From Candidatus Altimarinota bacterium (GTDB lineage: Bacteria; Patescibacteriota; Gracilibacteria; JBDHUY01): a stretch of DNA of 63,010 nt. Below are positions 1-63,010 of the stretch, piece after piece (positions within the stretch are counted from its first letter, which is position 1; each line of letters opens with the position of its first letter). Position numbers and translations under genes: made by a program. The DNA is taken from the NCBI GenBank assembly GCA_039809385.1, contig JBDHUY010000013.1, positions 1 through 63,010 of the forward strand, in the 5' to 3' direction. The notes beneath the pieces are model-generated. The model saw nothing but the letters and a program-made list of their open reading frames with translations. It was not told the DNA's origin and did not search any database.

Positions 1-1441
1 TAGGAAATGTCTTTGTTGGCTCGCCCTCTGCGAGGGCTCGCCAGCCGATTTTAAGCGCAAATTGGAATTTTTTATCTTTCAAAATGAAGTTCGAGCCGAT
101 ATTTTTTAGGAATGCTCGGATTTCTTGATTGTCGCTTCGCGACAAAAGAATTTTGGCTTGGCTACTGGCTAAAATCATTTCTTTCATCGGTTCGAGCCAA
201 TTATTTCCTTTTTGTTCAAAATCTTTTATTTTCTGTTGAATATCCAGCTTCTCGTTGAGAAGTTTTTGTTTTTTCTGCTGATATTCCTCTGGCTCAATGC
301 CTTTTCCGCCAATAAACAGATCAAGTAAATTCTCGGTTTTGGCTTCGATTTCTGTTTTCTTGGTTTGGAGATTTTGAACAAAAACTTTCGTTTCTTCTTT
401 TGCCTGTTCCCGTTCTTTGTCTATCTCGGCAAGCATATTTTTTGCCCAGTCGTCAGGCAAAGAAACTTTTTGAATAATCGCTTTCATCTGTTCAACGAGA
501 TTTTCTTCCCGCAAATATTTTTCATTACAAGGTTGCTTTTTCTTGGTGCAACGATAATAGTGATGTCCTTTTTGCTTTTCGGCAGTTATGAGGCAGTCGC
601 AATTTCCGCATTTCATCAAACCAGAAAAAGCAAATTCGTGCCTTCGCTTGCGTTTCTTTTTTCCTCGATTGCTCATTACTTGTTGAACAGAATCAAAAAG
701 TTTCTTGGAAATAATTGGCTCGTGCGTTCCATCATAGATTTCACCGTTGAAAGAAAATACACCGTAGTAAATCGGATTTTGCAAAAGTCGCTGGACACAG
801 GAAACCGAAAGAACATTGCCTTTGTAGCTTCTTAGCCCCGCTTGATCCAAAATTTTAGCAAGGGCTTTTAGGGTATATTCGCCAGTTGCGTAAAGTTCAA
901 ATGCTTTTTTGATAAATGGTGCTTTTTCACTATCAATATCAATCGCCCTTGTTTTTGGATTATTGGAATATCCAAGCGGGGCAAAATTTGGCCAAATTCC
1001 TTTTCGCAGTTTTGCTCTATGCCCTCGTTTAATATTCTCACTTAAATTGTCGATATAATATTTACTTTGGCCAAAGGCAATGTTCATCATGAATTTCCCT
1101 TGTGGTGTGCTATCAAACCAGAATGTTGGAAACTTCAAATCTAAAATCTTTCCTGTGTCCAGCAGATAAATGATTTTGCCTCCGTCTATTGAATTTCTAG
1201 CCAGTCGATCCGGATGCCAAGCCAAAATTCCTTGGGCTTCACCCCTTTCAATCCGAGCAAGCATTTCGCCGAACACAGTTCGGCCAGGTTCTTTGGCAGT
1301 TTTTGCCTCGCAAAGCGAGGCGACGATTTCAAGTTTTTCTTTGGCGGCAAATTCTTTTAGCTCAGCAAGCTGAGCTTCAATACTTAAAACTTGTCTTTCT
1401 TCGCTGTCTGTTGATTTTCGAGTGTAGATAAAATATTTCAT
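1..1441 (-). CDS. Large serine recombinase (resolvase + recombinase + Zn-ribbon + coiled coil), 3' end beyond window
   Basis: Manual translation from ATG at 1441: MKYFIYTRKSTDSEERQVLSIEAQ (catalytic YxRxS), WHPDRLARN, SENIKRG, PLGY, GTHEPIIS, FSGLMKCGNC...YYRC...C. Frame stays open to base 1 (...WRALAEGEPTKTFP). Missing from the ORF track because no stop lies in the window. Confidence 0.95.
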   Translation of the reverse strand, partial: MKYFIYTRKSTDSEERQVLSIEAQLAELKEFAAKEKLEIVASLCEAKTAKEPGRTVFGEMLARIERGEAQGILAWHPDRLARNSIDGGKIIYLLDTGKILDLKFPTFWFDSTPQGKFMMNIAFGQSKYYIDNLSENIKRGHRAKLRKGIWPNFAPLGYSNNPKTRAIDIDSEKAPFIKKAFELYATGEYTLKALAKILDQAGLRSYKGNVLSVSCVQRLLQNPIYYGVFSFNGEIYDGTHEPIISKKLFDSVQQVMSNRGKKKRKRRHEFAFSGLMKCGNCDCLITAEKQKGHHYYRCTKKKQPCNEKYLREENLVEQMKAIIQKVSLPDDWAKNMLAEIDKEREQAKEETKVFVQNLQTKKTEIEAKTENLLDLFIGGKGIEPEEYQQKKQKLLNEKLDIQQKIKDFEQKGNNWLEPMKEMILASSQAKILLSRSDNQEIRAFLKNIGSNFILKDKKFQFALKIGWRALAEGEPTKTFP

Positions 1442-1506
1442 AGTTATCCCTTAAAAATTAAAAATGAAAATTCGGGAAGCCCGCTTTTGGCCAGCCCCTT
1501 CGGGGC

Positions 1507-1702
1507 AAAGATAAAAAATTCCAATTTGCGCTTAAAATCGGCTGGCGAGCCCTCGCAGAGGGCGAGCCAACAAAGACATTTCCTAACTGGCGGTGTGCGT
1601 TCGAAAAAATTCGAACTGATTTCGCCCAAAATTTGTAGGGCGGGCGGAATTCCCCCCAGCCCCCCCCTTCCGCCCGCCCGCAGAAGCGACCCTTTCGAAT
1701 TG
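1507..1702. repeat. Internal inverted copy of the joined element ends (putative attP copy)
   Basis: 1507-1585 is the exact reverse complement of 1-79. 1587-1702 is the reverse complement of 5309-5423 with about 2 mismatches and 1 indel. Confidence 0.95.
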
Positions 1703-1863
1703 AAAAACTGCCAAAGAACCTGAAAAAATATCGGCTCGAACTTCATTTTGGGCCAAAAGCGGGCTTCCCTCATTTTTAATTTGATTGATTTCATAAAATT
1801 TGTTAGTATATTTATGAAGGGTTAAATAAGCACCCATACTAATACTATCATACTTAGGAAACT

Positions 1864-2079
1864 ATGAAAAGTCAAAACGATAACGAAACAATTGGGGATA
1901 AGATAAAACAGCTTAGAAACAAGCAGGGATTAACGCAGGACGAATTAGCGAGAAAATCCGACCTTCCCTATACAACACTGACCAAGATTGAAACAAATGT
2001 TATTACTAAGCCGACCATTCAAACTGTAGTAAAAATAGCCAAAGGACTTGGCGTAAGTCTTGATGATTTAATGAAATAA
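1864..2079 (+). CDS. XRE-family HTH regulator (C/controller-like protein)
   Basis: IGDKIKQLRNKQGLTQDELARKSDLPYTTLTKIE...PTIQTVVKIAKGLGVSLDDL; directly upstream of the RM gene. Confidence 0.92.
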   Translation: MKSQNDNETIGDKIKQLRNKQGLTQDELARKSDLPYTTLTKIETNVITKPTIQTVVKIAKGLGVSLDDLMK

Positions 2080-2083
2080 AAAT

Positions 2084-5000
2084 ATGTCTAATATTGATAT
2101 ATTAATCAATAAAATAAATGGGAAGTATTTTAAATACTATATCTCTAAGCGAGATACTATTTCGAGTGAAGAAGATTTAAGAGTCGCATTTTCATCACTA
2201 ATTGACATAATCTCAAAAGAAAATAACGTAGCTATTCTCGAAGAACACCACGAGTATAGCGTGTTAAAAGGACGCATTGACTCACTTTATGGCGAAGTGA
2301 TAGTTGAATATAAAGAACCCCATTATCTAGATAGCTCTAATAGTTCTTCCAAAAATATGAAAGCTATTGAGCAAGTACAACGTCATATTGTCGGAATAGA
2401 GAAAAGACAGAAAATTAATATTAATAGATATTTAGGTGTAATTTTTGATGGATACAAGATAGTTTTTGTTAGAAGAAGAAATAATTTATGGGATGTAGAA
2501 AGCCCAGTGGATGTCAGTGAGAAATCATTTAAATTGCTTCTGCAAAGACTTTTTTCTATTGGCATACAGGGCAAGGCCTTAATTATCGACAATTTAATTA
2601 AAGATTTTAGTATCGTCTCAGATGATACTATCGATGATGTAAAGACATTGTTGGTCAATTTTGTAAAAAATGATAAGGGTAAGATCAATTTATTATTTGA
2701 ACAATGGAAGATTCTTTTCAGGGAAGTTTGCGGATATGATTTTGATACAAAAAAAATTGAAATTAAGGAACTCGCTAAAACTTTTCGAATAGAAAGTGAG
2801 GTTGATGACTTACCACGAATAATATTTGCTATCCAGACATATTATGCGCTCTTTATAAAATTACTTGGGGCTGAAACACTAACTTATTTCCGCCATAGGG
2901 ACAGGAGCTTCATCTCATCTTTAAATAAAGATAATCTTGAGCATAGAATAACATCTTTAGAAAGTGGAGAAATTTTTAGGCTGGAAGGTGTAAACAACTT
3001 CAACGAAGGAGACTTCTTTAGCTGGTATTTATTGTGTTGGAATAGTGAAATAAAAAACACAGTTCAAAAAATATCTACCAAACTTAAAGAATATGATTTT
3101 AGTTCACTAAATTTGGAACCTAAGGAGGCCAAAGACCTTATCAAGAATATTTATCATTACCTTTTGCCACAAAAACTAAGACACTCATTAGGAGAGTACT
3201 ATACTCCAGATTGGTTAGCAGAATTTTTAGTAAAAAAACTTGATATCGATTTTTCTAAAAAAATTAGAGTATTAGACCCCACCTGTGGTTCAGGCACCTT
3301 CTTATCAATCCTTATAGAAAAGATAAAAGAAAATAACGATATTTTAGAAAAAAACAAGTTAATTACCTGTTTAAACAGTATAGTTGGTATAGACTTGAAT
3401 CCCTTAGCAGTAATTTCTGCAAAAACAAATTATTTAATAGCCTTGTCTGAATACTTGAATGACATCGAGGAAGGCGGAATTGATATTCCCATTTATTTAA
3501 GCGATTCCTTATTAGCGCCACTTGAATTTAAAACAAAACATAAAACATACTACGCTTTACCAACTAAAGTTGGCATATTTAAAATCCCAGTTTCTTTAAT
3601 TCAAAATAAACAATTAGATATATTTTTAAATCTTGTAATCGCCTGTATTGATGTTGAGCTAAGTGTTGAGAAATTTAAGATTAAATATACTAGCCTTGAA
3701 TTGAATCTTTCTAATGCTGATAATGATTTGGTTTATGAGTTTTACAATACACTTTTAGAATTACAGAAAAAAGGACTTAACGGTATCTGGGGTAAAATCA
3801 TTAAGAATATATTTGCACCCGCTTTCTTTGATAATTTTGATTATATTATTGGTAATCCGCCTTGGATTAATTGGCAAAATCTACCAGAAGATTATAGAGA
3901 TTCTATAAAAAAATATTGGGAAGATTATAAAGTATTTTTGCATAAAGGATTAAAAGCAAGATTAGGTTCATCTCACGATGATATTAGCGTACTTTTAACA
4001 TACGTTGTAATGGATAAGTATCTAAAAAAAGATGGGCTTCTTGGTTTTGTACTTCCTCAGAATTTATTACAATCGTCGGGGGGTGGCGATGGATTTCGTA
4101 GGTTTCAAATTAAAGACGAAATACAAGTTAAGGCAGTTGTCGTAGATGATTTCGTTGCGGTGCAACCATTTGCAGACATTGGTGCTTCAAATAAGCCAGC
4201 GACTATAATTTTACAAAGAAATAATGTAACTACATATCCAGTCCCTTATCGTAGGTGGTACAAAAAAAGCAAAGGTACAATACCTTCTGATCAGCCATTA
4301 AGTGCTGTTCTTCCTTTATTACAGAATGAGGAACTTGTAGCAGAGCCAATAAAAAACAAGACCCCAGGCTCCTCTTGGCTTATAGCGGACAATAAAAAGA
4401 TAAAAGTATTAAAAGCCTTAGTTGGTCATTCAGATTATCGTGCTAGAAAAGGCGTAGATTTTAGTCTTAATGGCTTGTATTGGGGAAAAATTTCTAGGTC
4501 AAAGATTAAAGGGAATATAGTATTTGAAAATGCATCAGATATCGGAAGAAAAAAACTAAAGCCCTATCAAATACCTCTTGAAAAGGATGTTATTTTTCCA
4601 ATACTTCGCGGGAAAGATATAGAGAGGTGGTTAGCTGAGCCCAGCTATATGGCAGTGATTCCTTATGATAATAGTGGTAAATGCATCCGGACAGAAGATT
4701 TAAAAAATGAATATCCAAATACTTACAAATTTTTTTACAAAACTGACGAGGAAATTACGCGATGGCTAGATACAAGAGGAATTTATCAAAAACACCTTAA
4801 ATTAGCCAATATACCACTACATGGTTTATATGATATTGGAGAATATACCTTTAGCAAATACAAGGTTGTTTGGAAAGCATTAGCTAGTGGAATGATAGCA
4901 AGTGTTATAAACTCTATCGATTATGGTTTATTGGGTAATAAGTTGGTTATTCCTGATCATAATGTCTTAATGGTTCCTTTAGATACGGCAGAAGAAGCCC

Positions 5001-5239
5001 ATTATTTGTGCGGCATATTGAATAGTGAAATTGTCAATGAATTTGTCATTGCTTATATTTCTTGGTTTTATTCAAGCCATATTTTAGAACATATTAATAT
5101 TCCGAGTTTTAATGTAAATAATCGAAATCATCGAAGAATCAGCGAGCTATCACAAAAAGCACATTTGCATAAAAAATTAACAGAGTTTGAGCAAGAAGAA
5201 CTTAATAATATAACACTGGCAATTTTAGAAAAAGATTAA
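2084..5239 (+). CDS. Type IIG/IIC fused restriction endonuclease-N6-adenine methyltransferase
   Basis: N-terminal RIDSLYGEVIVEYK (PD-(D/E)xK-like), GEYYTPDWLA, motif I VLDPTCGSGTFL, motif IV IIGNPPW, C-terminal TRD-like region (YKVVWK...YLCGILNS). AT-rich. Confidence 0.9.
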   Translation: MSNIDILINKINGKYFKYYISKRDTISSEEDLRVAFSSLIDIISKENNVAILEEHHEYSVLKGRIDSLYGEVIVEYKEPHYLDSSNSSSKNMKAIEQVQRHIVGIEKRQKININRYLGVIFDGYKIVFVRRRNNLWDVESPVDVSEKSFKLLLQRLFSIGIQGKALIIDNLIKDFSIVSDDTIDDVKTLLVNFVKNDKGKINLLFEQWKILFREVCGYDFDTKKIEIKELAKTFRIESEVDDLPRIIFAIQTYYALFIKLLGAETLTYFRHRDRSFISSLNKDNLEHRITSLESGEIFRLEGVNNFNEGDFFSWYLLCWNSEIKNTVQKISTKLKEYDFSSLNLEPKEAKDLIKNIYHYLLPQKLRHSLGEYYTPDWLAEFLVKKLDIDFSKKIRVLDPTCGSGTFLSILIEKIKENNDILEKNKLITCLNSIVGIDLNPLAVISAKTNYLIALSEYLNDIEEGGIDIPIYLSDSLLAPLEFKTKHKTYYALPTKVGIFKIPVSLIQNKQLDIFLNLVIACIDVELSVEKFKIKYTSLELNLSNADNDLVYEFYNTLLELQKKGLNGIWGKIIKNIFAPAFFDNFDYIIGNPPWINWQNLPEDYRDSIKKYWEDYKVFLHKGLKARLGSSHDDISVLLTYVVMDKYLKKDGLLGFVLPQNLLQSSGGGDGFRRFQIKDEIQVKAVVVDDFVAVQPFADIGASNKPATIILQRNNVTTYPVPYRRWYKKSKGTIPSDQPLSAVLPLLQNEELVAEPIKNKTPGSSWLIADNKKIKVLKALVGHSDYRARKGVDFSLNGLYWGKISRSKIKGNIVFENASDIGRKKLKPYQIPLEKDVIFPILRGKDIERWLAEPSYMAVIPYDNSGKCIRTEDLKNEYPNTYKFFYKTDEEITRWLDTRGIYQKHLKLANIPLHGLYDIGEYTFSKYKVVWKALASGMIASVINSIDYGLLGNKLVIPDHNVLMVPLDTAEEAHYLCGILNSEIVNEFVIAYISWFYSSHILEHINIPSFNVNNRNHRRISELSQKAHLHKKLTEFEQEELNNITLAILEKD

Positions 5240-5308
5240 GAATTTGCCAGCCAAACTGGGTGAAGCCCAGAGTTCCGCTTTTAGCGGAACGAAAAACTTG
5301 AAATCGTC

Positions 5309-5423
5309 CAATCCGAAAGGGTCGCTTCTGCGGGCGGGCGGAAGGGGGGTCTGGGGGGAATTCCGCCCGCCCTACAAATTTTGGGCGAAATCAGTTCGAA
5401 TTTTTTCGAACGCACACCGCCAG
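5309..5423. repeat. Right-end repeat of the element (inverted relative to 1587-1702)
   Basis: About 115-nt GC-rich reverse-complement match, with internal hairpins GGGCGG...CCGCCC and GTTCGAA-TTTT-TTCGAAC. Confidence 0.95.
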
Positions 5424-5518
5424 AATCCAATCGAGTTATTTGAGCTATACAAACTTCAACAGGCATAGGAGCTGTACTTTTTATCCATATATTCAAAATT
5501 ACGTTCATAAAGATTATC

Positions 5519-5956
5519 ATGAAAATCTATATTACCGCCCCTTTTCAAGGAAACAAAAATCGAGACCAGATCGAAAATATGTGTGCAATCGTCAACAAAT
5601 CCGGTTTTGAAGATTTTTGTTTTGTACGCGATGTCGAAAATTACCAGAAGGTCTTTCATAATGCTCATGAACTAATGCAACGAGCCAAAGAAGAGATCGA
5701 AAAATGTGACGCATTGCTAATCGACTATGACGGTCCGGCCAGCGGTCGTATGATAGAACTTGGCATCGCGTATGCCTTGCAGAAAAAAATCATGTTGATA
5801 ACCCACAAAGGAACTACTGTAAAAGAAACCGTAACTGGAGTTACGAATGCAATCATTGAATACGAAACTCTCGAAGATATTGTTGAACCGATGACAAAAA
5901 TTCTGTCAGATTGGACAAGAAATGAGAATATTGCTCAAGACCTTAGCAGAACTTAG
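5519..5956 (+). CDS. Nucleoside 2-deoxyribosyltransferase-family protein
   Basis: MKIYITAPF...IEKCDALLI...SGRMIELGIAYA family motifs. Confidence 0.8.
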   Translation: MKIYITAPFQGNKNRDQIENMCAIVNKSGFEDFCFVRDVENYQKVFHNAHELMQRAKEEIEKCDALLIDYDGPASGRMIELGIAYALQKKIMLITHKGTTVKETVTGVTNAIIEYETLEDIVEPMTKILSDWTRNENIAQDLSRT

Positions 5957-6044
5957 TCATAGAGATTCTTCATAATGAGTTTGCTTTAACAACAAGCGAG
6001 TATTTTTCTGTCTTACCACTTTCACGCTAAAAAATAGATAATAT

Positions 6045-6263
6045 ATGGAAGTGATACGTCAAATAATAGGATTTGTTGGTATTGTTATCGTCATCCCTAT
6101 TTGGGGACTCACAGGAGTATTGATTATTATGGGCATCGTTGGCTTGGTTAAAAAGGATTTTGCATATTTTAAAAGGGTATTACGAGTTTGGTGCTATTGT
6201 TGGCTAGCCTTTTTAGCCCTGTTGCTCGTCTATTTCATAATTACATTTATGTCTTCGCTATAA
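6045..6263 (+). CDS. Small membrane protein (2 TM)
   Basis: Two hydrophobic segments, followed by a terminator. Confidence 0.6.
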   Translation: MEVIRQIIGFVGIVIVIPIWGLTGVLIIMGIVGLVKKDFAYFKRVLRVWCYCWLAFLALLLVYFIITFMSSL

Positions 6264-6278
6264 TGACCGCATCAGCAA

Positions 6279-6318
6279 GAAAAAGCTCTGCGCGATATTT
6301 GCTCGCAGAGCTTTTTTC
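6279..6318. terminator. Bidirectional intrinsic terminator
   Basis: AAAAAGCTCTGCG...CGCAGAGCTTTTTT between convergent genes. Confidence 0.8.
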
Positions 6319-6346
6319 AAATATACAAAACAGAATGTTCTTTGAA

Positions 6347-8284
6347 TTATAAATTCCCAAACGCTTCCAGAAACTTATACAGAATCTTACCGATCTCGGC
6401 CCGATTGACAAACGAATTCGGCTTGAACGTTCCGTCGGGATTCCCGCTGATCATCCCCAAAGCTTTGGCTTTACAAATATCGCGAACATATTTGTTACTG
6501 CTTGAAACATCCGAAAAACAACTTCCGGGAGCATCGGACGTATCGATACCAAAGACATCCATTGCAAATCCGATCACCTGTCCGCGCGTAGCCGCATTGT
6601 TCAGACCGAAATTATCGTCGGTCAGAATGCGATAGTTTTTAAAGAGCACTACCTGATAAAACTTCTTGGCCCAGTGTGACATAGTATTCTTTCCGACATC
6701 CTGACTCTCGACCGACGGATTGGCAAAGAGCGTAGAGCCTTCGCCTTTATCGGACGCATTCAATAACATTTTGAACAGCTCGGCGATCGTAACGTTATTG
6801 GCGGGTCTAAAAAGACCAAGAAAATTTCCGGCAGCATCTTTATAACCGCCGACAATCCCCAAATCCCTGAGTTTACGCACAAACGGAAAGAACCAGGTAC
6901 TGTCGTCGACATCGGTAAAGTTCAGCAGATTCTTGCCGAATTTGAGATTGACGGCTTCCTGGGTCGCTTTGTTGACCGAGGCGGTAAGCTCGGAAAGAGC
7001 TTTTTGCAATCGCTCGCTGGTAAGCGTCGGATCCACAAAGAGCGTCTTCATGTCCGACAATTTATTTTCCAAATCGCCATACTGGTCTTTATACCACTGA
7101 TAGGCTCGGATACTACGCAGGGTTTTGATTCCCTCGGTAACGTCGATCCCCAGCGCGTCTCTCAGCTGGAGTAACGTATCTTCCAGATCGAATATCCTTT
7201 CGATCAGACGATTATGCCGATCGACCAGACCAGCCAGAACCCGATAGGGATTATTATAGAGACTTTCTATGTGATAACCATTACCATTACTGTCCAGTTT
7301 TTCCGTCAGATCGATGGATCGAAGTTCGTCGAGCGTAAATGTTTTTGTGACAGAATCGTTCACCTGCAAAGTGACTTGGGTGACTTCTTCGGGAGCATAT
7401 AGCAGAAGTCCGTCGTAGTGATTAAGGGTTTGGGTCGAAAAAGAGACATCGCTGGAAGCCGGACAACCGTTTACGATTGAGCCGCTCCCCGACATATTAA
7501 ACGTACAATCGGTCGAGGTAGCGGGCGTCACTTTGTCGTTTGCATCGAAAAAAAGTGTCCGGACCAACCGTCCGCCGCTACCACTAAAGGTGACCTTCCC
7601 TTGCCATTCTTTTTTGGTAGTTGTAAATATCGTTTCGAGTTGGGGAATCTTGCCCCACGTCACTGCGAAAAGTACCGGCCATTGATCATCAGTACCAATA
7701 TTTTGAATCTGGACTTTATGTCCCAGCGTATCGGTCGTAAATGTTGTGTTAATATTGCGCAGCTCTTTGACGGTATAAATCTTCGTCACTTCGCCGGTAC
7801 GGATCTTTACTTCCTGATTGAGAGACTTCGGGTACAATTTAACCTTAACCGCATCAAAGGTTTGGGAGATTGTCGAACTCCACTCCAAGCGGGCAAGGTT
7901 TGCAGGATCGCGGGGAAGAACAGTATCTTCGGGTTCGAAGAAAACGGTTTTTTTCAAGAAAGCCCGTCCCTGTCCCTGCATGTCGACATACCCGTCAAAG
8001 TTAATCGTGGAGCCGGTAGCGGTACGTTCAAAATAGCCCCATTTGACCATGAGATTGATCGGTCTCAAATCTTCGTTGAAGCCGACACCCTCGCAAATAC
8101 CGGGGTAGGCAATCGGAGTCCCGGTAGCCATGCAGTCGTTGCTGTACGTTACTCCGTTGACGCCGCACACCGGCAGATATTCTTTGGTACAAATGAGCTC
8201 CGCGTTACTTTGAGAAAGGGGCATGGTGAATATTATGCCGCCGAAAAGCATAAAAACCAGAAGCGAGAGAAACGATCGTTTCAT
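6347..8284 (-). CDS. Secreted SLH-domain protein with N-terminal Kazal-type domain
   Basis: Signal peptide; CTKEYLPVCGVNGVTYSNDC...C (Kazal-like); C-terminal FTDVDDSTWF, GLFRPANNVTIAE, GNPDGTFKPNSFVNRAE (SLH). Confidence 0.85.
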   Translation of the reverse strand: MKRSFLSLLVFMLFGGIIFTMPLSQSNAELICTKEYLPVCGVNGVTYSNDCMATGTPIAYPGICEGVGFNEDLRPINLMVKWGYFERTATGSTINFDGYVDMQGQGRAFLKKTVFFEPEDTVLPRDPANLARLEWSSTISQTFDAVKVKLYPKSLNQEVKIRTGEVTKIYTVKELRNINTTFTTDTLGHKVQIQNIGTDDQWPVLFAVTWGKIPQLETIFTTTKKEWQGKVTFSGSGGRLVRTLFFDANDKVTPATSTDCTFNMSGSGSIVNGCPASSDVSFSTQTLNHYDGLLLYAPEEVTQVTLQVNDSVTKTFTLDELRSIDLTEKLDSNGNGYHIESLYNNPYRVLAGLVDRHNRLIERIFDLEDTLLQLRDALGIDVTEGIKTLRSIRAYQWYKDQYGDLENKLSDMKTLFVDPTLTSERLQKALSELTASVNKATQEAVNLKFGKNLLNFTDVDDSTWFFPFVRKLRDLGIVGGYKDAAGNFLGLFRPANNVTIAELFKMLLNASDKGEGSTLFANPSVESQDVGKNTMSHWAKKFYQVVLFKNYRILTDDNFGLNNAATRGQVIGFAMDVFGIDTSDAPGSCFSDVSSSNKYVRDICKAKALGMISGNPDGTFKPNSFVNRAEIGKILYKFLEAFGNL

Positions 8285-8786
8285 AGAAAGAACAAAAAAT
8301 AATGGGAAATAAACTGCCCTTTATTGTAGTACAAACAAGAATTCGCGCAACAAAAAGCGCTTACTATCAACTGGAAATATGCGAGACAAATCTGAAAAAT
8401 AGATGCATTATACTAGAGACTCCATCGTAGTTATTCACTCCCATTTCTTATTATGTTCTCAATATCCTGCGAAGGATGAAGCACTCGTACAATCTCAAGG
8501 GCATCGTTGGTAATATAGTAGAAAACCTTTTATAAACCATACTCGCATATTATAAAAAGTTGACTGGGATAGCTTGTAAACTGGCCCCAGTGAGGAAAAT
8601 TTGGCTATATGTTCTACTCATGCGTCCGGAAACACGTAAAAAGCTGTTTTCGTACAAACGAGAGAAACCAGCAAACCATTTCTGCTTCCAGGTGCAACCC
8701 GAAACCAGAAGTTTCTTGCAGATTCTCCAAACTCCCTACTCCTAACTCATGCGCCCTGGTGTCGGCTGTCAGCTGTTCGCTGTAAG

Positions 8787-10106
8787 CTATTTGATAAAGC
8801 TCTTTCCGTCAAAATTGATCGTATCTTCGCCGCCATATTGAAAGAACGTATGTCGGGCCGAAAATCCGCTGTCATAGACAAGATCAATGGCATAGTTGGC
8901 TATTTTATACGTTCCCGAGGCTTCGCCATTCAGACTGCCATAGCCTCCGGCATAGGGTCCGTCGGTAGTGAAACCGCTGAAATTAGTCGTGGAAAAGGTA
9001 CCGTCGCTGCGAAACGTAATTTGCTGTTCGCTGCCGATACCGGTACTGCCGGTCACGACATAGTTACTGCGATGCCACGTTCCGTTTAGCGTAAGGCTGC
9101 CGGCCCCGCCGGCTTTGAACAGGGTGATGTTGCCGTTCAACTTGATTCCGCCGTTATTGAGAGAATAAGTATTCGAGGTTCCGTCGGGGAAGGTGACGGA
9201 TATTTGATTGCCGGAAACACTGTACGAACCGCAAGTATTCGTATCGCAATATCCCTGCACGTTGCCGTCTGAGGGCAGCGAGTTATACATTTTCCCGTTG
9301 CTTAAGAAAACCCAGTTGTATTGGATAAGACGATTTACATAAGAACCTCCTCCTGGTTGAGAATAATTGGGTTGAAATTGCAGTTTCGATTCGACACCCG
9401 CGTAAATACCGGCAAAGCCTTTCTGGTCGAACGGCGTGATACTCGAGAGCGAAGCAGAGCCGGAAGAAGATCCGGCGGTAGAAGAAGCGTTCAATTCAGC
9501 ATAGGTACGCGAATCTTTGGTCGTGACTCCGGCGATAATACGATACATGACTTCGGCTACCTCGCCGCGCGTGACCTTTTGATCAAAGGCATTAACAGTT
9601 GTAGGGATAGCACGGAGCTGCTCCAGAACGAGCGTATATGCCTGATACCACGGATCGGTAGCGGGAAGATCGATCGTGGCGTCAGATGCCTGAGCCGTGG
9701 CTACGATAATTTTGGCCATCTCGACAAAAGTGATCGGATTGGCAGGCTTGAAAGTGCCATCGGGGTATCCCTTGATAATATTTTTGGCGCGGGCGAAACA
9801 AACGTACGGAGAGAACCAGTCGGAATCTTTTACATCCGGAAAATCTCGGCAGGAAAATCCGTCGGCCTGACCGGGCAGTTCGGCTTCGACCATGATCTTG
9901 GTAAATTCGGCCCGATTGATGATTCGTCCGGGACCGAAGGTACCGTCGGGATACCCTTTTACGATCCCCTGCTCCTGCACAAAGTTAATCGCATCGTTAT
10001 TGGGATGAGAAGACGGGACATCCGGGAAAGCGGCATAAACACTCGAAGGAATAATGGCGAACAACAACAAAATGACAAGAATAGATTGCCATAGTTTTTG
10101 TTTCAT
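8787..10106 (-). CDS. Secreted SLH-domain protein with C-terminal duplicated beta-rich (lipocalin-like) domain
   Basis: Likely start MKQKLWQ at 10106 with a signal peptide; FPDVPSSHP..GYPDGTFGPGRIINRAE and GYPDGTFKPANPIT SLH repeats. Confidence 0.85.
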   Translation of the reverse strand: MKQKLWQSILVILLLFAIIPSSVYAAFPDVPSSHPNNDAINFVQEQGIVKGYPDGTFGPGRIINRAEFTKIMVEAELPGQADGFSCRDFPDVKDSDWFSPYVCFARAKNIIKGYPDGTFKPANPITFVEMAKIIVATAQASDATIDLPATDPWYQAYTLVLEQLRAIPTTVNAFDQKVTRGEVAEVMYRIIAGVTTKDSRTYAELNASSTAGSSSGSASLSSITPFDQKGFAGIYAGVESKLQFQPNYSQPGGGSYVNRLIQYNWVFLSNGKMYNSLPSDGNVQGYCDTNTCGSYSVSGNQISVTFPDGTSNTYSLNNGGIKLNGNITLFKAGGAGSLTLNGTWHRSNYVVTGSTGIGSEQQITFRSDGTFSTTNFSGFTTDGPYAGGYGSLNGEASGTYKIANYAIDLVYDSGFSARHTFFQYGGEDTINFDGKSFIK

Positions 10107-10200
10107 ACGGAAAACATCAAAGAATAATAGGATTTGTCTAGATGACAAAACACAGTAACTGTATCGAAACGATCCTCGAAAGTAAAGCCAAGAACCGTTT

Positions 10201-10788
10201 TTATGAAAAAGGAAATTTGAGCTTTTCAATAGCTTGTTTGGTGCGATTAGTCAATTCCTTCACCGTATCGGCGCGGCAGATGATTTGTAACATTCCTTGA
10301 TGCGAGATAAGAGAAAGTCCTGATATATCGCTTGATTGTACAATATTTCCCACACGGCCTATCAAACTTTGCAACTCTTGGTCGGACAATGCGGATGGGA
10401 TAGGCAGGTTTACCGCCCATTGCAACGGAGTAAAAGACTTATCCATATTATCCAGCCTATTAGGTCCGCCTACAACTCCGCTTATGGTAGCTAAGAACTC
10501 TTCAATCCATGTAGCATATTTTTCCAGTAAAGCATGCGCGTTTTGTACACCTTGAAATCGTTGAAAAGTGAAGCGGTATGAGAATTTTCCGGAAGAATCC
10601 TGGACTGTATTATACGATTGGAGATTCTTAAAAGCAGTTACCAGGTCGTTTAACCGGCTGGGATCCGGCAGAAATTCGATGGGGAAATGTACTTCCGGTC
10701 CGGGGATATGCTGAATATACTCGGGAGTCTCTCCTGTTTCGGGAGGTTTATCCCCACCGCCGCCCTGGAATACTTTGAAATTTGCCAT
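10201..10788 (-). CDS. Hypothetical protein
   Basis: 195-aa ORF filling the intergenic space, no recognisable motif. Confidence 0.65.
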   Translation of the reverse strand: MANFKVFQGGGGDKPPETGETPEYIQHIPGPEVHFPIEFLPDPSRLNDLVTAFKNLQSYNTVQDSSGKFSYRFTFQRFQGVQNAHALLEKYATWIEEFLATISGVVGGPNRLDNMDKSFTPLQWAVNLPIPSALSDQELQSLIGRVGNIVQSSDISGLSLISHQGMLQIICRADTVKELTNRTKQAIEKLKFPFS

Positions 10789-10848
10789 ATGCGCGCCAAT
10801 TGAGTATAATGAACAGATACTATTATTTTATTCTTCCACCCATAATCT

Positions 10849-11463
10849 ATGAAAAACGCTGCCCCAAGTAGTCATATTACATTAAACAGCGCGCCAGTCA
10901 AGCTAAGCGATCAGGTTGTGAATGCTCTTGAAAAACTGGGGTTACAACCCGATGATATCAGCATGAAGGGAAAGAGGATGGAGGAGCAACGGGAGGTAGC
11001 AGACAGTATAAAAAAAATCATCGAGATTATGTGGGAAGAAGGGCTGCGTCCAATTGTGACTTTGAGTCATGAAGCGCAGGAATACCTGACCAATCCACAG
11101 AATACAGGCACAAGTGTAGATACAAAAACATTGACTCAGAGTATAAGACCCGTGAGTTTTGACAAAGGAAATACCTGGATACACGGACCTGGAACGACTC
11201 AAGTCGCTATCAATGACTTTGTCATTATGTTACAAGATCCGCGTACGGCAAACGGGAACCCAGATGCGTATGTTCTAGACTTCTCGAAAGAGTCGTTTCA
11301 ACCATTTTTGGTGGGACAACAATTTACCGGACGACTGGAATTAAAAAACAGCGAGGTCGATATCAAAAAGTTTATCCCCGCAGCGGAATTTAAGCTTCCT
11401 GCAGAAAAAACACGAGAGATTTCAGGCGATACTAAACAAAGAGCATTACGTTTAGTACAATGA
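10849..11463 (+). CDS. Hypothetical protein
   Basis: 204-aa ORF divergent from 10201-10788. Confidence 0.65.
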   Translation: MKNAAPSSHITLNSAPVKLSDQVVNALEKLGLQPDDISMKGKRMEEQREVADSIKKIIEIMWEEGLRPIVTLSHEAQEYLTNPQNTGTSVDTKTLTQSIRPVSFDKGNTWIHGPGTTQVAINDFVIMLQDPRTANGNPDAYVLDFSKESFQPFLVGQQFTGRLELKNSEVDIKKFIPAAEFKLPAEKTREISGDTKQRALRLVQ

Positions 11464-11564
11464 TCATAAGAAGTAGGTCCTGCCTCAAGAAGCTGGTATG
11501 TCCTTCCCACGAAAGTGTGAATCTGCTACAGATTAACAATGGAATTGAGAAAGATCAAAAAACA

Positions 11565-11594
11565 AAGAAAAGAGCTTTCAAAAGCTCTTTTCTT
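11565..11594. terminator. Bidirectional intrinsic terminator
   Basis: AAGAAAAGAGCTTT-CA-AAAGCTCTTTTCTT perfect inverted repeat between convergent genes. Confidence 0.75.
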
Positions 11595-11621
11595 GAATAT
11601 ATCTCTGGAATACGACAGGAT

Positions 11622-12611
11622 CTATTCTTGGACAATGAAACTTCCTTTCATTCCCATGGCTCGATGACTACCCACCGAGCAGTAAAATTCGAAGGTGCCG
11701 ACTTTATCCGCGACAAACTGGACGGTTTCTTCCTGGCCGGTACTGATCTGCTTGGTAGCGACGTTCAATTCGTCGATGACCAAATCATGGAATCCTCCCA
11801 CGTTTTTGAAGGTTATTTTTACGGTATCGCCTTTTTTAACAGTAATGGTGGAAGGTGAAAAACTGTGATTCTGGCCCGATACGGTAAATTCTTTGACCGC
11901 TGCGGGAGCAGTCGCATTGGTGTTGGTATTCATCACCGGTGCATTAGCATTCCCATTGGAAACCGTGGCTGCATTCATATTTTTATTCGTCGAAGAATTG
12001 ACGGGAATACCGGCAAGTTCTTCGTAGGTTTTGGAAGGTTTGCTAGTAATATCCTGGTGAAGTCGGTAGGTCATTTCGGCCATCTCGCCGCGGTTGATCA
12101 GCTGGTCTAATTTGTTGATGGAGGGGGCAATTGCGTTTACTTTGGCCAGGTTCTGGACATAGACTTTATACCAAGGGTCGGTGGCTGGGGTGGCAGAAAA
12201 TCCTTTGAGATTGGAGAGTACCTTGGCGGCCTCGACAAAACTGATATTCTGGGCCGGTTTGAAGGTTCCATCCGGGTAACCGTTTATAATGTTATTTTCC
12301 AGAGCATAGCAGACGTAGGTGAGAAACCAGTCGCCGCTCTTTGCATCCGGGAATTTGGTACAGGTTTTTCCATTGGCTTTGCCTGGGGCAAAGGCCTCGA
12401 GGGTGATTTTGAGAAATTCGGCGCGGTTGAGTAATTTTTCAGGCTGGAAGGTACCATCACTATAGCCTTTGATGATCCCTTTATTTTGTAAAAAGTTGAT
12501 GGCTTCGTAGTACGGATGGGTCGAGGGCACGTCGGGAAATGTCGCGCTCGCCACCAGCGGCAACACCAAAAGTCCTGCCAGAAAAACGGCTAACCGTTTG
12601 GAGAGTTTCAT
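11622..12611 (-). CDS. SLH-domain protein with C-terminal cupredoxin (type 1 copper) domain
   Basis: SLH repeats (GYSDGTFQPEKLLNRAE); C-terminal FHDLVID...FEFYCSVGSHRAMGMKG provides H/C/H/M copper ligands. Confidence 0.88.
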   Translation of the reverse strand: MKLSKRLAVFLAGLLVLPLVASATFPDVPSTHPYYEAINFLQNKGIIKGYSDGTFQPEKLLNRAEFLKITLEAFAPGKANGKTCTKFPDAKSGDWFLTYVCYALENNIINGYPDGTFKPAQNISFVEAAKVLSNLKGFSATPATDPWYKVYVQNLAKVNAIAPSINKLDQLINRGEMAEMTYRLHQDITSKPSKTYEELAGIPVNSSTNKNMNAATVSNGNANAPVMNTNTNATAPAAVKEFTVSGQNHSFSPSTITVKKGDTVKITFKNVGGFHDLVIDELNVATKQISTGQEETVQFVADKVGTFEFYCSVGSHRAMGMKGSFIVQE

Positions 12612-12695
12612 AAAGGAAAACTGTAAAAAAATAAACTGCGCTTATTGTACGCGGAAAAAAGTCTCGAATCAATTATTTAGAGAGATATGGGAAAG

Positions 12696-12720
12696 AGGCC
12701 AGTTCACGTGAAACTGGCCT
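12696..12720 (-). terminator. Hairpin, probable terminator of the AT-rich orphan
   Basis: AGGCCAGTT...AACTGGCCT. Confidence 0.55.
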
Positions 12721-12747
12721 TTGGGATCTTAATGAGAGGATATGCAT

Positions 12748-13125
12748 TTATTCGCTGAAATGTTCAAAAATCAACTCTTCTGTATAATCTATAGAATCAA
12801 AGGATAGGCTTAGCTTTATTGAATCACTTAGAATAATTTGTTCAATACTTTTACCTTCCTGAATATCATTATAAATACAACTATTATTTGCGGATAAATT
12901 AATTTGAAGAGTTTCAATATTTTTAACCGCTGTTATGAACAAAGTATAGAGTTCGTTACGTCTTACCATATAGGTATTCGCAACTTTTTCTACTTTAATA
13001 CCAAATGAATCTTGAACTTCGACTATATAATAGTCTTTTCGATAAAATCCACCTGACATTTTGATGCCGCCAAATAAAGAGTTGAATATATTCTCTACTG
13101 TAACAATAATGTTAGAAAGTGACAT
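12748..13125 (-). CDS. AT-rich hypothetical protein
   Basis: ORF with likely start MSLSNII at 13125 preceded by GGAG; markedly AT-rich. Confidence 0.55.
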   Translation of the reverse strand: MSLSNIIVTVENIFNSLFGGIKMSGGFYRKDYYIVEVQDSFGIKVEKVANTYMVRRNELYTLFITAVKNIETLQINLSANNSCIYNDIQEGKSIEQIILSDSIKLSLSFDSIDYTEELIFEHFSE

Positions 13126-13414
13126 TTTGAATTCTCCATAAAAATATTTGATACCTCTCATGAAGAGGTCGTCATGGCAAAGTCGGTTACCAGAGAACAA
13201 TCTCGATAACGGATCATTGTAACGACGTAACTCTCCACGAGATCCATATTGTCAAAGAACATTGACGGTAAAAACCGCAAGTGAAGGAATTCTATACAAG
13301 AATAAAAAAATGTAAAACAAATATTACATTTCGTGATAAAAATCACCAAAAGAAGCAAGTACTATTCTCATAAATGAAGAGCCTATAGGTAAAGTATGCG
13401 TAGTGTCCACTTCA

Positions 13415-13576
13415 CCGTCATGCTGGCTCCGCCCAGCATCCGGATACGCATGGAGCTTGTTTAAAACGCACATTGAAACTTAATTCCATGTAATGCGATC
13501 ATAGGTAATAAAGTAAACACCTATCCCCGGATTCCGGGCAAGAGCCGAAGGCCCCTTTTCAAGGCCGGAATGACGG
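13415..13576. repeat. REP/MITE-like palindromic element (GTCAT...ATGAC family)
   Basis: Terminal inverted CCGTCAT...ATGACGG with internal hairpins. Confidence 0.6.
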
Positions 13577-13675
13577 ATAATACGCCCTGAAGACTTTTTG
13601 GACACTTGCTATAAAACGATGAGAACTCAAATTTGAGTGCAAAAGAATGAAATGCCAGCTTTTCTTATCAGAACA

Positions 13676-14389
13676 TTATCCCAAAAGTAACAGTGTCGCA
13701 GCAGCCACACTCGCCGTCTCGGCCCGCAACACCGTATCCCCCAGCCTAACGATCGGAATCCCTGCATTCTTCGCAAAATCCAGTTCCTCCGCACTCCACC
13801 CCCCTTCGGGACCGATAAACAGTGAAGCAGCACTCCCCTTTTCAATAGTTTTACGAAAGTCCCCAAAAGGAATTCCGCTTCCATCCAACACCGCAACCCG
13901 GCCTTTCACCGTAGGGAGAATTTTCAAAAAGCTAGCCGGTTCGTACAAAATCGGCAGCGTAGTTCTGCCCGACTGCTCGGCCGCCTCCCGAATAATCGCG
14001 CTGCAACGTTCAACGTTGACCTTCCCTTGATATTGAGTACGTTCGCTGAGAACAGGGATAAATGTATTCACTCCCATTTCCGTCCCCTTCTGCAAGACCC
14101 ACTCGAACTTGTCAAAAGGTTTCAATAAACACGGATACAGTATAAGATCGTACAAGGGTTTCGTGGTAATTTGTTCCTTCGATTCGCCCCAGACAACGAT
14201 TTTTTTGGAAGATACCGACCGAATCACCACGCTATATTGATCCCCGCTGTTATCCAAAAGAATAAGCCGATCCCCCGTCTGAGCACGCATAACCCGCTGA
14301 ATCTGATGGCACAGTGAGGGATCGTTCAGTTCTATTTCTTTATGAAGCTGGAGCTTTTCGGAGACAAAAAAACGTTGTTGGGTACGCAT
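13676..14389 (-). CDS. rsmE: 16S rRNA m3U1498 methyltransferase
   Basis: QKGTEMGV, REAAEQSGR, FIGPEGGWS, LGDTVLRAETA. Confidence 0.95.
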   Translation of the reverse strand: MRTQQRFFVSEKLQLHKEIELNDPSLCHQIQRVMRAQTGDRLILLDNSGDQYSVVIRSVSSKKIVVWGESKEQITTKPLYDLILYPCLLKPFDKFEWVLQKGTEMGVNTFIPVLSERTQYQGKVNVERCSAIIREAAEQSGRTTLPILYEPASFLKILPTVKGRVAVLDGSGIPFGDFRKTIEKGSAASLFIGPEGGWSAEELDFAKNAGIPIVRLGDTVLRAETASVAAATLLLLG

Positions 14390-14627
14390 GGAAAAAGGCA
14401 GAGAGTATTACGTATCTAGTATTATGTATAAAGTATAAAGCACATCAAATCTTGTGATATCAATCTTATTGGTTATTAAGGAAGGTCAAAAAATCTTTTG
14501 GTTGGTCATTCCCACCGCTGTCATTCCCACGGAAGTGGGAATCTCATGTACGAGAACGAACAACCTTGTCTGTTCATCGCTTCTTGTGCTAGGATAAACA
14601 GATGGCTTTATTTTACAAGATTTTACT

Positions 14628-15200
14628 ATGGACTACTACCTTCTGCGCGCACTGATCGATCTCGTATTTGCAGTATTAATATTCGTGATGTGTCTCTACA
14701 TATTTCTGATTGCGCATTCCCTGGGAGCGTGGGAATTACCTTATGTTCCTACCAGCTGGGACGCGAGACGAAAACTCAAAGAGATTCTCAAAAAGATTCC
14801 TCTTACCAAAGATACTCGGGTGCTGGATCTGGGATCCGGACTGGGGCGCATGGTGATATTCTTTGCACGCTATCCGGTACAGATAACCGGCATCGAGCTA
14901 AAAAAGTTACTACACATTCTTGCACGAATACGCATGTGGTTTCATCCATTTAAACAAGGAAAAATAATCCTGCTTCAGGGGGACTTTTTCCAGCATGATT
15001 TGAGCAAGTACGATATAATTTATTGTTTTCATATCACCAAAGTCGCTGAACGCATGGCTCCCAAAATGGCCCGCGAAATGAAGAAAGGTGCCATCGTCAT
15101 TAGCAACACCTTTTATTATCCGCTCTCTCCCGATCATTTTAGTGAAGAAAAAATCCAGTTCGCTAAAAAACATTTCATGTACGTGTATACGAAAAAATAA
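14628..15200 (+). CDS. Membrane-anchored class I SAM-dependent methyltransferase
   Basis: N-terminal TM, PYVPT, VLDLGSGLGR, GIEL, GDFF. Confidence 0.85.
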   Translation: MDYYLLRALIDLVFAVLIFVMCLYIFLIAHSLGAWELPYVPTSWDARRKLKEILKKIPLTKDTRVLDLGSGLGRMVIFFARYPVQITGIELKKLLHILARIRMWFHPFKQGKIILLQGDFFQHDLSKYDIIYCFHITKVAERMAPKMAREMKKGAIVISNTFYYPLSPDHFSEEKIQFAKKHFMYVYTKK

Positions 15201-15259
15201 GACGGAAGAATTTCACGTCTCATCTTCTCCGAGCATGAAAGGAATCCTACTACATAAAG

Positions 15260-15400
15260 AGTCAAAATACCAAAGTTCAAAAGAATATCAAAATCCAAAT
15301 CTCAAAATGGTGAAACATAGGCATGAATCTTGTTGAACCTTACATTGGAACTTGGTCTGATATTTGTCCGCCGCGGCGGATTGTCATTTGATATTTTTTT
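15260..15400. repeat. Heptamer-periodic inverted intergenic repeat (AAATATCAAAGTTCAAA / TTTGATATT family)
   Basis: Related copies at about 19540-19670, 20885-21020, 42848-42990, 46140-46300 and 57705-57880. Confidence 0.65.
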
Positions 15401-15514
15401 CTATACTCTGACACACTGTATACTATTCAGAGTACTGTTCCATTTTCTGCTTTATAAATTTTACAGACCCCAACCGGGGCCCTTCGGGCTTTATACCTTT
15501 AAAACTTTCTTGGT

Positions 15515-16675
15515 ATGTTCGACTTCACGATCACCGCGAAAAAAGGTGCTATGCGCACCGGCACATTCACCACTCCGCACGGGATTATCCAGACACCGGT
15601 ATTCATGCCCGTGGGAACTAAGGCTACGGTTAAAGGATTGAAGCCCGAGGATCTGGTCGATCTCGGTTCTCAGATCATTCTGGCCAATACCTACCATTTG
15701 TATTTACGCCCCGGCCATGAGCTTATCCGGGAGATGGGAGGACTTCACAGCTTTATGAACTGGAAAGAGCCGATCCTGACCGACTCGGGCGGATTTCAGG
15801 TATTTTCGCTGGGAGCCGATTTTGACGACAGAGAGGCTCTTCCCAAAAATCAGGAGAAGCAGAAAAACATGGTCAAGATTCAGGAAGACGGCGTCGAATT
15901 TAAATCGATTCTGGATGGCAGTAGTCATTTCTTTACACCCGAGAAAGTCATGGAGATTGAGCATGCGCTGGGAGCCGATATTATCATGGCGTTTGATGAA
16001 TGCGCCGCCGCCGGGGTAGATCATCATTATGCCCGTGCAGCCATGGAACGCACCCATCGTTGGGCCGTACGCTGTCTTACGAAACACAACGAACTATCCA
16101 AAGAACAGCCCATGCCCCAAGCGCTGTTTCCGATCATCCAGGGAGGCATGTTCCCGGATTTACGTCAGGTGTCCGCACAGTTTATCTCGGACCTGGAAGT
16201 ACCCGGTATCGCTATCGGAGGCCTGGCGATTGGCGAATCGCGCGAAATTACCTGGGCCATGGTCGACGCGGTGATGCCGTTCATCCCGAAAAATAAACCG
16301 CGCTACATGATGGGCATCGGTACCCCCGAAGATATTACCGAAGCCGTGAAACGCGGAATCGACATGTTCGACTGTGTCCTCCCTACCCGCCTGGGACGCC
16401 ACGGCGCCGCATTCACAAAAGATCAGGGCACTATCCACATTTCCAATGAGGAAAACAAATTCTCAAAAGAGTCTCTCGATACCTGGTGCAAATGCTACGT
16501 CTGTCAAAATTATACCAAGAGCTACCTCAGACACTTGATCCTGGAAAAAGAGATGCTGGGTGCGCACCTTCTCTCCTGGCACAATATTGCTTTTTTACAT
16601 CAGACGGTAGAAAAACTGAAAGAGGAAATTCAGGGAAAAGTGACTAGCGGGCAGCGATCACCGGGCAGTAAATAA
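15515..16675 (+). CDS. tgt: tRNA-guanine transglycosylase
   Basis: TPVFMPVGT, NTYHL, TDSGGFQVFSL, DMFDCVLPTR, CxCxxC...H zinc site. Confidence 0.97.
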   Translation: MFDFTITAKKGAMRTGTFTTPHGIIQTPVFMPVGTKATVKGLKPEDLVDLGSQIILANTYHLYLRPGHELIREMGGLHSFMNWKEPILTDSGGFQVFSLGADFDDREALPKNQEKQKNMVKIQEDGVEFKSILDGSSHFFTPEKVMEIEHALGADIIMAFDECAAAGVDHHYARAAMERTHRWAVRCLTKHNELSKEQPMPQALFPIIQGGMFPDLRQVSAQFISDLEVPGIAIGGLAIGESREITWAMVDAVMPFIPKNKPRYMMGIGTPEDITEAVKRGIDMFDCVLPTRLGRHGAAFTKDQGTIHISNEENKFSKESLDTWCKCYVCQNYTKSYLRHLILEKEMLGAHLLSWHNIAFLHQTVEKLKEEIQGKVTSGQRSPGSK

Positions 16676-16971
16676 AGCACTGCCCCTGGAGAAGAATAAA
16701 TTCGTATTAGCAAGAGCATGACCTCCTGACCTGCTCTTCTTTACAAAATCTACTCTTACCCTAGCGTCTTGTTCAGTGCAGGCTTTGAGAACATCCTCCC
16801 CAACTGGGAAAACTGATCCAGCACATAGAATGAGAAGTGCGATTTTTTCAACCAGATTCTAATATATTTTCAAAAAATCTACAGGATCTGCCGAAATCTA
16901 TTTCACTGGAAATCGCTCCAACAGATAACCTATATTGATCGTACTTCTATCTATTCATTCATTTTCATGGT

Positions 16972-17667
16972 ATGGATTCACTCAGTTTTTACCAGATGCA
17001 AATTATCAACATCCTGCTTTTTAAACAATCCGCGCGTTTCCGCGAGTTAAATCTGACGCATATTCCCACAGATCATTTAAACTATCATATCAAGACATTA
17101 CTCAATGAAGGTTTCGTAGAAAAAAAAGCCGACCAGCAATATTGCCTAACTGAAAAAGGCAAGCGGTATGCAGAGCGGCTGGATACCTTCAATGCAAAAA
17201 TCGAAGAGCAGCCGTCGAGCATTGTGTCGGCTATTGTTACAAAGCAAGACAAGGACAAGCTCTTATATCTAATCCATCAGCGCAAAAAACATCCATTTTA
17301 CGACCATATCGGTTTTCCGGGCGGGAAAATCAAACGGGAGGAATTTCCCTCCGAAGCTGCAATGCGGGAGTTGATAGAAGAAACGGGCATAACCGGGGAC
17401 CATACCAAACTGAGAGTAGTAAAACAGATTCAGAAAAAAGATGCCCGCACAAAAAAATTATTCTCTTCTTACAGTATTTATTATTTTACTGTAAGGTATC
17501 AGGCAGGAGAGATAAAAGATATGATCGAGGGAACAAATTTCTGGATGTCAGAAGACGATATTCGCAACGCGCCGCTCCGGCTGGAACATGATTTCAGCAT
17601 TCTTCCTCTTCTGACAGAACCGGGAATCCAATATGTCGAAGAAACACTGGAATATACGATGATATAA
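16972..17667 (+). CDS. Winged-HTH + NUDIX hydrolase fusion
   Basis: LNYHIKTLLNEGFVEK..YCLTEKG (wHTH); GGKIKREEFPSEAAMRELIEETG (Nudix box). Confidence 0.85.
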   Translation: MDSLSFYQMQIINILLFKQSARFRELNLTHIPTDHLNYHIKTLLNEGFVEKKADQQYCLTEKGKRYAERLDTFNAKIEEQPSSIVSAIVTKQDKDKLLYLIHQRKKHPFYDHIGFPGGKIKREEFPSEAAMRELIEETGITGDHTKLRVVKQIQKKDARTKKLFSSYSIYYFTVRYQAGEIKDMIEGTNFWMSEDDIRNAPLRLEHDFSILPLLTEPGIQYVEETLEYTMI

Positions 17668-17747
17668 AAACCACTCACTGCAGAGCAGTTTTTGGAAAAC
17701 CTACTCCCGTAATGAATCAACACTCTGAGATTATCTTTTTTGAAAGC

Positions 17748-18344
17748 CTAAGCATCCTGTTCCTTCTTCTTGTTTTTGGCAAAGGACTCCCCTTCCGTTT
17801 CCTCCTGCATCAGACGTTTTTTATTATACGCTTTTAACCGCTCATTCTGCGGTTCCTTGGTAATTTTCTCCATGATATCCACGCACAACTTACCGTTCAG
17901 ATGATCGGTTTCGTGCTGGATGATACGAGCGTTCAGTCCTGACAGATCAAGAGTTTGTTGAATACCTTTTTTGTTCGTAAAACGAACCTTAAGTGAAGAA
18001 TATCTTTGTACTGAGCCAAAGACACCTGGGACGCTCAGACAGCCTTCCTCATCGGAAATAGTCTCTGTCGAAACCGAAATAATTTCCGGGTTGATCATTT
18101 CCTGAATCGAATAGGTATCGTGGGTACCATTGCGGTCGTCCGACGGTTTAAACAATTTCATCACAAATACGCGGATATTTTTTCCAATTTGCGGAGCTGC
18201 CAGTCCTACCCCGTTAGCCACATGCATCGTATCAACCATTTTGGGAAGCAGCTTGAGTAATTCTTTATCGATTTTTTCTACAGGAGCAGAAACTGCACGC
18301 AAAGTAGGATGATCGCGCCCCTGTACAATCGGCAGATCTTTCAT
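17748..18344 (-). CDS. def: Peptide deformylase
   Basis: GVGLAAPQIG, EGCLS, QHETDHLNG. Confidence 0.97.
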   Translation of the reverse strand: MKDLPIVQGRDHPTLRAVSAPVEKIDKELLKLLPKMVDTMHVANGVGLAAPQIGKNIRVFVMKLFKPSDDRNGTHDTYSIQEMINPEIISVSTETISDEEGCLSVPGVFGSVQRYSSLKVRFTNKKGIQQTLDLSGLNARIIQHETDHLNGKLCVDIMEKITKEPQNERLKAYNKKRLMQEETEGESFAKNKKKEQDA

Positions 18345-18381
18345 GGGGAGTCAGGTAAAAAGTTAGAAATTTGGCAGAATT

Positions 18382-19465
18382 TTACGGTTTCTGGGCATGC
18401 GAGGCAAGAGCAGACTGAATAAAAGGTTCGACATTGCCGTCGAGCACGCGATCGACATTCGTTTCTTCATACCCGGTACGATGATCTTTCACAAGTTTAT
18501 ACGGCTGAAGCGTAAACGTGCGGATCTGGGAACCGAATTCGGCTTTTTTGAGCTCACCACGAACATTTTTGAGCTCGGAAGCCATACGTTCTTCTGCGGC
18601 TTGCGACAGTTTAGAACGTAAAATCATCAGCGCGCGTTGCTTATTTTGCAGCTGCGAGCGTTCAGTCTGACATTGCACTACGATACCGCTTGGGATATGG
18701 GTGATCCGGACGGCAGAATCGGTCTTGTTTACTTTCTGACCTCCTGCGCCCGACGAACGATAGGTATCGATTTTTAAATCTTCTTCCCGGATCGCGATAC
18801 TGGAATCTTCAAAGATAGGCGTTACGATAACACTGGCAAAGGATGTCTGACGCGAATCCGTCGCTTTAAACGGAGATAGCCGAATCAGACGATGCACCCC
18901 CTGTTCTTCTTTGAGTTGTCCGTATACATATTCGCCTTCTACTTGAAGGACGATGCTCTTGATCCCCACATCGCTCTCGGTCTGGTCGATAATCGCGCAC
19001 GTCCATTCCTTTCGTTCAAAAAAGCGCATATACATTCTGGTCAGCATCGATACAAAGTCTTCGGCATCATCGCCGCCGTTTCCGACATGTATTTCGAAAA
19101 TAGCGTTGAAGCTATCGTGTACCCCGCTCAAATACAGCCAAAACTCCAGCTGGGAAAGCGTTTTTTCAACACTCACAATCTGGTCAAGCAGGTCTTCCTG
19201 CAAGACTTCGAGTTCAGCAGGTTCCATGGACAAAGCATTCTCAAGACCAATCATACCCTGCTCCAGCGTATGCCATTCTTCCAGGCGATCGTTTACAAAT
19301 TTGAGACGCTTTAGTTTGTCGCGGCTGGCATCGCTATAAGACATGCTCTGAACTTCAACAGAAAGAGCATCGGCTTCTTTTTGTAATCCGGAGACGTCAA
19401 AGATGGTCCTTTCTCTGTTGGAACCGCTTGGCCAAGTCGCTTATGCGGGCTAAAAGATCGAGCAT
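18382..19465 (-). CDS. prfB: Peptide chain release factor 2 with programmed +1 frameshift
   Basis: SPF and GGQ motifs. ORF0 from ATG 19465 (MLDLLARISDLAKRFQQRKDHL*) ends in CTT-TGA-C, and the +1 frame (DVSGLQKEA...) joins the 18382-19344 ORF. Confidence 0.95.
19396..19413 (-). promoter_or_regulatory. prfB +1 frameshift cassette (AAAGGACCAT-CTTTGAC)
   Basis: Canonical CTTTGAC slippery/stop site with an SD-like AAGGA just upstream. Confidence 0.9.
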
Positions 19466-19666
19466 ACGAAAGATTGTAATACATGTGAATATGAGTATAC
19501 CGGCTCGGGGGAGAATATCCAAGGGAACTGCTAGAAAACCACAAATGCCGAATGTTCAATATCAAAGTTCAAAAGAAATTCATAGAAATTTATTGCATCG
19601 GCACTATTCGATATTTGGATTTGGATATTTGTCATTATTTTGGTATTTGAACTTTGTCATTTGGAT

Positions 19667-20767
19667 TTAAGCTCTTCCGTGTTGTTCAATTATATCCTTG
19701 ATTTTTTCAATAAATACCACTTGATCGAATCGTTCGGCGTGCGCACGAATGTCGGCGGCATCATAGCTTTTCTCATGCAAGAAAAAACGCACCAGCCCGG
19801 CTTCCAAACTTTCGGGGTTTTGATCTTTAAACAGTTCTCCAGTGACTCCCGGAAAAACAGTCTCCAATGCTCCTCCTCTGGCAAGCGCTATAACCGGTTT
19901 GCCGCAACTCATTGCCTCGACCGGCGCAATACCGAAATCATCATCGCTCAGGAATAAAAATGCCCGGCAGTGCTCCATATATTCTTTAACCATCGCATCC
20001 GACTGGTATCCCAGAAATTCGATATTTTTTTCGCTCATCTGTTCGAGTCGTTCGCGTTCGGGACCATCGCCGATAATCACCAGTTTACGCCCGATTCGGT
20101 TAAACAATTCTATGGCAATATCAAGACGTTTGAACGTCGTAAGCGTCGAAACAACGAGAAAGTAGTTTTCATGATTCTGCTGTACTGTAAAGCGTTCCAC
20201 ATCCACTGGGGGGTATATGAGATGCGAGGGAGACCGAAAGTATTTCCGGATCCGTTTTTGTACATTTCTGGAATTAGCAATCCAGGTATCTACTCGCGAA
20301 ACAGCAGCCCGGTCCCACATTCTCAAATTGTGCAAATAGCGGGTAATAATCATGCCGGTCAGTCCGTTGAGACGAGCTTCTTTCTTGTACGGATGATAAT
20401 AGTCCCAGATATAGCGCGCCGGACTGTGACAGTAACAGATATGTTTCTGATGGGTCGTGGGAACGATACCATGAATAAGCGCGGTATTGCTCGAAAGGAT
20501 GAGATCGTAGCCAGTCATGTCCAAACGCTCGACGCCAAAGTCCATCAACGGCAGCAGGAAACGCTGACGACGACCGCTGAGCGAGTATATTTTTTGGAGC
20601 GGCAAGCCACGTATTCGTTCTTTTGGAAAAGTGGTACCAACCGCTTTCTCGTCATAAAAAAGCGTAAAGATCGGAGCTTCGGGATAGAGATCCGCAAAGA
20701 CTTTGAGCACACGCTCGGCACCGCCAAGTTTTACCAGAAAATCATGGGCCAGAGCAACCTTCATCAA
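19667..20767 (-). CDS. GT4-family glycosyltransferase
   Basis: VALAHDFLVKLGGAERV, YCHSPARY, DDFGIAPVEAMSCGKPVIA. Confidence 0.92.
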   Translation of the reverse strand: MMKVALAHDFLVKLGGAERVLKVFADLYPEAPIFTLFYDEKAVGTTFPKERIRGLPLQKIYSLSGRRQRFLLPLMDFGVERLDMTGYDLILSSNTALIHGIVPTTHQKHICYCHSPARYIWDYYHPYKKEARLNGLTGMIITRYLHNLRMWDRAAVSRVDTWIANSRNVQKRIRKYFRSPSHLIYPPVDVERFTVQQNHENYFLVVSTLTTFKRLDIAIELFNRIGRKLVIIGDGPERERLEQMSEKNIEFLGYQSDAMVKEYMEHCRAFLFLSDDDFGIAPVEAMSCGKPVIALARGGALETVFPGVTGELFKDQNPESLEAGLVRFFLHEKSYDAADIRAHAERFDQVVFIEKIKDIIEQHGRA

Positions 20768-21086
20768 TGAGGATTTAGATAAAAAAATAGAGAGAGGAAC
20801 AAATCACGAAGAACGGGAAGACAGAATCTAGTGTTACGACAACATAATTCTACAACCTGCCATAACGATGGCAAAAGCACTAAATATTACTATCGAAATC
20901 CGAAATAAATTCGAAGTACCAATACTCAAATTACAAACCTTACTCACACTTTAATATTTCTGATTTCGTATTTGTGATTTGTTTCGAAGTTAACATTTAG
21001 CATTTCGGATTTTAGGCATACGTTGACGAATTAAATTGTACTGATACTAGTATTAGGTATTTTATCTGGTATCTGGCATTTTTTAT

Positions 21087-21208
21087 CTGACTGCTGACTG
21101 TACTTGTCCTGAACCCCCTTTGTCCCCCTTATCAGGGGGAACAGAAGCACAGATCACTGACCGCCCCGAAGGGCCCCCCTTGGGGCTGATTGCTGATCGC
21201 TGACCGCC
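21087..21208. repeat. Composite intergenic palindromic repeat (CCCCCTTATCAGGGGG + CTGACCGCTGA units)
   Basis: Homologous in reverse complement to 38368-38463 inside xfp. Confidence 0.7.
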
Positions 21209-21382
21209 ATCAGTTCATCATTAGGAGGTATCGCTCAATGTTTTTTTAATTCTCACCAGAGCCCCGATTTCTGTTTCATTAAAACCGGTTTAGTGTCCAT
21301 ATGCAAGAGGAAAACGATTGTTAAAATAGCAAAACCATGCTATACTAAAGAGATAGATAAAAATACAAATTTCGGCCATCCG

Positions 21383-24300
21383 ATGAGACAAAACCATCCA
21401 CATACGTTTCTCTTTCAAATTCTCTTTCTTGTGCTTACGGCAGGGTTGCTCGGGCTATTTATGATTTATTCTTCCAAACCGGCACATTGGGGCGGAAATA
21501 TAGCGGGCAGTTCTTTTGGCAATCGCTATCTTTCCGGGGCAGAAAAAAAGGATTTTCTCAAACGTCTGTCTGACCCAAGTACGCTTGCAACCAGACTGAT
21601 CGATGAGTCGAATATACGAATGTTACGCGATACAGTTTTAATAAATCCCGATACGATCATCGGCGTTAACGAGCGCGACCAGCTCTCTTCGATTCTGACC
21701 CCACCGATCGAGATCGATCCCGAAAATCAAATCATCACGGATCCTATTATAGCGCAACGCGAACAGGCTGAAACGCTCAGCCGCGAGATCTATCTTCAAA
21801 ATTACGATCAATTCGGCATTGAACCAAACGTGGCCGACAATCTTTACTTTACAAGTTCGACGTATAAGGATACCTACTTTTCAGTCGCCCAACAGACCTT
21901 TATGCGACTGCCCGTAACCGGCGGATATGCGACAACCTCGGTAACCAATACCAAAGCACTGATCGGAGTAAGTGCGAATCTATACAATATTCCGTCGGAT
22001 ACTTCGATCATTCCTGCGATCAGCCGGGAACAAGCTTTTTCATGGGTTATCTCACATGAACATTTGAACGCCGGACAGATTCAATTACAACCTGGCGCAG
22101 AACTGGTCATTTTACCATACAAGCACCCGCAAACCAATGACCTACGCTATGTTTTAACGTGGAAAATGGAATTGAACCGTACTGACATCCTGGAAAATTA
22201 TATGGTCTGGATCGATGCGGGAGATATACATGGAGTGGTATGCGTTGATAAAGAAGGTCAGTCGACCCGGGAATGCGCGCGACGTAACTTGGTGGCCGAA
22301 GGAAAAGTCGAAGGAAGTATCGATCGACAACAACCGCAAACGGTCGGATTTCCGTTTTTGGCAATTCCGGGAAACGGTAAAAGCGATGCGACAGGCAATT
22401 TCCCCGGGACGGCCAATGTATCGAATCTGGTACTGAGCGGCGATGCCGTAAACGTATTCAGAAGACAAGTCGGAGGTGCGCGCGGCAACTACACCGGGCC
22501 GGGATCGGTGATCAATCTGGATAATGCCATGGACCTGGACGAACGAACCGCCTACGCCTCAATCGCGCTGGTACGGGATTACTGGGAAAGACAACAAGGT
22601 CTCAATTTCGGGAACGCCGGCGCAGTCTTTGCAATTGTCCAGTCGGCCGAAGTAAATAACGATCCGCAGGTCAACGGATGCAACGCATTTTATCGTTTCG
22701 GACAAAATACGATCCAATTCGGATCTACCTGTGCCAGCGGACAATTGGGGGGAAACAATCTGGGCGAATTCAGAAGTATCGCTTCCCATGAATATGGTCA
22801 CGCTATAACAGAGTACGTACCTAATTATAACTGGATTCCCAGCGGCACCGGCACAGCATTCGAGATCGCTGCCAACGAAGGATTTGCTGATTATATTGCA
22901 TGTACGGTTACGGGAAATTCGGTTATCCCGCTAGTGGGTCGAAATTGTAGCAACACGTATACACTGCAAAATATTACGACCCGCTGTCCTCAGGAATCCT
23001 ACGGTCCCGAAGTTCATTGTGCCGGGATGGTACTTTCCGGCAGTCTGTGGGATGCGAGACAAAAATTGGGAGCCGAAACGCTTGATCGCATCATCGCCGA
23101 AGCTCAAAACCGCGGAGGCACACTAGAGAGCTACAGCGCCTTTTTAAGCGATCTTTTAAAAGCGGACGATACCGATAACAATATCAACAACGGTACACCG
23201 CATTGCGGCAGTATCACGAGTGCTTTTGGCGCACACGGAATTACGTTCCCGGGACTTTCATGTGTCGATAGCGGAGGCAATCCCGGCAATGCCAACCAGA
23301 ATCAAAGTCCCTTGCCCAAATCGATCGAGTTCGGAGCTGTCCCTACCAGCGGTACTGCTCCCCTCAACGTCACCCTCTCGATAACCCTGAAAAACTTCAA
23401 CATATGCCCGACACCTTTTACCGTCGAGTTTGGAGACGGTAAAAACGGCCTGCTGGGCCAAGATTGCGCCGGAGGAAATCCGGTAGTAGCGCAACAGACA
23501 TTCGAGGCAAGGCATACGTATGATCAGAGCGGAACGTTTCAGGCCAAAGCAAAAGTCGAAACATTCGAAAGCTCGAGTATTCCCATTGTAGTAAGCAGGA
23601 ACAACGCTAATGAAAACAGCAACGAGAATCAAAACGGCAATATCAATACCAACTCGCCACTTAATGGTAATCTAAATAGTACGAACGGGAATGCCAACAA
23701 TGTGAACCAAAACAACAGTACAAATTCTAGTCCAAACGTGAATCTAAATGGCCCAGCAGGCAATGTCAACAATAATGCCACTAGTCAAAATAACAATATC
23801 AATAGTGCTAATGCTGCAACATTGAGCGGTACGGTACGCTGCAACAACAATCCGGCTGCCAACGTGCAGGTACGCATTGTCAAAAACGACCGGAACTACG
23901 GACCCGTCAGTACCGGCAGCGACGGCAACTACGTCGTCACGAATATCGAAACCGGCAGCGGGTATACGGTCATGGTGAGCAATGTTCAATCCCCCTGTCA
24001 GAACGATCCTGCGGTCACAACTGCCCTAACGATCAACAGCGGCAATACCACGTTTAACATCGATCTCAAATCGTGTACCAACGACGAACAGTGTCGTCCA
24101 GCAGGAAATGGTCCTTTTTGCAGCGGCACCAGTGAAACGGTATCGTGGCAGTGTAATCAGGGACAATGTGTGTACCAGACCAACGCTAACTCGACCAACT
24201 GTACCGACTCGGTCTGTCAGAACATGCAATGCGTCTCGCGTCCGGGCAACGGGAACCGTCAGTGTCAGAGCGATCAGAATTGTACCGATAAAGTATGCGA

Positions 24301-25522
24301 TGCGACCACTAAGAGTTGTAAAAGCGTCCCAGGCAGCGGACGAGTCGAATGCGCGGCAGACACAGACTGTCAAAATCAGATTCGCAACCTGTATATTTTT
24401 ACGAATCCGTTCAACGGTCTGATGATCGGGTATACGGTAGAAAATAATATCGTCAATCTCACGGCCCAAGGATCCGAAAATCCCAGTGCCTACACCTGGT
24501 CGCTCCGCGGAAATGCCGGAGGAGAACTGAGCAGCAATACCGGTACTACCAACGCTTACCGTGCCGGAACGATTGAAGGCGAAGACGTAGTAACACTCAG
24601 CGACGGACAACATAGCGCGTATGCGCGGATCAAAATTTCTCTACAAAACGATCAACCGTCTTTTGAAATTACCACGACCAATCTGGTACAAAATCAGGGA
24701 GCTTTTCCGTTAAACGTAACTCTCGGTAGCGAGATAAATCAAAGCATTGCATTCAAAGCGTTGGCCGAAGTGGAAGATCAGGTGACTTCGCAGATACGCT
24801 TCAACGATGTTACCGCTTCGGTGAACTGGAAAAGCAGCGACAGCGACATCGGTAGTATCGACGACACCGGATTATTTATGGGAAAGACGAGCGGAACTAC
24901 CCGTATCAGCGCCACCTATCAGGCTCAAACAGCCAATACGGTAACACTGGAAGTTCTACCGTCTTTCTTGGAAGTAAATCCGGACAGTTACATGGCACGG
25001 TTCAATCCCAATCCGGTGGCACGCGGATACAGTACGCGCTTTTGGGTTTTCGTGGACAACGGTCAAACAAATGCGAATCGATCCCCTACTGTTTCAGTCG
25101 ATCTGTCGGCATTGAACATTACTCCCGAATGTGCGCAAAGCAATTCGAACATAAGCGAATGCGACAGTATATGGCATTTAATCCCGGCTGAATCCGAGGG
25201 AACGGGGCGCTGGTACTATAACCAATTTCGTATACCATTCACCGTTGTTCCCGACACGTACCCAATTCGCGTACAGGCAAGTATGGACGACGGATCGATC
25301 GACCGTACGGTGACGATACCGCTGCGTGTGGCAGACGAAGTGGTCGAAGGAGATATCAACGGTGACGGTAGTACCGGAATAGCTGACGTAATTTTCGCTC
25401 TGAGAATTTTAGCCGGTTCGTTATCGCCCAACAGCGGGCAAGTAAATTTCAGCGCCGATATTAACGGCGATGGTTTCGGGTTTCCCGAAGTAATTTCGCT
25501 TCTCTCAAAACTCACGCAATAA
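21383..25522 (+). CDS. Large surface zinc metalloprotease (M4/M36-like) with PepSY-like, PKD, Asn-rich, Cys-rich, Ig-like and C-terminal dockerin-like domains
   Basis: N-terminal TM; GCNAFY, SHEYGHA..NEGFAD, EVH (thermolysin-like); GTAPLNVT..FGDG..HTY (PKD); WKSSDSDIGSID (Big_2); GDINGDG..ADINGDG (dockerin). Start ATG 21383 is inferred. Confidence 0.85.
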   Translation: MRQNHPHTFLFQILFLVLTAGLLGLFMIYSSKPAHWGGNIAGSSFGNRYLSGAEKKDFLKRLSDPSTLATRLIDESNIRMLRDTVLINPDTIIGVNERDQLSSILTPPIEIDPENQIITDPIIAQREQAETLSREIYLQNYDQFGIEPNVADNLYFTSSTYKDTYFSVAQQTFMRLPVTGGYATTSVTNTKALIGVSANLYNIPSDTSIIPAISREQAFSWVISHEHLNAGQIQLQPGAELVILPYKHPQTNDLRYVLTWKMELNRTDILENYMVWIDAGDIHGVVCVDKEGQSTRECARRNLVAEGKVEGSIDRQQPQTVGFPFLAIPGNGKSDATGNFPGTANVSNLVLSGDAVNVFRRQVGGARGNYTGPGSVINLDNAMDLDERTAYASIALVRDYWERQQGLNFGNAGAVFAIVQSAEVNNDPQVNGCNAFYRFGQNTIQFGSTCASGQLGGNNLGEFRSIASHEYGHAITEYVPNYNWIPSGTGTAFEIAANEGFADYIACTVTGNSVIPLVGRNCSNTYTLQNITTRCPQESYGPEVHCAGMVLSGSLWDARQKLGAETLDRIIAEAQNRGGTLESYSAFLSDLLKADDTDNNINNGTPHCGSITSAFGAHGITFPGLSCVDSGGNPGNANQNQSPLPKSIEFGAVPTSGTAPLNVTLSITLKNFNICPTPFTVEFGDGKNGLLGQDCAGGNPVVAQQTFEARHTYDQSGTFQAKAKVETFESSSIPIVVSRNNANENSNENQNGNINTNSPLNGNLNSTNGNANNVNQNNSTNSSPNVNLNGPAGNVNNNATSQNNNINSANAATLSGTVRCNNNPAANVQVRIVKNDRNYGPVSTGSDGNYVVTNIETGSGYTVMVSNVQSPCQNDPAVTTALTINSGNTTFNIDLKSCTNDEQCRPAGNGPFCSGTSETVSWQCNQGQCVYQTNANSTNCTDSVCQNMQCVSRPGNGNRQCQSDQNCTDKVCDATTKSCKSVPGSGRVECAADTDCQNQIRNLYIFTNPFNGLMIGYTVENNIVNLTAQGSENPSAYTWSLRGNAGGELSSNTGTTNAYRAGTIEGEDVVTLSDGQHSAYARIKISLQNDQPSFEITTTNLVQNQGAFPLNVTLGSEINQSIAFKALAEVEDQVTSQIRFNDVTASVNWKSSDSDIGSIDDTGLFMGKTSGTTRISATYQAQTANTVTLEVLPSFLEVNPDSYMARFNPNPVARGYSTRFWVFVDNGQTNANRSPTVSVDLSALNITPECAQSNSNISECDSIWHLIPAESEGTGRWYYNQFRIPFTVVPDTYPIRVQASMDDGSIDRTVTIPLRVADEVVEGDINGDGSTGIADVIFALRILAGSLSPNSGQVNFSADINGDGFGFPEVISLLSKLTQ

Positions 25523-25776
25523 GACGTAAAGAGTAAAAACAGTATTTAGGAAGAATACGCTTTGAATCGTCATACCCACAATGACGGCAACCATTTTCTT
25601 ATGAATATTTTACAATCACGCGTTTAAACTGACAGGAAAACAAAAAGAGTACTCATTGAAAAAAATAAAGAAAGAAACGTTATCTTTTTGTGAAAAATAA
25701 GAGCAAAAATCTTGACAAGGATTTTTATAATACTATGCTTACTCAAGCTTTTTTATTTTTTTATTATACGTGTTGT

Positions 25777-26007
25777 ATGGCCATGAAAGCCAAAAAGCCC
25801 GCCATGAAAAAGATGGTCCTCAAAAAACCAGCTGCTAAAAAAACCATGGCAATGAAGAAACCTGCTGCTAAAAAAGTAGTAGCGAAAAAAGTAGCCGTTA
25901 AAAAACCGGCTGCAAAAAAGACGGTTGCCATGAAAAAACCGGCCGCCAAAAAGATGCCTGCAAAAAAAATGGTTGCCACGAAGAAACCCGCAAAGAAATC
26001 TCGATAG
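25777..26007 (+). CDS. Histone H1-like Lys/Ala/Pro-rich nucleoid protein
   Basis: Repeated KKPAAKK; TTGACA promoter at 25712 and terminator at 26040. Confidence 0.8.
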   Translation: MAMKAKKPAMKKMVLKKPAAKKTMAMKKPAAKKVVAKKVAVKKPAAKKTVAMKKPAAKKMPAKKMVATKKPAKKSR

Positions 26008-26039
26008 TTTGTACACCGAGATTTTTTTGTGTCGAAAAG

Positions 26040-26063
26040 ATCCCGCCCCGGCGGGATTTTTTT
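26040..26063 (+). terminator. Intrinsic terminator
   Basis: ATCCCGCC-CC-GGCGGGAT followed by a T-run. Confidence 0.85.
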
Positions 26064-26806
26064 GTATAGAGCAATTTTATAGGCCGATATCCACATCATA
26101 AAACATATTAAATTCGAAACTACGAACTGCACTACCGGAAAAGAAACAGCTCCTGCATTATTGCGAGGAAGCAGAGTCATATCTAACGGTCATACGTAAT
26201 GACGACAAAGGCTAAAGAGCTTTTGTACCCCCAGGAACTGTAGACATATTTTACAAAGGATACAATTTGCCCCGAATCAATGAGGAGGTATCCATAGCGT
26301 TTTTTGAAACTCGCTCATACCTGCTATCTTGAACACTGTATAAACGTCATGGATCAAATCAGGAGATCTAATACTGCCAAAGGTCTTCCCCTCTGAACTT
26401 CCTCACAATAAGTGAGATAAAAAGTTATATCAACGACATGCATTGCGTAATTTGAAGTACATAGATGCATATACATATATATATTTATCTATGTTAAGAA
26501 ACAGATCCAAAACAGAAAGAATCTCCTGACTTCCAGATTCACTATAAAAACGATGCACATGCACACTGTTCTGCACGGTATTCCCGAATGCTGCTTCGCG
26601 CGCAAATTGATATAACTATTCAAATATTAGAAAGCTTGAACTAATTTTGCTATAGGAAATTAGCATGAATCCTACGCCTGATCGAAAGCAAAGGAATAGG
26701 GCACGGAGAAAGTCAATCAAAAAAAGAGCTGCACGGCATGCAAAAAAAGTCGGAGCACATGTTGTGGAATCCAACCGGGAAAAGCGGAAAATGTAGAATT
26801 GTTTTT

Positions 26807-27187
26807 TTATAGAGAACGCCCGGCACTGCCGCCTCCTGCGGTAAACGCGTCGATGATCGTACGAATCTCGGAAAAGATACGATTGAAATCGATGATCTCT
26901 CCCAGAAAATTATATCCGAAGATCCGGCCCAGAACTGATATAATGGTAGTAGCCAGTAGTGTAACGACAAGACCGATAATAGCGTACCGAATCGTACGAA
27001 CAGCTGTTTTCACTTTATCCTCTTTTCCTCCCGACAGTATAAACGTCAAACCTCCGTAAAAAATGAACATGACCGAGAGCAGAAAAGCCAGGATAATCGC
27101 CCAAGCAAGTCCCCGATTAATCAAAAAGATGGGGTCCGGATTGCGTACGATATTGATACCGGGATCATCCAGGATCGGTGAAGCCAT
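26807..27187 (-). CDS. CPR-type pilin (TrbC/VirB2-like)
   Basis: FIFYGGLTFILSGGKEDKVKTAVRTIRYAIIGLVV pattern. Confidence 0.75.
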   Translation of the reverse strand: MASPILDDPGINIVRNPDPIFLINRGLAWAIILAFLLSVMFIFYGGLTFILSGGKEDKVKTAVRTIRYAIIGLVVTLLATTIISVLGRIFGYNFLGEIIDFNRIFSEIRTIIDAFTAGGGSAGRSL

Positions 27188-27201
27188 AAGAAAAAAGAGA
27201 T

Positions 27202-27459
27202 TTAATCGGTAGGTTCCAAAATCTTCATATTGACGCGCTGGTTCATTTTCGACCCTACCACACGCAAAAGAATACGTAAAGATTTGGCAGTTTGACCGCC
27301 TTTGCCAATGATTTTTCCCATGTCGTCTTTAGATACTTTCAGGGTGACGAGTATCCCCAGAGAATCGACCGTTTCATCGACCTCGACCAGTTCTGGCTGT
27401 GCAACCAGCAATTTTACCACATATTCGACGAAATCTTTGGCACGAGAACTGTTTTCCAT
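27202..27459 (-). CDS. khpA: KH-domain RNA-binding protein (YlqC/KhpA)
   Basis: DMGKIIGKGGQTAKSLR; downstream of rpsP. Confidence 0.92.
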   Translation of the reverse strand: MENSSRAKDFVEYVVKLLVAQPELVEVDETVDSLGILVTLKVSKDDMGKIIGKGGQTAKSLRILLRVVGSKMNQRVNMKILEPTD

Positions 27460-27617
27460 GGAGCAACAGAGATAACTTCTAAAAAAGAAACAGAACGATT
27501 CACAAACCGGAAAGTAACCTATAGTATTTTTTCGGACAGCGGATTTCTATCGATCCATGGTGCGGTTACGCAATATCTTTTTCTACATAACCGTACTTTC
27601 CATATGTTTGCGAGAAA

Positions 27618-27908
27618 CTACTTGTCTTCGGATTTTTTAGCCTTAGGCTTTTTCTGAACAATAAAACCTTCCAGTCCTTTTACACCGTTTCTTTGCAGAA
27701 GACGGGCCAGAGAAGAAGAAGGTTTGGCACCTTTTTTAACATATTCGTGAATTTTCTCTTCCTGAAAAACACATTTTTTTTCGATCGGATGATAATACCC
27801 GATGACATCCAGGTTCCCGGCTTGAGGGTGCTGTTTCTTCTCTTGGACGACCATACGGAATTGCGGATGATTTTTTTTACCCACTCGGGCAAGGCGCAAA
27901 GTTAACAC
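27618..27908 (-). CDS. rpsP: 30S ribosomal protein S16
   Basis: MLTLRLARVGKKNHPQFRMVV...IGYYHP...GAKPS. Confidence 0.95.
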   Translation of the reverse strand: MLTLRLARVGKKNHPQFRMVVQEKKQHPQAGNLDVIGYYHPIEKKCVFQEEKIHEYVKKGAKPSSSLARLLQRNGVKGLEGFIVQKKPKAKKSEDK

Positions 27909-27985
27909 AGATTTTCGTTTTAAAGGAATAAAATGCTTCTTCAGTGTACTGGTACTGCTGGAATTGTCAATTTAAAAATAGCGGC

Positions 27986-28189
27986 TTAAACTACCGAATC
28001 ATCGCACCATGATCGGCACATATCGATGCCGCTGACCAGTGAGCTCGTCTCGGTTTCGAAAGACAGGTAACTCGACAAAAATAACAGCGCAAGAAAAACA
28101 AGGAAGACCATTACCATGTATACAAACCGCTCTGCCCAGCAGCCCTGTAAGAAATGAAGCCAGAAAGGGGTGTGATTATTTCTTGTCAT
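27986..28189 (-). CDS. Possible small single-TM protein
   Basis: ATG overlaps the end of rplY; one hydrophobic helix. Confidence 0.35.
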   Translation of the reverse strand: MTRNNHTPFWLHFLQGCWAERFVYMVMVFLVFLALLFLSSYLSFETETSSLVSGIDMCRSWCDDSVV

Positions 28190-28853
28190 TCTTGTCATCT
28201 TCGTTCTTCGCAGCCGCAGCGTTTTTTTCAGCTTCCTGCTTGAGACGTTCCGCTTCCGGCAATACATCAGCAGGGCCGGTACTTTCTTCCTCGGTACGGG
28301 GAGGCACGACATTTACGACTACAGTTTCAGCATCTGTTAGTAATTCAACCGCCGCGGGAACACGCATATCTTTAACTCTGACCGGTTCGTTAAACGCAGA
28401 GATCGCCGAAACGTCAACTTCGATTTTTTCCAGCAAATCTTTCGGCAAACACCATACTTCGACCTCATCGAGCTCATGCAGTAAAGAACCTCCGAAATCT
28501 TTCACCAGACTGCATTCTCCGACCAGTTCGACCGGAATAGTGGCTTTAATCTTTTCGTCTTTGTTGATCTTGATAAAATCCACATGCGCAACGCGATCCC
28601 GCACCGGATCGAGATCGACCTGGTGAATCAGAACGTCATATTTGTCTGAGCCGACTTCGAGGGAAACAACCGTATTGGAACCGGCCTCTTTATACGCTTT
28701 TGAAAAATCTCCATATACCAGCGCTACCGCCTGGTTGTCAATGCCGTGACCGTATACAATCGCCGGAATATGACCGGTTTTGCGTAAGTGAGCGGCTTTT
28801 TGTGCGAGCGCATCGCGTTTATCGGCTTTGATAACAATATTTTTCGAAGTCAT
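28176..28853 (-). CDS. rplY: 50S ribosomal protein L25 (CTC/TL5 long form)
   Basis: LRKTGHIPAIVYG, HVDF, C-terminal CTC domain. Confidence 0.95.
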   Translation of the reverse strand: MTSKNIVIKADKRDALAQKAAHLRKTGHIPAIVYGHGIDNQAVALVYGDFSKAYKEAGSNTVVSLEVGSDKYDVLIHQVDLDPVRDRVAHVDFIKINKDEKIKATIPVELVGECSLVKDFGGSLLHELDEVEVWCLPKDLLEKIEVDVSAISAFNEPVRVKDMRVPAAVELLTDAETVVVNVVPPRTEEESTGPADVLPEAERLKQEAEKNAAAAKNEDDKNDKK

Positions 28854-29054
28854 AACAGACAGTATAGTGAATTAAAGAACTCTTCCCATAAAGAGAGAAG
28901 CAGGACTACTCTAACAAAAATTTCGGTAAATGCAACGGAAACTGATTAACTGATTGTCTGCCACTTTTCATTTTGCCTGTATTGATCCATGACCGTTGAT
29001 TACCGGCTGCTAACCATGCTGAACGCTCATCGTTAACCGTTGACCGGCAGACCA

Positions 29055-29081
29055 AGGGCAGACACATGGGTCTGCCCCTAC
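29055..29081 (-). repeat. GTAG-type REP palindrome
   Basis: Reverse complement GTAGGGGCAGACCCATGTGTCTGCCCT. Confidence 0.7.
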
Positions 29082-29209
29082 GTTCGTCGCGATTTTCCAT
29101 AAATAGCTACCCTTATCAATCAATATTCCCTACAATATCATCATTGATATATTCGCATTTTTCATGTTTCGAAATTCATCATTTATAATCGATAATTCTT
29201 AATTTCCCC

Positions 29210-31624
29210 ATGTTTTTAGCGTTTCTCGATCTGGAAACGACCGGTCTGCACCCCGAATACGGCGACAAAATCATCGAAATTGCCATTGTACGGTATCGTT
29301 TTGATCCTGTCGCCGGCATAATGGAACAAGAGCAACGCCTGGATACCCTGATTAACCCGGGCATAGAGATTGATGAGAAGATTAGCTTTATTACCGGAAT
29401 TCATCAAAAAGACGTACAAGACGCAGCTTCATTTGAAACGATTCGCTCAGATGTGGAAGAGTTATTAAAGGACAGTCTGGTAATCGGACACAACATTGCG
29501 TTTGACCTGGGGTTTCTGGCGAGCTACGGCATCAAGCATTCGGACAGCCTGGATACGCTCGACCTGGCTTTTCTGTTTGAGGCGGGACAGGGATCATTGA
29601 GTCTGGAAAGCCTGAGCAGCAAATACGACATTGCCCACAACTCGCACCGGGCTCTCGGGGACGTTTTGGCTACCCAAAAACTGTTTGAGCTGTATGTAAA
29701 AAAAAGCCGCGAAATGCGCGCTCCGCAACGCAAAGTTGTAGAGTTCATCTTAGAAAAGAGCGAGTGGAAGGGGAAAATATTATTGGATGTAAAAAATGCT
29801 TCCGAAAAATCCGGAGATATCGAGATTAGAACGCTCCTTGCTCACAGCTTGCCGGTTCGCGAGGAAAAAGCTGTTCAGCCGACTGTCCTCTCCCCTACCC
29901 AAACAAAAATAACGGCGGCTCTCGGACAAGTATGGAATAATCCCGGGAACACGCTGGTGACGTTCTTTCCCGAACACGCAGAATGGGACGCGATCTTTCA
30001 TAGCATAGCTGCAAAAAGAACAGAAGGGAAAACGCTCTTGGTAGTTCCATTTATTACCGAACAGCTGCACCAAACTATCCAGACCCAGGGCTTGGAGAAG
30101 ATACTATGCCCCTTTAACAGCGCCTCAGCGCTGGTATCGCTGCGAAAAGTTGAACAGGAACTACTACGACGTACTTCGTTCGATACAAAAGAGACTCTTT
30201 TTTTCTTAAAAATAGTATTATGGCTGCAGGAAACCGAAACCGGACTGCTCAATGAAATACGTTTTCCCATGCCGTTATTGGGAGCAAAAGCGCTGGTTCC
30301 TACTATACAGGCAGCAACGCAAGAGCAGGAAGAACCCTTTGTCGTACGTTTTGAAGAAAATCTAAAGAAGGCTGATGCCGTCGTCGTCAGCGCCCGCGAT
30401 CTCTTTAGCAACATCGATGCGCTCGATCTGACATCTTACCAACGACTTCTCATCGCAAAGGCTGAACGGCTGGAGGAGACGTTACTGTCGGCTACTACCG
30501 ACCGACTCCAGCTTGAGTATGCGCAACGTATGGTAGACGATCTGGCAGCCGGACAATCGCCCGAACAGATGGGGCAGATGCGTTCCTCTCTCACCTTTCT
30601 GTTTGCCTACCTGGGCATGTATGCCCGGCAATTCGAACAAAACGAAACCGGATTTACTGAAATAACCGTCGAACCAGGTCAAACCGGTACGTTAGCGTTT
30701 CAAAAAGTTCTGGCTGCTACTGAGAGCCTGATCAGTGGAATCGCAGCAATCGAAAAAACGGGCCAAGAAAATGCGAGAAAAGCAGACTGGCTACAAGGAA
30801 TGCTCCGAGACCTGGTTGCAGGTTCTTCGAATCAACGCTTGATGACAGTTTCTGTAAATACGAAAAACGAAGAGGTCGCGCTGCAGCGTATGCGTCTCGA
30901 CATCGAAGAGATCCTGCAAGAACGTCTGGGCCGTTTTGAAAGCGTCATTTTTCTGTCACGTCCCGGTATTTCACTGCAACAACAACTTAATGTGGATTTT
31001 ACTCATACGCTGGACATATCCGACCGGGCGATTTCCGATACGGGTTATCGGCTCGTTTCTGATCTGCGTCCCGATGCGAGTTTTGGGTATCAGAAACGTT
31101 TGCTGGAGCGTTTACACCAACTGATAGCGGAAACATCGCAGAGCATGATCTGGCTGGTTAGTTCGGCGATTTTGATCGACCAGGTGAGTCTGAGTATTGC
31201 GGCGAAATGCCAAGAACGGGAGATTCGACTGATTCCCCAAAAAACGGGCGGGAGCGACGCCAAGATCCGGCAAAAATATCTCGAAGCGCGGGGAGGACGC
31301 AGTATTCTGATCTGTACGCCGGATTTTTTCTGTAAATTGGATCCGGCGTCCATTCACAGCCCGATCATTGTCCTTCAAAAACTGCCGTTTGCGTTTACGG
31401 GGCAGCTCGTCGATATCGAGCGGAAAAAGAAGTACCAAAACGAGTTTACCGACTACGCGCTCCCCAAAAGTCTGGTGCGCTTCGGGGATATTATCGGACA
31501 GATTGAGCAGATTCCGTTGCAGGAGAAACAGGTGATCGTACTGGACAACAAGATCATTTCACCTCAATACGGGAAGGAGTTTCAGGCGATATTGCCGGAT
31601 CAAAATAAAATTTCGATTGAGTAG
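29210..31624 (+). CDS. DnaQ-like DEDDh exonuclease fused to a degenerate DinG-like helicase
   Basis: FLDLETTG, GHNIAFD, HRALGD intact; C-terminal IVLQKLPF..VIVLDNKI DinG-like, but the Walker A/DEAH motifs are eroded. Confidence 0.85.
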   Translation: MFLAFLDLETTGLHPEYGDKIIEIAIVRYRFDPVAGIMEQEQRLDTLINPGIEIDEKISFITGIHQKDVQDAASFETIRSDVEELLKDSLVIGHNIAFDLGFLASYGIKHSDSLDTLDLAFLFEAGQGSLSLESLSSKYDIAHNSHRALGDVLATQKLFELYVKKSREMRAPQRKVVEFILEKSEWKGKILLDVKNASEKSGDIEIRTLLAHSLPVREEKAVQPTVLSPTQTKITAALGQVWNNPGNTLVTFFPEHAEWDAIFHSIAAKRTEGKTLLVVPFITEQLHQTIQTQGLEKILCPFNSASALVSLRKVEQELLRRTSFDTKETLFFLKIVLWLQETETGLLNEIRFPMPLLGAKALVPTIQAATQEQEEPFVVRFEENLKKADAVVVSARDLFSNIDALDLTSYQRLLIAKAERLEETLLSATTDRLQLEYAQRMVDDLAAGQSPEQMGQMRSSLTFLFAYLGMYARQFEQNETGFTEITVEPGQTGTLAFQKVLAATESLISGIAAIEKTGQENARKADWLQGMLRDLVAGSSNQRLMTVSVNTKNEEVALQRMRLDIEEILQERLGRFESVIFLSRPGISLQQQLNVDFTHTLDISDRAISDTGYRLVSDLRPDASFGYQKRLLERLHQLIAETSQSMIWLVSSAILIDQVSLSIAAKCQEREIRLIPQKTGGSDAKIRQKYLEARGGRSILICTPDFFCKLDPASIHSPIIVLQKLPFAFTGQLVDIERKKKYQNEFTDYALPKSLVRFGDIIGQIEQIPLQEKQVIVLDNKIISPQYGKEFQAILPDQNKISIE

Positions 31625-31666
31625 CTTCCGGATACGCCAGATCGGAGAAATACCTAAAAATCGTAT

Positions 31667-32311
31667 TTATTCAGATTTCGGAAGATACTGTAACAAATAT
31701 TCGGGGTGTGTCAGAAAACCGATATAGAGTTCCCGCAGGGAATTTTGTACGACTTCGGAAAGATTGTACGTATCGATCAGCTTCATAAAGGTATCGCTCA
31801 TCGATTTGTCGGGACCATTCTTTTTTATTTGATCCTGAAGTTTTTTTTGCATATCGGACGGGAGATTTTCGGTGAGTGTGGTCACAGTCTGCACATCAAA
31901 CTCGTGTTCGACGGCTTCTTTAAGAAGTTGTTTTTCTTCGGGCAGCAACAACCGGAAAACTTCACTTTGTAAGATATACTCGATCATTTGGTCGAAATCT
32001 TCGATCATATATTCGGTAAAGACCGCTTGTATCTCTTCCATGATAAAGGGTACCAGCTCGGGATTTTCCTGTAAAAATCGGGCGAACACTTCCTGCATGC
32101 GTTTCTCGTTACCCGTCGATTTGAGGTCTGTAAATAATTGTTCCTCTTGTTGTTCGGGAGCGACGCGAACGATTCGTTCAAAGACTCTCTGCTGAAAGAC
32201 ACGCAGGATATCCATACGCGTTTGATCATTGTCGTCAAGTTTATTGTGGGCAATAATCACGCTTATCAATTCGTCAATAGTCATTCCCTGGTATTTTTTG
32301 GTATCAATCAT
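31667..32311 (-). CDS. Hypothetical helical protein with an internal two-fold repeat
   Basis: Both halves share the pattern L..E/D.Q...L.......V...I...P...Q..L. Confidence 0.7.
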   Translation of the reverse strand: MIDTKKYQGMTIDELISVIIAHNKLDDNDQTRMDILRVFQQRVFERIVRVAPEQQEEQLFTDLKSTGNEKRMQEVFARFLQENPELVPFIMEEIQAVFTEYMIEDFDQMIEYILQSEVFRLLLPEEKQLLKEAVEHEFDVQTVTTLTENLPSDMQKKLQDQIKKNGPDKSMSDTFMKLIDTYNLSEVVQNSLRELYIGFLTHPEYLLQYLPKSE

Positions 32312-32326
32312 AATGCTGTTAATTGA

Positions 32327-35248
32327 CTAGGCCAATTCGCCAAAACGAACTTTGTTTATAATGCCATTATTGTTAAACGTAGCCCATTTCGCAAATCGTT
32401 TTATGAGTTTTTCCTGTTTGTAAGTTTTTCCGCGTAATGTATCCGCAAGTAACAGGACAAGAGAAATTCCAACTCGAAGGCCGAAAAAAGAAAAGAGCGT
32501 TGTAATACCGATCACTCCCAATGCTACCCGTTTAATAAGTTCCGCGCCGGTTTTGGTATAACTCCACGATTTTGCTGCCGCTTCTTTTGCTAATTCGGAA
32601 ACTTTGTCTTTTCCTCCTACAAATCCTTTTTTCCAGACAGTTTCGTGCAGAAATTTTTTACCGACCCCGTCCAAAATACCCTTATCCCAAACTGTGTCTT
32701 TTATTTTTGCCCCAACTTCAACGCTTTTATCTCTTAAGTATTTCAACGCAGAACCGACTCGACCTCTTACGGTATTTTTGCTCAATTTTTGCTGAAATTC
32801 TGTATGGGATTTTGCAGCCAGCTGATCTCCGCTTTTCCTTTCCATTTCAAGTGTCGTCAACAGATCCTGCACAGTATTGTTATATTCATCGGGTTCTTCC
32901 ACGGATTTCAGCCGATTCCACAATACGTCTTTTTCAACGTAGGCCAGAGCTCGGCGCAGATTCTCAGCAAAGCGGAAAACTTCGACGGCTTTATACCGGG
33001 AAAAACTGTCAGCCAGTTTTCTTTCCGTCAAACGGTAGAAGAGTTCATAAGCCTGTGCCCTATCTATACCTCCTTTTTCTTTGCCTAATACTAAAAGATT
33101 AATAATATCCCGCATACTGCCAGATTGTACAAAATCTCCAATACCTTGCCACCCTTGAACGGATAAACGTCGGTAGAAAAGCGGATTGGAAATCTTATCT
33201 GTATCAATATTGGCAAACGAAAAGGCGGTTTGTAAAAGATTGGAAACCGAGACACTGAATTGCATCGTATTTTCTTGCGGTCCGGCCAGATTTCCAAATG
33301 GATATACTCGTTTCACAAAAGTACGTGCAGCATGTTTAAGATAGCCAAATAAGCCCTTTTCCATCTCGAGTTGGGCATTTTCGGTTGTTTTATAGTGGGC
33401 AAGCTTCTGTTGAATATCTTCCTCGCAAATCTGATCAATCATCCGCATTCCGGAAACGCCGTGGAGCGGCATCAAATCATACGGAGGTAACCCGTCCGCA
33501 GCTCGTTCAACGGTCAAATGATATTTCTCGACCTGAAGCATAAAGGCCTCCATCGTCATATTAGGCTGCAGGTCGGCAATTTTGGTCTGGCCTTCTTTGA
33601 ATCTGGACAGGTTTTTGGCCCACTTGTTCGAAATTCCCAGAGCTCCGTTGAGGAATCCAACAGTCGAATCATTACGATCATCTATCGCATGAGCAGGATT
33701 CTGATCATCCGGAAGATTGCCAGTAATTTCGAGCTCTCTGGTCATAGCTACGACCAAAGCGTCGGACTGTTTTTGTGCGTCAGGGTTAGCTTGTATGATT
33801 TGTTGATACGGCGCCTGTCCTAAAATAGTTCTAAAAATCTCAGCCGATACATCCTTAATACGAATGTCTCGCAATTCCGAGGTAAAATTATTCAGTGTTA
33901 CCGGGTAGGTACTTTGCGCATCCCGGATTTCATCTAACGACGTGGCTTCCTGAGTCAGGAACGCCTGATAGCGATTACTCAGCTCAATGATAACGTTTTG
34001 CGGTGTTCCCGGAGTATTGAGAGCCTGCATATACGTCTGATATGAGCGTTGTTTTTCTATTTTTGCCGATTTTAATTTTTCAAAGGCAAAATGATATTTA
34101 TTTCTCAGTTTGATGAGCTGATCGATAAGATCTTTGAGCGTATTGATGCCCTCATTGAGTTTGCCGCGCTGCACATCATCGCTGGGTATGCCTTCGGCTC
34201 CTTGATAAAAGGCTTCCAGATCTGCCAAAAAATCACCGTTTAATGAACGTCCTTTGAGTTCGATATTATTAGCTTTCCCCAGGAATTTGCTGGCATGAGA
34301 ATCGATCATTCTCCGCAAGATAGTAAGATATCGGCGATGATCTTCGTACGAAATCTGCGGAACGTATTTTTTGAGCCATTGTTCGAGTGTACGCCCTTTC
34401 AGCGATTCTATCTTGGCCGGACTGGCATTCTGTACTGTATTGTCGGCCTGAGAATAAACACGCATATATTCGGTCACAATCAGGCTATACGCCCGCCAAG
34501 CCGGATGGGCGATAATTTCGTCCTGTATCCGCATCTTTTCCGCCTGAAAATCGGTTTCGGTCAGATTATGCTGAAGGAATTTTTGCTTTGCATCAGCCAA
34601 TACTCTTTCAAGACAGGTGGTGGGTAATTCAGTCGAGAAATAAGACTGGCTAAAATCGATCTCAAAGTCGTCACTGGGAAGCTGTACGTTTCTGTATTGT
34701 GAAAACAAGGAGATTCCGACTTTACCAAGAGATTTGGTCATTTCTCCCAGATTGCTTGGATTTTTGGGAATCTTGAGCATGAATTCGCGCATCCTGGTCG
34801 AAAAATCGATATTTCCTTTCTGGGCTTTGTTAAACATCCGCGCTCCTAAACTACGACCGCCTTCAATCGAGTCGGTGATACCGGCCTGGATCAGATTGCC
34901 AACCTGTTGCATCGTCAGGTGGTGAAAATCGAGCCGGTTTTGATCGACGTTCAACTTTCCCCGAAATACTTCTTTAAAGTTATCGGCTTGAGGAAGCTTA
35001 TTCAGACCTCGCGAGCGTGTGAACAACTCCATATTGCGTACGGAGATATTCCAGTAATTTCTGTTTTGTACGAATAAAAAGCGGTCGGTCTCACTGGCGC
35101 CGAATTCGGTACCCCGGGCGCCGGGCTCGGATTCCTGTACGGCTTGCTGAATCTCCGGCACTTCTATTTTTCCGGTGAATGTGCCGTCTTTGTCCAGAAG
35201 GAAAACAAATCGACGATGTCTATGGTGAGAGAAACAAGGCAGATACAT
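32327..35248 (-). CDS. Large helical/coiled-coil hypothetical protein with C-terminal hydrophobic segment
   Basis: 973-aa ORF; C-terminal VALGVIGITTLFSFFGLRVGISLVLLL. Confidence 0.8.
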   Translation of the reverse strand: MYLPCFSHHRHRRFVFLLDKDGTFTGKIEVPEIQQAVQESEPGARGTEFGASETDRFLFVQNRNYWNISVRNMELFTRSRGLNKLPQADNFKEVFRGKLNVDQNRLDFHHLTMQQVGNLIQAGITDSIEGGRSLGARMFNKAQKGNIDFSTRMREFMLKIPKNPSNLGEMTKSLGKVGISLFSQYRNVQLPSDDFEIDFSQSYFSTELPTTCLERVLADAKQKFLQHNLTETDFQAEKMRIQDEIIAHPAWRAYSLIVTEYMRVYSQADNTVQNASPAKIESLKGRTLEQWLKKYVPQISYEDHRRYLTILRRMIDSHASKFLGKANNIELKGRSLNGDFLADLEAFYQGAEGIPSDDVQRGKLNEGINTLKDLIDQLIKLRNKYHFAFEKLKSAKIEKQRSYQTYMQALNTPGTPQNVIIELSNRYQAFLTQEATSLDEIRDAQSTYPVTLNNFTSELRDIRIKDVSAEIFRTILGQAPYQQIIQANPDAQKQSDALVVAMTRELEITGNLPDDQNPAHAIDDRNDSTVGFLNGALGISNKWAKNLSRFKEGQTKIADLQPNMTMEAFMLQVEKYHLTVERAADGLPPYDLMPLHGVSGMRMIDQICEEDIQQKLAHYKTTENAQLEMEKGLFGYLKHAARTFVKRVYPFGNLAGPQENTMQFSVSVSNLLQTAFSFANIDTDKISNPLFYRRLSVQGWQGIGDFVQSGSMRDIINLLVLGKEKGGIDRAQAYELFYRLTERKLADSFSRYKAVEVFRFAENLRRALAYVEKDVLWNRLKSVEEPDEYNNTVQDLLTTLEMERKSGDQLAAKSHTEFQQKLSKNTVRGRVGSALKYLRDKSVEVGAKIKDTVWDKGILDGVGKKFLHETVWKKGFVGGKDKVSELAKEAAAKSWSYTKTGAELIKRVALGVIGITTLFSFFGLRVGISLVLLLADTLRGKTYKQEKLIKRFAKWATFNNNGIINKVRFGELA

Positions 35249-35508
35249 ATCGCAAAATAATTCTTATGAGTATACCATAAATGTTTAAAATAACCTATAT
35301 CAGACGCAGGAAGACGTACGAAAACGAGACAAAAGGAATTGCCATATATTTATTTTAGTATTTGATACTATTACACTCACAAAAAAAGGCAATAGTTCTT
35401 ATAGTACAGTGAACCGTTACCTATTAATAAAATCTTCCTAAAATAAATTGACTTTTTCTATTCTACAACTAGGATAAAAACACAGATTTTTATCCTAAAT
35501 TAAGGATC

Positions 35509-36123
35509 ATGATGAACATTGAAAAAAGACTACCTGGTAGTGATACTTACGACTCTATAACGAAGATAGCCCCCCCAACTGTGGTCATTGCCGGACCAGA
35601 CTATAAAGCCGAAATTGCAGAATTACTCGAGACATTTTTTTCTGAGGCAGGAATACAATCTGTCAATCTACATACTGACACATTAACAGCAGATCAAGTT
35701 GCTCAAGCCATTCATCCCATCAGAAAAGGATCTTTCTCCCCAACAGCAATACTTATTACCGGAAATCGAACACAATCAACGTTCTCACACTTAACAGAAC
35801 CAGGAAGTAACACGCTAGGAGAAGGTATAGGTGAAGATACGGTACGGGAGATACTAAAACTTTTCGTTATGGAAGAACTAAGTATCCCCCTTTTATTTTT
35901 ACTGAGTGGTGGAATACTCGAAAGAGAGGTTGATACGATTAAACAAAGAATTATAAACTCTATCCCACACCGGACAGCGAACAAAGCAGAATTATACAAG
36001 CAAATAATAATTCTGAATGAAATGGTAACTCATCCTACATTGAAAGCAATCACAGAAGAAATACGCAACAAGTGTTACGGTAATAACGATGTTATCGACA
36101 TACCGTATTCTGAAATTTCATAA
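35509..36123 (+). CDS. Hypothetical protein
   Basis: 204-aa ORF with AAGGA RBS and TTGACT promoter upstream. Confidence 0.6.
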   Translation: MMNIEKRLPGSDTYDSITKIAPPTVVIAGPDYKAEIAELLETFFSEAGIQSVNLHTDTLTADQVAQAIHPIRKGSFSPTAILITGNRTQSTFSHLTEPGSNTLGEGIGEDTVREILKLFVMEELSIPLLFLLSGGILEREVDTIKQRIINSIPHRTANKAELYKQIIILNEMVTHPTLKAITEEIRNKCYGNNDVIDIPYSEIS

Positions 36124-36215
36124 AACATAACACAACGCAGGAACAACTTGAATGTTGTCACAGTCAGACAATCTAGGGTACAATAGAATAGTACCTTCTT
36201 TGTATGTGCTTGGCT

Positions 36216-36926
36216 ATGACCGATTTCCATTCTCAAAACAACCTGAATGCCCTCATCTTCGACCTCGACGGCACCCTGACCTTGACGCAGCATTTTCACT
36301 ATGAAGCCTTTACCCGCGTCTTCGGGAAAGCGGGACTGCGCTATACCCAGGAAGATGATCAGAATTTTGCCGGAAAAGGCTCGCGCTCAATTTTTCCCGA
36401 GTTCTTTTTGAAACACGGCAGAACGCTAACCGAATCAGAAGTCGAGGATTTTTCAAAACAAAAAGCCGAAATATATAAACAAATTCTGAAAAGTTCTGAG
36501 GTTAAGGAAGTACCTGGAGCCCGCGATTTTGTACGGAGAATGAAAGAACGCGGACTGAAAATCGCCATCGGCACGGGAAACAAACCCTATGTCATCGATT
36601 ATATATTGCAAAAAACCGGTATGACCGAGTTTATCGATGTTATCTTAGCCAATAAATACGTCAAACACTCAAAACCCGATCCGGAAATGTTCCTGATGGC
36701 CGCCCACCGCTTAAACACCCTGCCGCAAGAGTGTCTGGTATTTGAAGACGCGGTCAATGGAATAGAAGCGGCCCGGCTCGCCGGTATGACTTCCATCGGC
36801 CTAACCACCGGCGTAGGAGCAGAAAAACTTCTGGCAACAGGAGCAATCGCCACGATCCAAAGCTACAATGAGGTAACAGATGAGGTATTAACCAATATTG
36901 CCGAATCTATCAAATCAAAAGAATAA
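36216..36926 (+). CDS. HAD-family phosphatase (beta-PGM/CbbY-like)
   Basis: FDLDGTL, SKPDPEMF, VFEDAVNGIEAA. Confidence 0.92.
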   Translation: MTDFHSQNNLNALIFDLDGTLTLTQHFHYEAFTRVFGKAGLRYTQEDDQNFAGKGSRSIFPEFFLKHGRTLTESEVEDFSKQKAEIYKQILKSSEVKEVPGARDFVRRMKERGLKIAIGTGNKPYVIDYILQKTGMTEFIDVILANKYVKHSKPDPEMFLMAAHRLNTLPQECLVFEDAVNGIEAARLAGMTSIGLTTGVGAEKLLATGAIATIQSYNEVTDEVLTNIAESIKSKE

Positions 36927-36962
36927 TGTGAGCTAGTATAGGCGTATTATCTGTTTGCTACA

Positions 36963-37185
36963 TCACAAACCTAAAAGCTTTTCAAGCTCGGGTTGTGTCA
37001 CAAAAGCTTGACGCAAAATAGACTTCAACGTGCCAAGCGGGATTTCTTTACGGTTTGCCGGAACAATAACCACATATTGGTCTTTTCCAAACTTTTTTTA
37101 TGAGACTTCCCGTTTGATCAACAAACACAAAGCCACATTTTAAAAGAGCCTTACAGATTTGCTGAGTAGAAAAAAGTTTAGGCAT
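36963..37185 (-). pseudogene. hicA: HicA mRNA interferase toxin, frameshifted
   Basis: MPKLFSTQQICKALLKCGFVFVDQTGSL, then a shift at the A-run (~37093-37099) to ...VVIVPANRKEIPLGTLKSILRQA; GSH is replaced by GSL. Confidence 0.8.
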
Positions 37186-37453
37186 AGATAATTAGCTGCT
37201 CCAGACGCGGACGCGTAATGGATACGACATTACGACGTTTGGCAATCGGTTCGTCTCGAAAATATAACGCCAGGGCATCTTGTAACATTGCTACTGCCTC
37301 TGGTTCGTTTTTCCCAAAACTACTAACATCTACTTCCAAACATTGTGCAATATAATATTCCCCTTCTTGATATATCACAGTATTCAATTGAAGCGGAACC
37401 ACCGCGGAGTTTTTTTTACTACGCTGTAAAGTCATTTTCATATGATACTCCAT
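37178..37453 (-). CDS. hicB: HicB-like antitoxin
   Basis: VIYQEGEYYIAQCLEVDVSSFGKNEPEAVAMLQDALALY; overlaps the hicA start. Confidence 0.85.
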   Translation of the reverse strand: MEYHMKMTLQRSKKNSAVVPLQLNTVIYQEGEYYIAQCLEVDVSSFGKNEPEAVAMLQDALALYFRDEPIAKRRNVVSITRPRLEQLIIYA

Positions 37454-37648
37454 AAAGCATATATACTACCTGTATTTTAGATTGAACATAGAGATAAATC
37501 GACAAGAGTTCTCTTATCAAAAAGGTGAAAACAGCATATTTTTAAAACATACCAGTATACGGTAATCAGGCAGAGTTCTCTTTCCAAAACAGGCCCAAAG
37601 ACCGTATAATGAAAAGAGCATCTTTGATTTTTCTAAAACACAAACTCT

Positions 37649-40150
37649 ATGACAACACAACGACAACCGAAAAAATCACAAGAAGAAGTTATTATGTCGC
37701 TGCATCGCTATTTTCGTTACGTCAACTACCTGAGCGCCGCGCAACTCTATTTGAAAGAGAACTTTTTATTAGAAACCGAACTCAAACCGGAACACATAAA
37801 AGAACGAATTCTGGGTCACTGGGGCACAGTACCGGGCCTGAATTTCATCTACACCCACCTGAACTATCTCATCTGGAAAGAAAAATGCGAGATGCTTTTC
37901 ATCGCCGGACCCGGCCACGGCGCCCCGGCTGTTATAGCCAACCTGTTTGCCGAAGGAACGTTAGCCGATTTTTACCCCGAACTAACACGCGATAAACAGG
38001 GTACTGAAAAACTGATAAAGATGTTCAGCTGGCCTGGAGGATTCCCCTCGCACAGCAATCCGGGCACGCCGGGAGCGATCCTGGAAGGCGGAGAACTGGG
38101 CTATTCGCTCGCCACCGCCTACGGTGCCGTACTTGATAATCCTGACCTGATCGCCGCCTGCGTCATCGGCGACGGAGAAGCCGAAACCGGCCCGTTAGCC
38201 GCAGCCTGGCATAGCAACAAGTTTCTAAATCCCAAAGAATCCGGAGCAGTCTTACCAATCCTGCATCTGAACGGGTATAAAATTACCAGTCCGACCATTT
38301 TTGGAAGTATGGACAACGAAGAGATCCGCAAATACTTTGAAGGATTGGGCTACGACCCGCTGTTCGTGGCAGTCAGCAATCAGCAGTCAGTTGTCAGCGG
38401 TCAGAAAGAAGAAGCCAGCAAAAAGAATATCCTGTTCCCCCTGACAAGGGGGGAAGGGGGGTTGCTAGAAACAAATTACGAAGAGAAAAATCAGAAAAGT
38501 ACGCTACCCGGCTCCCTGTCAACGCACGAACAAATGATATCTACACTCGAAGCCGCCTATCAAAAAATCCGTTCAATACAAAAATCAGCCCGAAGTTCTC
38601 AGAAACCTGCGCACAAGCCCGCTTGGCCGATCATTGTCTTCCGATCTCCCAAAGGCTGGACCGGCATAAAAGAGCTCCATCAAAAGAAAGTAGAAGGGAG
38701 CTATCGCTCGCACGGCATTCCGGCCCAGAATCCACATCACGATACCTCCGAATTCGAGGCAATTAAGGCTTGGCTTGAAAGCTATAAAATTCAAGAACTG
38801 ATCGATCGCGAAGGAAAACCGCTACCTGACATAACCGACTATATTCCCGAAAGAAACTTACGAATGGGCCATAATCGGCACACTCTGGGCGGAAACGTAC
38901 GTAAAGATTTGAAGTTACCCGAATTAAGAATGTACGCGGTCGATTCGGACCAAGAAACACTCTCGGGAAGTACTACAGTTGCCGCTGACTATATCCGCGA
39001 TATTTTGAAACTACATGATGCCGAAGCGAACTTCCGATTCTTCTGCCCCGACGAAACCGAGTCCAACAAACTTCAGGCGCTCTTTGAAACCACATCGCGG
39101 GCTTTTACCTGGCCGCTGCAGTCTTACGATGAAAATATCGGCCCGGCGGGCAGAGTGATGGAAGTTTTAAGCGAACATACGTTACAGGGCTGGTTGCAGG
39201 GTTATTTGCTTACCGGAAGACATGGAATGTTCGCCACGTATGAGGCGTTTGCCATGATCATCGCCAGCATGGTCGACCAGTATGCCAAATTCTTGAAACA
39301 ATCGAGTCGTATTCCCTGGAGAAAACCCGTTTCATCCCTAAATTATCTGCTCACGAGTGTCGGCTGGCGTCAGGAACACAACGGGTATTCGCATCAGAAT
39401 CCGAGTTTTATCAGCAATATACTGGAAAAACACGGTCCCTTTTCAAGCGTGTACTTTCCGTGCGATATCAATAGTATGCTCGTGATTCTGGAGGATTGTT
39501 TCAAGAGAACGAATGCGATCAATGTCATCGTGGCGAATAAAAACCCGATGAGGCAGTGGTTGACGATCGAACAAGCCCGGGAAGAGCTCCGGAAAGGGCT
39601 GGGACGCTGGGATTGGATTGATCCCACAGGAAGCGAAAATCCGGATATCGTCCTGTGCGGAGCAGGCGATATTATGGTACAAGAGTGTGTAGCGGCAATC
39701 GAGCTCCTCAAGCAGCATGCTCCCGAGATAAAATTGCGTTTTGTAAATATCTCGGAATTGACAGCGCTGGGAATCGGCGACGAGCGCCTTCCGTTAGCGA
39801 TGGATAACGACGCATTCTACCATTATTTTACCAAAGACAAGCCTATTGTTTTCAACTTCCATGGCTATCCGGGAACAATCAAGCAACTGGTATGGGGGCA
39901 CGAGTCCGCCAACCGCTTTTCGATCCACGGCTACCAGGAAGAAGGCACAACCACGACCCCCTTCGATATGCTAGTCAAAAACAAAACCAGCCGGTATGAC
40001 CTGATCATCGATATTGTCTTTCGCCTGCTTGATCAGAATACGATTGAGCGGAAGAAAGGACTACAATTGATCAATTTTTTTGAACAAAAGTTAAAAGAGC
40101 ATGCAACATATATTGTAGAATGGGGCAAAGATATGCCGGAGGTGGAATAA
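37649..40150 (+). CDS. xfp: Xylulose-5-P/fructose-6-P phosphoketolase with an in-frame repeat insertion
   Basis: LGHWGT, EGGELGY, GDGEAETGP, LHLNGYKI, EVLSEH, QEHNGYSHQNP. Confidence 0.96.
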   Translation: MTTQRQPKKSQEEVIMSLHRYFRYVNYLSAAQLYLKENFLLETELKPEHIKERILGHWGTVPGLNFIYTHLNYLIWKEKCEMLFIAGPGHGAPAVIANLFAEGTLADFYPELTRDKQGTEKLIKMFSWPGGFPSHSNPGTPGAILEGGELGYSLATAYGAVLDNPDLIAACVIGDGEAETGPLAAAWHSNKFLNPKESGAVLPILHLNGYKITSPTIFGSMDNEEIRKYFEGLGYDPLFVAVSNQQSVVSGQKEEASKKNILFPLTRGEGGLLETNYEEKNQKSTLPGSLSTHEQMISTLEAAYQKIRSIQKSARSSQKPAHKPAWPIIVFRSPKGWTGIKELHQKKVEGSYRSHGIPAQNPHHDTSEFEAIKAWLESYKIQELIDREGKPLPDITDYIPERNLRMGHNRHTLGGNVRKDLKLPELRMYAVDSDQETLSGSTTVAADYIRDILKLHDAEANFRFFCPDETESNKLQALFETTSRAFTWPLQSYDENIGPAGRVMEVLSEHTLQGWLQGYLLTGRHGMFATYEAFAMIIASMVDQYAKFLKQSSRIPWRKPVSSLNYLLTSVGWRQEHNGYSHQNPSFISNILEKHGPFSSVYFPCDINSMLVILEDCFKRTNAINVIVANKNPMRQWLTIEQAREELRKGLGRWDWIDPTGSENPDIVLCGAGDIMVQECVAAIELLKQHAPEIKLRFVNISELTALGIGDERLPLAMDNDAFYHYFTKDKPIVFNFHGYPGTIKQLVWGHESANRFSIHGYQEEGTTTTPFDMLVKNKTSRYDLIIDIVFRLLDQNTIERKKGLQLINFFEQKLKEHATYIVEWGKDMPEVE

Positions 40151-40227
40151 AATTATTTCTACATCTTTTATTTTTCCTCAATTCGGCTATTCTTCAAGTA
40201 ACATATTCAATTTTTGAGATTGGTTTC

Positions 40228-40311
40228 ATGATCATCACAAAAGAACTGCCTTTTACCAAAGCAGAAATCGATCAGCGCAAGGAAGCATTCGGAGACTGGT
40301 CATCGACATAG
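40228..40311 (+). pseudogene. Possible truncated DUF5674-like gene remnant
   Basis: MIITKELPFTKAEIDQRKEAFGD resembles my recollection of the N-terminus of that family, then stops. Confidence 0.3.
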
Positions 40312-40414
40312 CAAAAAAAGTCTGTTCTATCGCATGTGGTAGACATTTTTAATCGGATTAGACCTGATAGGTTGTTTCGCTTTTCACTTCCATCCGACAC
40401 AACACGCTTTCTCC

Positions 40415-40753
40415 ATGAACGTACCTCCCTCCGCCAACCTACAAAATACAGATCCTCCCCAGCCCACACGTCCACCAAACCCGGCAGAAGAACTGGCGAA
40501 AATCTCGGCCCTGCTGGAGACCAATACGGCGTTACTTAAAAAATTGGTAGACTATAAGCAGGAAGAACGCAAAATCGGACAGATCAAGTTCATCTATTAC
40601 CTGATCACGAACGTTCTGCCATTTTTACTGGCGATCGGCTTCAGCTATTATTTGTACTCGGTAACCACCGGACAGATAGACGCGCTGAAAAGTTTCATGA
40701 GCGGACTGGTACCTAATCTGGACGGGATCCAGAATTTGAATCCGTTCAAGTAA
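40415..40753 (+). CDS. Small single-TM hypothetical protein
   Basis: Pro-rich N-terminus, coiled coil, one TM. Confidence 0.7.
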   Translation: MNVPPSANLQNTDPPQPTRPPNPAEELAKISALLETNTALLKKLVDYKQEERKIGQIKFIYYLITNVLPFLLAIGFSYYLYSVTTGQIDALKSFMSGLVPNLDGIQNLNPFK

Positions 40754-40819
40754 AAGATCGCCATTGATTCTCCCGAAGAACTTGTTGTACTATGTAAATA
40801 ATCGTTTACTTTTTTTCTT

Positions 40820-41764
40820 ATGGCTCCAACAAATAAATCCTGGTATCTCAAGAGATATTACCTTGTACCGCTGATCGTGATTTTAATTCTTATCCTGGCA
40901 ACTCCGGTTGGCATATCGGTCTATGTCGGTACCAGCCTTGTACACCCTGTCAGAGAAAGTATAGATACGACACCTGAGGCAGTCGGTTTATTGTATGAAA
41001 ATGTCGAATTCCCGAGTCAACCGGATAATCTTACACTGTCAGGCTGGTGGGTCGGTGCCCAAAAGGAGGGAAAAATCCACGAAAGCTCCAAAACGATCCT
41101 TTTCGTCCATGGCTACGGTTCTTCCCGGCTCATCAAACAGGCGAATGCTTTGTCTCTGGCAGACACGCTGGTACATGCGGGATACAACGTGATGATGTTC
41201 GATCTCAGGAATAGCGGAAATTCCGCAGGAAATCAGACGACCGTCGGAACCAAAGAGCGGCAAGACGTCCTATCGGCGATACGTTTTGCCCGCGAGATAA
41301 AGAAGAGTAGCAGTATCGGCTTGATCGGCTGGTCGATGGGAGCCGCGACGGTACTCGTCGCCGGAACAGCAAATCCCGATGTCAGACTCATTATAGCCGA
41401 TAGTCCCTTTGCCGATTTACGAGCGTACTTGAGCACGAATTTGCCGTACTGGTCGGGACTCCCAGACGTTCCGTTCACTAGATTGATCCTCCTGATAATG
41501 CCTCTTATCAGCGACGTGCGCCTAGAGCAAGTTTCGCCCCAACAAGCAGTGCAAGATTTGGGAAGTACGCCTCTCTTGCTGATCCATACACGCCAAGACA
41601 AGGCAATCCCCTACCAAAACAGCGAACAAATCTACAATGCCATCCGGGACAAATCACATACCGAACTGTGGTTGCCCGAACGCGGCGATCATGTCAAAGC
41701 CCTCATCGAATACCCCGAAGAATACAAACACAGGGTGCTTAGTTTTCTGGAGCAGTACATGTGA
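40820..41764 (+). CDS. Membrane-anchored alpha/beta hydrolase
   Basis: FVHGY, FDLRNSGNS, GWSMG nucleophile, D..IP, GDH. Confidence 0.92.
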   Translation: MAPTNKSWYLKRYYLVPLIVILILILATPVGISVYVGTSLVHPVRESIDTTPEAVGLLYENVEFPSQPDNLTLSGWWVGAQKEGKIHESSKTILFVHGYGSSRLIKQANALSLADTLVHAGYNVMMFDLRNSGNSAGNQTTVGTKERQDVLSAIRFAREIKKSSSIGLIGWSMGAATVLVAGTANPDVRLIIADSPFADLRAYLSTNLPYWSGLPDVPFTRLILLIMPLISDVRLEQVSPQQAVQDLGSTPLLLIHTRQDKAIPYQNSEQIYNAIRDKSHTELWLPERGDHVKALIEYPEEYKHRVLSFLEQYM

Positions 41765-42009
41765 TACTCGCAGACTCTTCACTTCGTCCAGAGTGACAGT
41801 ACAGCGGATTAAGAGATTACAGCCAACAGTGTATAGCCAGGCAACGATTTAGAAGACAAAAGTTAGCGATAGGACAATGATCCATTGGCAACCAACGAAC
41901 TGATTGTCTGCCACCGTACATTCATTCGTCGTTCCTCCTCAAAACAAGTTTTGCATCCTTCCCATTGTCAGGACGAGCTTTTCACTTTGCATTTACTGAC
42001 CGCTGGTAG

Positions 42010-42714
42010 CTAAACGTTTGCCGTATCGCCTCTCAACTCTTGAGCCGCTTGATACGGATCCGTTGCTCCAAAAAGAAAACTACCGGAAACGATCACCTCT
42101 ACGCCCGCTCCCCGGACCAAAGCTGCCGTTTCTTGATTCATACCGCCATCCAGAAAGATTGGCAAATCAGGAAAGGAGTCTCTGAGATATTTCACTTTTT
42201 CCAATACGGCCGGCACAAAAAACTGGCCGCCAAAACCGGGGGGAACTCCCATGACCAGAACATAGTCGATCTCAGCCAAAAATTCGTCAAGCAGATGCAC
42301 GTCGGTATCGGGACTGATCGCCAGACCCGCACGAGCCCCGCCGGCTTTTATCTGAGCAAACAGATCGTAGAAACGGTCTGTACAATGGCCCCACGGACGA
42401 TGCTCGGGCCCTTCTCCTCCCATATGAGAGCATTCGGGAATCGCTTCGACATGAAAAGAGATAGATTGTACGCTCTTTTTCAGCAAATCCGGAATGTACA
42501 TTTCGGGGTTTTTCACCATCATATGGACTTCAATCGGCAGTCGGGTTTCTATTTTTTGCAAAATAAGCGGCCCGAAAGTGAGATTCGGGACAAAATGACC
42601 GTCCATAATATCAAAATGAAGACCATCGACAAACGGTTCGATACGGGCAATATCCGCGTTTAGCGCTCCAAAGTCGGCAGCCAGAAGAGAAGCAAAGATT
42701 TGAGGAGTTTTCAT
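42010..42714 (-). CDS. rpe: Ribulose-phosphate 3-epimerase
   Basis: SLLAADF, HFDIMDGHFVPNLTFG, PGFGGQ, DGG. Confidence 0.95.
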   Translation of the reverse strand: MKTPQIFASLLAADFGALNADIARIEPFVDGLHFDIMDGHFVPNLTFGPLILQKIETRLPIEVHMMVKNPEMYIPDLLKKSVQSISFHVEAIPECSHMGGEGPEHRPWGHCTDRFYDLFAQIKAGGARAGLAISPDTDVHLLDEFLAEIDYVLVMGVPPGFGGQFFVPAVLEKVKYLRDSFPDLPIFLDGGMNQETAALVRGAGVEVIVSGSFLFGATDPYQAAQELRGDTANV

Positions 42715-43045
42715 AGTTTAAATAGGATAGAACAAATCGTCCCCTTTAACTTTAGCGATAACCGGGTGTTGCATCAAGTAATACTACCTCATGTCGACAA
42801 TCTTGGATGTTCAACAAGACGGTATGATCATGCCAAAGTTGACATGGCAAATACAAAAAGAATCTCAAAACTCAAATGTCAAAGTCGAGAGCAGCTCATA
42901 GAAATTGATTATTTGAAATTTTGATTTGGACACTTGCATTCTTTTGGTATTTGTCCGCCGCGGCGGATTGCGTTTTGGACTTTTGCTTTCATCCTGCAAG
43001 TTTTGCAATCATGGAGAGTTGAAATCGGTATCAGAATACGAGGAG

Positions 43046-43495
43046 TCAATTTTCATCCTGCTGAGCAGTTACGAATTTGATTACATCCATATCTTTGTCG
43101 ACCAGCGTCCCCTGGTTCCACAGTTCTTCAAGCTCCTGGAGGGTAAACCAGCGGGCTTCTTTTATTTTTCCTTCCATCAAAGTAAGTTCGCCGCTGACGA
43201 TCTTTACCGTTACCGGGATAATCACAAATTCGTAGTCTCCGTCGCTGTCGCGAGAAATAACTACCGGTGGAATCATGGGCAGAATCTCCTGGACTGCGAC
43301 ATCAAGTCCCAGATATTCCTGCATTTTTCGAATAATATTGTCTTTGACGCTTTCGCCAAACTGCATTTTCCCGCCCGGCAACTGCCAGTGACCTTTGCAG
43401 GCAGCGGAAAGAGCTTTTTCTTTAAATACCAGCAAGAATCTTCCGGTATCGTCGCGGGTGATGGCAATCGGAATCGGCAGAATACTTTGATCCAT
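43046..43495 (-). CDS. NUDIX-fold protein (degenerate Nudix box)
   Basis: WQLPGGKMQFGESVKDNIIRKMQEYLG. Confidence 0.8.
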   Translation of the reverse strand: MDQSILPIPIAITRDDTGRFLLVFKEKALSAACKGHWQLPGGKMQFGESVKDNIIRKMQEYLGLDVAVQEILPMIPPVVISRDSDGDYEFVIIPVTVKIVSGELTLMEGKIKEARWFTLQELEELWNQGTLVDKDMDVIKFVTAQQDEN

Positions 43496-43573
43496 TTAGC
43501 TTTTCTCCTAAAAAACGACAATACTATTATTATAGTATTTTATGGACACAAAGCAATAATCTCACATAATAAA

Positions 43574-45919
43574 TCAATAAAAAATTTGTGCCATCAGGAT
43601 GGCGTCGTCTTTTGATTTGGAAAAACCGATGCCAATACGAGAGAACCGGTCCGTCAAGAGCAGATTGCGGTGGCCGGCGCTCCGGAAAAGACCGTAGAGT
43701 GCCAGAACCGGATTCAAATCTTTTGCCAGATTCTCCCCCACCGTCCCGGTAATGCCATACTCGCCGGATAGATCCAGAGCGTTTTTCCCTTCGGGAGTCG
43801 TGTGAGAGAAATAATCGCGTTTCGCCATATCGTCAGTCCGCGCCTGGGCAAGACTATTAGCTTTGGAATCGAGCGAAAGAGGTGACAATCCCAGAAGTTT
43901 TCGTTCGGTATTTATGTCAGCCAATATCATTTCGCGCTGTTTGGCGACATCCAGATTGCTTACAGTCTCGAAATTAGCCTGAATATCGCGCGGGTTTGGC
44001 AAAACAGGAAATACCCCGGAACTGTAAAAAGGGAAATTAAAGACGGCTTCGCCGTAGAGATCGTTTATTTCAACGATATAGGTTCCGGTCTGATCTAGCG
44101 GAATCGAGAAAGAAAATTTCTCACCGGCGTCGATCTGTTTTTTATCGGACAGCGCAAACGCATGGGGAAATCCGTCCGGGGCGATGTACCATCCCTGACT
44201 GTTTAAAGGAATACTGGTCTGAGCTTCCAGCAGCAGAGCATCAGAGGGCAAAATCCTTGAAAAAGCTGAAAACACAACCTTGTCCTGCTTGTAAATCTCA
44301 TATTCGTGGCGGGCCGGGGTAACCGTCAAAACGCCGGCTTCCGACCAGGGAGTATTGCGATCAACCGAGAAGTCGCTCGAAGTACGTCCGCCCCGTACTT
44401 CCACGCGCAATGGCAGCTGGGGCGCGAAGTCGACAAACTGGTCGTAGGGTATCGCGAAATGATTTTCGCCGACATTATAAAAAACTTTTTGTTTTCCGCC
44501 TTGGGAAAAAATGATTTGGAATAGATTAGAATTGTTGGGATCCCATTTCAGCATACTTCCGAATCCCCCGTATTCCATAGTCACTTTCAAGGGAGCATTG
44601 GTAGGCCCGATCAGGTTCGAGATGCCGCTTTTTTCAAAAAGATCGGGGGAAACGACAAAGACTTCTACGGCTCCCACGCCGGTAGTTCCGGGAATAATGC
44701 TCAGACGAAACGTACCTTCTTTGGGAAAAACGACAGGCAGGCTGAACGTACCGTCGGTTACCGGAGCCTGAAAAACGAATTCCCGTTTATCCCCCTGATC
44801 GGTAAGCAAAGCGGTCACGATACTGGCCGGAGCAACGGTGTTGCCTCGAAAGGTATAAGACTCCCCGGGCAGAAAGATGCTGGGAAATGTTCGTTCCAAT
44901 TGTATGCCGCGGTTACCGGTTGCATCGAAGAAGCTTTGCGCGTCAATGTTATGTTTTTTCAAACCGGGAATAACGCCAACCGGCACTACTTTTACATTAG
45001 CCAGCCCCTTAGAAAAAGATTCTATCGCGCCGAAAGCGGCTTGTGAAAGGTCGACAACCCGCCCTTCCACATACGGCCCCCGATCATTTACCCGCACTAG
45101 CGTACCGGTACCTTTATTGGTGTTAAATACGACCAAAAAGGTACCAAACGGCAGATAGGTGTGAGCAGCGGAAAATTCTTCATTGGAAAAATATTCTCCC
45201 GAAGCGACTTTATTTCCTTCGACGCCATTACCGTAAAAGGAAGCGACGCCGCTTTGGGATGTATCGAAACGCTGCAAGTCTCTTTCACGGATCAGTATCA
45301 ACCGGTACATCATTTCCAACAACTCACCCCTGGTCATCTCCTCCGACGGGGCAAACGAATAAATGGTTTTATCATCAACCACGTTGCTCTCGTCCGCATA
45401 AAAAACATAGGGCTGGTACCATAGGGTATCGGACGTAATGGGGGTATCTTGAAAAAGGGCTTTCTGTCCTAATGCGACGGTTGGAAGTGGAATATTGTTG
45501 AGTTTGGTCAGCATTTTGAGACTTTCCACCTTATTCACGGTTTTCTCGGGGCGAAACATTCCGTCGGGGTATCCCTGCGCTATACCCAGATCGAGCGCGG
45601 TCTGGACGTACGAACCGTACCAACTGCCCGAACCGGTATCGGGAAAGGGCAAGACGCGTTCGGGAACGATGGTTACACCGGACCCGAGTTGAAAAATCTT
45701 GAGCGTTTCGGCCCGGTTAGCCTTTTGATTAGGTTTGAATGAACCGTCGGCATACCCCTCGATCACATTGCGCCGTTTCATTTCGACCGCAGCTTTGAAA
45801 TACTTACTGTACTGATTTATGTCGGTAAACGGTTGTTCAACGGAAGACTGGGCCAGTACCGCCAAAGAAGAGGTGACGAGTAAAACCAAGATACTCAGTT
45901 TAACGAAATTCTTTTTCAT
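43574..45919 (-). CDS. SLH + RlpA (DPBB lytic transglycosylase) + CAP-domain surface protein
   Basis: Signal peptide; SLH (GYADGSFKPNQKANRAE); GVASFY..AAHTYLPFGT..VRVNDRGP..VDLS (RlpA); INTER..DMAKRDYFSH..GENLA..SAGHRNLL (CAP). Confidence 0.9.
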   Translation of the reverse strand: MKKNFVKLSILVLLVTSSLAVLAQSSVEQPFTDINQYSKYFKAAVEMKRRNVIEGYADGSFKPNQKANRAETLKIFQLGSGVTIVPERVLPFPDTGSGSWYGSYVQTALDLGIAQGYPDGMFRPEKTVNKVESLKMLTKLNNIPLPTVALGQKALFQDTPITSDTLWYQPYVFYADESNVVDDKTIYSFAPSEEMTRGELLEMMYRLILIRERDLQRFDTSQSGVASFYGNGVEGNKVASGEYFSNEEFSAAHTYLPFGTFLVVFNTNKGTGTLVRVNDRGPYVEGRVVDLSQAAFGAIESFSKGLANVKVVPVGVIPGLKKHNIDAQSFFDATGNRGIQLERTFPSIFLPGESYTFRGNTVAPASIVTALLTDQGDKREFVFQAPVTDGTFSLPVVFPKEGTFRLSIIPGTTGVGAVEVFVVSPDLFEKSGISNLIGPTNAPLKVTMEYGGFGSMLKWDPNNSNLFQIIFSQGGKQKVFYNVGENHFAIPYDQFVDFAPQLPLRVEVRGGRTSSDFSVDRNTPWSEAGVLTVTPARHEYEIYKQDKVVFSAFSRILPSDALLLEAQTSIPLNSQGWYIAPDGFPHAFALSDKKQIDAGEKFSFSIPLDQTGTYIVEINDLYGEAVFNFPFYSSGVFPVLPNPRDIQANFETVSNLDVAKQREMILADINTERKLLGLSPLSLDSKANSLAQARTDDMAKRDYFSHTTPEGKNALDLSGEYGITGTVGENLAKDLNPVLALYGLFRSAGHRNLLLTDRFSRIGIGFSKSKDDAILMAQIFY

Positions 45920-46496
45920 ACACGAAAGAAACGACAAAATAAAATTCTATGAGGGATTCTAACAGAAGAAACGGGAAGTTTCCAGTCCTGCACGTAATAA
46001 AAACAAGAGTCTGCCAGTACAGCACTGTCTTCTACTACCCTTTGCTGGCAAAACTATTTCATTGAAAGTTACTGGAAAAATACCTTCATTCAAAAGAACC
46101 TGATCCCATTTCCACTTCAAAGTGATACATATGTATTAGTTAATCCCAAAGCTCAAAATCCAAATGCCAAAATAAACTCAAGTATCCAATATCAAACGTT
46201 GAAACCATGCATCATACTTGCTTGTGACAGTTTTTTGGAACTTTGATATTGGGTATTCTGTTAGCATTTGTTCGCCTCGGCGGATTGTGATTTTGGCTTT
46301 CTATCAGCGTACCCGTGGATTTTGCTATCTGTAGATGTGGAATTAGTATAAGATTTCTTTTTATTTAAAGAGATTACGCCAATCCATCAGCATTGGGGGT
46401 CATATAGCAAACCTTAGGGCGGATGCCGAGACATGCAAAAAAAGGATCCGCCTCAAATCGTGAGAAGATATGCTCGTTACGGAAGAAGATTATAGT

Positions 46497-48827
46497 TTAT
46501 AAGCTTTCCTTCTTCACTTTTTCGATTTTGTAGAATTCCATGATATCACCCACTTCGATCACGACCGGACCGTCATAACGCACACCGCACTCATAGCCTT
46601 CTTTCACCTCCGAGACAACGTCTTTGTCTCGTTTCAGCATCGAGATATCTCCTTCTCCGAGCAGTTTGTCCTGCCGAATGATCCTGACCTTGGCTTTCGT
46701 CTCGGCTTTGCCCTTGGTAACCCGGCCTCCCACGATCATTCCTTTTTTATCCTTTAAAAATACGGCGAGCACTTCGAGATCACCCAAGGCGATTTCGCGA
46801 ATTTCGGGATCGAGCAGGCCAAGCAGGATTTTTTTGATATCTTCCAAAAGCTGGTAAATGACGCGATACTGACGCACTTCTACTTTTTCACGCTGAAAGG
46901 CTTTTTCCACTTGGGGCGGGACCGAAACGGCAAATCCCATCACAATTCCTCCGCCAGCAGAGGCCATCAATACATCGGTTTCGGTAATGTTTCCAACGCT
47001 GCTGTGAATCACTTTGGCTTCGACTTCCGGGGACTGGATCTTTTCGATCGCGGCGGTAATTGCCTCGAGCGATCCTTTCGTATCGGCTTTGAGAACGATT
47101 TTGAGCGTTTTGAGCTGGCCGGCATGAATCCGGGCGATGATATCGCCCAATCCTCCCCCGCTGCTCAGGTGTGCGGTAGTACGCAGGCTCTTTATTTCTA
47201 TCGCTCGTTTTTTGGCGTTTTCAAGATCCTTCTCAACTTGAAGAATGTCGCCAACTGCGGGAACTTCGGACAAACCGGCTATCTGCACCGGCATACTGGG
47301 AAAAGCGGTTTTAATTTTCTTCAGCGTATGGTCGATCATGACTTTGATACGACCGTAAGACTCGCCGACTACGACGAAATCCATGAGATTAAGGGTTCCG
47401 GTATTGATCAGAATCGTGGCAACGGGTCCGAATTTAGGGTCAAGGTTCGATTCGATAACCGTTCCAACGGCAGGCCGATGCGGATTAGCTTTGAGCGGAT
47501 TCATTTCCGTGACCAGCAAAATCATATCAAGCAACGTATCTACGCCTTTCCCCGTCACTGCTGAAACGGGTACCACAATGGTCGATCCTCCCCATTCTTC
47601 CGGTACCAGACCGATCTCGGCCAACTGGCCTTTGAGGACTTCGAGATTGGCTTCGGGTTTATCGATCTTGGTAGCCGCTACGATAACCGGCACATTGGCA
47701 TCTTTGATATGATCGTACGCTTCGCGAGTCTGCGGTTTGACTCCTTCGTCGGAGGCTACGACCAAAATGGCAATATCGGTTACTTTGGCTCCCCGGGCTC
47801 GCATCGCGGTAAAGGCTTCGTGACCGGGAGTATCGAGAAAAGCGATTCTATTATGCTTGTATTCGACCTGATAGGCCCCGATTTTCTGCGTAATACCGCC
47901 AGCTTCGGTATCCAGAACATTGGACTTGCGGATATAATCGAGCAATCTGGTCTTTCCGTGATCGACGTGTCCCATGATACTGACAATGGGAGGACGGGAC
48001 TCTAATTTGCTTTTGTCTTCGTTGGCAAGCATTTTCTCCAGATTTCCCTGAAGCAGATCGGCAGAAGAAATATCTTCGCGTTGCCGGTTCAGCTGGATGG
48101 AAAAAGAATCGGCTACGATCTCGGCGGTATCGAAATCTATTTTATGGTTGATGGTGACGATCAGGCCGTTTTTCATCAATTCGGCAATGATCTTACTGAC
48201 CGGAACCGAAATCTTTTCGGCAAATTCCTTGACTGAGATAACGCTTGGGATTGTTACACTGCCTTTGGGAAGATGGACTGGCTCTTCTTCTTTTTCTTCG
48301 GTCTTTTCTTTTTCAGCAACCTTGGTCGAGGTAAGTTTCTGCTTCTTCTGAGCCCTAAGTATTTCGCGCTCCACTTCGCGCTCCACTTCTTCGATCACAG
48401 CCTCGGTTTTGGTATGTTCTTCCTCAGCTTCGATAATCTCTTTCAAAAGCGGATCTTCCTCTAAAGGGGGCAACTCGATATCCGGCGTCGGCTTCTTTTT
48501 CACGACTTCCGGTTTGATTTTGACAGGCACAGGCGTTTTTTCGACGCTCTTTTTTGAAGAAGTTTTTTGGGGCTCACTTATATCTTCGGATGCCTTGGCA
48601 GGCGATTTTTGGGCAGGTTTGGAAGACTTCTTCACAGCGGGTTTCGATTCTTTTTTGACCGTTTTTTTACTGGCGGGTTGAGACTTTTCCTCAAAGTATT
48701 TCTCCAGCGATTTGACATCTTTGGCGCTCAACGTTTCTGCGGACATGTCGATAGTGAGCTCTTTCATGGCATCTTTAAGAACTTTTTGCGAGATTCCGAT
48801 TTTTTTGGCTGCTGCGCTCAACGTCAT
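46497..48827 (-). CDS. infB: Translation initiation factor IF-2
   Basis: MGHVDHGKT, EAGGITQ, DTPGHEAF, TKID. Confidence 0.97.
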   Translation of the reverse strand: MTLSAAAKKIGISQKVLKDAMKELTIDMSAETLSAKDVKSLEKYFEEKSQPASKKTVKKESKPAVKKSSKPAQKSPAKASEDISEPQKTSSKKSVEKTPVPVKIKPEVVKKKPTPDIELPPLEEDPLLKEIIEAEEEHTKTEAVIEEVEREVEREILRAQKKQKLTSTKVAEKEKTEEKEEEPVHLPKGSVTIPSVISVKEFAEKISVPVSKIIAELMKNGLIVTINHKIDFDTAEIVADSFSIQLNRQREDISSADLLQGNLEKMLANEDKSKLESRPPIVSIMGHVDHGKTRLLDYIRKSNVLDTEAGGITQKIGAYQVEYKHNRIAFLDTPGHEAFTAMRARGAKVTDIAILVVASDEGVKPQTREAYDHIKDANVPVIVAATKIDKPEANLEVLKGQLAEIGLVPEEWGGSTIVVPVSAVTGKGVDTLLDMILLVTEMNPLKANPHRPAVGTVIESNLDPKFGPVATILINTGTLNLMDFVVVGESYGRIKVMIDHTLKKIKTAFPSMPVQIAGLSEVPAVGDILQVEKDLENAKKRAIEIKSLRTTAHLSSGGGLGDIIARIHAGQLKTLKIVLKADTKGSLEAITAAIEKIQSPEVEAKVIHSSVGNITETDVLMASAGGGIVMGFAVSVPPQVEKAFQREKVEVRQYRVIYQLLEDIKKILLGLLDPEIREIALGDLEVLAVFLKDKKGMIVGGRVTKGKAETKAKVRIIRQDKLLGEGDISMLKRDKDVVSEVKEGYECGVRYDGPVVIEVGDIMEFYKIEKVKKESL

Positions 48828-49078
48828 TTTTACTGGGATTGAAAAAGGAAAAACATACATGTTTTATTGTACCGTTGAAGTATCAGAAGTCAATTTTTTT
48901 GCATGAGGACAAGCAAAAAAAGCATATACCAGAAAATATGTCACAAATATTTTACAACTATAACCCGACTATAAGCACTTTGGCGTATGGTAAGGATATC
49001 GAGCTGGTATCTTCAAAAAATGCAGATATAGAACTGCGTAGAAAAAGATATTTTCACTTTTTTTCAATACGTCTCTTT

Positions 49079-49702
49079 TTAATTTTTGATTACATCGGAC
49101 CTAATTTTCACCGTTCCCTGCCTTAAAATTCGTATCGTTCTTGACGAAACATCAACCACGGTAGACGGAGGAACGGCGGGTAGCGTTCCAGCGTCGAAAA
49201 TAATATCGGGGCGATCTTCGCGATGCTGAAAACTTGCTACAATTTGCTCCAGAGCATAGGGGCTCTCTTCACCCGCCAGATTAGCGCTCGTGGTAATAAT
49301 CGGAGTACCCAGCAAGCGAACCAGTGTCAGGCAAAATGAATGATCGGGAATACGTATACCGATCGTATTGCTGCCCGTATTAAAGTATTGGGGACATTTC
49401 TTATTCTTTTTAACGACAAGGGTCAACGCTCCCGGCAAATAGCGTTCGACCAGCATACGTGCAGAATCGTTCATTAGACCGTATTGCGCAAACATATCGG
49501 TATCATCGACCATAATGCTAGTAGGTTTTTTGGCTTCGCGGGATTTTATTAAGTTTATTCTTTGAACACTTTTTTTATTCAACAAAGAACAGCCGATGCC
49601 ATAACAAGTATCAGTCGGGTAGACGAATACAGAATCGCTAAGTCGATCCTTCAAAGCAGCAAAATCGGCAGCGGAAAGATTTGAGAGGGGAATGATTTCC
49701 AT
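49079..49702 (-). CDS. tsaC: Threonylcarbamoyl-AMP synthase (Sua5/YrdC)
   Basis: YPTDTCYG, K.R, PGALT, RIPDH, TSANLAG, STVVD. Confidence 0.93.
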   Translation of the reverse strand: MEIIPLSNLSAADFAALKDRLSDSVFVYPTDTCYGIGCSLLNKKSVQRINLIKSREAKKPTSIMVDDTDMFAQYGLMNDSARMLVERYLPGALTLVVKKNKKCPQYFNTGSNTIGIRIPDHSFCLTLVRLLGTPIITTSANLAGEESPYALEQIVASFQHREDRPDIIFDAGTLPAVPPSTVVDVSSRTIRILRQGTVKIRSDVIKN

Positions 49703-50045
49703 AGGAGATCTTGAAAACAAACGATGCCCAGACTAACAAACTCCCGACCGGGGCGCAACTGTCAAAATAAAGCAGCGACGATTGGATTGAACCCGACCGG
49801 TTTTTTGCTAAGATAGCAAGCAGGGATCGACGCTATCAACAATCAGCTGGCAGTAAATGCAAAGTGCAAAATGTAAAGTGAGGTACAACAACGGTAAACA
49901 GTTTGGCATACATCATTGTCTTCCTCCAGTTCTTAACTTCTAGCTTCTATGATCTAAGGGCCACTTCGGAACTGTAAGCTGTTCGTTGACAGCTGTAAGC
50001 CTCTGTCTCCTGTCTCCCTCTCCCTGCTCCTAACTCCCCTCCCCT

Positions 50046-51716
50046 ATGCACCCCTCCAAACGTATCCCTTACAAAGGCGGACAAAACCTCTCGAGCGAGC
50101 AAATCGATTTTTTAAAACAATATTTGTCTTCGGCTGAAAGCGATATCTTTGCGCTAAAAGGATTGGAAGGAGTAGTGGGTGCGGCATTTGCGCGATACTC
50201 GAGACAAAAAGGCGGAGTCAAGGAAACGCTGCTCGAACTGGTCAAAGACGAACGCATCGACCCGGTAAAATCGACCGAACTGATCGAACGGATTTTAATC
50301 CAATACGGCGACGATAGCGTGGGCGAGCTGGAAGGAGCGCACCTGGCGCTGGAAAATATTTCCAACCTGGCTACCAAGGAGATCGAAGACCGTCGCATCG
50401 GCGGCTCGCCGATCGAACAATCCTCGCGCTATGTGGTGTACGACCATAAAGACGAAAACGGTAATTATCGCTACTATAAAGATAATGTCATCCTGGATTC
50501 ACCGGTCGGAGAACTCTATGTACAAACCATGGACCGCATCTTCGATACGTATTGTCGTCTGCAAGAACCGTTAAAGACGTTCTTTAGTACCAAGAAGTCC
50601 CTGGAAGAAGCCGAGTACGATATTTTAGGTACTGGGAAGAAGCAACGTTTCTCAGATATGCCGGACGAGAAAACGCAAAAAGATTTCAAGCGAACCTACA
50701 ATATGGATCTAAAAACTAAAACCTGCGATACGCTGCGTTGCATGTTGCCAGCGGCTACGTTGACCAATATGGGCATATTTGGGAACGGTCGGTTTTTTCA
50801 GAACCTCTTGTCGCATCTCTACAGTCAGGAATTACCCGAAATGAGAACCATAGCCGGCAATGCCCACCAGGCGCTCAATCAGGTCATCCCGGTTTTTGTA
50901 AAGCGGGCCGCGAAACTCGATTATATCGTACAAAGAAACGACACGATCCGGGAGTTTGCGGCATCGTTTCCTGACGGGGTCAAACCGAAAAAAAACACGG
51001 CACGCAGCACAAAACTCCTCGCCCGCCCCAGGAACGACCGGGAATTTCTGATATTTCTGTGTGCCGACATTCTTTTTCCATTTACGCATTTTTCGGCCTC
51101 TGAGCTTAGAAAAATCATTGCGCGACGGGAAAAAGAAATGCCCGGAATTTGCAAAAAAATCATCGACATAACTGCCGGAAATCGCCAAACGCGACGGGAC
51201 CGGGTGTCGCGGGGGTATGAATACGGGTATCCGTTTACGTACGAACTGGTCAACGATTTCGGAATATACCGGGACTTAGAACGGCACCGCATGCTGACAC
51301 AGCAACGTCAACTTTTAACGCCCTATCTGGGCTATAACATGCCCTCTGAACTACAGGAGGCCGGTGTAGAAAAAGAAGTAGAAAAAGTATACCGGATGTC
51401 CAAGAAGCTCTTTGAAGCCATGCGAGAACAATTGGGCGACCAGATGGCTCAGTATGCAGTTTGCTATGGATACCATTTACGCTACATTTTCGGGATGAAT
51501 CTGCGAGCGATCGAACATCTGACCGAGCTTCGATCATCCCCGCAGGGACACCCGAACTATCGTCTGGTAGCCCAGGAAATGGCGGCTCTGCTACCCGAGG
51601 TATTTAAGCCCGTGGTACGATTCGTGGACTATAACAACTACTTCTGGGCTCGCGGCGACAGTGAAGCAAAGCAGCGCCAGAAAGAACGGGCGTTTGAGGA
51701 GAGGCAAACGTCCTGA
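50046..51716 (+). CDS. thyX: FAD-dependent thymidylate synthase, long tandem-domain form
   Basis: ARYSR, YGDDSVGEL, EQSSRY, RDLERHR..QQRQ, ELRSSPQGH. Confidence 0.88.
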   Translation: MHPSKRIPYKGGQNLSSEQIDFLKQYLSSAESDIFALKGLEGVVGAAFARYSRQKGGVKETLLELVKDERIDPVKSTELIERILIQYGDDSVGELEGAHLALENISNLATKEIEDRRIGGSPIEQSSRYVVYDHKDENGNYRYYKDNVILDSPVGELYVQTMDRIFDTYCRLQEPLKTFFSTKKSLEEAEYDILGTGKKQRFSDMPDEKTQKDFKRTYNMDLKTKTCDTLRCMLPAATLTNMGIFGNGRFFQNLLSHLYSQELPEMRTIAGNAHQALNQVIPVFVKRAAKLDYIVQRNDTIREFAASFPDGVKPKKNTARSTKLLARPRNDREFLIFLCADILFPFTHFSASELRKIIARREKEMPGICKKIIDITAGNRQTRRDRVSRGYEYGYPFTYELVNDFGIYRDLERHRMLTQQRQLLTPYLGYNMPSELQEAGVEKEVEKVYRMSKKLFEAMREQLGDQMAQYAVCYGYHLRYIFGMNLRAIEHLTELRSSPQGHPNYRLVAQEMAALLPEVFKPVVRFVDYNNYFWARGDSEAKQRQKERAFEERQTS

Positions 51717-51753
51717 CGCGTAAGTTCACTGCTATCATCTTGATTGTAATGAT

Positions 51754-51836
51754 CTACGGGATTCTTTGTTCTCGCTAACGCGGGACTCAGAATGACCAGT
51801 ACCGGTCATTCTGAGAGAGCGCGAAGAATCCCGTAG
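51754..51836. repeat. REP-like palindrome (GATTCTT..CTCAGAATGAC / GTCATTCTGAG..GAAGAATC)
   Basis: Near-identical copy at 54093-54169; half copies at 41772-41797, 59771-59796 and 60342-60365. Confidence 0.8.
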
Positions 51837-51862
51837 CCTGCCGTTAACGCATCACAACCTGG

Positions 51863-52330
51863 TTACTTCTCCAGATCGATCTTCACCTTCTTGGCCTGGC
51901 TTTCCGGGGTTTTGGGTAACGTCACGACCAGCGTGCCGTTCTTCATATACTTGGCGCTGATCTTATCGCTCTCTACGGCAGTGGGGAGGGAAAACGAGCG
52001 GTAAAATTTCGTATGACGTTCACGCAGATGATACTGCTTCTTGTCTTTCATATCGTCTTCCGTTTTTTCGGATTGTTCGGCACTCAGCGTAAAGATGCCA
52101 TCTTGAACCTCGACCTGAATATTCTCGGGATCCATACCCGGCACGTCGGCTGTAACGACAATCTCGTGTTCGGTCTCTTCCATATCGACTCTCGGCATGG
52201 CGGCACGGGAAGAGACGCTCATCGAACGCGGCCAGTCAAAAAACCAGTTCATCAAGTCCTGCGTATCATCGGTCACGGGCGTCATGACCGGATGATTATG
52301 ACCCCTGGGAGCCCATCGAATGAGTTTCAT
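51863..52330 (-). CDS. Small heat shock protein Hsp20
   Basis: PRVDMEE, ADVPG, FYRSFSLP, NGTLVVTLPK. Confidence 0.95.
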   Translation of the reverse strand: MKLIRWAPRGHNHPVMTPVTDDTQDLMNWFFDWPRSMSVSSRAAMPRVDMEETEHEIVVTADVPGMDPENIQVEVQDGIFTLSAEQSEKTEDDMKDKKQYHLRERHTKFYRSFSLPTAVESDKISAKYMKNGTLVVTLPKTPESQAKKVKIDLEK

Positions 52331-52352
52331 AAAAATTGAATAAAGATATAAA

Positions 52353-52379
52353 TTAGCACTTGCTATATTAGAGTGCTAG
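52353..52379. promoter_or_regulatory. CIRCE element (HrcA operator) overlapping the hsp20 promoter
   Basis: TTAGCACTT-N9-GAGTGCTAG versus consensus TTAGCACTC-N9-GAGTGCTAA; minus-strand TTGACT-17-TAATAT overlaps it. Confidence 0.9.
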
Positions 52380-52541
52380 CACTGAAAAGTCAAGAGGAAG
52401 ATTTTATTGCAAATGTATTAGGTATTACGTATAAAGTATCTAGTATGGTACACTTTTTGTAAGCTCCAATGGGGCCTCTTCGGGGCTGTAAACCTGCCCT
52501 CTGCACCTCTCCCTTCTCCAGACTCCTAACTCCCCCCTCCC

Positions 52542-53060
52542 ATGCCCGCTACCATTACTAAAGACATGACCTTGACCGAAATTATCGACCAGGTGCCGGC
52601 AGCCCCGGATATCATGCTGGACTACGGACTGCATTGTTTCGGCTGCGCGTTTAACGGCTACGAGACGCTGGAACAAGGTATTCTGGGACACGGGATGAGC
52701 GAGGGAGACCTGGAAACCATCTTGCGGGAACTGAACGAAGCGTCCGAAGATTTGCCAACATTGACGGTAAAAGGCATTACCCTGACCGAACGGGCTTTGC
52801 GAAAAATAGAAGATATTCAGGAGGAGGAAAGCAAAACGGGGTGGCTGTTACAAGTGGACTTTCTGAAAAACGAGCAGGGAGACCGCGACTTTTTTCTCGA
52901 TTTTATTGAAGCTCCCAAAAAGACATATACACCGATCCGGTTTGAAAGTATTACGTTGGTATTTCCTACTAAAGCAGTAAAGTCGTTGGAAGGGCTTCAG
53001 ATAGACTACACGACGATAGGCGGCGAGGAAGGTTTTCGATTTGTCACCAAAAAGAGTTGA
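52542..53060 (+). CDS. DUF1858-domain + HesB/IscA-like protein
   Basis: ITKDMTL..YGLHCFGC...ETLEQG..HG; ITLTERA...LEGLQIDY..EGFRF. Confidence 0.85.
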   Translation: MPATITKDMTLTEIIDQVPAAPDIMLDYGLHCFGCAFNGYETLEQGILGHGMSEGDLETILRELNEASEDLPTLTVKGITLTERALRKIEDIQEEESKTGWLLQVDFLKNEQGDRDFFLDFIEAPKKTYTPIRFESITLVFPTKAVKSLEGLQIDYTTIGGEEGFRFVTKKS

Positions 53061-53084
53061 CATTATTGCCAGACTAATTACAAT
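53057..53084 (+). promoter_or_regulatory. Sigma70-type promoter
   Basis: TTGACA-N16-TACAAT. Confidence 0.7.
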
Positions 53085-53090
53085 AAAAAC

Positions 53091-53262
53091 GGTTTTTTTA
53101 GCAAAATTTATGCGATCTACCTATACCCTTCACATCTCGGCTGTCATTTGCCAGAATATCTCCTTTCCCTGGAAAGGTGTGAAGCGGTGTGTTGATCAAG
53201 GCTAACAAAGCCATAAAGAGACAATCAACAAAACCGCTTCGAGGAAAGAAGCGGTTTTTTGT
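53091..53262 (+). ncRNA. Candidate rod-shaped small RNA (6S-like?)
   Basis: Promoter, an extended bulged hairpin 53091-53212 with G-U pairs, and a terminator at 53230-53260. Confidence 0.5.
53230..53262 (+). terminator. Intrinsic terminator
   Basis: AAAACCGCTTC...GAAGCGGTTTTTT. Confidence 0.85.
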
Positions 53263-53372
53263 TCTTGAGATAAAGAATGCGTCCTAATAAGCACTCTTAC
53301 AAAAAAAGACGTTCCGAAATTGTATAAAAAAACACGAAAAAATTATTTATCATAATAATAAACCTACAAAAA

Positions 53373-53933
53373 ATGGAAGTTATTGAATTAAAAGTTACGA
53401 ACAATAGCCAAGGCATATTAGAGATTGAGTGCGACCAAGCGACATTACCAATAAATACTGGTACAGAATTGGATGATAAGCTCAAGGTATATATAACCAA
53501 CAGAACAAGAAGTAGAGTTACCACAACTCTTAATTTTGACGGCATCGTGATCATGCAGGGAAAGGAGATTGTGGGTGGACGCGGCATCAGTGCTCCCCAA
53601 GAAATTCCACATGCACATAGGGTACAAAATCATAAACAAGGACAAGTTCTGAATTTTGACAGAACTCCAATAGAAAAAAAACCTACCCATACGCGGAATA
53701 ATGCATCCTCAGAACCCTTAATATCCGTAAAAGAGGGTATCATGACGATACGATTTTTAATTACTAGATTGGAAATAGAAGAACAGGATGAAAGAAATGA
53801 TGAGTCCATGGAAGTGGAATACTCTTGGACAAAAGGCCAAGCACCAGTATTAACAGCAATGAATCACGCTTACCAAAAAAATCCTACCGCTAAGAAAGAA
53901 GTAAGAACATTTAGAAAAACTGCAACCGGATAG
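53373..53933 (+). CDS. Hypothetical protein
   Basis: 186-aa ORF followed by the hairpin TTGTGAGTGAGGAA...TTCCTCACTCACAA. Confidence 0.6.
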   Translation: MEVIELKVTNNSQGILEIECDQATLPINTGTELDDKLKVYITNRTRSRVTTTLNFDGIVIMQGKEIVGGRGISAPQEIPHAHRVQNHKQGQVLNFDRTPIEKKPTHTRNNASSEPLISVKEGIMTIRFLITRLEIEEQDERNDESMEVEYSWTKGQAPVLTAMNHAYQKNPTAKKEVRTFRKTATG

Positions 53934-54092
53934 GTATATTTGTTATAGAATTGTGAGTGAGGAAAGCAACCATAAATACGTTCCTCACTCACAACCCTAT
54001 TTCCTCATGATCACAGAAACAGCGTGGTCTTTTTTGGCGTGAGAAGCCTGAACTAGAGAGTGTTCCCTGGGAGGGAGTGGTAGACTGGGAGT

Positions 54093-54169
54093 ACGGGATT
54101 CTTCGCTCCCGCTAACGCGGGGCTCAGAATGACAGTCCCTGGTCATTCTGAGCGTAGCGAAGAATCCCG
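54093..54169. repeat. REP-like palindrome, copy of 51754-51836
   Basis: GGGATTCTTCGCTCCCGCTAACGCGGGGCTCAGAATGAC...GTCATTCTGAGCGTAGCGAAGAATCCC. Confidence 0.8.
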
Positions 54170-54459
54170 CCCCCACAGGCAATCCCTTCCGGCTTCCACC
54201 GCGCTGTCCGACCAGGAATCCCCGGTGTCCCCTTTTGCCTCGGGGCCGCATCTGGTAAGATGAGAAGAAACGGCAGGGAAAAAGAAGCATGAAGAGAGAA
54301 TTAAGAATTAAAGGAAAGGGGGCATTAAATTAGTAGAAATTCATAGAAATTGGTTGAAACCTACCCTGCTTAACTCCTCCATGCCAATACCTTGATTCAT
54401 GATTCACCTCCTTCCCCTGCTGTAAGCTGTCCGCTGTTGGCTGAAAATCATATCCTCCC

Positions 54460-56217
54460 ATGCTTCCTTTCTTCCAAAAGTACGCTCCCCTCCTCGTCTA
54501 CGCCATCCTGCCACTTTTCATCCTGTGGCACCTCTTGCTACCCGGCTATATTCTGACGCTGGACATGGTGTTCACGCCATTCATCCATTTCCGCCCCGAC
54601 TACGGCAACCTTGTCTATGCCTATCCGCTCTACGGCCTTCTGTGGCTGTTGAGCCAGATCGTTCCGGTGTGGATCCTACAAAAGCTCATGCTCTGGACGG
54701 CTTTTTCGGGAATGGGCTACCTGGCATATCGTTTTCTACCGCTGCCCGACAACAAGCCGGCCCGCCTGGCCGCGGGCCTCTTCTACACGCTCAACCCGTT
54801 CGTCTACACCCGTTTCATAGCGGGACAATGGACTGTTTTACTGGGATATGCATTACTCCCTTTGCTAATTGCCAGACTTTTAGATCTGCTGCGTACCCCC
54901 TCAACGAGAACCAGCCTGTTCTACTTTTTAACCATGTGGATTCTGTCCATATGTTCGATCCAATTTTTCGCACTGGCCTGCTACCTATCCCTCTTTACCG
55001 GAATCGTTTTTTTCATCGCAAATCTGATATACCGCCGAATCGACTGGATCAAACGCACCATAGGCTACGTGGTTGTCGGGGGTATCGGTTTCTTACTCGT
55101 AAACAGCTACTGGATCGGCGGACTGTTTACTCGATCACAAGCATTTGGAGAACAATTCGATTTACGCCACTGGGAAGTATTTTCCGCCGCTACACGTGGT
55201 AACATTCCGCTATGGCTCAATATGTTGTCCCTGAACGGCTTCTGGAGCGAAGATAACGTATGGGCCAGAAGTTTTCGCTGGCCCCAGGATTTTCCGCTCT
55301 TTTGGATAAGCATATCATTTATTTTTTTGCTTATACTCTTCGGCATCGCGATAACCGGATCACATCTCTGGAAAGGACATAAAGGTATTCCGAAAAACAA
55401 ACGTATTGACGAAAAAGACACAAGTTCAAAGAAGCAGAGAATCGGACTCGATACGCAAGTACTCTCTCCTTCAGTCGTTCTTTTTTTTCTGACGATCGGC
55501 ATTGCCGGCTACATCCTGGCCCACGGCGTCAGCAATTCGTGGTTCAAAGAATGTAATACCTGGCTGTTTCATACACTCCCCGGCTGGGCCGGGTTTCGCG
55601 ATTCTCAGAAATTGAGCGCCCTGTTGAGTATCAGTTTTGCCTTTTTCTTTGGCTGGGGCGTCGCAACGCTCACCGACTGGCTGGCCAAAAAGAGGCTGCA
55701 AAAGGTATATGTCACGGTGTCTCTCTTCGCACTTCTGTTACCATTCGGCACCGGCTTTCTGCTGCTGGGCGGAGCCCAAGGGCAACTCGAACCGGTTCAA
55801 TATCCCGCCGGCTGGTTTGGCGTGAAAGAAACAGTGGAGCAAGATCCCTCGAATGCGAAATTATTACTGTTGCCCTGGCACCGTTACATGCCGTTTCATT
55901 TTGCAAATAATCTTCTTTTGGATAATCCGGCCAATCGCTTTTTCGGTAACCGCGCGGTCGTGGCCAAAAATCTGGAAATCGGCGCCATCTATGACCAGGA
56001 GACCGACAGCGAATACCGCGATATCGACCGGACGATCCAAAACAACCGCGCCGAGGCCGAGGCATCGCTTCAAACACTGCTACGTTATAATATCCGGTAC
56101 ATCGCAAAGTTTAAGGAGATTGAGGGACAAGACAGATTTGTGTACCCATTTCTAAAATCACCTCGCTTAGAAATTCTACTACAAACGCCCGAAGTAACGC
56201 TCTTTCGGATACGATAG
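54460..56217 (+). CDS. Polytopic membrane protein, GT-C glycosyltransferase-like
   Basis: About 12 TM; YTLNPFVYTR, GYALLP, GFRDSQK, LLLPW. Confidence 0.7.
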   Translation: MLPFFQKYAPLLVYAILPLFILWHLLLPGYILTLDMVFTPFIHFRPDYGNLVYAYPLYGLLWLLSQIVPVWILQKLMLWTAFSGMGYLAYRFLPLPDNKPARLAAGLFYTLNPFVYTRFIAGQWTVLLGYALLPLLIARLLDLLRTPSTRTSLFYFLTMWILSICSIQFFALACYLSLFTGIVFFIANLIYRRIDWIKRTIGYVVVGGIGFLLVNSYWIGGLFTRSQAFGEQFDLRHWEVFSAATRGNIPLWLNMLSLNGFWSEDNVWARSFRWPQDFPLFWISISFIFLLILFGIAITGSHLWKGHKGIPKNKRIDEKDTSSKKQRIGLDTQVLSPSVVLFFLTIGIAGYILAHGVSNSWFKECNTWLFHTLPGWAGFRDSQKLSALLSISFAFFFGWGVATLTDWLAKKRLQKVYVTVSLFALLLPFGTGFLLLGGAQGQLEPVQYPAGWFGVKETVEQDPSNAKLLLLPWHRYMPFHFANNLLLDNPANRFFGNRAVVAKNLEIGAIYDQETDSEYRDIDRTIQNNRAEAEASLQTLLRYNIRYIAKFKEIEGQDRFVYPFLKSPRLEILLQTPEVTLFRIR

Positions 56218-56446
56218 ACCTGCCATACCGGGACGAAAAGACGATCATTTTAATACTATTCCTACAGAATTTTAGAGACATCCATGCTTCGACTATAGCG
56301 GATTTCGGATACACTGAATGACTTTGGGGGGAGAGACTGATATTTTTTTGGCTAAACTTTCAGCAGAATAACAGACCGTACCTTTACAATGAAGCGCGAG
56401 CCGCTAGAATGGGAATGTTTTACCTTGTCTCTTTTTCAAGCATATT

Positions 56447-57664
56447 ATGAACACCAGCCTGATACTGTCGGAAATGGAACAATGCCGCCAAAACAATGCA
56501 AAAATACTAACCCTGGAAGAAAACTTGGACCATATCGATTTTCCCTTCATCCATCGTGGGATGCTGGAAGACTGGCATTTTTCACTCGATGGCAACCGCC
56601 CTGATAAAAAATACGTACTGGCCATGGCCGAGTGTATGGATGACCGCAATACCCATAACCCTTTGATCTTTCTGCTCTCCCTGATCCAGAACCACAATAT
56701 TCCTATCCAGACGCTGGATGCAAAACTGCTCAAAACACTCGAAATATTTGCACCGAAAATGCTCAATAAGATCGCGGGTGCCGGCCCCTTTACCCTACGT
56801 GATATTCCCAGAGAGTATCTTCATGCGCTTTCAAAATTGTATGAAGATCATATCGTGGTTATGCCAATCACCGCCCATCTGGAATGCGGAGCTCACGGCA
56901 AGAACAACCTTCAGGCAGTCCTTAGACGGCTGCAAATTACGGGTGAGATCTACGACTATCATTTACCCAACCTGATTCCGATTCCGATGATCAGCTTTAC
57001 CAACGAAGACCACCGTCTGATGGTGCTCGATTCATACGAGGAAGTGCTCGATCTAGTCAGTAAATTCGCCGATAAAAGCGAAGATCTGGACGAATTGCAA
57101 ACGATGTTCCTGCGCTACGAACAGGTATTGCGAGTCAACGAAGAACTGAACCACGAAGCCAAGTTCGTCACCGAACTCCTGGGCAATATTCTAGAAAACG
57201 ACAAATCGGCCTATGTCGCGCGTTTTTTGGAACTGGACGACGGGGCAATCCGAACCCATGCAACGAAATACATTCATTCGAACATCGAAACGATCGGACT
57301 GGCCCAATACCTGCTCAACCCCGACCTTCCGCGAACCGAATATCAACATTTCGAGACAGATGTGATCGACGTTTCGCACGAGGATCGCTTCGATCAGCTT
57401 TTACGGGAAATAGAGGTAGCCCTACACTACACGAATGAACATGACCAGGGGACCGATCCCACCCGCTGGCATATCAACATCAGAAGCGACAATCCGAACA
57501 AACAACTATTTCTGGACCGGCTGCGGCAAGAATTCGGCAATACGAACAATCCGGCCGCTCAGAATGTCAAAGCCGATATCATGTCCGGGAAGATCATCCC
57601 TTTTATGAATGAATTCGATCACCGCAACAGATTGCTCACGTCCGAGGTTATCGAAGTATTGTAA
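56447..57664 (+). CDS. Hypothetical protein with beta-carbonic-anhydrase-like Zn motifs
   Basis: ECMDDR (CxDxR) and AHLECGA (HxxC). Confidence 0.6.
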   Translation: MNTSLILSEMEQCRQNNAKILTLEENLDHIDFPFIHRGMLEDWHFSLDGNRPDKKYVLAMAECMDDRNTHNPLIFLLSLIQNHNIPIQTLDAKLLKTLEIFAPKMLNKIAGAGPFTLRDIPREYLHALSKLYEDHIVVMPITAHLECGAHGKNNLQAVLRRLQITGEIYDYHLPNLIPIPMISFTNEDHRLMVLDSYEEVLDLVSKFADKSEDLDELQTMFLRYEQVLRVNEELNHEAKFVTELLGNILENDKSAYVARFLELDDGAIRTHATKYIHSNIETIGLAQYLLNPDLPRTEYQHFETDVIDVSHEDRFDQLLREIEVALHYTNEHDQGTDPTRWHINIRSDNPNKQLFLDRLRQEFGNTNNPAAQNVKADIMSGKIIPFMNEFDHRNRLLTSEVIEVL

Positions 57665-57941
57665 ATCCGGATGATAAGACAATTCATCGGCATAATAAGA
57701 AAAATTTCAAATATCAAAGCCCAAATACCAAAAGAATGCCAAATATCAAAGTTCAAAAAAACTGCGCCAAGCAATTAGGAGGCATAACTGCTACTTTTGA
57801 TATTGGATATTTGAGCTGTGAACTTCTTTTGTCGCATGTCATGGCAACATGCCATGATTTTTGATTTTAATTTTGGCATTATCTAGTCAATATTACAAAA
57901 TAGATGCATACTACTTTGAAGTAGAAATGGTATTAGGTGTT

Positions 57942-58211
57942 CTACAACTTCGGAAGAGTAAGTATCTCATTAAGCCGCTGAAAAATACGTTCCTTGTCAA
58001 TTGTGATCTTCAAACTACGGGAAAAAGGATTATCGTTTCGTTTTTGCAAACGGCTCAGACAGGCTTGGCTGCGGCACAGATAAACGCTCCGGCCAAATGC
58101 AGTTTTCGCAATCGCAACCTGTTCATCTGCCAACCGGGTAATAGCAATAAGTTCGTTTTTGGCGAAAATACGACGGCAGGCGATACAGGTACGCATAGGA
58201 ACATGCGTCAT
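57942..58211 (-). CDS. ylxR: YlxR/DUF448 RNA-binding protein
   Basis: HVPMRTCIACR..K.ELI..GRSVYLC...C. Confidence 0.9.
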   Translation of the reverse strand: MTHVPMRTCIACRRIFAKNELIAITRLADEQVAIAKTAFGRSVYLCRSQACLSRLQKRNDNPFSRSLKITIDKERIFQRLNEILTLPKL

Positions 58212-58212
58212 A

Positions 58213-59490
58213 CTAAAACATATCACGAAACAAAATACGAGTCTTGCCAATCATTACCGGCGTACCATCCCGGGCTCCCTGGCGCAAGAGTTCACGACTG
58301 ATCCCCATTTTCATAAAGACATCGTAGATACGCTCCAAAGCTTCGGGATTGCCGGGGGGGGACATGCGTACGATCTGTTCGATCCGTTTCCCCCGAATCA
58401 CAAAGAAACCGCGTTTTTTCTCGACCGCAAAGTACTTAGGATCTTCCAGATGGGGACGGAAAATACGAAAATCGGCGCCGGCCTTTTCGGCAACGGGAAC
58501 AGGAGTGGCTTTTTCACTTAGCAGGCTAATAAGCTGGTCCAGCAGCTGCGATACGCCCATTCCGGTCGCCGCCGAGAGCAAGACGGGTTGTATCTTCTTT
58601 TTGGCGAATTTCCGTAACAGGATATCCAATTCTTCGGAAAGCAAAAGATCGGTCTTATTAAGCGCCACGATCTGCGGCTTATGCTCCAGTTCGTGTTTAT
58701 ATTTTTTGAGTTCGCCCGCAATCGACGTATAGGCTTTTACCGGATCTTCGCCCCGTGCATCCACCAGATGCAATAAAACCCCGGTCCGTTCGATATGCTG
58801 CAAGAAACGAATTCCCAATCCTTTCCCTTTGGAAGCACCGGGGATAAGACCGGGGGTGTCGGCCACCACGAAACTTTTACCCTTATGATCAACGATCCCT
58901 AAATTGGGAATCAGGGTAGTAAAAGGATAATCCGCGATTTTGGGACGGGCGGCAGAGATATGGCTGATCAGCGTCGATTTTCCGGCGTTGGGCAGCCCTA
59001 CGATCCCGACATCGGCGATGAGTTTCAAAGTCAGTATAATATTTTTTACTTCTCCTTCGTCACCCAGTTCGGCAAATTTGGGAGCCTGGCGGGTACTGGA
59101 GACGAAATGCGCATTGCCGTATCCTCCCCGTCCCCCGGCAGCCACGATATACTGCTCGTGCGGAGTAATAAAATCGTGTAGTATTTCTTTCGTTTTCGCA
59201 TCGGTAACGAGCGTCCCGGCAGGAACTTTCAAAATCAAGGGTTCAGCCCCCTTACCGGCCAGTTTCTTGCCTTGCCCCTTTATGCCGTCGGCAGCGGCAA
59301 ATACTTTTTTGCCGCGAAAATGAGACAACGTATCGAGATTATTCTCGGACAAAAGTATCACATCGCCACCCTGGCCGCCATTTCCACCGTCGGGACCGCC
59401 AAAAGGAATATATTTTTCACGTCGAAACGAGACAGCTCCGTTGCCGCCTTTACCACCTTTGACTGTAATAAGGACTTCATCGACAAACAT
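58213..59490 (-). CDS. obgE: GTPase Obg
   Basis: FRREKYIPFGGPDGGNGG, GLPNAGKST, DYPFTT, DTPG, NKTD; C-terminal OCT domain. Confidence 0.97.
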   Translation of the reverse strand: MFVDEVLITVKGGKGGNGAVSFRREKYIPFGGPDGGNGGQGGDVILLSENNLDTLSHFRGKKVFAAADGIKGQGKKLAGKGAEPLILKVPAGTLVTDAKTKEILHDFITPHEQYIVAAGGRGGYGNAHFVSSTRQAPKFAELGDEGEVKNIILTLKLIADVGIVGLPNAGKSTLISHISAARPKIADYPFTTLIPNLGIVDHKGKSFVVADTPGLIPGASKGKGLGIRFLQHIERTGVLLHLVDARGEDPVKAYTSIAGELKKYKHELEHKPQIVALNKTDLLLSEELDILLRKFAKKKIQPVLLSAATGMGVSQLLDQLISLLSEKATPVPVAEKAGADFRIFRPHLEDPKYFAVEKKRGFFVIRGKRIEQIVRMSPPGNPEALERIYDVFMKMGISRELLRQGARDGTPVMIGKTRILFRDMF

Positions 59491-59846
59491 GGGAAGAAGA
59501 AAGTATTATGTATTTGGTATAAAGTATCTGGTATAAGCCCTTGAAAGCATTGAGTGACGAGCAGTCACAATGAAAACTGAAAAATGCAAAACTTGTTCTG
59601 AGGAGGAAGGACGAATGAATGTAACGTGGCAGACAATTAATTCCGCAGTTTCCCATGAATCATTGCCTTCCCCTAGCTCCTAACTTCTATACTCTATATT
59701 CTATCTTCTAAGTTCTTGTTTTGCTGTAAACCCCAACGGGCCCCTTGCGGGGCTGTAAGCTCGTAGTACTGTCACTCTGAGCGAAGCGAAGAGTCCCTAC
59801 TCCCCCAGCTTACCGTACCTTTTCTTTTCTCACAAATCGGTTTTAT

Positions 59847-60314
59847 ATGAAAATAGACATTATCACGCTTGGCGGGCTGAAAGATATATTTTATCAGGAA
59901 GCTGCTGGGCATTACCTCAAGCTGCTGAAAGTATTTTGCGATACGAATATGATTGAACTGAAAGACGAGCCGGTCAAGAAACATACCGATCTGGAGTCCA
60001 TTCTAGCGATTGAAGCAGAAAAGATAGAACGTTCTCTCAAGCATGGTCGGCCCTGCATCGTGTTGGACGAGAAGGGGAAATCGATGAATTCTGTGCAATT
60101 CGCGCACTTTTTACAAGAATATGATCAAAATGGAGCACCGGTACAGTTTGTGATCGGCGGTGCAATGGGCTTATCAGCTTCGACCAAAACAAAGGCTACA
60201 CATCTGCTGCGCCTCTCCGACCTGACTCTCCCTCACCAGCTGGCTCGAGTGGTACTATTGGAACAATTGTACCGGGCCTTTAGCATTATGAAAGGCAAAA
60301 AATACCATTACTAG
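59847..60314 (+). CDS. rlmH: 23S rRNA m3-pseudouridine-1915 methyltransferase
   Basis: LDEKGK, FVIGGAMG, TLPHQLARVVLLEQLYRA..KYH. Confidence 0.96.
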   Translation: MKIDIITLGGLKDIFYQEAAGHYLKLLKVFCDTNMIELKDEPVKKHTDLESILAIEAEKIERSLKHGRPCIVLDEKGKSMNSVQFAHFLQEYDQNGAPVQFVIGGAMGLSASTKTKATHLLRLSDLTLPHQLARVVLLEQLYRAFSIMKGKKYHY

Positions 60315-60512
60315 AAGAAAATCAGAAGTTTGAAGAGAAAGGCTCTTCGCTTCGCTCAGAGTAACTGCATGTGCAGCTGGCAGTCTGGAAGAGCAAAGCA
60401 GGAGCTGGAAGTATATAGCTAAGAGCTAACAACTCACAGTTGACAACCAATTCAGGACAAGCTTTTTTACTTTGCATTTACTGACAGCTGACCGCCGGTC
60501 GCTCTCCGCTCC

Positions 60513-62816
60513 CTACCGTCTGTTCATCTCAAATTTCTTACTGATAGCCTGGTAGAGTTCCTGCCATTCGGGTAAAACGATTTTTCGGAAAGGCAGCATG
60601 TTTTTGATAGCCCGGTCGACGGCTTCGACCGGCAGGCGACTGATTTCCTGCACGATTTTCTGTCTGGTATTTTTATGTAAGTGGCTGAAAATTTCGGCAT
60701 AAAATGGCGTTTCTTCTTCCTGGTTGGTCATGAAATAAGCGAAGTAGCGAATAGCGATGTCGGGATTGAGGTCGGCCAGAGACTTTAACGCGGTACTTTT
60801 GATAAAATGTTCGGTTGTGTTGTCGATCGCCTGGATCAGATACCACTCCAGACGCGGAAGGTATAATTTTCCGATCAAGCGCAGCCCGATAACGCGTAAG
60901 CTTGCTTCGGAGCATTGCAGATAGTACTCGACTCGTTTCTCGATGTCGGCCTTGGTGCTTGGACTCATGCGGTATAAGGCTTTGATCGCCTGTTCTTGTA
61001 AATGGAGAGGAAGATGCGAAGCGGTCAGTTCGCAGATCTCTTTGGCATATTCGGTGGCTCGCAGTTCTTCCAGCAGCAAAATCGCCAGTTCCTGAATTTT
61101 ATGGTCACTACTTTGCAAAAAGTCCCGTGCGATCAGTTTTTTCAGTTCCTGCCGGTTCTTTGACAGCAAATGCATCGCTTCTTTCAGAAGGCTCCGCGCA
61201 CTTTTTTCGTAGACCAGATACATCAAGAGATAGGTATGATTTTGCTTGAAATTTTTAAGCGACCGAATGATCTGTTTCTTCATTTCGACCGAGCCCTTAA
61301 AAAATTCCGAAAGTAAAAAACGATGAGCGCTTTCGGTCTTCATTTCTCCCAGCGCTTTGACGGCCTTTAACTTTTTCTCTTCTTTGAGGAAAGGATAGAC
61401 CGTAATCAGGAGTTTTTCTACCACGTATCCGCGTCGTTCGGCGATCATATCCAGCACCTCGTTGCCAGGGTCTTCCTGCTTTAACTCAGTAGCGATCAAT
61501 TTGTAAGCGGTATGAGCCAGTTTCCAGCCCAGCCAGATAAAAACGGCTGCTGGAATAAGGATAAAGAAAATCAACATGTGTTGCGGCATCAGCTGAATCA
61601 GGATCGCAATGGCCAGTGCCGACAAAATGGCAGACAACGCCGAACCGATATTTTCGAGAAACGTGCGGATACTGTCGCGGTCTTTTTTGGGAACGAACGA
61701 AAAAATAAAGTTCTGCGAGGTGCGGGTATAGCTCATGGTGGTCATAAAGACGATATACCCGAAGGCTGCCAGTAAATACAGGAACGGCATGCCGATCAGC
61801 GTGCCGAAGGCCAGTACGCTCATGATCAGAAAGAGTGCCTGGCTCTGGAACAGATAGGTACGCGAAAAGCTTACTTTTTTGAGTGTCTTTTCGGCCAGAA
61901 ACAAATTGTTGATGACGCTCAGGGTGCTGCTGATACTATTTACATACCCTAAGAAGAGAGTTAGCTGGCTTCCGGAAAAATGGTCCGCCACGATCGAGTC
62001 GAACCAGAACTTGTAAAGGCCCAGACAGATCAGCTGCAGGACGCTGATCCCGAGTAAAAAGCGCACGATGCGGTATTGTCCCAGCTGGACGAAAAAGGTC
62101 TTTATCTTAGAGAATTGTTCCAGCAGTCCTTTTTGTGCTGTTTCGGTTTTTTCGGGCAACTGGTTGGCATAGAGAATAAATGCATTTTGAAAGTTCTGCG
62201 CCAGGCTTTTTTGGTCCTTCAGTAAAAGCTGTTCGTAGCGGCGGAACAGCTTTTCAAAAAATAGAATACAGACTAAGCAGACGAAGAAGAGAATCAGCAA
62301 ACTGGCAGGTCCTCCCGCAAGGGTGCTGAGTAGGCCGATGACGACTCCCGCGGCGATATTACCGAAGGAAAAAGCCAGACTCAGTCGCGGATAGACTTTT
62401 TTCAGCTCCGAGAGGGAGAACAGCTTGCTGATGAGGATATTGGATTGAACGCTAATTTGGGCCATCAGCACGCTGACCAGCACGAATCCTAAGGGAATCA
62501 GAAAGGGGATTTTTGCAACTATTCCGAGGTATACCAGGGCGAGCGTCAGGGCGAACGAGGCGACCAGCCGGTCTAAAAAGACGCTTTTTTTGTTTTTACG
62601 GAAAATATATTCGGAAATTAATACCAATCCTATGTTGAGCGTGGCGTGGACAATATTAAGTGTGGGAATGATTTTGGCTCCGAAGGTGTCCAGCACGAGG
62701 GAGTAGATCAGCGTACTGCCGGCAAACATGCCGAGGCTGGTGCAAAAGATTACCAGAAAGGCTAGCTGGAACTTGCCGATGCCGATATGTTTTAGTCGTA
62801 TGAGCGCTTTTCCCAT
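60513..62816 (-). CDS. MFS-like transporter (Npt/TLC-related) fused to HEAT repeats
   Basis: About 12 TM (KLFSLSELKKVYP..GNIAAG; FVPKKDRDSIRTFLE) followed by HEAT-like repeats (AVKALGE, AIKALY, ALKSLAD). Confidence 0.75.
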   Translation of the reverse strand: MGKALIRLKHIGIGKFQLAFLVIFCTSLGMFAGSTLIYSLVLDTFGAKIIPTLNIVHATLNIGLVLISEYIFRKNKKSVFLDRLVASFALTLALVYLGIVAKIPFLIPLGFVLVSVLMAQISVQSNILISKLFSLSELKKVYPRLSLAFSFGNIAAGVVIGLLSTLAGGPASLLILFFVCLVCILFFEKLFRRYEQLLLKDQKSLAQNFQNAFILYANQLPEKTETAQKGLLEQFSKIKTFFVQLGQYRIVRFLLGISVLQLICLGLYKFWFDSIVADHFSGSQLTLFLGYVNSISSTLSVINNLFLAEKTLKKVSFSRTYLFQSQALFLIMSVLAFGTLIGMPFLYLLAAFGYIVFMTTMSYTRTSQNFIFSFVPKKDRDSIRTFLENIGSALSAILSALAIAILIQLMPQHMLIFFILIPAAVFIWLGWKLAHTAYKLIATELKQEDPGNEVLDMIAERRGYVVEKLLITVYPFLKEEKKLKAVKALGEMKTESAHRFLLSEFFKGSVEMKKQIIRSLKNFKQNHTYLLMYLVYEKSARSLLKEAMHLLSKNRQELKKLIARDFLQSSDHKIQELAILLLEELRATEYAKEICELTASHLPLHLQEQAIKALYRMSPSTKADIEKRVEYYLQCSEASLRVIGLRLIGKLYLPRLEWYLIQAIDNTTEHFIKSTALKSLADLNPDIAIRYFAYFMTNQEEETPFYAEIFSHLHKNTRQKIVQEISRLPVEAVDRAIKNMLPFRKIVLPEWQELYQAISKKFEMNRR

Positions 62817-63010
62817 TATCCGTTTTAGGCAATAATTGTCCTATTCTTAGTATTATACAATATTTTACATGCTTTGTCTTTAAAACAAAAGTTAAACTCT
62901 AATACGAAGTGCAACTTATGATAGGATGGGGATGGGTGAAGGAAAGAATATATCCTCACTCTATCATTATGAAATCATACCATCAGATGAGTTATTCTGA
63001 ATTTATCCGG

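What the first reader, a model, noticed from the sequence alone, without database searches (positions are those of the whole stretch)
1..5423. Serine-recombinase element whose single strand folds into an origami-like network of four-way junctions
Seen in sequence, reverse-complement pairings: A 1-79/1507-1585; B 80-107/1723-1750; C ~1455-1492/1751-1782 (bulged); D 1285-1304/1703-1722; E 1587-1702/5309-5423; F 1322-1339/5291-5308; H 109-122/1250-1267 (4-nt bulge); I 1340-1356/5238-5255 (1-nt bulge). These helices abut exactly, with local hairpins filling the remaining arms. J1 = E+D+hairpin 1305-1321+F, no unpaired base. J2 = A+hairpin 1494-1506+C+B, one unpaired A (1493). J3 = B+H+hairpin 1268-1284+D, one unpaired A (108). 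J4 = F+I+hairpins 5256-5270 and 5272-5290, one unpaired A (5271). The hairpin loops are mostly 3 nt (TTC/GAA, AAA, ACA, TTT); GAA triloops are known to be very stable in DNA. A-E-D-B together close a ring of about 240 bp that contains the att junction. Inference: the element has a programmed single-stranded (DNA, or possibly RNA) form, for example during natural-competence uptake, that folds to present a double-stranded recombination site. I know of no described LSR element with this architecture.
Basis: partly seen in the sequence, partly recalled or inferred. Interest (0 to 1): 0.95.

Follow-up and report, generated by a model that had tools for sequence, protein, structure and literature searches.

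The report
Self-pairing recombinase element at tRNA-Ser
A small mobile element that inserts next to a serine tRNA gene is built so that one strand can pair with itself across its whole recombinase gene and both ends, a design kept by selection in dozens of distantly related bacteria and not found in the literature searched.

Summary
The reported pairings are all present at the stated coordinates and are far beyond chance. The first 2 kb holds 14 long-range perfect inverted repeats of at least 14 nt, against 133 in the whole 1.87 Mb genome. Codon-preserving shuffles of the recombinase gene give a mean of 0.08 such repeats, against 6 observed.

The network is not an assembly artefact. The same helices recur in 43 of 43 full-length homologous loci from many phyla, including one isolate genome. 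They carry compensatory changes, among them coupled amino-acid replacements in paired coding arms.

A 330-nt hub upstream of the recombinase gene is a gapless string of reverse-complement copies of the joined element ends, of two coding stretches and of itself.

Helices are almost purely Watson-Crick, with no G:T excess. Triloops dominate the local hairpins. Perfect arms reach 87-143 nt. I read this as a single-stranded DNA fold in which the hub splints the two ends (about 0.4). An RNA-level fold of the recombinase mRNA is the main rival (about 0.3).

No description was found in seven literature searches.

The parts
1..5423 (.). Integrative element, about 5.43 kb. The left end is at or just before position 1, next to the tRNA-Ser(GGA) gene on contig C8. 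The right end is at 5423.
   Evidence: C8 overlaps window 1-121. The tRNA-Ser ends 2 nt before position 1. A 7-nt direct repeat, CCGCCAG, lies at both ends. Homology with other elements stops at these points.
2..1441 (-). Large serine recombinase gene. The reading frame has no stop inside the element and runs on across the att core into the antisense of the tRNA.
   Evidence: Pfam Resolvase, Recombinase and Zn_ribbon_recom. In 41 of 42 loci the stop lies at or beyond nt 1443; one runs off its contig.
1..79 (.). Arm a of helix A (87 nt with the 8 nt on C8). It encodes the recombinase C-terminal tail and holds the left att half.
   Evidence: 100% complementary to 1507-1585. Found in 43 of 43 loci. 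74 of the 79 modelled pairs show double-sided changes (four segments, 14+20+4+36).
80..107 (.). Arm b of helix B
   Evidence: 100% complementary to 1723-1750. 91.9% Watson-Crick over 37 loci; 11 of 28 pairs show double-sided changes.
109..1267 (.). Nested fold of the body of the coding region: H 109-122/1250-1267; 148-162/1216-1230; 193-208/707-722; 209-224/369-384; 460-473/693-706; 790-804/1149-1163; 811-824/1072-1085.
   Evidence: The same helices recur in coding-region coordinates in the other loci. Coupled amino-acid replacements keep the pairs. Folding z-scores are -5.84 (DNA, + strand) and -4.40 (RNA, - strand).
1268..1356 (.). Docking stretch in the 5' part of the coding region: hairpin 1268-1284, arm d 1285-1304, hairpin 1305-1321, arm f 1322-1339, arm i 1340-1356.
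   Evidence: The two hairpins have 3-nt loops in 33 of 35 and 34 of 37 loci where a hairpin was found.
1455..1782 (.). Hub, a gapless string of complementary segments: c 1455-1492, hairpin 1494-1506, a' 1507-1585 (to 1593), e 1587-1702, d' 1703-1722, b' 1723-1750, c' 1751-1782. The stretch a'+e is the reverse complement of the joined element ends, that is, an inverted internal copy of attP.
   Evidence: The same order recurs in the other loci.
1847..1875 (-). Best promoter-like site (TTGACT, 17 nt spacer, TATGAT) pointing towards the recombinase gene. It would place the whole hub in the 5' UTR.
   Evidence: This is a consensus match only.
1864..2079 (+). XRE-type HTH protein of 71 aa, divergent from the recombinase gene
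   Evidence: Pfam HTH_3. A divergent reading frame of 64-82 aa sits at this place in 21 of the 27 other loci listed; its family was scanned only for the window's copy.
2084..5239 (+). Cargo: a fused restriction-modification enzyme of 1051 aa (type IIG/IIL-like)
   Evidence: Pfam N6_Mtase, Eco57I, MmeI_Mtase.
5238..5423 (.). Far-end module: i' 5238-5255, hairpins 5256-5270 and 5272-5290, f' 5291-5308, e' 5309-5423. Arm e' ends in a tRNA-3'-end-like stretch and the core CCGCCAG (5417-5423).
   Evidence: The E arm shows 54-143 matching nt (90-143 in 27 of 28 loci) with 0-4 mismatches in 27 of 28, while the arm is only 64% identical (median) between loci.

Best explanation
What it is (shown). The stretch is a 5.4-kb site-specific integrative element carrying a large serine recombinase, a small XRE-type regulator and a restriction-modification cargo. 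It sits at the 3' end of a tRNA-Ser gene and is flanked by a 7-nt core repeat.

Its non-cargo part is built to pair with itself as a single strand.
- A 330-nt hub between the recombinase promoter region and the start codon consists, without spacers, of reverse-complement copies of several stretches.
- These are the two element ends joined together (a'+e, about 200 nt, an inverted copy of attP), two stretches of the recombinase coding region (b, d) and the hub's own other arm (c/c').
- The far end also pairs with coding positions 84-120.
- The body of the coding region folds into nested 13-16 bp helices.
- Selection maintains this network across a widespread family.

How it most likely works (inferred). 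The fold acts when the element is single-stranded DNA, for instance after uptake of a chromosomal fragment by natural transformation, or in another ssDNA stage.
1. The short helices compact the 1.8-kb recombinase module.
2. They bring both termini onto the hub, which acts as a splint.
3. Either copy of the core repeat can pair with the hub centre, so the flanking DNA is left as two flaps at a nick.
4. Host flap nucleases or exonucleases and ligase could then release a precise single-stranded circle that already carries a duplex attP.
5. Second-strand synthesis, recombinase expression and integration into a tRNA-Ser gene would follow.
For: - **Observation real and non-random:**
- **Family-wide conservation:** helix A is found as a perfect repeat in 43 of 43 full-length loci. 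The other helices recur at the same coding-region coordinates. The 43 loci were picked from the 80 fetched.
- **Covariation on an alignment of 37 loci, 322 pairs:**
  - 83.5% of cells are Watson-Crick, against 25-40% with the 3' partner slid by 1-3 columns and 70.6% (maximum 71.2) in 200 column shuffles.
  - 177 of 322 pairs show double-sided changes, against a shuffle mean of 122.6 (maximum 137).
  - 1058 cells are double-changed, against 316 (maximum 360).
- **Coupled amino-acid replacements keep pairs:**
  - V to G with E to A.
  - K to Q with S to A, 15 of 15 pairs Watson-Crick.
  - S to K with QM to LC, 13 of 13 pairs Watson-Crick.
- **Hub equals the reverse complement of the joined ends.** Both ends and the hub centre share the core.
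- **E arms** have 0-4 mismatches in 27 of 28 loci, though they are only 64% identical (median) between loci.
- **DNA rather than RNA, wobble pairs:** in the retained helices there are 7213 Watson-Crick cells, 89 G:T on the recombinase-sense strand, 144 G:T on the other strand and 171 other mismatches. In the E, F and I arms the counts are 9, 16 and 26. Wobble pairs are therefore not tolerated.
- **DNA rather than RNA, loops and arm length:** 3-nt loops dominate the local hairpins, in 19 of 28, 34 of 37 and 33 of 35 cases. Perfect duplex arms reach 87-143 nt.
- **Far-end arms:** F and I sit on the other side of a variable 0.6-5.5 kb cargo. In the integrated state, only a strand that spans the whole element holds both partners.
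- **No replication or transfer gene was seen:** 23 proteins were scanned in all, the window's three element genes plus 20 cargo genes from other loci. The recombinase is nevertheless 95-97% identical in loci labelled as different phyla.
- **Negative control:** a 35%-identical recombinase gene in the same genome has 3 long-range repeats in 8 kb, against 20 here.
Against: - No data show the element as single-stranded DNA. Read laying returned contigs only and gave no verdict.
- The helices form three mutually crossing classes, so full-length helices of different classes cannot coexist without threading long strands. This points to sequential or alternative states rather than one origami-like object.
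- The hub lies downstream of the best promoter-like site and upstream of the start codon, so it is probably in the recombinase mRNA. The ribosome-binding site and the first 83 coding nt are free of helices in the loci examined. That is what an mRNA fold would need.
- The strand hints disagree. G:T mismatches are slightly more frequent on the strand antisense to the recombinase (144 against 89). The purine triloops (GAA, AAA) of the non-coding hairpin lie on the sense strand.
- The flap trimming and ligation steps are pure inference.
- The cell counts are not phylogenetically independent.
Confidence: 0.4

Rival explanations
1. RNA-level fold in cis. The hub is the 5' UTR of the recombinase mRNA. 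It pairs with the 3' end of its own coding region (A, B) and with coding positions 138-157 (D), and the coding region folds on itself.

In the excised circular form, transcription runs across attP into the far end and so adds helices E, F and I. The fold would then set recombinase expression or mRNA stability according to the integrated or excised state. This resembles lambda int/sib retroregulation through RNase III (recalled).
For: - The best promoter-like site lies upstream of the hub and points towards the gene.
- The translation-initiation region, from -12 to +83, is helix-free.
- A roughly 2-kb transcript of the circular form would hold every helix without the cargo (my reading of the gene order).
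- The reading frame crosses the att core, so the mRNA 3' part differs between the two states.
- The minus strand folds well as RNA, with z -4.40.
- Contigs of related elements occur in two RNA libraries, which is not proof of transcription.
Against: - G:U pairs are not enriched: 89 on the sense strand against 144 A:C and 171 other mismatches, and 9 against 16 and 26 in the E, F and I arms.
- Triloops dominate rather than tetraloops.
- Perfect 87-143 bp duplexes would be RNase III substrates in both states, since helix A is present in both.
- Helices along a whole translated coding region are unusual for an mRNA regulator.
- In the integrated state, arms E2, F2 and I2 are not in the mRNA, yet they are kept perfectly.
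Confidence: 0.3
2. The hub transcript acts in trans as a guide. An RNA carrying the sequence of the joined ends (e' followed by a) pairs with the complementary DNA strand at both attL and attR. It brings the two ends together for excision, in effect an RNA directionality factor. This is loosely like the bridge RNA of IS110 elements.
For: - The hub holds about 200 nt identical to the joined ends.
- The elements carry no recognisable directionality-factor gene. Only the 71-aa window HTH protein and its unscanned 64-82 aa counterparts at that place in 21 of the 27 other loci listed might serve.
- The hub is probably transcribed.
Against: - It does not explain helices inside the coding region, nor C, F and I.
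- Serine integrases are not known to use RNA (recalled).
- 87 plus 116 nt of perfect complementarity is far more than a guide needs.
Confidence: 0.08
3. Double-stranded DNA explanation. The internal inverted attP is a second protein-binding or recombination site. It could serve autoregulation of the recombinase, or inversion isomers as with FLP sites in the 2-micron plasmid repeats (recalled). The long repeats A and E would be kept identical by gene conversion, and the short helices would be side effects.
For: - A and E are long enough for homologous gene conversion.
- Their near-perfect identity despite fast divergence between loci looks like concerted evolution.
- Recombinase-binding sites between promoter and gene are known from Tn3-type resolvases (recalled).
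Against: - Helices of 13-28 nt are too short for conversion, yet they show compensatory changes, including coupled amino-acid replacements.
- The arms abut exactly.
- Only one isomer is seen: the tRNA lies next to the recombinase 3' end in 38 of 43 loci and never next to its 5' end.
Confidence: 0.08
4. Assembly or amplification chimera, or chance.
For: - The finding starts at a contig end.
- Several repeats are 100% identical.
- Many homologous genes sit at contig ends.
Against: - The same architecture appears in 43 independent loci, including an isolate genome and contigs of 230-690 kb.
- The reading frame is intact and conserved.
- Compensatory changes are present.
- Shuffles give almost none.
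Confidence: 0.01

Closest known systems
Folded single-stranded att sites: CTX-phi attP(+) used by XerCD, and integron attC sites (recalled, not read here)
   Same: A single DNA strand pairs with itself so that a recombination site becomes double-stranded. Inverted copies of the site lie on one strand.
   Different: Those are local hairpins of under about 150 nt, with imperfect pairing and extrahelical bases. They are used by tyrosine recombinases that exchange one strand. Here the arms lie 1.4 and 3.7 kb apart and are perfect over 87-143 nt. The network covers a whole gene, and the enzyme is a serine recombinase that cuts both strands.
IS200/IS605-family single-strand transposition, such as IS608 (recalled)
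   Same: The element ends are recognised and brought together through base pairing within one DNA strand. The element leaves as a single-stranded circle with a precise junction.
   Different: Those use an HUH (Y1) transposase, small subterminal hairpins and 4-nt guide pairings. No HUH protein is present here: none of the 23 proteins scanned, the window's three element genes plus 20 cargo genes from other loci, matched such a family. The proposed circle-forming step here would rely on host enzymes.
Tycheposons and other small tRNA-targeting integrative elements with variable cargo (abstract start only, 10.1101/2020.12.28.424599, listing)
   Same: Small integrative elements that use a site-specific recombinase, insert at tRNA genes and carry variable cargo without a transfer apparatus of their own.
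   Different: I saw no pairing network or internal inverted attP described for them, but I read only the listing. This recombinase family is under 33% identical to any recombinase in the phage and plasmid collections.
Lambda int retroregulation by sib (recalled)
   Same: The integrase gene abuts attP, so the sequence downstream of the gene, and hence the RNA structure, differs between the integrated and free states.
   Different: sib is one local RNase III hairpin. Here a 5' UTR hub pairs with the coding region and with both ends, and the pairs avoid G:U.
IS110 bridge RNA (abstract start in the listing, PMC11208158)
   Same: A non-coding stretch next to the recombinase gene carries sequences complementary to both recombining partners.
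   Different: In IS110 the recombinase is of the DEDD type and the guide loops are short. Here complementarity is about 200 nt and also extends into the coding region. No RNA role is shown.
Parvovirus and AAV terminal repeats (recalled)
   Same: Perfect multi-arm DNA junctions with 3-nt loops in a single-stranded genome. The arms are kept complementary.
   Different: Those are terminal, local T- or Y-shaped hairpins that prime replication. Here the junctions join segments kilobases apart in a bacterial integrative element.

Membership tests
Large serine recombinase (serine integrase) integrative element | Protein with an N-terminal resolvase catalytic domain, a recombinase domain and a zinc ribbon | tested here: met
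   Pfam PF00239 (3.2e-19), PF07508 (3.5e-17), PF13408 (5.9e-08).
Large serine recombinase (serine integrase) integrative element | Site-specific insertion with a short shared core at both junctions | tested here: met
   A 7-nt core lies at both ends. Of 43 loci, 33 abut a tRNA-Ser 3' end, 5 abut another tRNA and 5 are none or unclear. The boundaries are shared across loci. No empty site was found in 40 relatives.
Large serine recombinase (serine integrase) integrative element | Recombination between short double-stranded attP and attB | not testable with these tools
   Needs an in vitro or in vivo assay.
Folded-ssDNA recombination sites (CTX-phi attP, integron attC) | Two nearby inverted half-sites forming one local imperfect hairpin | tested here: not met
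   The arms are 1427 and 3606-3677 nt apart and perfect or 97% complementary.
Folded-ssDNA recombination sites (CTX-phi attP, integron attC) | A tyrosine recombinase performing single-strand exchange | tested here: not met
   The only recombinase in the element is of the serine type.
IS200/IS605 single-strand transposons | An HUH/Y1 transposase (with or without TnpB) | tested here: not met
   No such domain appeared among the 23 proteins scanned: the window's three element genes and 20 cargo proteins from other loci.
Serine-invertase switch (Hin/Gin-type inverton) | A small serine recombinase with one pair of short inverted sites flanking an invertible segment | tested here: not met
   The protein is a 480+ aa recombinase with a zinc ribbon. 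More than 15 different repeat pairs are present, many inside the gene.
Any described structured RNA family (Rfam 15) | A match to a covariance model | tested here: not met
   Only two sub-threshold snoRNA-like chance hits in 1-8000 at E up to 1. No tRNA or tmRNA in 1-8000.

The most novel reading that the evidence does not exclude
This is a family of broad-host-range integrative elements that carries its own DNA-folding programme for horizontal transfer.

Any chromosomal fragment holding the element, once taken up as single-stranded DNA, folds so that an internal splint aligns its two ends. Ordinary host flap nucleases and ligase then cut it out and circularise it, with no element-encoded protein needed. 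The circle is converted to duplex DNA and integrates at tRNA-Ser.

This would be a new route of gene transfer, a transformation-adapted mobile element, and a natural example of kilobase-scale programmed single-stranded DNA folding.
Probability: 0.3. Interest if true: 0.95.

Novelty: categorically new. Interest (0 to 1): 0.9.

Why it matters
Known self-pairing recombination substrates are local hairpins. Here base pairing is selected across an entire protein-coding gene, both element ends and a dedicated hub. The selection is strong enough to force coupled amino-acid replacements in an enzyme.

The family is abundant in metagenomes. More than 100 protein clusters are at least 62% identical to this recombinase. 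It occurs in Patescibacteria and many other phyla at up to 97% protein identity. It carries defence and other cargo but no transfer genes.

If the fold works in DNA, it points to an undescribed way for minimal elements to move between very distant hosts. It would also give a natural design principle for kilobase single-stranded DNA folding. If it works in RNA, it is an unusually large state-sensing regulator for a serine integrase, an enzyme class widely used in genome engineering.

There is also a practical point. The repeats break assemblies at these elements, and the internal inverted attP mimics the circular junction in short reads.

Tried and rejected

I computed the same measures in Python instead.
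- The first MAFFT run timed out and was repeated with faster settings.
- Supplementary files were not consulted.

**Searches that found nothing useful**
- Read laying: all four runs were Logan contigs. They gave no verdict on a circular junction, inversion isomers, transcript ends or strand. Stretches without cover, one 'opposite strands' joint (47 to 1353, one contig) and several skips in one run were not interpretable. Presence of related contigs in two RNA libraries does not show transcription.
- Empty-site search with the right flank in 40 relatives found none.
- Rfam and ARAGORN on 1-8000 found nothing.
- The phage and plasmid collections hold only relatives below 33% identity.

**Ideas rejected**
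- An amplification or assembly chimera (see rivals).
- The recombinase acting on the duplex attP of a folded single-stranded circle. Double-strand exchange would leave two hairpin-capped chromosome ends (reasoning only).
- A single-strand promoter of the plasmid Frpo type driving the recombinase. The only -10-like hexamer in helix C lies too close to the ribosome-binding site (my reading).
- An RNA circle made from a tRNA-processed whole-element transcript. No reverse transcriptase is present to return it to DNA.

**Limits of the sampling and literature check**
- Strand assignment is unresolved. The mismatch asymmetry and the loop composition point in opposite directions.
- Of the 80 loci, only 43 were scanned for repeats (those matching from residue 1 or 2). 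37 were aligned and 28 had enough upstream sequence for the E, F and I arms. The rest were truncated by contig ends.
- Seven literature searches and one in-paper term search found no description. I read only listings and abstract starts.

Full report
**1. The observation**

- A 1-79/1507-1585, B 80-107/1723-1750, D 1285-1304/1703-1722 and F 1322-1339/5291-5308 are perfect.
- E 1587-1702/5309-5423 is 97% complementary. Its differences lie in the tip of an internal hairpin.
- C is two perfect blocks separated by a 6-nt bulge.
- I read H, I and the five local hairpins directly from the sequence.

Two of these abut exactly, at 208/209 and 706/707.

**2. Chance**

- The first 2 kb of the contig holds 14 long-range perfect inverted repeats of at least 14 nt. 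The whole 1.87-Mb genome holds 133, and no other 2-kb bin has more than 3.
- In 300 shuffles that keep the protein and the codon usage, the coding region has on average 0.08 such repeats (maximum 2), against 6 observed. No shuffle has abutting arms, against 2 observed.
- A stretch of the coding region folds far better than dinucleotide shuffles, both as DNA (z -5.84) and as RNA (z -4.40). In each case 0 of 20 shuffles fold as well.
- A second, 35%-identical large serine recombinase gene on contig C3 of the same genome has 3 long-range repeats of at least 12 nt in 8 kb, against 20 here.

**3. Context**

The window is a whole contig, and its first 121 nt overlap the end of contig C8. Just upstream lies a tRNA-Ser(GGA) gene whose 3' end is 2 nt before position 1. 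Helix A extends 8 nt into it and is therefore 87 nt long.

The genes are as follows:
- a large serine recombinase, 2-1441 on the minus strand (Resolvase, Recombinase, Zn_ribbon_recom);
- an XRE-type HTH protein, 1864-2079;
- a 1051-aa fused restriction-modification enzyme, 2084-5239.

The same 7 nt (CCGCCAG) end the tRNA and end arm e' at 5417-5423. The element therefore runs from the tRNA 3' end to 5423. The last 30 nt of e' resemble a tRNA 3' part, with a hairpin holding TTCGAA followed by ACCGCCA.

The recombinase reading frame has no stop inside the element. In 41 of 42 loci it ends at or beyond the core, in the antisense of the tRNA. In one locus it runs off the contig.

**4. Anatomy of the hub**

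The stretch 1455-1782 is a gapless string: c, hairpin, a', e, d', b', c'. The segment a'+e is the reverse complement of e' joined to a, that is, of the junction the element would have as a circle (attP). The core in the middle of the hub can pair with either copy of the core repeat.
- Arms b' and d' pair with coding positions 1335-1362 and 138-157.
- The far-end arms f' and i' pair with coding positions 103-120 and 86-102.

As chords, the helices fall into three classes: {B, D, H and the coding-region helices}, {A, E} and {C, F, I}. Each class is nested within itself, and every pair of classes crosses. Globally the structure is a multiple pseudoknot, so full-length helices of different classes could form together only by threading or in a set order.

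**5. Related loci**

The protein has thousands of relatives. The best 120 clusters are 62-95% identical to it, apart from one 42% hit (P0100), and many sit on contigs of about 1.6-2 kb.

A scan of one genome per species returned 80 loci. Most are Patescibacteria. Others are labelled Kiritimatiellia, Gammaproteobacteria, Nitrospira, Thermodesulfovibrio, Brocadia, Omnitrophota and Actinomycetota. One is the isolate Schleiferia thermophila DSM 21410. Some lie inside contigs of 230-690 kb. Labels of bins on short contigs may be wrong.

In all 43 loci with a full-length gene that I scanned, helix A is present as a perfect repeat, and the other helices recur at the same coding coordinates. In the most distant members (57-63% protein identity) some coding-region helices are replaced by others nearby.

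The element boundaries are shared. Of 43 loci, 33 abut the 3' end of a tRNA-Ser gene (five different anticodons), 5 abut another tRNA (Gln, Trp twice, Phe, Arg), and 5 have none or are unclear. Locus L006 is a tandem of two elements. There the recombinase end of one element is joined to the tRNA-like far end of the next.

**6. Selection on pairing**

On a MAFFT alignment of 37 loci I applied the structure taken from the window plus three helices seen in other loci, 322 pairs in all.
- 83.5% of 11,394 cells are Watson-Crick. This compares with 25-40% when the 3' partner is slid by 1-3 columns, and with 70.6% (maximum 71.2) in 200 within-column shuffles.
- 177 of 322 pairs show changes on both sides, against a shuffle mean of 122.6 (maximum 137).
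- 1058 cells are double-changed, against 316 (maximum 360).
- These counts are of cells, not independent events.

The E arms show 54-143 matching nt (90-143 in 27 of 28 loci) and carry 0-4 mismatches in 27 of 28. Between loci they are only 64% identical at the median, with a range of 33-99%.

Pairing is kept even at the cost of the protein.
- In L030 and L032, Val to Gly in one arm goes with Glu to Ala in its partner 160 nt away.
- Lys to Gln goes with Ser to Ala, with 15 of 15 pairs Watson-Crick.
- In L057, Ser to Lys goes with Gln-Met to Leu-Cys, with 13 of 13 pairs Watson-Crick.

**7. Cargo**

In 21 of the 27 other loci listed, a divergent 64-82 aa reading frame sits where the window has its XRE-type gene. 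Its family was scanned only for the window's copy. It is followed by 0.6-5.5 kb of variable cargo.

The 20 cargo proteins scanned gave the following:
- type II, IIG and type I-like restriction-modification parts;
- SMC/ABC-type ATPases;
- an HD-domain protein;
- a multicopper oxidase;
- an inserted rve-type transposase;
- 8 proteins with no family.

None is a replication, relaxase or HUH protein.

**8. DNA or RNA**

Points leaning towards DNA:
- In helices that are at least 70% paired, mismatches are 89 G:T on the recombinase-sense strand, 144 G:T on the other strand and 171 others, against 7213 Watson-Crick cells.
- In the E, F and I arms the same counts are 9, 16 and 26. Wobble pairs are thus not favoured, unlike what I recall for structured RNAs.
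- The three local hairpins have 3-nt loops in 19 of 28, 34 of 37 and 33 of 35 cases where a hairpin was found.
- In the non-coding hairpin the loops are mostly GAA or AAA closed by C:G on the sense strand. I recall this motif as a very stable DNA mini-hairpin.
- Perfect duplex arms reach 87-143 nt.
- In the integrated state, arms F and I have their partners on the other side of the cargo.

Points leaning towards RNA:
- The best promoter-like site (minus strand, 1875-1847) lies upstream of the hub.
- The region from -12 to +83 is helix-free.
- A transcript of the circular form reading through attP would hold every helix without the cargo.

Read laying gave contigs only and no verdict.

**9. Mechanism**

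I commit to a single-stranded DNA fold in which the hub splints the two ends at the core repeat. This leaves the flanks as flaps that host nucleases and ligase can remove, giving a precise single-stranded circle with a duplex attP. The coding-region helices compact the recombinase module and bring the ends to the hub.

The anatomy and the selection are shown. The ssDNA stage, the flap processing and the link to transformation are inferred. I put this at about 0.4.

The rivals are:
- a cis fold of the recombinase mRNA, about 0.3;
- a hub RNA guiding the ends, about 0.08;
- a double-stranded-DNA role with gene conversion, about 0.08;
- artefact or chance, about 0.01.

**10. What is known**

The recombinase is under 33% identical to any in the phage and plasmid collections. 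Rfam has no matching family.

Seven full-text searches and one in-paper term search found no description of a recombinase element with such a network. I saw only listings and abstract starts, and supplements were closed.

The nearest concepts are folded single-stranded att sites (CTX-phi, integron attC), IS200/IS605 single-strand transposition, lambda sib retroregulation, IS110 bridge RNA, and tRNA-targeting cargo elements such as tycheposons. All but the last two are recalled rather than read. Each shares one idea, and none shares the architecture.

**11. Verdict**

The element as such is a new family member of a known kind. The conserved element-wide pairing network with an internal inverted copy of its own joined ends has no described counterpart that I could find.

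Noticed in passing
window 1-121 and contig C8 end (locus L083 1039-1128): The contig break falls exactly in helix A, and five contig pairs in this assembly overlap by 121 nt. Many homologous recombinase genes in public assemblies also sit within a few hundred nt of a contig end, so these repeats seem to break assemblies.
   Followed up: partly
window 2-1441 (-) and beyond position 1: The recombinase reading frame has no stop codon inside the element. It ends in the antisense of the tRNA, so the C-terminal tail differs between the integrated and circular forms. The stop lies at or beyond nt 1443 in 41 of 42 loci; one runs off its contig.
   Followed up: partly
window 5332-5372 and 1638-1679: Each E arm holds an internal GC-rich hairpin with a loop of two G6 (or C6/C8) runs, and a TTCGAA...TTCGAA palindrome. 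The G-rich strand could form a G-quadruplex. This was not analysed.
   Followed up: no
L006:7444-13440: This is a tandem array. The recombinase end of one element is joined to the tRNA-like far end of a second element, whose recombinase (65% identical) starts at 12603. This suggests the far end can serve as a substitute target site.
   Followed up: partly
G000 contig C3 177234-178664: A second large serine recombinase gene, 34.6% identical, lies near a contig end and has no inverted-repeat network. I used it as a negative control.
   Followed up: yes
window 51754-54169: A small cluster of 13-15 nt perfect inverted repeats (for example 51821-51835/54092-54106 and 51786-51799/54139-54152). It is the only other bin in the window with 3 such repeats.
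   Followed up: no
window 59774-59793 / 60343-60362: A 20-nt perfect inverted repeat 550 nt apart, unexplained.
   Followed up: no
window 6347-8284 (-): A 645-aa protein with Kazal-type protease-inhibitor and S-layer-homology domains, just outside the element.
   Followed up: no
L021 (Schleiferia thermophila DSM 21410), 626-7443: A cultured isolate carries a family member with a type II restriction-modification cargo (TdeIII-like endonuclease and a methylase) and an inserted rve-type transposase gene. It is a possible experimental system.
   Followed up: partly

Follow-up and report, generated by a model that had tools for sequence, protein, structure and literature searches.

Among the described systems closest to the locus reported here are integrative elements and prophages with a large serine recombinase, such as those of SPbeta SprA and the A118/LI integrase, which, like the present element, combine a three-domain protein, a specific chromosomal site and a short shared core. 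Serine recombinases act on duplex DNA, and we know of no serine-integrase element that contains an intact inverted copy of its attP, perfect gene-closing repeats of 80-160 nt, or nested covarying stems in the integrase open reading frame (ORF). The attP of the CTX phage is a folded single-stranded recombination site. Integron attC hairpins are folded single-stranded sites as well (PMC6393395, PMC2727003). The likeness of both to our element would be that the site is duplex only when one strand folds on itself and that a gene cassette adjoins the folded site. However, attC and CTX attP are local, imperfect hairpins of ~60-140 nt used by tyrosine recombinases that exchange one strand, whereas here perfect arms lie 1.4 to 3.7 kb apart, whole genes are enclosed, and the element's only recombinase is of the serine type and not, as at those sites, a tyrosine recombinase.

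Other known systems share single traits with this locus. In IS10 and IS50, fold-back pairing blocks translation of read-through transcripts; there a terminal sequence pairs with the transposase leader, much as is predicted here for the recombinase leader, and unwanted transcripts of those elements stay untranslated. That is one short local RNA pairing, whereas in our element about 14 stems, none of them tolerant of G:U, involve the coding region as well as the far element end. Hin and Gin segments and intragenic invertons likewise have repeats that flank or lie in a gene, and the recombinase considered here sits, like hin, inside a repeat-bounded segment; yet at our locus the pairs are nested and all differ in sequence, one orientation strongly prevails (57:1), and the serine recombinase is large, not small. 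The yeast 2-micron plasmid and plastid genomes are circles split by two inverted repeats, a form that our element would take if excised, with the recombinase in one region; in contrast to them, the element is seen integrated, and no replication gene was found in its minimal members. The coding sequences of RNA viruses, viroids and obelisks also double as extensively paired structure, but these are RNA replicons with G:U pairs and imperfect helices, whereas our element is chromosomal DNA, and its stems are exclusively exact Watson-Crick ones. A search of the openly accessible literature turned up general papers on integrases and ICEs and no description of this architecture, and the more distant homologues that we examined have no internal inverted attP copy, no gene-closing long repeats and no nested stems.

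The gene in question lies at the start of the window, the term used here for the whole stretch of DNA analysed (63,010 nucleotides of a Candidatus Altimarinota contig).

2..1441, minus strand: large serine recombinase gene, recognised by its ORF and Pfam domains; 480 aa are encoded in the window.

By its domains the predicted product is a large serine recombinase, and its gene is the constant core of a small integrative element. Three Pfam domains score above their curated cut-offs (PF00239 Resolvase, 69.9 bits; PF07508 Recombinase, 62.9; PF13408 Zn_ribbon_recom, 33.4). When continued by computation onto contig C8, the frame passes through the flanking repeat into the antisense tRNA and then comprises 494 aa. 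Its nearest solved relatives are two serine integrases, those of SPbeta and A118, with the Y-x-R-x-S motif aligned: YTRKS corresponds to YLRRS of SPbeta integrase chain 9dxh_A, R8, K9 and S10 are invariant in a three-protein alignment, and SprA is matched by phmmer at E = 9.3e-08. Among the matches listed, annotated phage integrases are ~24-29% identical to the recombinase (annotated phages at most 28.8%, plasmids at most 32.4%), and all matching records fall in the under-60% band.

An earlier note on this DNA, made from the letters alone, had proposed that the gene codes at once for protein and for an extensively self-complementary structure. All eight pairings that it listed are exact reverse complements (8/8 checked), its long-range stems among them. 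The stems inside the gene, none of which has a strand assigned, are as follows; member counts refer to pairing of the matching columns in the family alignment described below.

148-162/1216-1230: stem of 15 bp (18 bp at 94%), paired in 19/79 members.
164-171/1198-1205 and 171-180/1168-1177: inward continuation of the preceding stem, exact.
193-208/707-722: stem of 16 bp, paired in 36/79 members, with 19 distinct arm sequences.
209-224/369-384: stem of 16 bp, paired in 49/79 members, with 37 distinct arm sequences.
460-473/693-706: stem of 14 bp, paired in 61/79 members, with 26 distinct arm sequences.
790-804/1149-1163: stem of 15 bp, paired in 15/79 members.
811-824/1072-1085: stem of 14 bp within the preceding one, paired in 15/79 members.
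835-844/973-982: stem of 10 bp, also within 790-804/1149-1163, exact.
129-145: local hairpin inside the gene, with a 7-bp stem and a 3-nt loop.

Two of these, 209-224/369-384 (16 nt) and 460-473/693-706 (14 nt), were absent from the earlier list. The former directly abuts 193-208/707-722, a stem in which HEPIIS codons pair with GNNWLEP codons, and the 3' arm of the latter abuts 707-722, so that a multi-helix junction would form. Altogether the recombinase loop nests about ten exact stems of 10-16 bp. The smaller structures proposed earlier fared unevenly. The triloop hairpin at 129-145 is present as described, whereas its supposed counterpart at 1234-1244 has a stem of 3-4 bp only. Complementarity between the start-codon regions of the recombinase gene and of an XRE gene (1436-1445/1860-1869) is exact, but 10-mers of this kind also arise in shuffled sequence (1.5-1.9 per 1.44 kb); this pairing was left out of the feature because the neighbouring gene is not XRE-like in 11 minimal members inspected by eye, which carry other genes at that place.

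Chance origin of the stems is excluded. Six exact inverted repeats of at least 14 nt occur in the recombinase coding sequence, against a mean of 0.07 (maximum 1) in 500 synonymous-codon shuffles and of 0.026 in 500 dinucleotide shuffles, and none was found in the 14 other open frames of at least 1200 nt in the window; the earlier observation is thereby confirmed, and the effect is larger than it had stated. Over the whole 63-kb window, 10 of the 19 exact inverted repeats of at least 13 nt with arms no more than 1.5 kb apart lie within the first 1.8 kb. Folded as RNA, the coding sequence reaches -416.4 kcal/mol, whereas 12 codon shuffles gave -334.1 +/- 9.4 (z = -8.7).

The same architecture recurs in a family of loci, of which 80 were used for comparison of element and flanks, 79 in a codon alignment and 82 for tRNA context. 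The 80 homologous loci, mostly labelled as Patescibacteria metagenome-assembled genomes (MAGs), contain 572 inverted repeats of at least 13 nt in 169.6 kb of element sequence and 52 in 205.5 kb of flanks, whereas 17 more distant homologues have 0-3 repeats of at least 12 nt each. The predicted stems thus characterise a single clade of recombinase genes, whose members come mostly from MAGs with a Patescibacteria label. They are nested, with 185 of 2213 stem pairs crossing (8.4%, against 22.7% under random placement). They also stand at fixed alignment positions, where 68.2% of cells are paired as compared with 38-45% when partners are slid, and the pairing is bimodal, each stem of a given member being either (near-)perfect or at random level. 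Stem positions and the layout of the four stems S1-S4 introduced below are kept down to ~55% protein identity. At least 592 family matches were found among species-representative genomes, spanning many candidate-phyla lineages, with protein identity of up to 97% between MAGs that carry different lineage labels; in IMG/VR five relatives were found, three of which are clade members, all three cut by contig ends.

Judged by this alignment, purifying selection preserves the stems, and they covary among family members. Third-codon changes in arms as against non-arms numbered 0/79 versus 66/401, 1/79 versus 78/398 and 4/79 versus 117/401, so that synonymous change is ~10-fold rarer in arms than in the rest of the gene, a slowdown of which ascertainment bias (the stems were chosen as intact in the window) accounts for no more than ~2-fold. 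Changes on both sides of a stem were counted 508 times against 279 +/- 18 in shuffles, a value reached in 0 of 500 shuffles; in 209-224/369-384 both sides had changed in 16 of 17 pairs, and the three commonest stems occur with 26, 37 and 19 arm sequences. Suppression of synonymous substitution at paired positions and covariation among orthologues, which the earlier note had named as signs to look for, are therefore both present, and its proposal of dual coding is supported: neither shuffles nor ordinary genes give such counts, and orthologues keep the pairing.

That reading nevertheless needs widening, for the predicted structure spans the whole mobile element, beyond the ORF. Two long inverted repeats, again without assigned strand, form its frame.

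1..79: R, the arm of the first long perfect inverted repeat that lies on the tRNA side; its full length is 87 nt, 8 of them on contig C8.
1507..1593: R', inverted copy of R, 100% complementary to 1-79 and C8:97122-97208.
1587..1702: U, proximal arm of the second long inverted repeat, a 97% match to the opposite strand of 5309-5423.
5309..5423: U', distal arm of the second long repeat and far boundary of the element.

By these boundaries the element is integrative and adjoins a tRNA gene at its 3' end; it measures ~5.4 kb here, from the tRNA-Ser gene on C8 to position 5423. R doubles as coding sequence for the conserved C-terminus of the recombinase, and at its outer tip it includes the final 6 nt of tRNA-Ser(GGA). 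The last 7 nt of U', CCGCCAG (5417-5423), directly repeat the tRNA 3' end, and seven further loci likewise have direct repeats, of 3-7 nt, at the element boundaries. R' lies 65 nt upstream of the recombinase ATG and contains the inverted core ACTGGCGG at 1586-1593, where its tip is abutted and overlapped by U. As read from these matches, R', the core and U are an intact inverted copy of the joined element ends, resembling an attP. Because this copy lies upstream of the recombinase, the two long repeats would close a recombinase loop and a cargo loop. Within each member the long repeats are 100% identical, and they differ between members. Apart from the direct core the element ends are not alike, each long repeat pairing one end with an internal site; a transposon or insertion sequence with terminal inverted repeats was rejected on this ground.

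The elements target at least 22 different tRNA genes, at their conserved ends. A convergent tRNA is present in 57 of 82 loci, none was called in 10 loci with at least 80 nt of room, and the others are cut by contig ends; gene orientation relative to the tRNA is the same in 57 loci and reversed in one, L060, where the tRNA lies on the 5' side of the recombinase gene. Around the core, quasi-palindromic ATTTCC...GGAAAT motifs were seen by eye in several members. An idea based on motif spacing was dropped: in the window GTTCGAAT stands 10 nt from the core on the tRNA arm and 15 nt on the U arm, which we take to resemble the attB/attP offset of serine integrases, and this offset is not repeated in other members.

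The cargo loop and its ties to the recombinase gene comprise the following features (S1-S4 without assigned strand).

1703..1722: S3, 20 nt directly inside U, pairing with 1285-1304 in the recombinase gene (+137 from the ATG).
1723..1750: S2, 28 nt, pairing with 80-107, the 3' end of the gene next to R.
1751..1782: S1, pairing with leader positions 1455-1492, 14-51 nt upstream of the ATG, in the exact blocks 1751-1769/1474-1492 and 1770-1782/1455-1467.
1864..2079, plus strand: XRE-type helix-turn-helix gene (Pfam HTH_3).
2084..5239, plus strand: cargo gene for a 1051-aa Eco57I-like N6 DNA methylase, identified by Pfam.
5291..5308: S4, 18 nt directly inside U', past the methylase gene, pairing with 1322-1339.

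Through these four predicted stems the cargo loop is evidently linked, at each of its ends, to constant positions in the recombinase gene and leader. S4, the U:U' helix and S3 would meet in a three-way junction with a 17-nt linker (1305-1321). The S2 28-mer (27 nt in one case) is 100% identical in L029, L030, L031, L032, L036, L037 and L045, with protein identity down to 65%; the S3 layout is repeated in 13 of 18 members, and S4-equivalent arms, 17 in all, occur in 16 of the 18. At the 18 loci that have both long repeats, stem density is 0.52/kb in cargo loops versus 3.19/kb in recombinase loops, and the cargo arm lies at one of the two cargo-loop ends in 57 of 61 cargo-to-recombinase pairs. 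The genes enclosed vary. The XRE gene is present in the window and in close relatives, homology with L032 extending through it, and is not universal in the family; the methylase gene has no inverted repeats of at least 14 nt and no excess of repeats, and in its place a related element has 2337 other letters. Inspection by eye of the ORFs listed for the 11 minimal members revealed no second recombinase-like frame.

We tentatively propose that the stems serve to fold a single-stranded copy of the whole element, DNA being a more likely substrate than RNA. Such a strand could come from competence uptake, from type IV transfer or from exposure at a replication fork. Within it the two inverted copies of the joined ends, which could pair in one strand, would anneal into one duplex recombination site. 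Compaction of the 1.4-kb recombinase loop would fall to the nested stems, which would also keep the 5' portion of this loop at the junction. The single mismatches found in intact stems divide into 25 of G:U type in the sense strand, 25 of G:U type in the antisense strand and 5 others, and into 12:10:2 in nine counted consensus helices of the ten defined; with 55 and 24 events, this census excludes a strong G:U preference and is compatible with a weak one. The mismatch statistics hence show no preferred strand and do not identify the folded molecule as mRNA. The genome encodes RNase III, ComEC and DprA, the last two of which give weak support to this proposal because they are widespread genes. 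Natural competence has been reported for Saccharibacteria (PMC10187176), and a conjugation-like type IV system in Patescibacteria (PMC12102498). For a folded single strand we derived no workable integration route by a serine recombinase; plain serine-recombinase exchange on the folded molecule would leave hairpin-capped chromosome ends. Against single-stranded DNA also stands the concentration of stems in the recombinase transcription unit and their absence from cargo gene bodies, which fit control of expression as well. A stronger form of the proposal, which we regard as rather doubtful, is that this is the first self-folding single-stranded DNA mobile element built around a serine recombinase, in which a strand of the element would form two stem-loops, a duplex attachment site would be rebuilt in their stems from two inverted copies, and the gene would have been recoded, one codon after another, for about ten helices and cargo-loop struts; such a natural 'DNA origami' would let a minimal element, with one recombinase gene and one cargo gene, spread among ultra-small bacteria dependent on DNA uptake.

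The main alternative, somewhat less likely in our estimate, is an RNA structure that controls the recombinase: base pairs between the leader, the coding region and the 3' end would restrain translation or set off processing, and may signal whether the element is integrated or excised. Candidate molecules are a recombinase mRNA with a long leader, a transcript of the excised circle, in which S4-U'-core-R would be contiguous with the 3' end of the gene, and plus-strand read-through from the tRNA promoter. The bias of the stems toward the recombinase gene and its upstream region supports this explanation, and the nearly fixed orientation of the gene relative to the tRNA could reflect a transcriptional constraint. 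It also accords with RNA folding far more stable than that of codon shuffles (z = -8.7, -14.2 and -11.8) and with the best promoter-like match (10/12, minus strand, 1875-1847), which would place S1-S3, U and the R copy in the leader and let most pairs, except S4 and U', form in one mRNA; the scan for promoters and terminators as a whole was not above shuffles (5 vs 4.1 expected; 5 vs 2.8), so that such matches are leads only. Related elements occur in contigs of two metatranscriptome libraries, a presence that is no proof of transcription. However, G:U is not in excess over A.C mismatches on either strand (25:25; 12:10), unlike in selected RNA helices; S4 and U' lie past the cargo gene and thus outside the recombinase mRNA when the element is integrated; perfect duplexes of 80-200 bp are substrates for the RNase III that the genome encodes; and a terminator-like plus-strand hairpin at 246-264 could stop read-through from the tRNA. 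Rfam 15 gave no family match for window positions 1-6000, with two sub-threshold chance snoRNA matches (E up to 1). We favour the folding of single-stranded DNA over that of RNA.

Another explanation is inversion in duplex DNA, with the repeats as substrates for gene scrambling or phase variation of the intragenic-inverton or Hin type. Recombination that depends on identity would likewise need exact matches and lack a strand bias; the long repeats flank the recombinase, so the protein stays intact in either orientation, and L060 has the opposite tRNA arrangement. It is nonetheless improbable. Of the 58 oriented loci 57 show one orientation (contigs of four sequencing runs end at the long repeats and cannot resolve isomers), the short pairs all differ in sequence, which precludes recognition of every one of them by the same site-specific enzyme, and a length of 13-16 bp is small for homologous recombination. 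Moreover, nesting is far above chance, the arms abut helix ends with 0-nt gaps in a junction geometry that recombination does not need, and the reading frame would be lost on inversion at any of the internal pairs. The stems might instead be a neutral by-product devoid of function, left by a mutational process such as template switching or gene conversion between arms, which the long repeat on the flank would promote; the bimodal pairing of members agrees with this, and long repeats that are identical within but different between members suggest copy correction. Yet conversion couples arms without slowing their change, while third-position change is ~10-fold lower in arms, and stem positions and the S1-S4 layout are conserved to ~55% protein identity. 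This model, which we consider highly improbable, was rejected on the third-position slowdown. An artefact of assembly or amplification might be suspected from the start of the window at a contig end, which many family members share; contigs end at these loci because of the long inverted repeats. The reading frame is intact, and the protein that it encodes is conserved over every arm. This architecture is shared by 82 loci, with contig names that point to different assemblers and projects, and an independent run yielded contigs with the same sequence (5 of 6 at least 99% alike). These observations led us to reject an artefact, the probability of which appears negligible.

At this locus selection for exact long-range base pairs can be measured in a gene that codes for a protein of a DNA element, a clear natural example of a nucleic-acid fold that shapes amino-acid sequence and synonymous sites alike. 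Should single-stranded DNA be the molecule that folds, folded-strand recombination would extend beyond tyrosine recombinases; if it is RNA, the recombinase mRNA would be an unusually elaborate one that senses the state of its own element. For annotation, the long repeats explain the assembly breaks at these loci. As tiny elements, consisting of a recombinase and one variable cargo gene and found at many tRNA ends, they are attractive natural integration tools for host organisms that have only recently become genetically tractable. Since the family is large, occurs in many lineages and reaches up to 97% identity across lineage labels, it probably plays an important part in carrying genes between members of a group in which gene transfer is little understood.

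The window is the opening 63 kb of contig C13 in the source genome (1.87 Mb, 26 contigs). It carries a large serine recombinase gene whose product exceeds the cut-off for the Pfam domains Resolvase, Recombinase and Zn_ribbon_recom. Among solved proteins, this one is closest to the serine integrases of SPbeta and A118, with which its catalytic Y-x-R-x-S motif aligns. Each of the pairings that the earlier note had listed was verified as an exact reverse complement, and two exact stems had been overlooked:

1441 to 2, minus strand: large serine recombinase gene, 480-codon frame
209-224/369-384: further exact stem inside the recombinase gene
460-473/693-706: further exact stem inside the recombinase gene

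The coding sequence contains six exact inverted repeats of at least 14 nt. Its synonymous-codon shuffles (500) average 0.07, never exceeding 1, its dinucleotide shuffles (500) average 0.026, and none of the 14 other window frames of at least 1.2 kb has one; the suspected excess over shuffled controls and over other genes of the window therefore holds. Inverted-repeat lengths in the gene are bimodal, with a background at 9-11 nt, none at 12-13 nt and a second group at 14-16 nt. The stems form a nested set, several of whose arms adjoin with no gap. The whole window has 19 exact inverted repeats of at least 13 nt with arms at most 1.5 kb apart, and its first 1.8 kb accounts for ten of them. As RNA, the coding sequence has a folding energy of -416.4 kcal/mol (z = -8.7), while 12 codon shuffles give -334.1 +/- 9.4. 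Distant from this region, an exact 20-nt inverted repeat (59774-59793/60343-60362, arms 550 nt apart) is the sole other of such length in the window. Three short-range hairpins of 13-14 nt lie at 51754-51836, 53951-53994 and 54094-54169; two of them share the word CGGGATTCTT and may belong to a small dispersed repeat family.

A comparison with 60 relatives of the source genome revealed these features in the two closest homologues as well, which come from other genera and have 55% and 49% protein identity: the gene is flanked by a perfect repeat of 133 or 150 nt, contains many exact stems of 12-17 nt, and folds with z = -14.2 (L010) and -11.8 (L011) against codon shuffles. The 17 remoter homologues (at most 38% identity) have 0-3 inverted repeats of at least 12 nt per ~4 kb. 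Scanning a single genome for each prokaryote species returned at least 592 relatives, the best 80 of which we took as family loci. Most of these 80 are metagenome-assembled genomes labelled Patescibacteria (candidate phyla radiation) from many lineages, the rest having another or no lineage label, and protein identity reaches 97% between assemblies with different lineage labels. Exact inverted repeats of at least 13 nt number 572 in 169.6 kb of element versus 52 in 205.5 kb of the loci's own flanks. When L010 and L011 are included, exact lengths of 13, 14, 15 and 16 nt occur in 131, 103, 88 and 90 cases and 17 nt falls to 27, and 185 of 2213 stem pairs cross (8.4%), versus 22.7% with the same spans randomly placed. 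Judged by contig names, the loci stem from many projects and assemblers, and five of six contigs of an independent run matching the window sequence are at least 99% alike. The stems are a trait of the family, neither an oddity nor an artefact. The same genome has a second large serine recombinase gene (G000:C3:177228-178664), 37% identical to that of the window. Recombinase homologues in seven same-class relatives (G020, G022, G029, G034, G042, G046 and G053) contain 6-22 in-frame TGA codons each, so TGA is probably a sense codon in those lineages; it is not read as sense in the source genome.

A codon alignment built from 79 full-length members shows stems recurring at identical columns in 61 (26 distinct arm sequences), 49 (37 distinct) and 36 members (19 distinct). 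For each stem, a given member pairs either perfectly or nearly so, or at the random level. The arms vary among members by matched double changes, as in CAATTATT, CAATGATT, CAGCGATT and CGATCATC, each with a complementary partner arm. Covariation was counted in an independent nucleotide alignment of 71 members over 131 consensus pairs in nine helices. Paired cells amount to 68.2%, versus 38-45% with partners slid by 1-3 columns, a percentage favoured by the derivation of the consensus structure from the same sequences; the slid and shuffled controls address covariation. Both sides changed in 508 cells, versus 279 +/- 18 when shuffled (0 of 500 shuffles reach 508) and 285-332 when slid, and in one helix this was true of 16 of 17 pairs. 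Thus both the conservation of stem positions and the covariation among orthologues proposed at the outset are borne out, as is the suppression of synonymous change: in five close relatives, third codon positions changed at 0/79 in arms vs 66/401 in the rest of the gene, 2/79 vs 57/365, 1/79 vs 71/373, 1/79 vs 78/398 and 4/79 vs 117/401, or about ten-fold more rarely in arms, a contrast to which the choice of stems intact in the window contributes at most about two-fold. Compensatory doubles appear at larger distance (seven in L037). Neutral copy-correction would link the two arms without making them change more slowly, and the arms are therefore under purifying selection. One 28-mer, present as two inverted copies at 80-107 (minus strand, encoding KNIGSNFIL there) and 1723-1750, is 100% identical (over 27 nt in one case) in seven relatives, whose protein identity goes as low as 65%, with surrounding DNA at 69-94%; since this conservation exceeds the needs of pairing alone, the 28-mer may also be a protein-binding site.

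The gene lies within a larger unit delimited by two long inverted repeats:

1-79 (87 nt including bases of contig C8) and 1507-1593, inverted: R/R', perfect complement, closing the recombinase loop
1587-1702 (directly adjoining R') and 5309-5423, inverted: U/U', 97%, closing the cargo loop

The end of contig C8 shares 121 identical nt with window 1-121 and carries a tRNA-Ser(GGA). The R repeat extends 6 nt into the tRNA 3' end, and the recombinase frame continues across the repeat into the antisense of the tRNA. The exact 121-base overlap suggests an assembly-graph branch there, which could reflect a population variant beside the repeat. The distal copy U' terminates in CCGCCAG, a direct repeat of the tRNA end (the core), followed by unrelated sequence; repeat layout and core together delimit an integrated element of about 5.4 kb, with the tRNA at one boundary and 5423 at the other. 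Besides the recombinase gene it holds one of XRE type and one for an Eco57I-like methylase of 1051 aa. Read from the sequence, R'-core-U upstream of the recombinase is an intact inverted copy of the would-be joined ends U'-core-R. In a relative at 87% identity, homology continues through the XRE gene to window 2097, and in a contig from a metatranscriptome library of the public run X15 (window 2086-5250) the XRE end is joined to the distal repeat with 2337 other letters replacing the methylase gene; cargo is thus swapped among elements that are otherwise alike. The U arm contains a G+C-rich 12-bp hairpin (GGGCGGGCGGAA ... TTCCGCCCGCCC) at 1640-1680 (inverted copy ~5330-5370) in A+T-rich surroundings.

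This design is general. A flanking repeat of at least 25 nt occurs in 66 of 82 loci (nine of the 16 without it end at a contig end) and a convergent tRNA in 57; the 47 loci with both comprise 22 tRNA types, and in 30 of them repeat and tRNA overlap by exactly 6 nt. ARAGORN found no tRNA in 10 loci with a flanking repeat and at least 80 nt beyond (e.g. L068, L070, L085, L087 and L104); the repeat tips of at least two (L068, L085) look like tRNA ends, and tRNAs may have been missed or targets may differ. The recombinase gene has an almost invariant orientation with respect to the tRNA, L060 being the sole exception among 58 oriented loci: there (L060:1870-2116) a tRNA-Asn is attached to the repeat at the 5' side of the gene, co-directionally, and the contig stops before the gene's 3' end. 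The L060 arrangement may have arisen by flipping of the recombinase loop or by a rearrangement via the internal site. A second long perfect repeat (52-156 nt) is present in 21 of 43 loci with sufficient upstream sequence, and the 18 that passed a strict adjacency rule form our whole-element set. Base-by-base inspection of seven loci showed the core in direct orientation at each element end and inverted at the internal junction. The second loop of 11 minimal members measures 760-1172 nt and carries a single gene, very varied in kind, on the same strand as the tRNA. A quasi-palindromic ATTTCC ... core ... GGAAAT, 4-8 nt either side of the core, was seen by eye at the internal junctions of L052, L066, L069 and L099 and at window 1576-1610, and these motifs are likely recombinase half-sites.

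In the 18 two-repeat loci, stem density is 0.52/kb in cargo loops (11 in 21.1 kb) and 3.19/kb in recombinase loops (82 in 25.7 kb). Loop-to-loop pairs number 61, and in 57 the cargo arm lies at either end of the cargo loop. A segment lying 0-59 nt inward of the distal repeat has its partner in the recombinase gene at +83 to +106 (17 arms, 16 loci). Of three successive segments at the proximal repeat, the one immediately inward of it pairs at +137 to +144 (13 loci), the second at +1330 to +1346, next to the flanking repeat (15 loci), and the third with the leader at -24 to -53 (14 loci). The window pairs are:

5291-5308/1322-1339: S4
1703-1722/1285-1304: S3
1723-1750/80-107: S2
1751-1782/1455-1492: S1

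By strand polarity, the U:U' helix, S3 and S4 would meet in a proper three-way junction whose linker is 17 nt long. S4 and U' are located on the far side of the cargo gene, so that forming every pair requires one strand across the whole element.

Which molecule folds can be judged in part from the non-Watson-Crick positions in otherwise intact stems, nearly all of them single transitions. A helix selected in one RNA strand is expected to tolerate G:U far more than A.C, a preference seen on neither strand: all stems in the 82 loci give 25 G:U in the sense, 25 in the antisense and 5 other mismatches, and nine of the ten defined consensus helices, those giving counts, 12, 10 and 2. This even split speaks against a regulatory RNA fold, as does the RNase III encoded in the genome, an enzyme that would cleave RNA duplexes perfect over 80-200 bp. 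Such a fold would nevertheless suit the clustering of stems in the recombinase transcription unit, the near-fixed gene orientation, and the top promoter-like match on the recombinase strand (1875-1847, a consensus match only), which would place S1-S3, U and a copy of R in a ~400-nt leader; we consider it rather unlikely.

Our tentative preference, held at somewhat below even chances, is for single-stranded DNA. Competence and type IV transfer both deliver DNA in this form, and the genome encodes ComEC and DprA. Serine recombinases exchange both strands of duplex sites, and for integration of a folded strand we derived no route that avoids hairpin-capped chromosome ends. Accounts of related bacteria report natural competence in Saccharibacteria (PMC10187176) and a conjugation-like type IV system in the phylum Patescibacteria (PMC12102498). 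That the inverted repeats are instead substrates for inversion in duplex DNA seems improbable. With arms so slow to change, stems as a neutral by-product are more improbable still, and an artefact, given the diversity of projects and the independent run, is barely conceivable. The remaining probability goes to an explanation beyond those considered.

The element belongs among serine-recombinase integrative elements. Its architecture is without description in the literature searched (titles and abstract openings), in Rfam and among annotated phages or plasmids, and to our knowledge the folded architecture is without counterpart. The dual coding claimed from the window alone is upheld, in that the recombinase gene also serves as one part of an exact base-pairing architecture that is conserved and selected. 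This architecture extends over a small integrative element that targets tRNA genes and holds an inverted internal copy of its own attachment site, and a single-stranded form of the whole element would be folded by it.

Follow-up and report, generated by a model that had tools for sequence, protein, structure and literature searches.

An inverted copy of the joined ends within a serine recombinase island of a Gracilibacteria genome

We found that an apparent integrative island at the start of a Candidatus Altimarinota contig carries, within itself and in inverted orientation, a copy of its own two ends already joined. Hundreds of related islands have the same layout, which marks this junction copy (1507–1702) as deliberate and conserved, and no accident. 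Our preferred reading, to which we give a probability of roughly 0.4, is that the copy would act as a single-stranded DNA self-splint, aligning both ends of the island as a nicked attP. The window is the whole stretch of DNA that was analysed, 63,010 nucleotides of contig JBDHUY010000013.1 (GenBank assembly GCA_039809385.1).

The island, its ends and the junction copy

Bases 0–5423 read as an integrative island run by a large serine recombinase (LSR), with its insertion point at the 3′ end of tRNA-Ser(GGA) and the crossover within CCGCCAG. Three things set its boundaries: where the tRNA ends, the repeat of the core, and the junction copy inside the island. The main features are:

1–79, minus strand: segment a, which encodes the last 26 residues' worth of codons of the recombinase and is the P′ (element-side) arm of attL
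2–1441, minus strand: large serine recombinase gene, 3′-open in the window; integrated form 494 aa, joined form 497 aa
1507–1702, plus strand: inverted pre-joined attP junction copy, consisting of the reverse complement of 1–79, the core (1586–1593) and the reverse complement of 5309–5423
1783–1863, no strand: divergent control region separating the HTH gene from the recombinase leader
1864–2079, plus strand: Xre-type HTH gene, 71 aa (HTH_3, 4e-18)
2084–5239, plus strand: cargo RM gene, a 1051-aa fused N6-methyltransferase/restriction-type protein, type IIG-like
5309–5423, plus strand: segment E, the right end and P arm of attR, terminating in the core CCGCCAG (5417–5423)

The left flank was found on contig C8, whose end equals window 1–121 exactly (121 nt overlap). 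The terminal part of C8 holds tRNA-Ser(GGA), ending in CCGCCA and followed by GTTAGG, just as the first-pass annotation of this DNA had predicted for the sequence left of base 1. The 3′ end of this tRNA is 2 nt ahead of window base 1, and the crossover core CCGCCAG plus a T stand directly left of that base. A third copy of the right-end repeat with no tRNA, which had been named as the arrangement that would refute the attP interpretation, was looked for on C8 and is not what lies there. The sequence common to attL and attR is CCGCCAG, 7 nt. The order contains just one other genome, and the flanking gene at 5519–5956 occurs in none of the 20 relatives searched, which offered no attB or empty site. 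A tRNA-like reading of the right end was dropped, as ARAGORN reports no tRNA or tmRNA in the window. Rfam gave only two sub-threshold snoRNA chance matches, and no family matched. Segment E does include a GC-rich hairpin, and its antisense strand codes for the final 14 residues and stop of the joined-form recombinase.

The reverse complement of 1507–1702 is the right end (5309–5423), a T and the left end (1–79), in that order. A repeat search gave the left arms (1–79 and 1507–1585) as 79 nt of perfect complementarity (79/79), and the right arms as an 80-nt, 99% match (1587–1666 and 5344–5423) extended by a second one (1626–1702 and 5309–5385). Aligned in full, the reverse complement of 1587–1702 and 5309–5423 are identical in 113 of 116 columns, differing by two substitutions and one 1-nt indel, all three of which sit more than 72 nt from the crossover. 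Base 1586, the single base between the arms, complements the T found on C8 immediately before window base 1. On these identities (79/79 and 113/116) the first-pass reading of 1507–1702 as the excision (attP) junction in inverted form is right, and its peptide was reproduced exactly, the translation of 1507–1638 being KDKKFQFALKIGWRALAEGEPTKTFPNWRCAFEKIRTDFAQNL*. Within the 1.87-Mb assembly the 196-nt copy has four matches in all, at its own position, at the right end, at the first bases of the window and at the end of C8, so it is not a dispersed repeat.

The read data consulted were Logan contigs of four runs (X1, X2, X5 and X6), which break at repeat borders. Junctions 1585/1587 and 1702/1703 are each bridged by contigs of two runs, and attR (5423/5424) by that of one run (X1 record 8); the other bridging contigs are X2 record 11, X6 record 26 and X2 record 12. 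At junction 1506/1507 the contigs extend just 30 letters across, one below the bridging criterion. The runs that hold the sequence best may be the source sample.

The recombinase matches Resolvase (PF00239, 3.2e-19), Recombinase (PF07508, 3.5e-17) and Zn_ribbon_recom (PF13408, 5.9e-8), all above curated cut-offs, and residues R8, K9, S10 and T11 are nearly invariant in a 30-sequence alignment. Its domains are of the serine type only, and none belongs to tyrosine recombinase chemistry. The integrated ORF ends in NWRREGDSNPRDHC within antisense tRNA (494 aa), and the joined-form ORF ends in NWRCAFEKIRTDFAQNL (497 aa). The final 11–14 residues differ between the two states because the ORF crosses the attachment site, which had correctly been placed within the 3′ end of the recombinase gene. 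It had further been proposed that the joined C-terminus is made only in the joined or circular form. That form does carry it; so do tandem arrays (7 cases), where the right-end sequence comes from the neighbouring element and gives a joined-type C-terminus. Among homologues the usual ending consists of antisense-tRNA residues (..WRRGRDSNPR..); a conserved joined-type tail is seen in a minority.

Besides the recombinase, the island holds only the HTH and RM genes; it has no replication or transfer genes, and no directionality factor was recognisable among its genes. The cargo protein matches N6_Mtase (3e-15), Eco57I (1e-12) and MmeI_Mtase (2e-6), and is predicted to have methyltransferase/restriction activity. 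On the minus strand of the scanned region (1–6000) the best sigma-70-like site is at 1875–1847 (TTGACT-17-TATGAT, 10/12), a putative promoter extending 12 nt into the HTH gene. The same hexamers are present in about half of the 35 relatives listed, in all of which a divergent gene starts at the same position beside the leader.

The leader patchwork and its conservation

The 290-nt leader (1493–1782) is composed entirely of stretches that are complementary to six sites elsewhere in the element. The feature is larger than the junction copy that was first described, with four further inverted patches (b, d, f and h) belonging to it:

80–107, no strand: patch b, within the recombinase gene and adjoining a; complementary to 1723–1750 (28 nt, 100%)
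1285–1304, no strand: patch d, gene codons 46–52; complementary to 1703–1722 (20 nt, 100%)
1305–1321, no strand: hairpin e, with a 7-bp stem and 3-nt loop; in the coding region, codons 41–46
1322–1342, no strand: patch f, gene codons 33–39; complementary to the far-end stretch 5288–5308 (21 nt, 95%)
1461–1492, no strand: patch h, 19–50 nt ahead of the start codon; complementary to 1751–1782 (32 nt, 88%, including a 19-nt exact match)
1493–1506, no strand: hairpin i, with a 5-bp GC stem and 4-nt loop; occupies the gap between h and the junction copy
1703–1782, plus strand: patch block, made of d* (1703–1722), b* (1723–1750) and h~* (1751–1782)
5288–5308, plus strand: patch f*, immediately adjoining the right-end arm

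The block patches d*, b* and h~* are contiguous with one another and with the junction copy, and hairpin e exactly occupies the gap that separates patches d and f. Patches b, d, f and h are thereby contiguous with hairpins e and i, with zero spacer. Since each patch abuts the next patch or a small hairpin, one strand of the element can fold. The geometry is that of two perfect four-way junctions, the first formed by helices a, b and h with hairpin i, and the second by helices d, f and E with hairpin e. The full fold, as predicted from sequence complementarity, is pseudoknotted.

The recombinase family is a large and widespread one, with at least 589 confirmed matches in one-genome-per-species contigs, and relatives come mostly from MAGs titled Patescibacteria. 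Upstream sequence of 330 nt or more was available for 102 related gene copies. In 88 of them this sequence includes an inverted copy of the gene's own 3′ end, and in 56 the far-end copy adjoins it. Patch b was found in 63 of the 102 relatives, d in 54 and h in 58; the contiguity of b with d was seen in 37, of h with b in 39 and of d with E in 36. A counterpart of patch f begins no more than 1 nt from the far-end arm in 11 of 17 loci examined. The zero-spacer complementarity is in this way conserved across relatives at the sequence level. Arm lengths across the family are 64–160 nt and 86–334 nt, and arms match within an element at 98.4% (399 mismatches in 25,459 positions), though the recombinases diverge to 52% identity. 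Junction overlaps are 3–10 nt in 21 of the 29 relatives measured, absent in 7 and 18 nt in one. A distant subfamily (52–56%) has nested patches in the order E, a, b, x, y, z, w and then the ATG, the last of which cover the start codon and pair with conserved codons. Of 401 genomes sampled from the phylum, 30 (counting G000, the genome of the window) match a 73-nt leader-block query (1703–1775, reverse strand), some of them over just a part of the query or at the b region inside the gene. As a specificity control, the second LSR of the same genome (37% identity) has no such repeats. An artefact (MDA chimera or graph mis-join) was ruled out by the same layout appearing across many independent assemblies.

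Patches of 20–28 nt mostly track synonymous change; the leader copy of patch d follows most synonymous differences among elements, a minority showing isolated internal mismatches. Hairpin e keeps at least 6 of its 7 Watson-Crick pairs in 62 of 105 unique relatives. Its 28 distinct 17-mers are Watson-Crick in 427 of 441 pairs, the stem being kept by compensatory changes that include synonymous third positions. Pair 3, which joins two such positions, is C-G in 44, T-A in 31 and mixed in 9. Compensatory changes of this kind inside an ORF point to selection on nucleic-acid structure. Hairpin i differs in sequence among relatives and keeps its place (in at least 27 of 102 by a crude test). Whole-arm mismatches number 110 of the G·T and 95 of the A·C kind, which shows no bias towards wobble pairs on either strand; the mismatches of hairpin e are G·U-compatible in 7 cases and A·C in 4. 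An A·C excess in patches b and d (64 versus 30 by a fixed-window count) was discarded, since many of the mismatches lie at patch edges and several internal ones recur among related loci, and nothing was drawn from it.

The self-splint and competing readings

The first-pass annotation had offered a splint, a decoy or second att site, and inversion as possible roles for the copy, and of these the anatomy appears to fit the splint best. A linear single strand of the integrated island would arise, most plausibly on DNA uptake by a competent cell. Its left end (1–79) and right end (5309–5423) would pair side by side on the internal copy, the paired ends forming a nicked double-stranded attP, and the strand would fold to a dumbbell in which the recombinase gene and the cargo are two loops. 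Trimming of flaps and ligation by host enzymes could then regenerate the circle, and with it the true attP and the full-length recombinase gene, with no need of a directionality factor. That host flap processing and ligase turn a linear taken-up strand into an integration-competent circle is a more doubtful proposition than the splint itself, and precise trimming and ligation on such a fold are assumed. The anatomy, its conservation and the covariation are observations; the fold in vivo, the DNA nature of the strand and every enzymatic step are what we infer from them.

Three points suggest that the strand is DNA rather than RNA: the arms have no wobble bias; the fold needs the far end (E and f), which oppositely transcribed cargo cuts off when the element is integrated; and the arms far exceed the att sites of serine integrases, reportedly 40–50 bp. 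The setting may suit such a route, as natural competence has been reported for Saccharibacteria (PMC10187176) and relaxases are described as rare in the group (109 homologues in 103 genomes; PMC12102498). Against the self-splint, no single-stranded or circular form was seen in the Logan contigs, a type of data that does not reveal circle junctions. The leader is probably transcribed, lying as it does downstream of a conserved promoter-like region and ahead of the recombinase start codon, and the start-codon-covering patches of the distant subfamily would look like RNA-level translational control. If the conserved HTH protein were an unrecognised directionality factor, as it could be, no excision-free route would be needed.

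The position of the leader and the start-codon patches belong equally to a reading at the RNA level, in which the recombinase mRNA would begin with the patchwork as its 5′ untranslated leader, whose antisense patches pair with the coding region and 3′ end. In the joined or tandem form the leader would pair also with E and f, which then lie 3′ of the stop codon. Such pairing would limit translation or mark the transcript for cleavage, and it could act as a sensor of the element's state, integrated or joined. We regard this as unlikely, although it has more in its favour than the position of the leader between the best minus-strand promoter-like site and the start codon. The promoter-like region and divergent HTH start recur in the 35 relatives listed, the nested patches of the 52–56% subfamily reach over the start codon, and a joined-form transcript from h~ to f would hold every pairing partner. 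The mismatches nevertheless show no G·U-compatible excess over A·C, whether in the long arms or in hairpin e, and riboregulation needs far less than perfect duplexes of 100–330 bp. The mRNA of a singly integrated element would be left with no partner for E and f, the h patch of the window element stops 19 nt before the ATG and so off the ribosome-binding site, and no Rfam family matches. Alternatively the copy may be an operator or decoy, with recombinase dimers on the internal attP repressing their own synthesis or being sequestered from the real ends. An exact attP does lie between the promoter-like site and the gene, and autoregulation through att-overlapping promoters is described as a paradigm for a tyrosine integrase (PMC2951348). 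We consider this improbable: it leaves unexplained patches b, d, f and h, the pair of hairpins that fill the spacers, the covariation within the ORF, and arms several times longer than a 40–50-bp site.

Use of the copy as a recombination substrate is, in our view, quite improbable. It would serve either as a second functional attP or as inverted repeats that switch the orientation of the recombinase gene (through 1–79 and 1507–1585) or of the cargo (through 1587–1702 and 5309–5423). The repeats are long and perfect enough, and one of 155 gene copies (L105) has the order gene, a*, E*, d*, b* that is expected from an a/a* flip. L105 is a 1.9-kb contig with a coverage of 2.6 by its record name, and it could be a mis-join through the 87-nt repeat. 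Routine inversion, as the first-pass annotation had envisaged, was thus not seen; nor were inversion joints found in runs X1 and X2, where depth is 3–6 and where Logan contigs cannot reveal circle junctions or minor inversion isomers. Joints in run X5 of 47 to 1353 (on opposite strands) and of 1809 to 5291 come from 90–95% relatives. As for a second att site, no locus is arranged as integration through the internal copy predicts, the standard abutment of a tRNA 3′ end being found in 102 of the 155 gene copies, and every resolved leader has the right-end copy E, and no tRNA, upstream of the left-end copy a. Serine integrases are moreover reported not to recombine att pairings other than attP with attB (PMC3783163). 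In two decayed relatives, L204 and L198, the rearrangements fall exactly at a/a*, d/d* and f/f*, and record past exchanges at a/a* and f/f*. With the recombinase gone from the rearranged relatives, such events have the look of damage rather than of a switch.

The same two loci bear on whether the arrangement has any function at all. An old inverted-duplication relic or repair scar kept by gene conversion, or else an assembly artefact, seems to us barely credible, even though the reverse complement of 1507–1750 (80–107, 1285–1304, 5309–5423, T, 1–79) has the order of a circular copy minus two deletions. Ordinary gene conversion can homogenise long repeats and could hold the long arms identical, so arm identity alone is no proof of a pairing function. 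Such a relic is hard to reconcile with a layout that recurs in 88 of the 102 relatives, across many independent assemblies and at protein identities as low as 52%, with short patches that largely track synonymous change, with hairpins e and i that covary, and with contigs of other runs that bridge the junctions. The destructive rearrangements in L204 and L198 show the repeats to be costly, and their retention in intact elements therefore argues for function.

We also looked for carriers of the splint that lack a recombinase. For 75 of the 267 tRNAs examined, the downstream flank recurs as an inverted copy, always 1300–1750 nt from the tRNA and never closer than 1300 nt; the test is a weak one, because the loci had been chosen for having a recombinase. 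The 29 leader-block loci taken from the sampled genomes comprise 10 that match the recombinase over more than 400 residues, 2 with fragments of it and 17 with no match in the stretch covered, 6 of the 17 being short contigs or contig ends. When seven loci were enlarged, four had no recombinase in 12 kb and three had truncated or fragmentary genes. Leader-block loci that have no intact recombinase look decayed, unlike mobilisable mini-elements, and that no recombinase-less derivative with the splint turned up in these sets counts against the self-splint.

Known systems and significance

The island shares with LSR elements and prophages of the phiC31, Bxb1 and SPbeta type the Resolvase, Recombinase and Zn-ribbon architecture, and site-specific insertion with a few bp of junction identity (7 here, mostly 3–10 in relatives). 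It differs from them in targeting the 3′ end of a tRNA gene, in an ORF that crosses attP, in having no recognisable directionality factor, and in its internal inverted attP and patchwork leader. Small serine DNA-invertases (Hin, Gin, Pin) are about 190 aa. The present enzyme has 494 or 497 aa with recombinase and zinc-ribbon domains, in place of a small size and C-terminal HTH, and its locus is flipped in only one of 155 copies, in contig data blind to minor isomers. According to the 2014 Islander paper, tRNA genes were not among the known targets of serine-family integrases (PMC4383910). Full-text searching found no literature on an internal inverted attP with a patchwork leader, or on tRNA-targeting serine integrases in this group; supplementary tables (e.g. 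PMC12884075, 10.1101/2020.12.28.424599) may hold some.

Integration of phage Mx8 and the fusellovirus SSV is described as altering or splitting the 3′ end of the integrase ORF (PMC4383910). Mx8 IntP and SSV resemble our case in that integration changes the C-terminal coding of the integrase (here 494 versus 497 aa), and differ in that their enzymes are tyrosine recombinases and ours is a serine recombinase. We know of no internal second junction copy described for Mx8 or SSV. In CTX-phi attP(+) and integron attC, one-strand inverted sequences pair into a duplex site, as a with a* and E with E* would here. Those systems use tyrosine recombinases and short hairpins inside one site. In the present island a distant internal template would bring together both ends of the 5.4-kb element by pairing, the recombinase is a serine one that needs duplex sites, and the single-stranded stage is only proposed. 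IS10 and IS50 limit their transposase by fold-back inhibition of its mRNA, with short pairing at the ribosome-binding region, and in Tn4451 (TnpX) a junction promoter is assembled at the joint of the circular form. The first would resemble our island, on the RNA-level reading, in using element-encoded complementarity to control recombinase expression, and the second resembles it in having a gene feature completed only in the circular form. Fold-back over the translation start may have a counterpart in the patches of the distant subfamily that cover the start codon; in the window element the nearest patch is 19 nt upstream of the ATG. Different from both is the full 196-nt joint permanently copied upstream of the gene, and different from Tn4451 is that the circular form completes an ORF 3′ end and no promoter. 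The Vibrio SE is an integrative element whose circularisation is described as strand-biased (PMC9345347), and it likewise reaches a circular copy by an unconventional strand-level route; it is not known to carry an internal junction copy.

The family is unusual in three respects: a serine recombinase targets the 3′ (CCA) end of many different tRNA genes; the recombinase ORF is completed differently in the integrated and joined states; and a conserved copy of the joined ends takes part in a predicted fold, with two perfect four-way junctions, that constrains even coding sequence. Under any reading, attP, attB, attL and attR are now defined for an integrase family with differing tRNA specificities, and the repeat layout explains assembly breaks at these loci. 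Should the RNA or operator reading be true, it would be a new coupling of recombinase expression to integration state. Serine integrases are prized as strictly one-way in the absence of a helper protein, and how helper-less elements exit the chromosome is an open problem. If the self-splint is true, these islands would have a serine-integrase life cycle with no donor excision or directionality factor, suited to transformable hosts. The single-stranded DNA fold would then provide a simple design principle for self-circularising DNA cargo, and a new route for the horizontal transfer of islands in naturally competent, mostly uncultured bacteria.

Element ends and the inverted junction copy

The assembly comprises 1.87 Mb in 26 contigs, and the window is contig C13, starting at that contig's first base. 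A repeat search of the window recovered inverted arms at 1-79 and 1507-1585 (79 nt, 100% complementary) and at 1587-1666 and 5344-5423 (80 nt, 99%), the latter continued by 1626-1702 and 5309-5385. On alignment, the reverse complement of 1587-1702 is identical to 5309-5423 at 113 of 116 columns; the three differing columns all fall within a G-run or past it, at a distance of >72 nt from the crossover. The first-pass annotation had read the reverse complement of 1507-1702 as the right end of the element fused to its left end, and these arms bear it out; the C-terminal peptide it proposed is matched exactly on translating 1507-1638. Across the whole assembly the 196-nt copy has four matches and no more: the copy itself, the right end, the start of the window and the end of contig C8.

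Window 1-121 is identical to the final 121 nt of C8 (G000:C8:97130-97250, G000 being the window's own genome), and ARAGORN places a tRNA-Ser(GGA) directly before this overlap. Its 3′ end, ...CTCTCCGCCA, is followed by GT and then by window base 1 (TAGGAAATG...); a tRNA ending in CCGCCA and then GTTAGG had been predicted left of base 1, and C8 supplies it to the letter. The two contigs can be joined through the exact 121-base overlap, and the assembly break is inside the element's inverted repeats.

Junction sequences (slash, junction point)
attL: tRNA...CCGCCAG/TTAGG
attR: ...CACACCGCCAG/AATCC
Internal copy, reverse-complemented: ...CACACCGCCAG/TTAGG

CCGCCAG is common to both real junctions, attL and attR; joined to each other, they give exactly the sequence of the internal copy. 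An empty target site was not found, the flanking gene (5519-5956) occurring in 0 of the 20 relatives searched.

The gene reading out of the left end is the following.

1441 to beyond base 1, minus strand: recombinase ORF with Resolvase, Recombinase and Zn_ribbon_recom domains

This ORF is that of a large serine recombinase (LSR). Integrated and read through attL, it has 494 aa and ends in NWRREGDSNPRDHC and a stop codon within the antisense tRNA; read across the joined ends, it has 497 aa and ends in NWRCAFEKIRTDFAQNL and a stop codon. The remaining island holds a divergent control region and two genes, one for an Xre-type HTH protein of 71 aa and one for a methyltransferase/restriction fusion of 1051 aa; beyond 5423 lies an unrelated nucleoside deoxyribosyltransferase gene. 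A divergent gene start is found at the HTH position in 35 of 35 relatives, so an HTH gene seems to form part of the element's core module rather than its cargo. The control region between leader and HTH gene (1783-1875) recurs in 35 relatives and holds repeated GATA-containing motifs resembling operator half-sites. Just past the island, two large secreted-looking proteins are encoded on the minus strand (6347-8284, 645 aa; 8787-10229, 480 aa). The genome has a second LSR (G000:C3:177228-178664) with 37% identity to the island recombinase, and no comparable inverted repeats surround it at the contig C3 locus examined.

The recombinase family and its tRNA targets

Homologues number in the thousands at 60-95% identity, with 7693 of 8000 scored candidates at E ≤ 0.001. 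Their alignment shows two kinds of C-terminus: the majority form, ..WR(R/K)G(R/W)DSNPR.., is antisense tRNA acceptor and T-arm sequence, and the minority form is a conserved tail, W-R-x5-(I/V)-R-T-x-F-x2-N-P, that resembles the joined form of the window. We fetched 160 loci (80 of at least 589 confirmed matches in genome_contigs and 80 of 337 in metagenome_contigs) and counted the 155 gene copies that extend to the C-terminal region. The 3′ end of an opposite-strand tRNA gene adjoins 102 of these (Ser 71, Gln 10, Leu 6, Asn 5, and eight further types with 1-2 each); 20 run off the contig end and 33 are other cases. Seven of the latter are tandem arrays at one tRNA (loci L087, L109, L136, L106, L101, L049 and L073), where the outer element's recombinase gene continues into the inner one's right end and therefore has a joined-type C-terminus; several of the remaining cases have tRNA-like tails without an ARAGORN call. 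The suggestion that this C-terminus is made only in the joined or circular state thus fits the 497-aa joined ORF but needs qualifying for the arrays. At two loci (L080 and L106), a right-end sequence encoding CAFEKIRTDFAQNL and a stop codon, identical to that of the window, stands beside recombinases of a different subfamily (52-54% identity).

According to a passage of the 2014 Islander paper (PMC4383910), tRNA genes were not among the known targets of serine-family integrases, and a full-text literature search found no later description of the present family. The relatives are mostly in MAGs titled Patescibacteria. Four recombinases with 73-83% identity (P0014, P0034, P0039 and P0066) have the source names Nitrospira, Brocadia, Thermodesulfovibrionales and Saganbacteria, and some TPA bins with related recombinases are titled Gammaproteobacteria or Planctomycetia; such disparate names reflect either wide horizontal spread or mis-binned small contigs.

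Self-comparison of the loci revealed the junction copy as a near-universal pattern where there is enough upstream sequence. The gene's own 3′ end is repeated in inverted form (64-160 nt, usually 100%) at a distance of 50-250 nt upstream of the start codon. This copy abuts a second inverted one (86-334 nt), whose original lies kilobases upstream, at the element's other end. The 3′-end copy is carried by 88 of the 102 gene copies with at least 330 nt upstream (35 with too little were left out), and 56 of the 102 also show the abutting far-end copy, which can be counted only with the far end on the same contig. Coming from a single, simple exact-seed script, these counts are lower bounds, and they are not independent events, the loci being related to one another. 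The two copies overlap, in the core common to attL and attR, by 3-10 nt in 21 of 29 measured. Many related contigs start or end at these repeats, and thus this family may repeatedly cause contigs to break beside tRNA genes.

A patchwork leader, its predicted fold and the cost of repeats

On the + strand the order from 1 to 5423 is a b c d e f g h i a′ core E′ d′ b′ h~′ cargo f′ E, primes denoting reverse complements, and the series from a to E abuts with zero spacer bases.

Patches and hairpins of the element (+ strand)
1-79: a, left end; partner a′, 1507-1585
80-107: b; partner b′, 1723-1750
1285-1304: d; partner d′, 1703-1722
1305-1321: e, small perfect hairpin, codons 41-46 of the recombinase gene
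1322-1342: f; partner f′, 5288-5308
1461-1492: h; partner h~′, 1751-1782
1493-1506: i, small perfect hairpin
5309-5423: E, right end; partner E′, 1587-1702

Because the patches abut without spacer, one strand could form two junctions with zero unpaired bases: J1, where helices a:a′, b:b′ and h:h~′ would meet with hairpin i, and J2, where d:d′, f:f′ and E:E′ would meet with hairpin e. The long helix predicted from a:a′ and E:E′ is a double-stranded attP, one strand being the internal copy and the other both element ends meeting at the core, with the recombinase gene and the cargo as two loops. With the ends sealed it would be a dumbbell, topologically a circle without a knot; adding the b/d and h/f helices makes the predicted structure pseudoknotted.

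The geometry recurs in relatives with >57% identity: of the 102 gene copies with at least 330 nt upstream, 63 have b, 54 have d and 58 have h, and 37 have b contiguous with d, 39 have h contiguous with b and 36 have d contiguous with E. At least 27 have a hairpin filling the gap between a and h, as counted by a crude test that overlooks some cases. Of the 17 loci examined for the f patch, 11 have it beginning ≤1 nt from the arm at the far end; for no fewer than three of the remaining six (the window's own element, L035 and L087) an internal mismatch or indel displaces the script's exact match. The 52-56% subfamily has a nested, different order (E, a, hairpin, b, hairpin, then 3-4 patches of 11-22 nt), in which the final patches span the start codon and are complementary to conserved codons.

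Arm matching, patch tracking and hairpin e all appear to be evidence of selection on structure. Within an element the match between arms is 98.4% (474 arms, 25,459 positions, 399 mismatches), although recombinase identity falls as low as 52%. The 20-nt d and 28-nt b patches track most synonymous differences of their own gene, isolated internal mismatches occurring in a minority of the 49 distinct leader/gene pairs. Hairpin e has at least 6 of 7 Watson-Crick pairs in 62 of 105 unique sequences, with a paired fraction of 0.70 versus 0.15-0.50 in four shifted controls; its pair 3 joins two third positions, both synonymous, and reads C-G (44 sequences) or T-A (31), compared with T-G in 5 and C-A in 4. 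The 63 sequences with at least 5 pairs comprise 28 distinct 17-mers (427 of 441 pairs Watson-Crick), and amino acids also vary with the stem kept (ASLCEA, ASFQEA, DSLCES).

A further hairpin lies at 19-45 within arm a (codons for WRALAEGEP), some 20-45 nt away from the crossover. Both halves of this stem are altered in relatives whose protein reads WRARVAGEP here (window versus L130 and L127), which suggests covariation there too; the hairpin might belong to the site that the recombinase binds, or serve as a terminator of the tRNA gene. Just past the joined-form stop codon is a GC-rich hairpin with G-run loops (5329-5375 and 1635-1682), whose homopolymer runs are the sole location of differences between the window's two copies; similar GGGCGGGC...GCCCGCCC hairpins occur in right ends of relatives of both subfamilies.

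The repeats are costly to the element. A close relative from another genome, L204 (G098:C2), has a left arm identical to window 1-79 and reads tRNA, core, a, i′, h′, first 52 codons, d′, b′, h~′, as expected from an a/a′ exchange combined with a d′/d′ deletion, or else from a double template switch. At L198 (G077:C1) the cargo block is inverted and the recombinase is without its first 27 codons, consistent with an f/f′ inversion severing them; no second a′ copy was detected there. Both loci are decayed, with the recombinase lost, and no recombinase was found within 12 kb of the leader-block matches at L199, L200, L202 and L203.

Possible function of the fold

We tentatively propose, at a probability of roughly 40%, that the fold acts as a self-splint of single-stranded DNA. 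The leader could instead work as RNA: it sits between the best promoter-like site on the minus strand and the start codon, that site and the divergent HTH start are conserved in relatives, and patches overlap the start codon in the distant (52-56%) subfamily. Such a role is less likely, since the mismatches have no G.U-type bias (G.T 110 versus A.C 95 in the arms, 7 versus 4 in hairpin e) and the fold requires E and f from the far end, beyond cargo read in the opposite direction. The same two points lean toward DNA, as does the length of the arms, several times that of serine-integrase sites, put at 40-50 bp in published abstracts.

A second att site and an invertible cassette, both raised by the first-pass annotation, are very improbable, as integration through the internal copy was seen in no locus examined and only 1 of 155 gene copies is flipped. 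We consider an operator or decoy unlikely, and a fold with no function hardly credible. Given the points leaning toward DNA and the case against a second att site or switch, the self-splint is therefore preferred. Were the integrated island present as a linear single strand, its internal copy would align both ends as a flapped nick, which host flap removal and ligase could close into a circle; this closure would need no directionality factor and would restore attP together with the 497-aa gene. The setting for such a self-splint is plausible, because the relatives are mostly in MAGs titled Patescibacteria, natural competence is reported in Saccharibacteria (in the abstract of PMC10187176) and relaxases are described as rare in the group (in a passage of PMC12102498).
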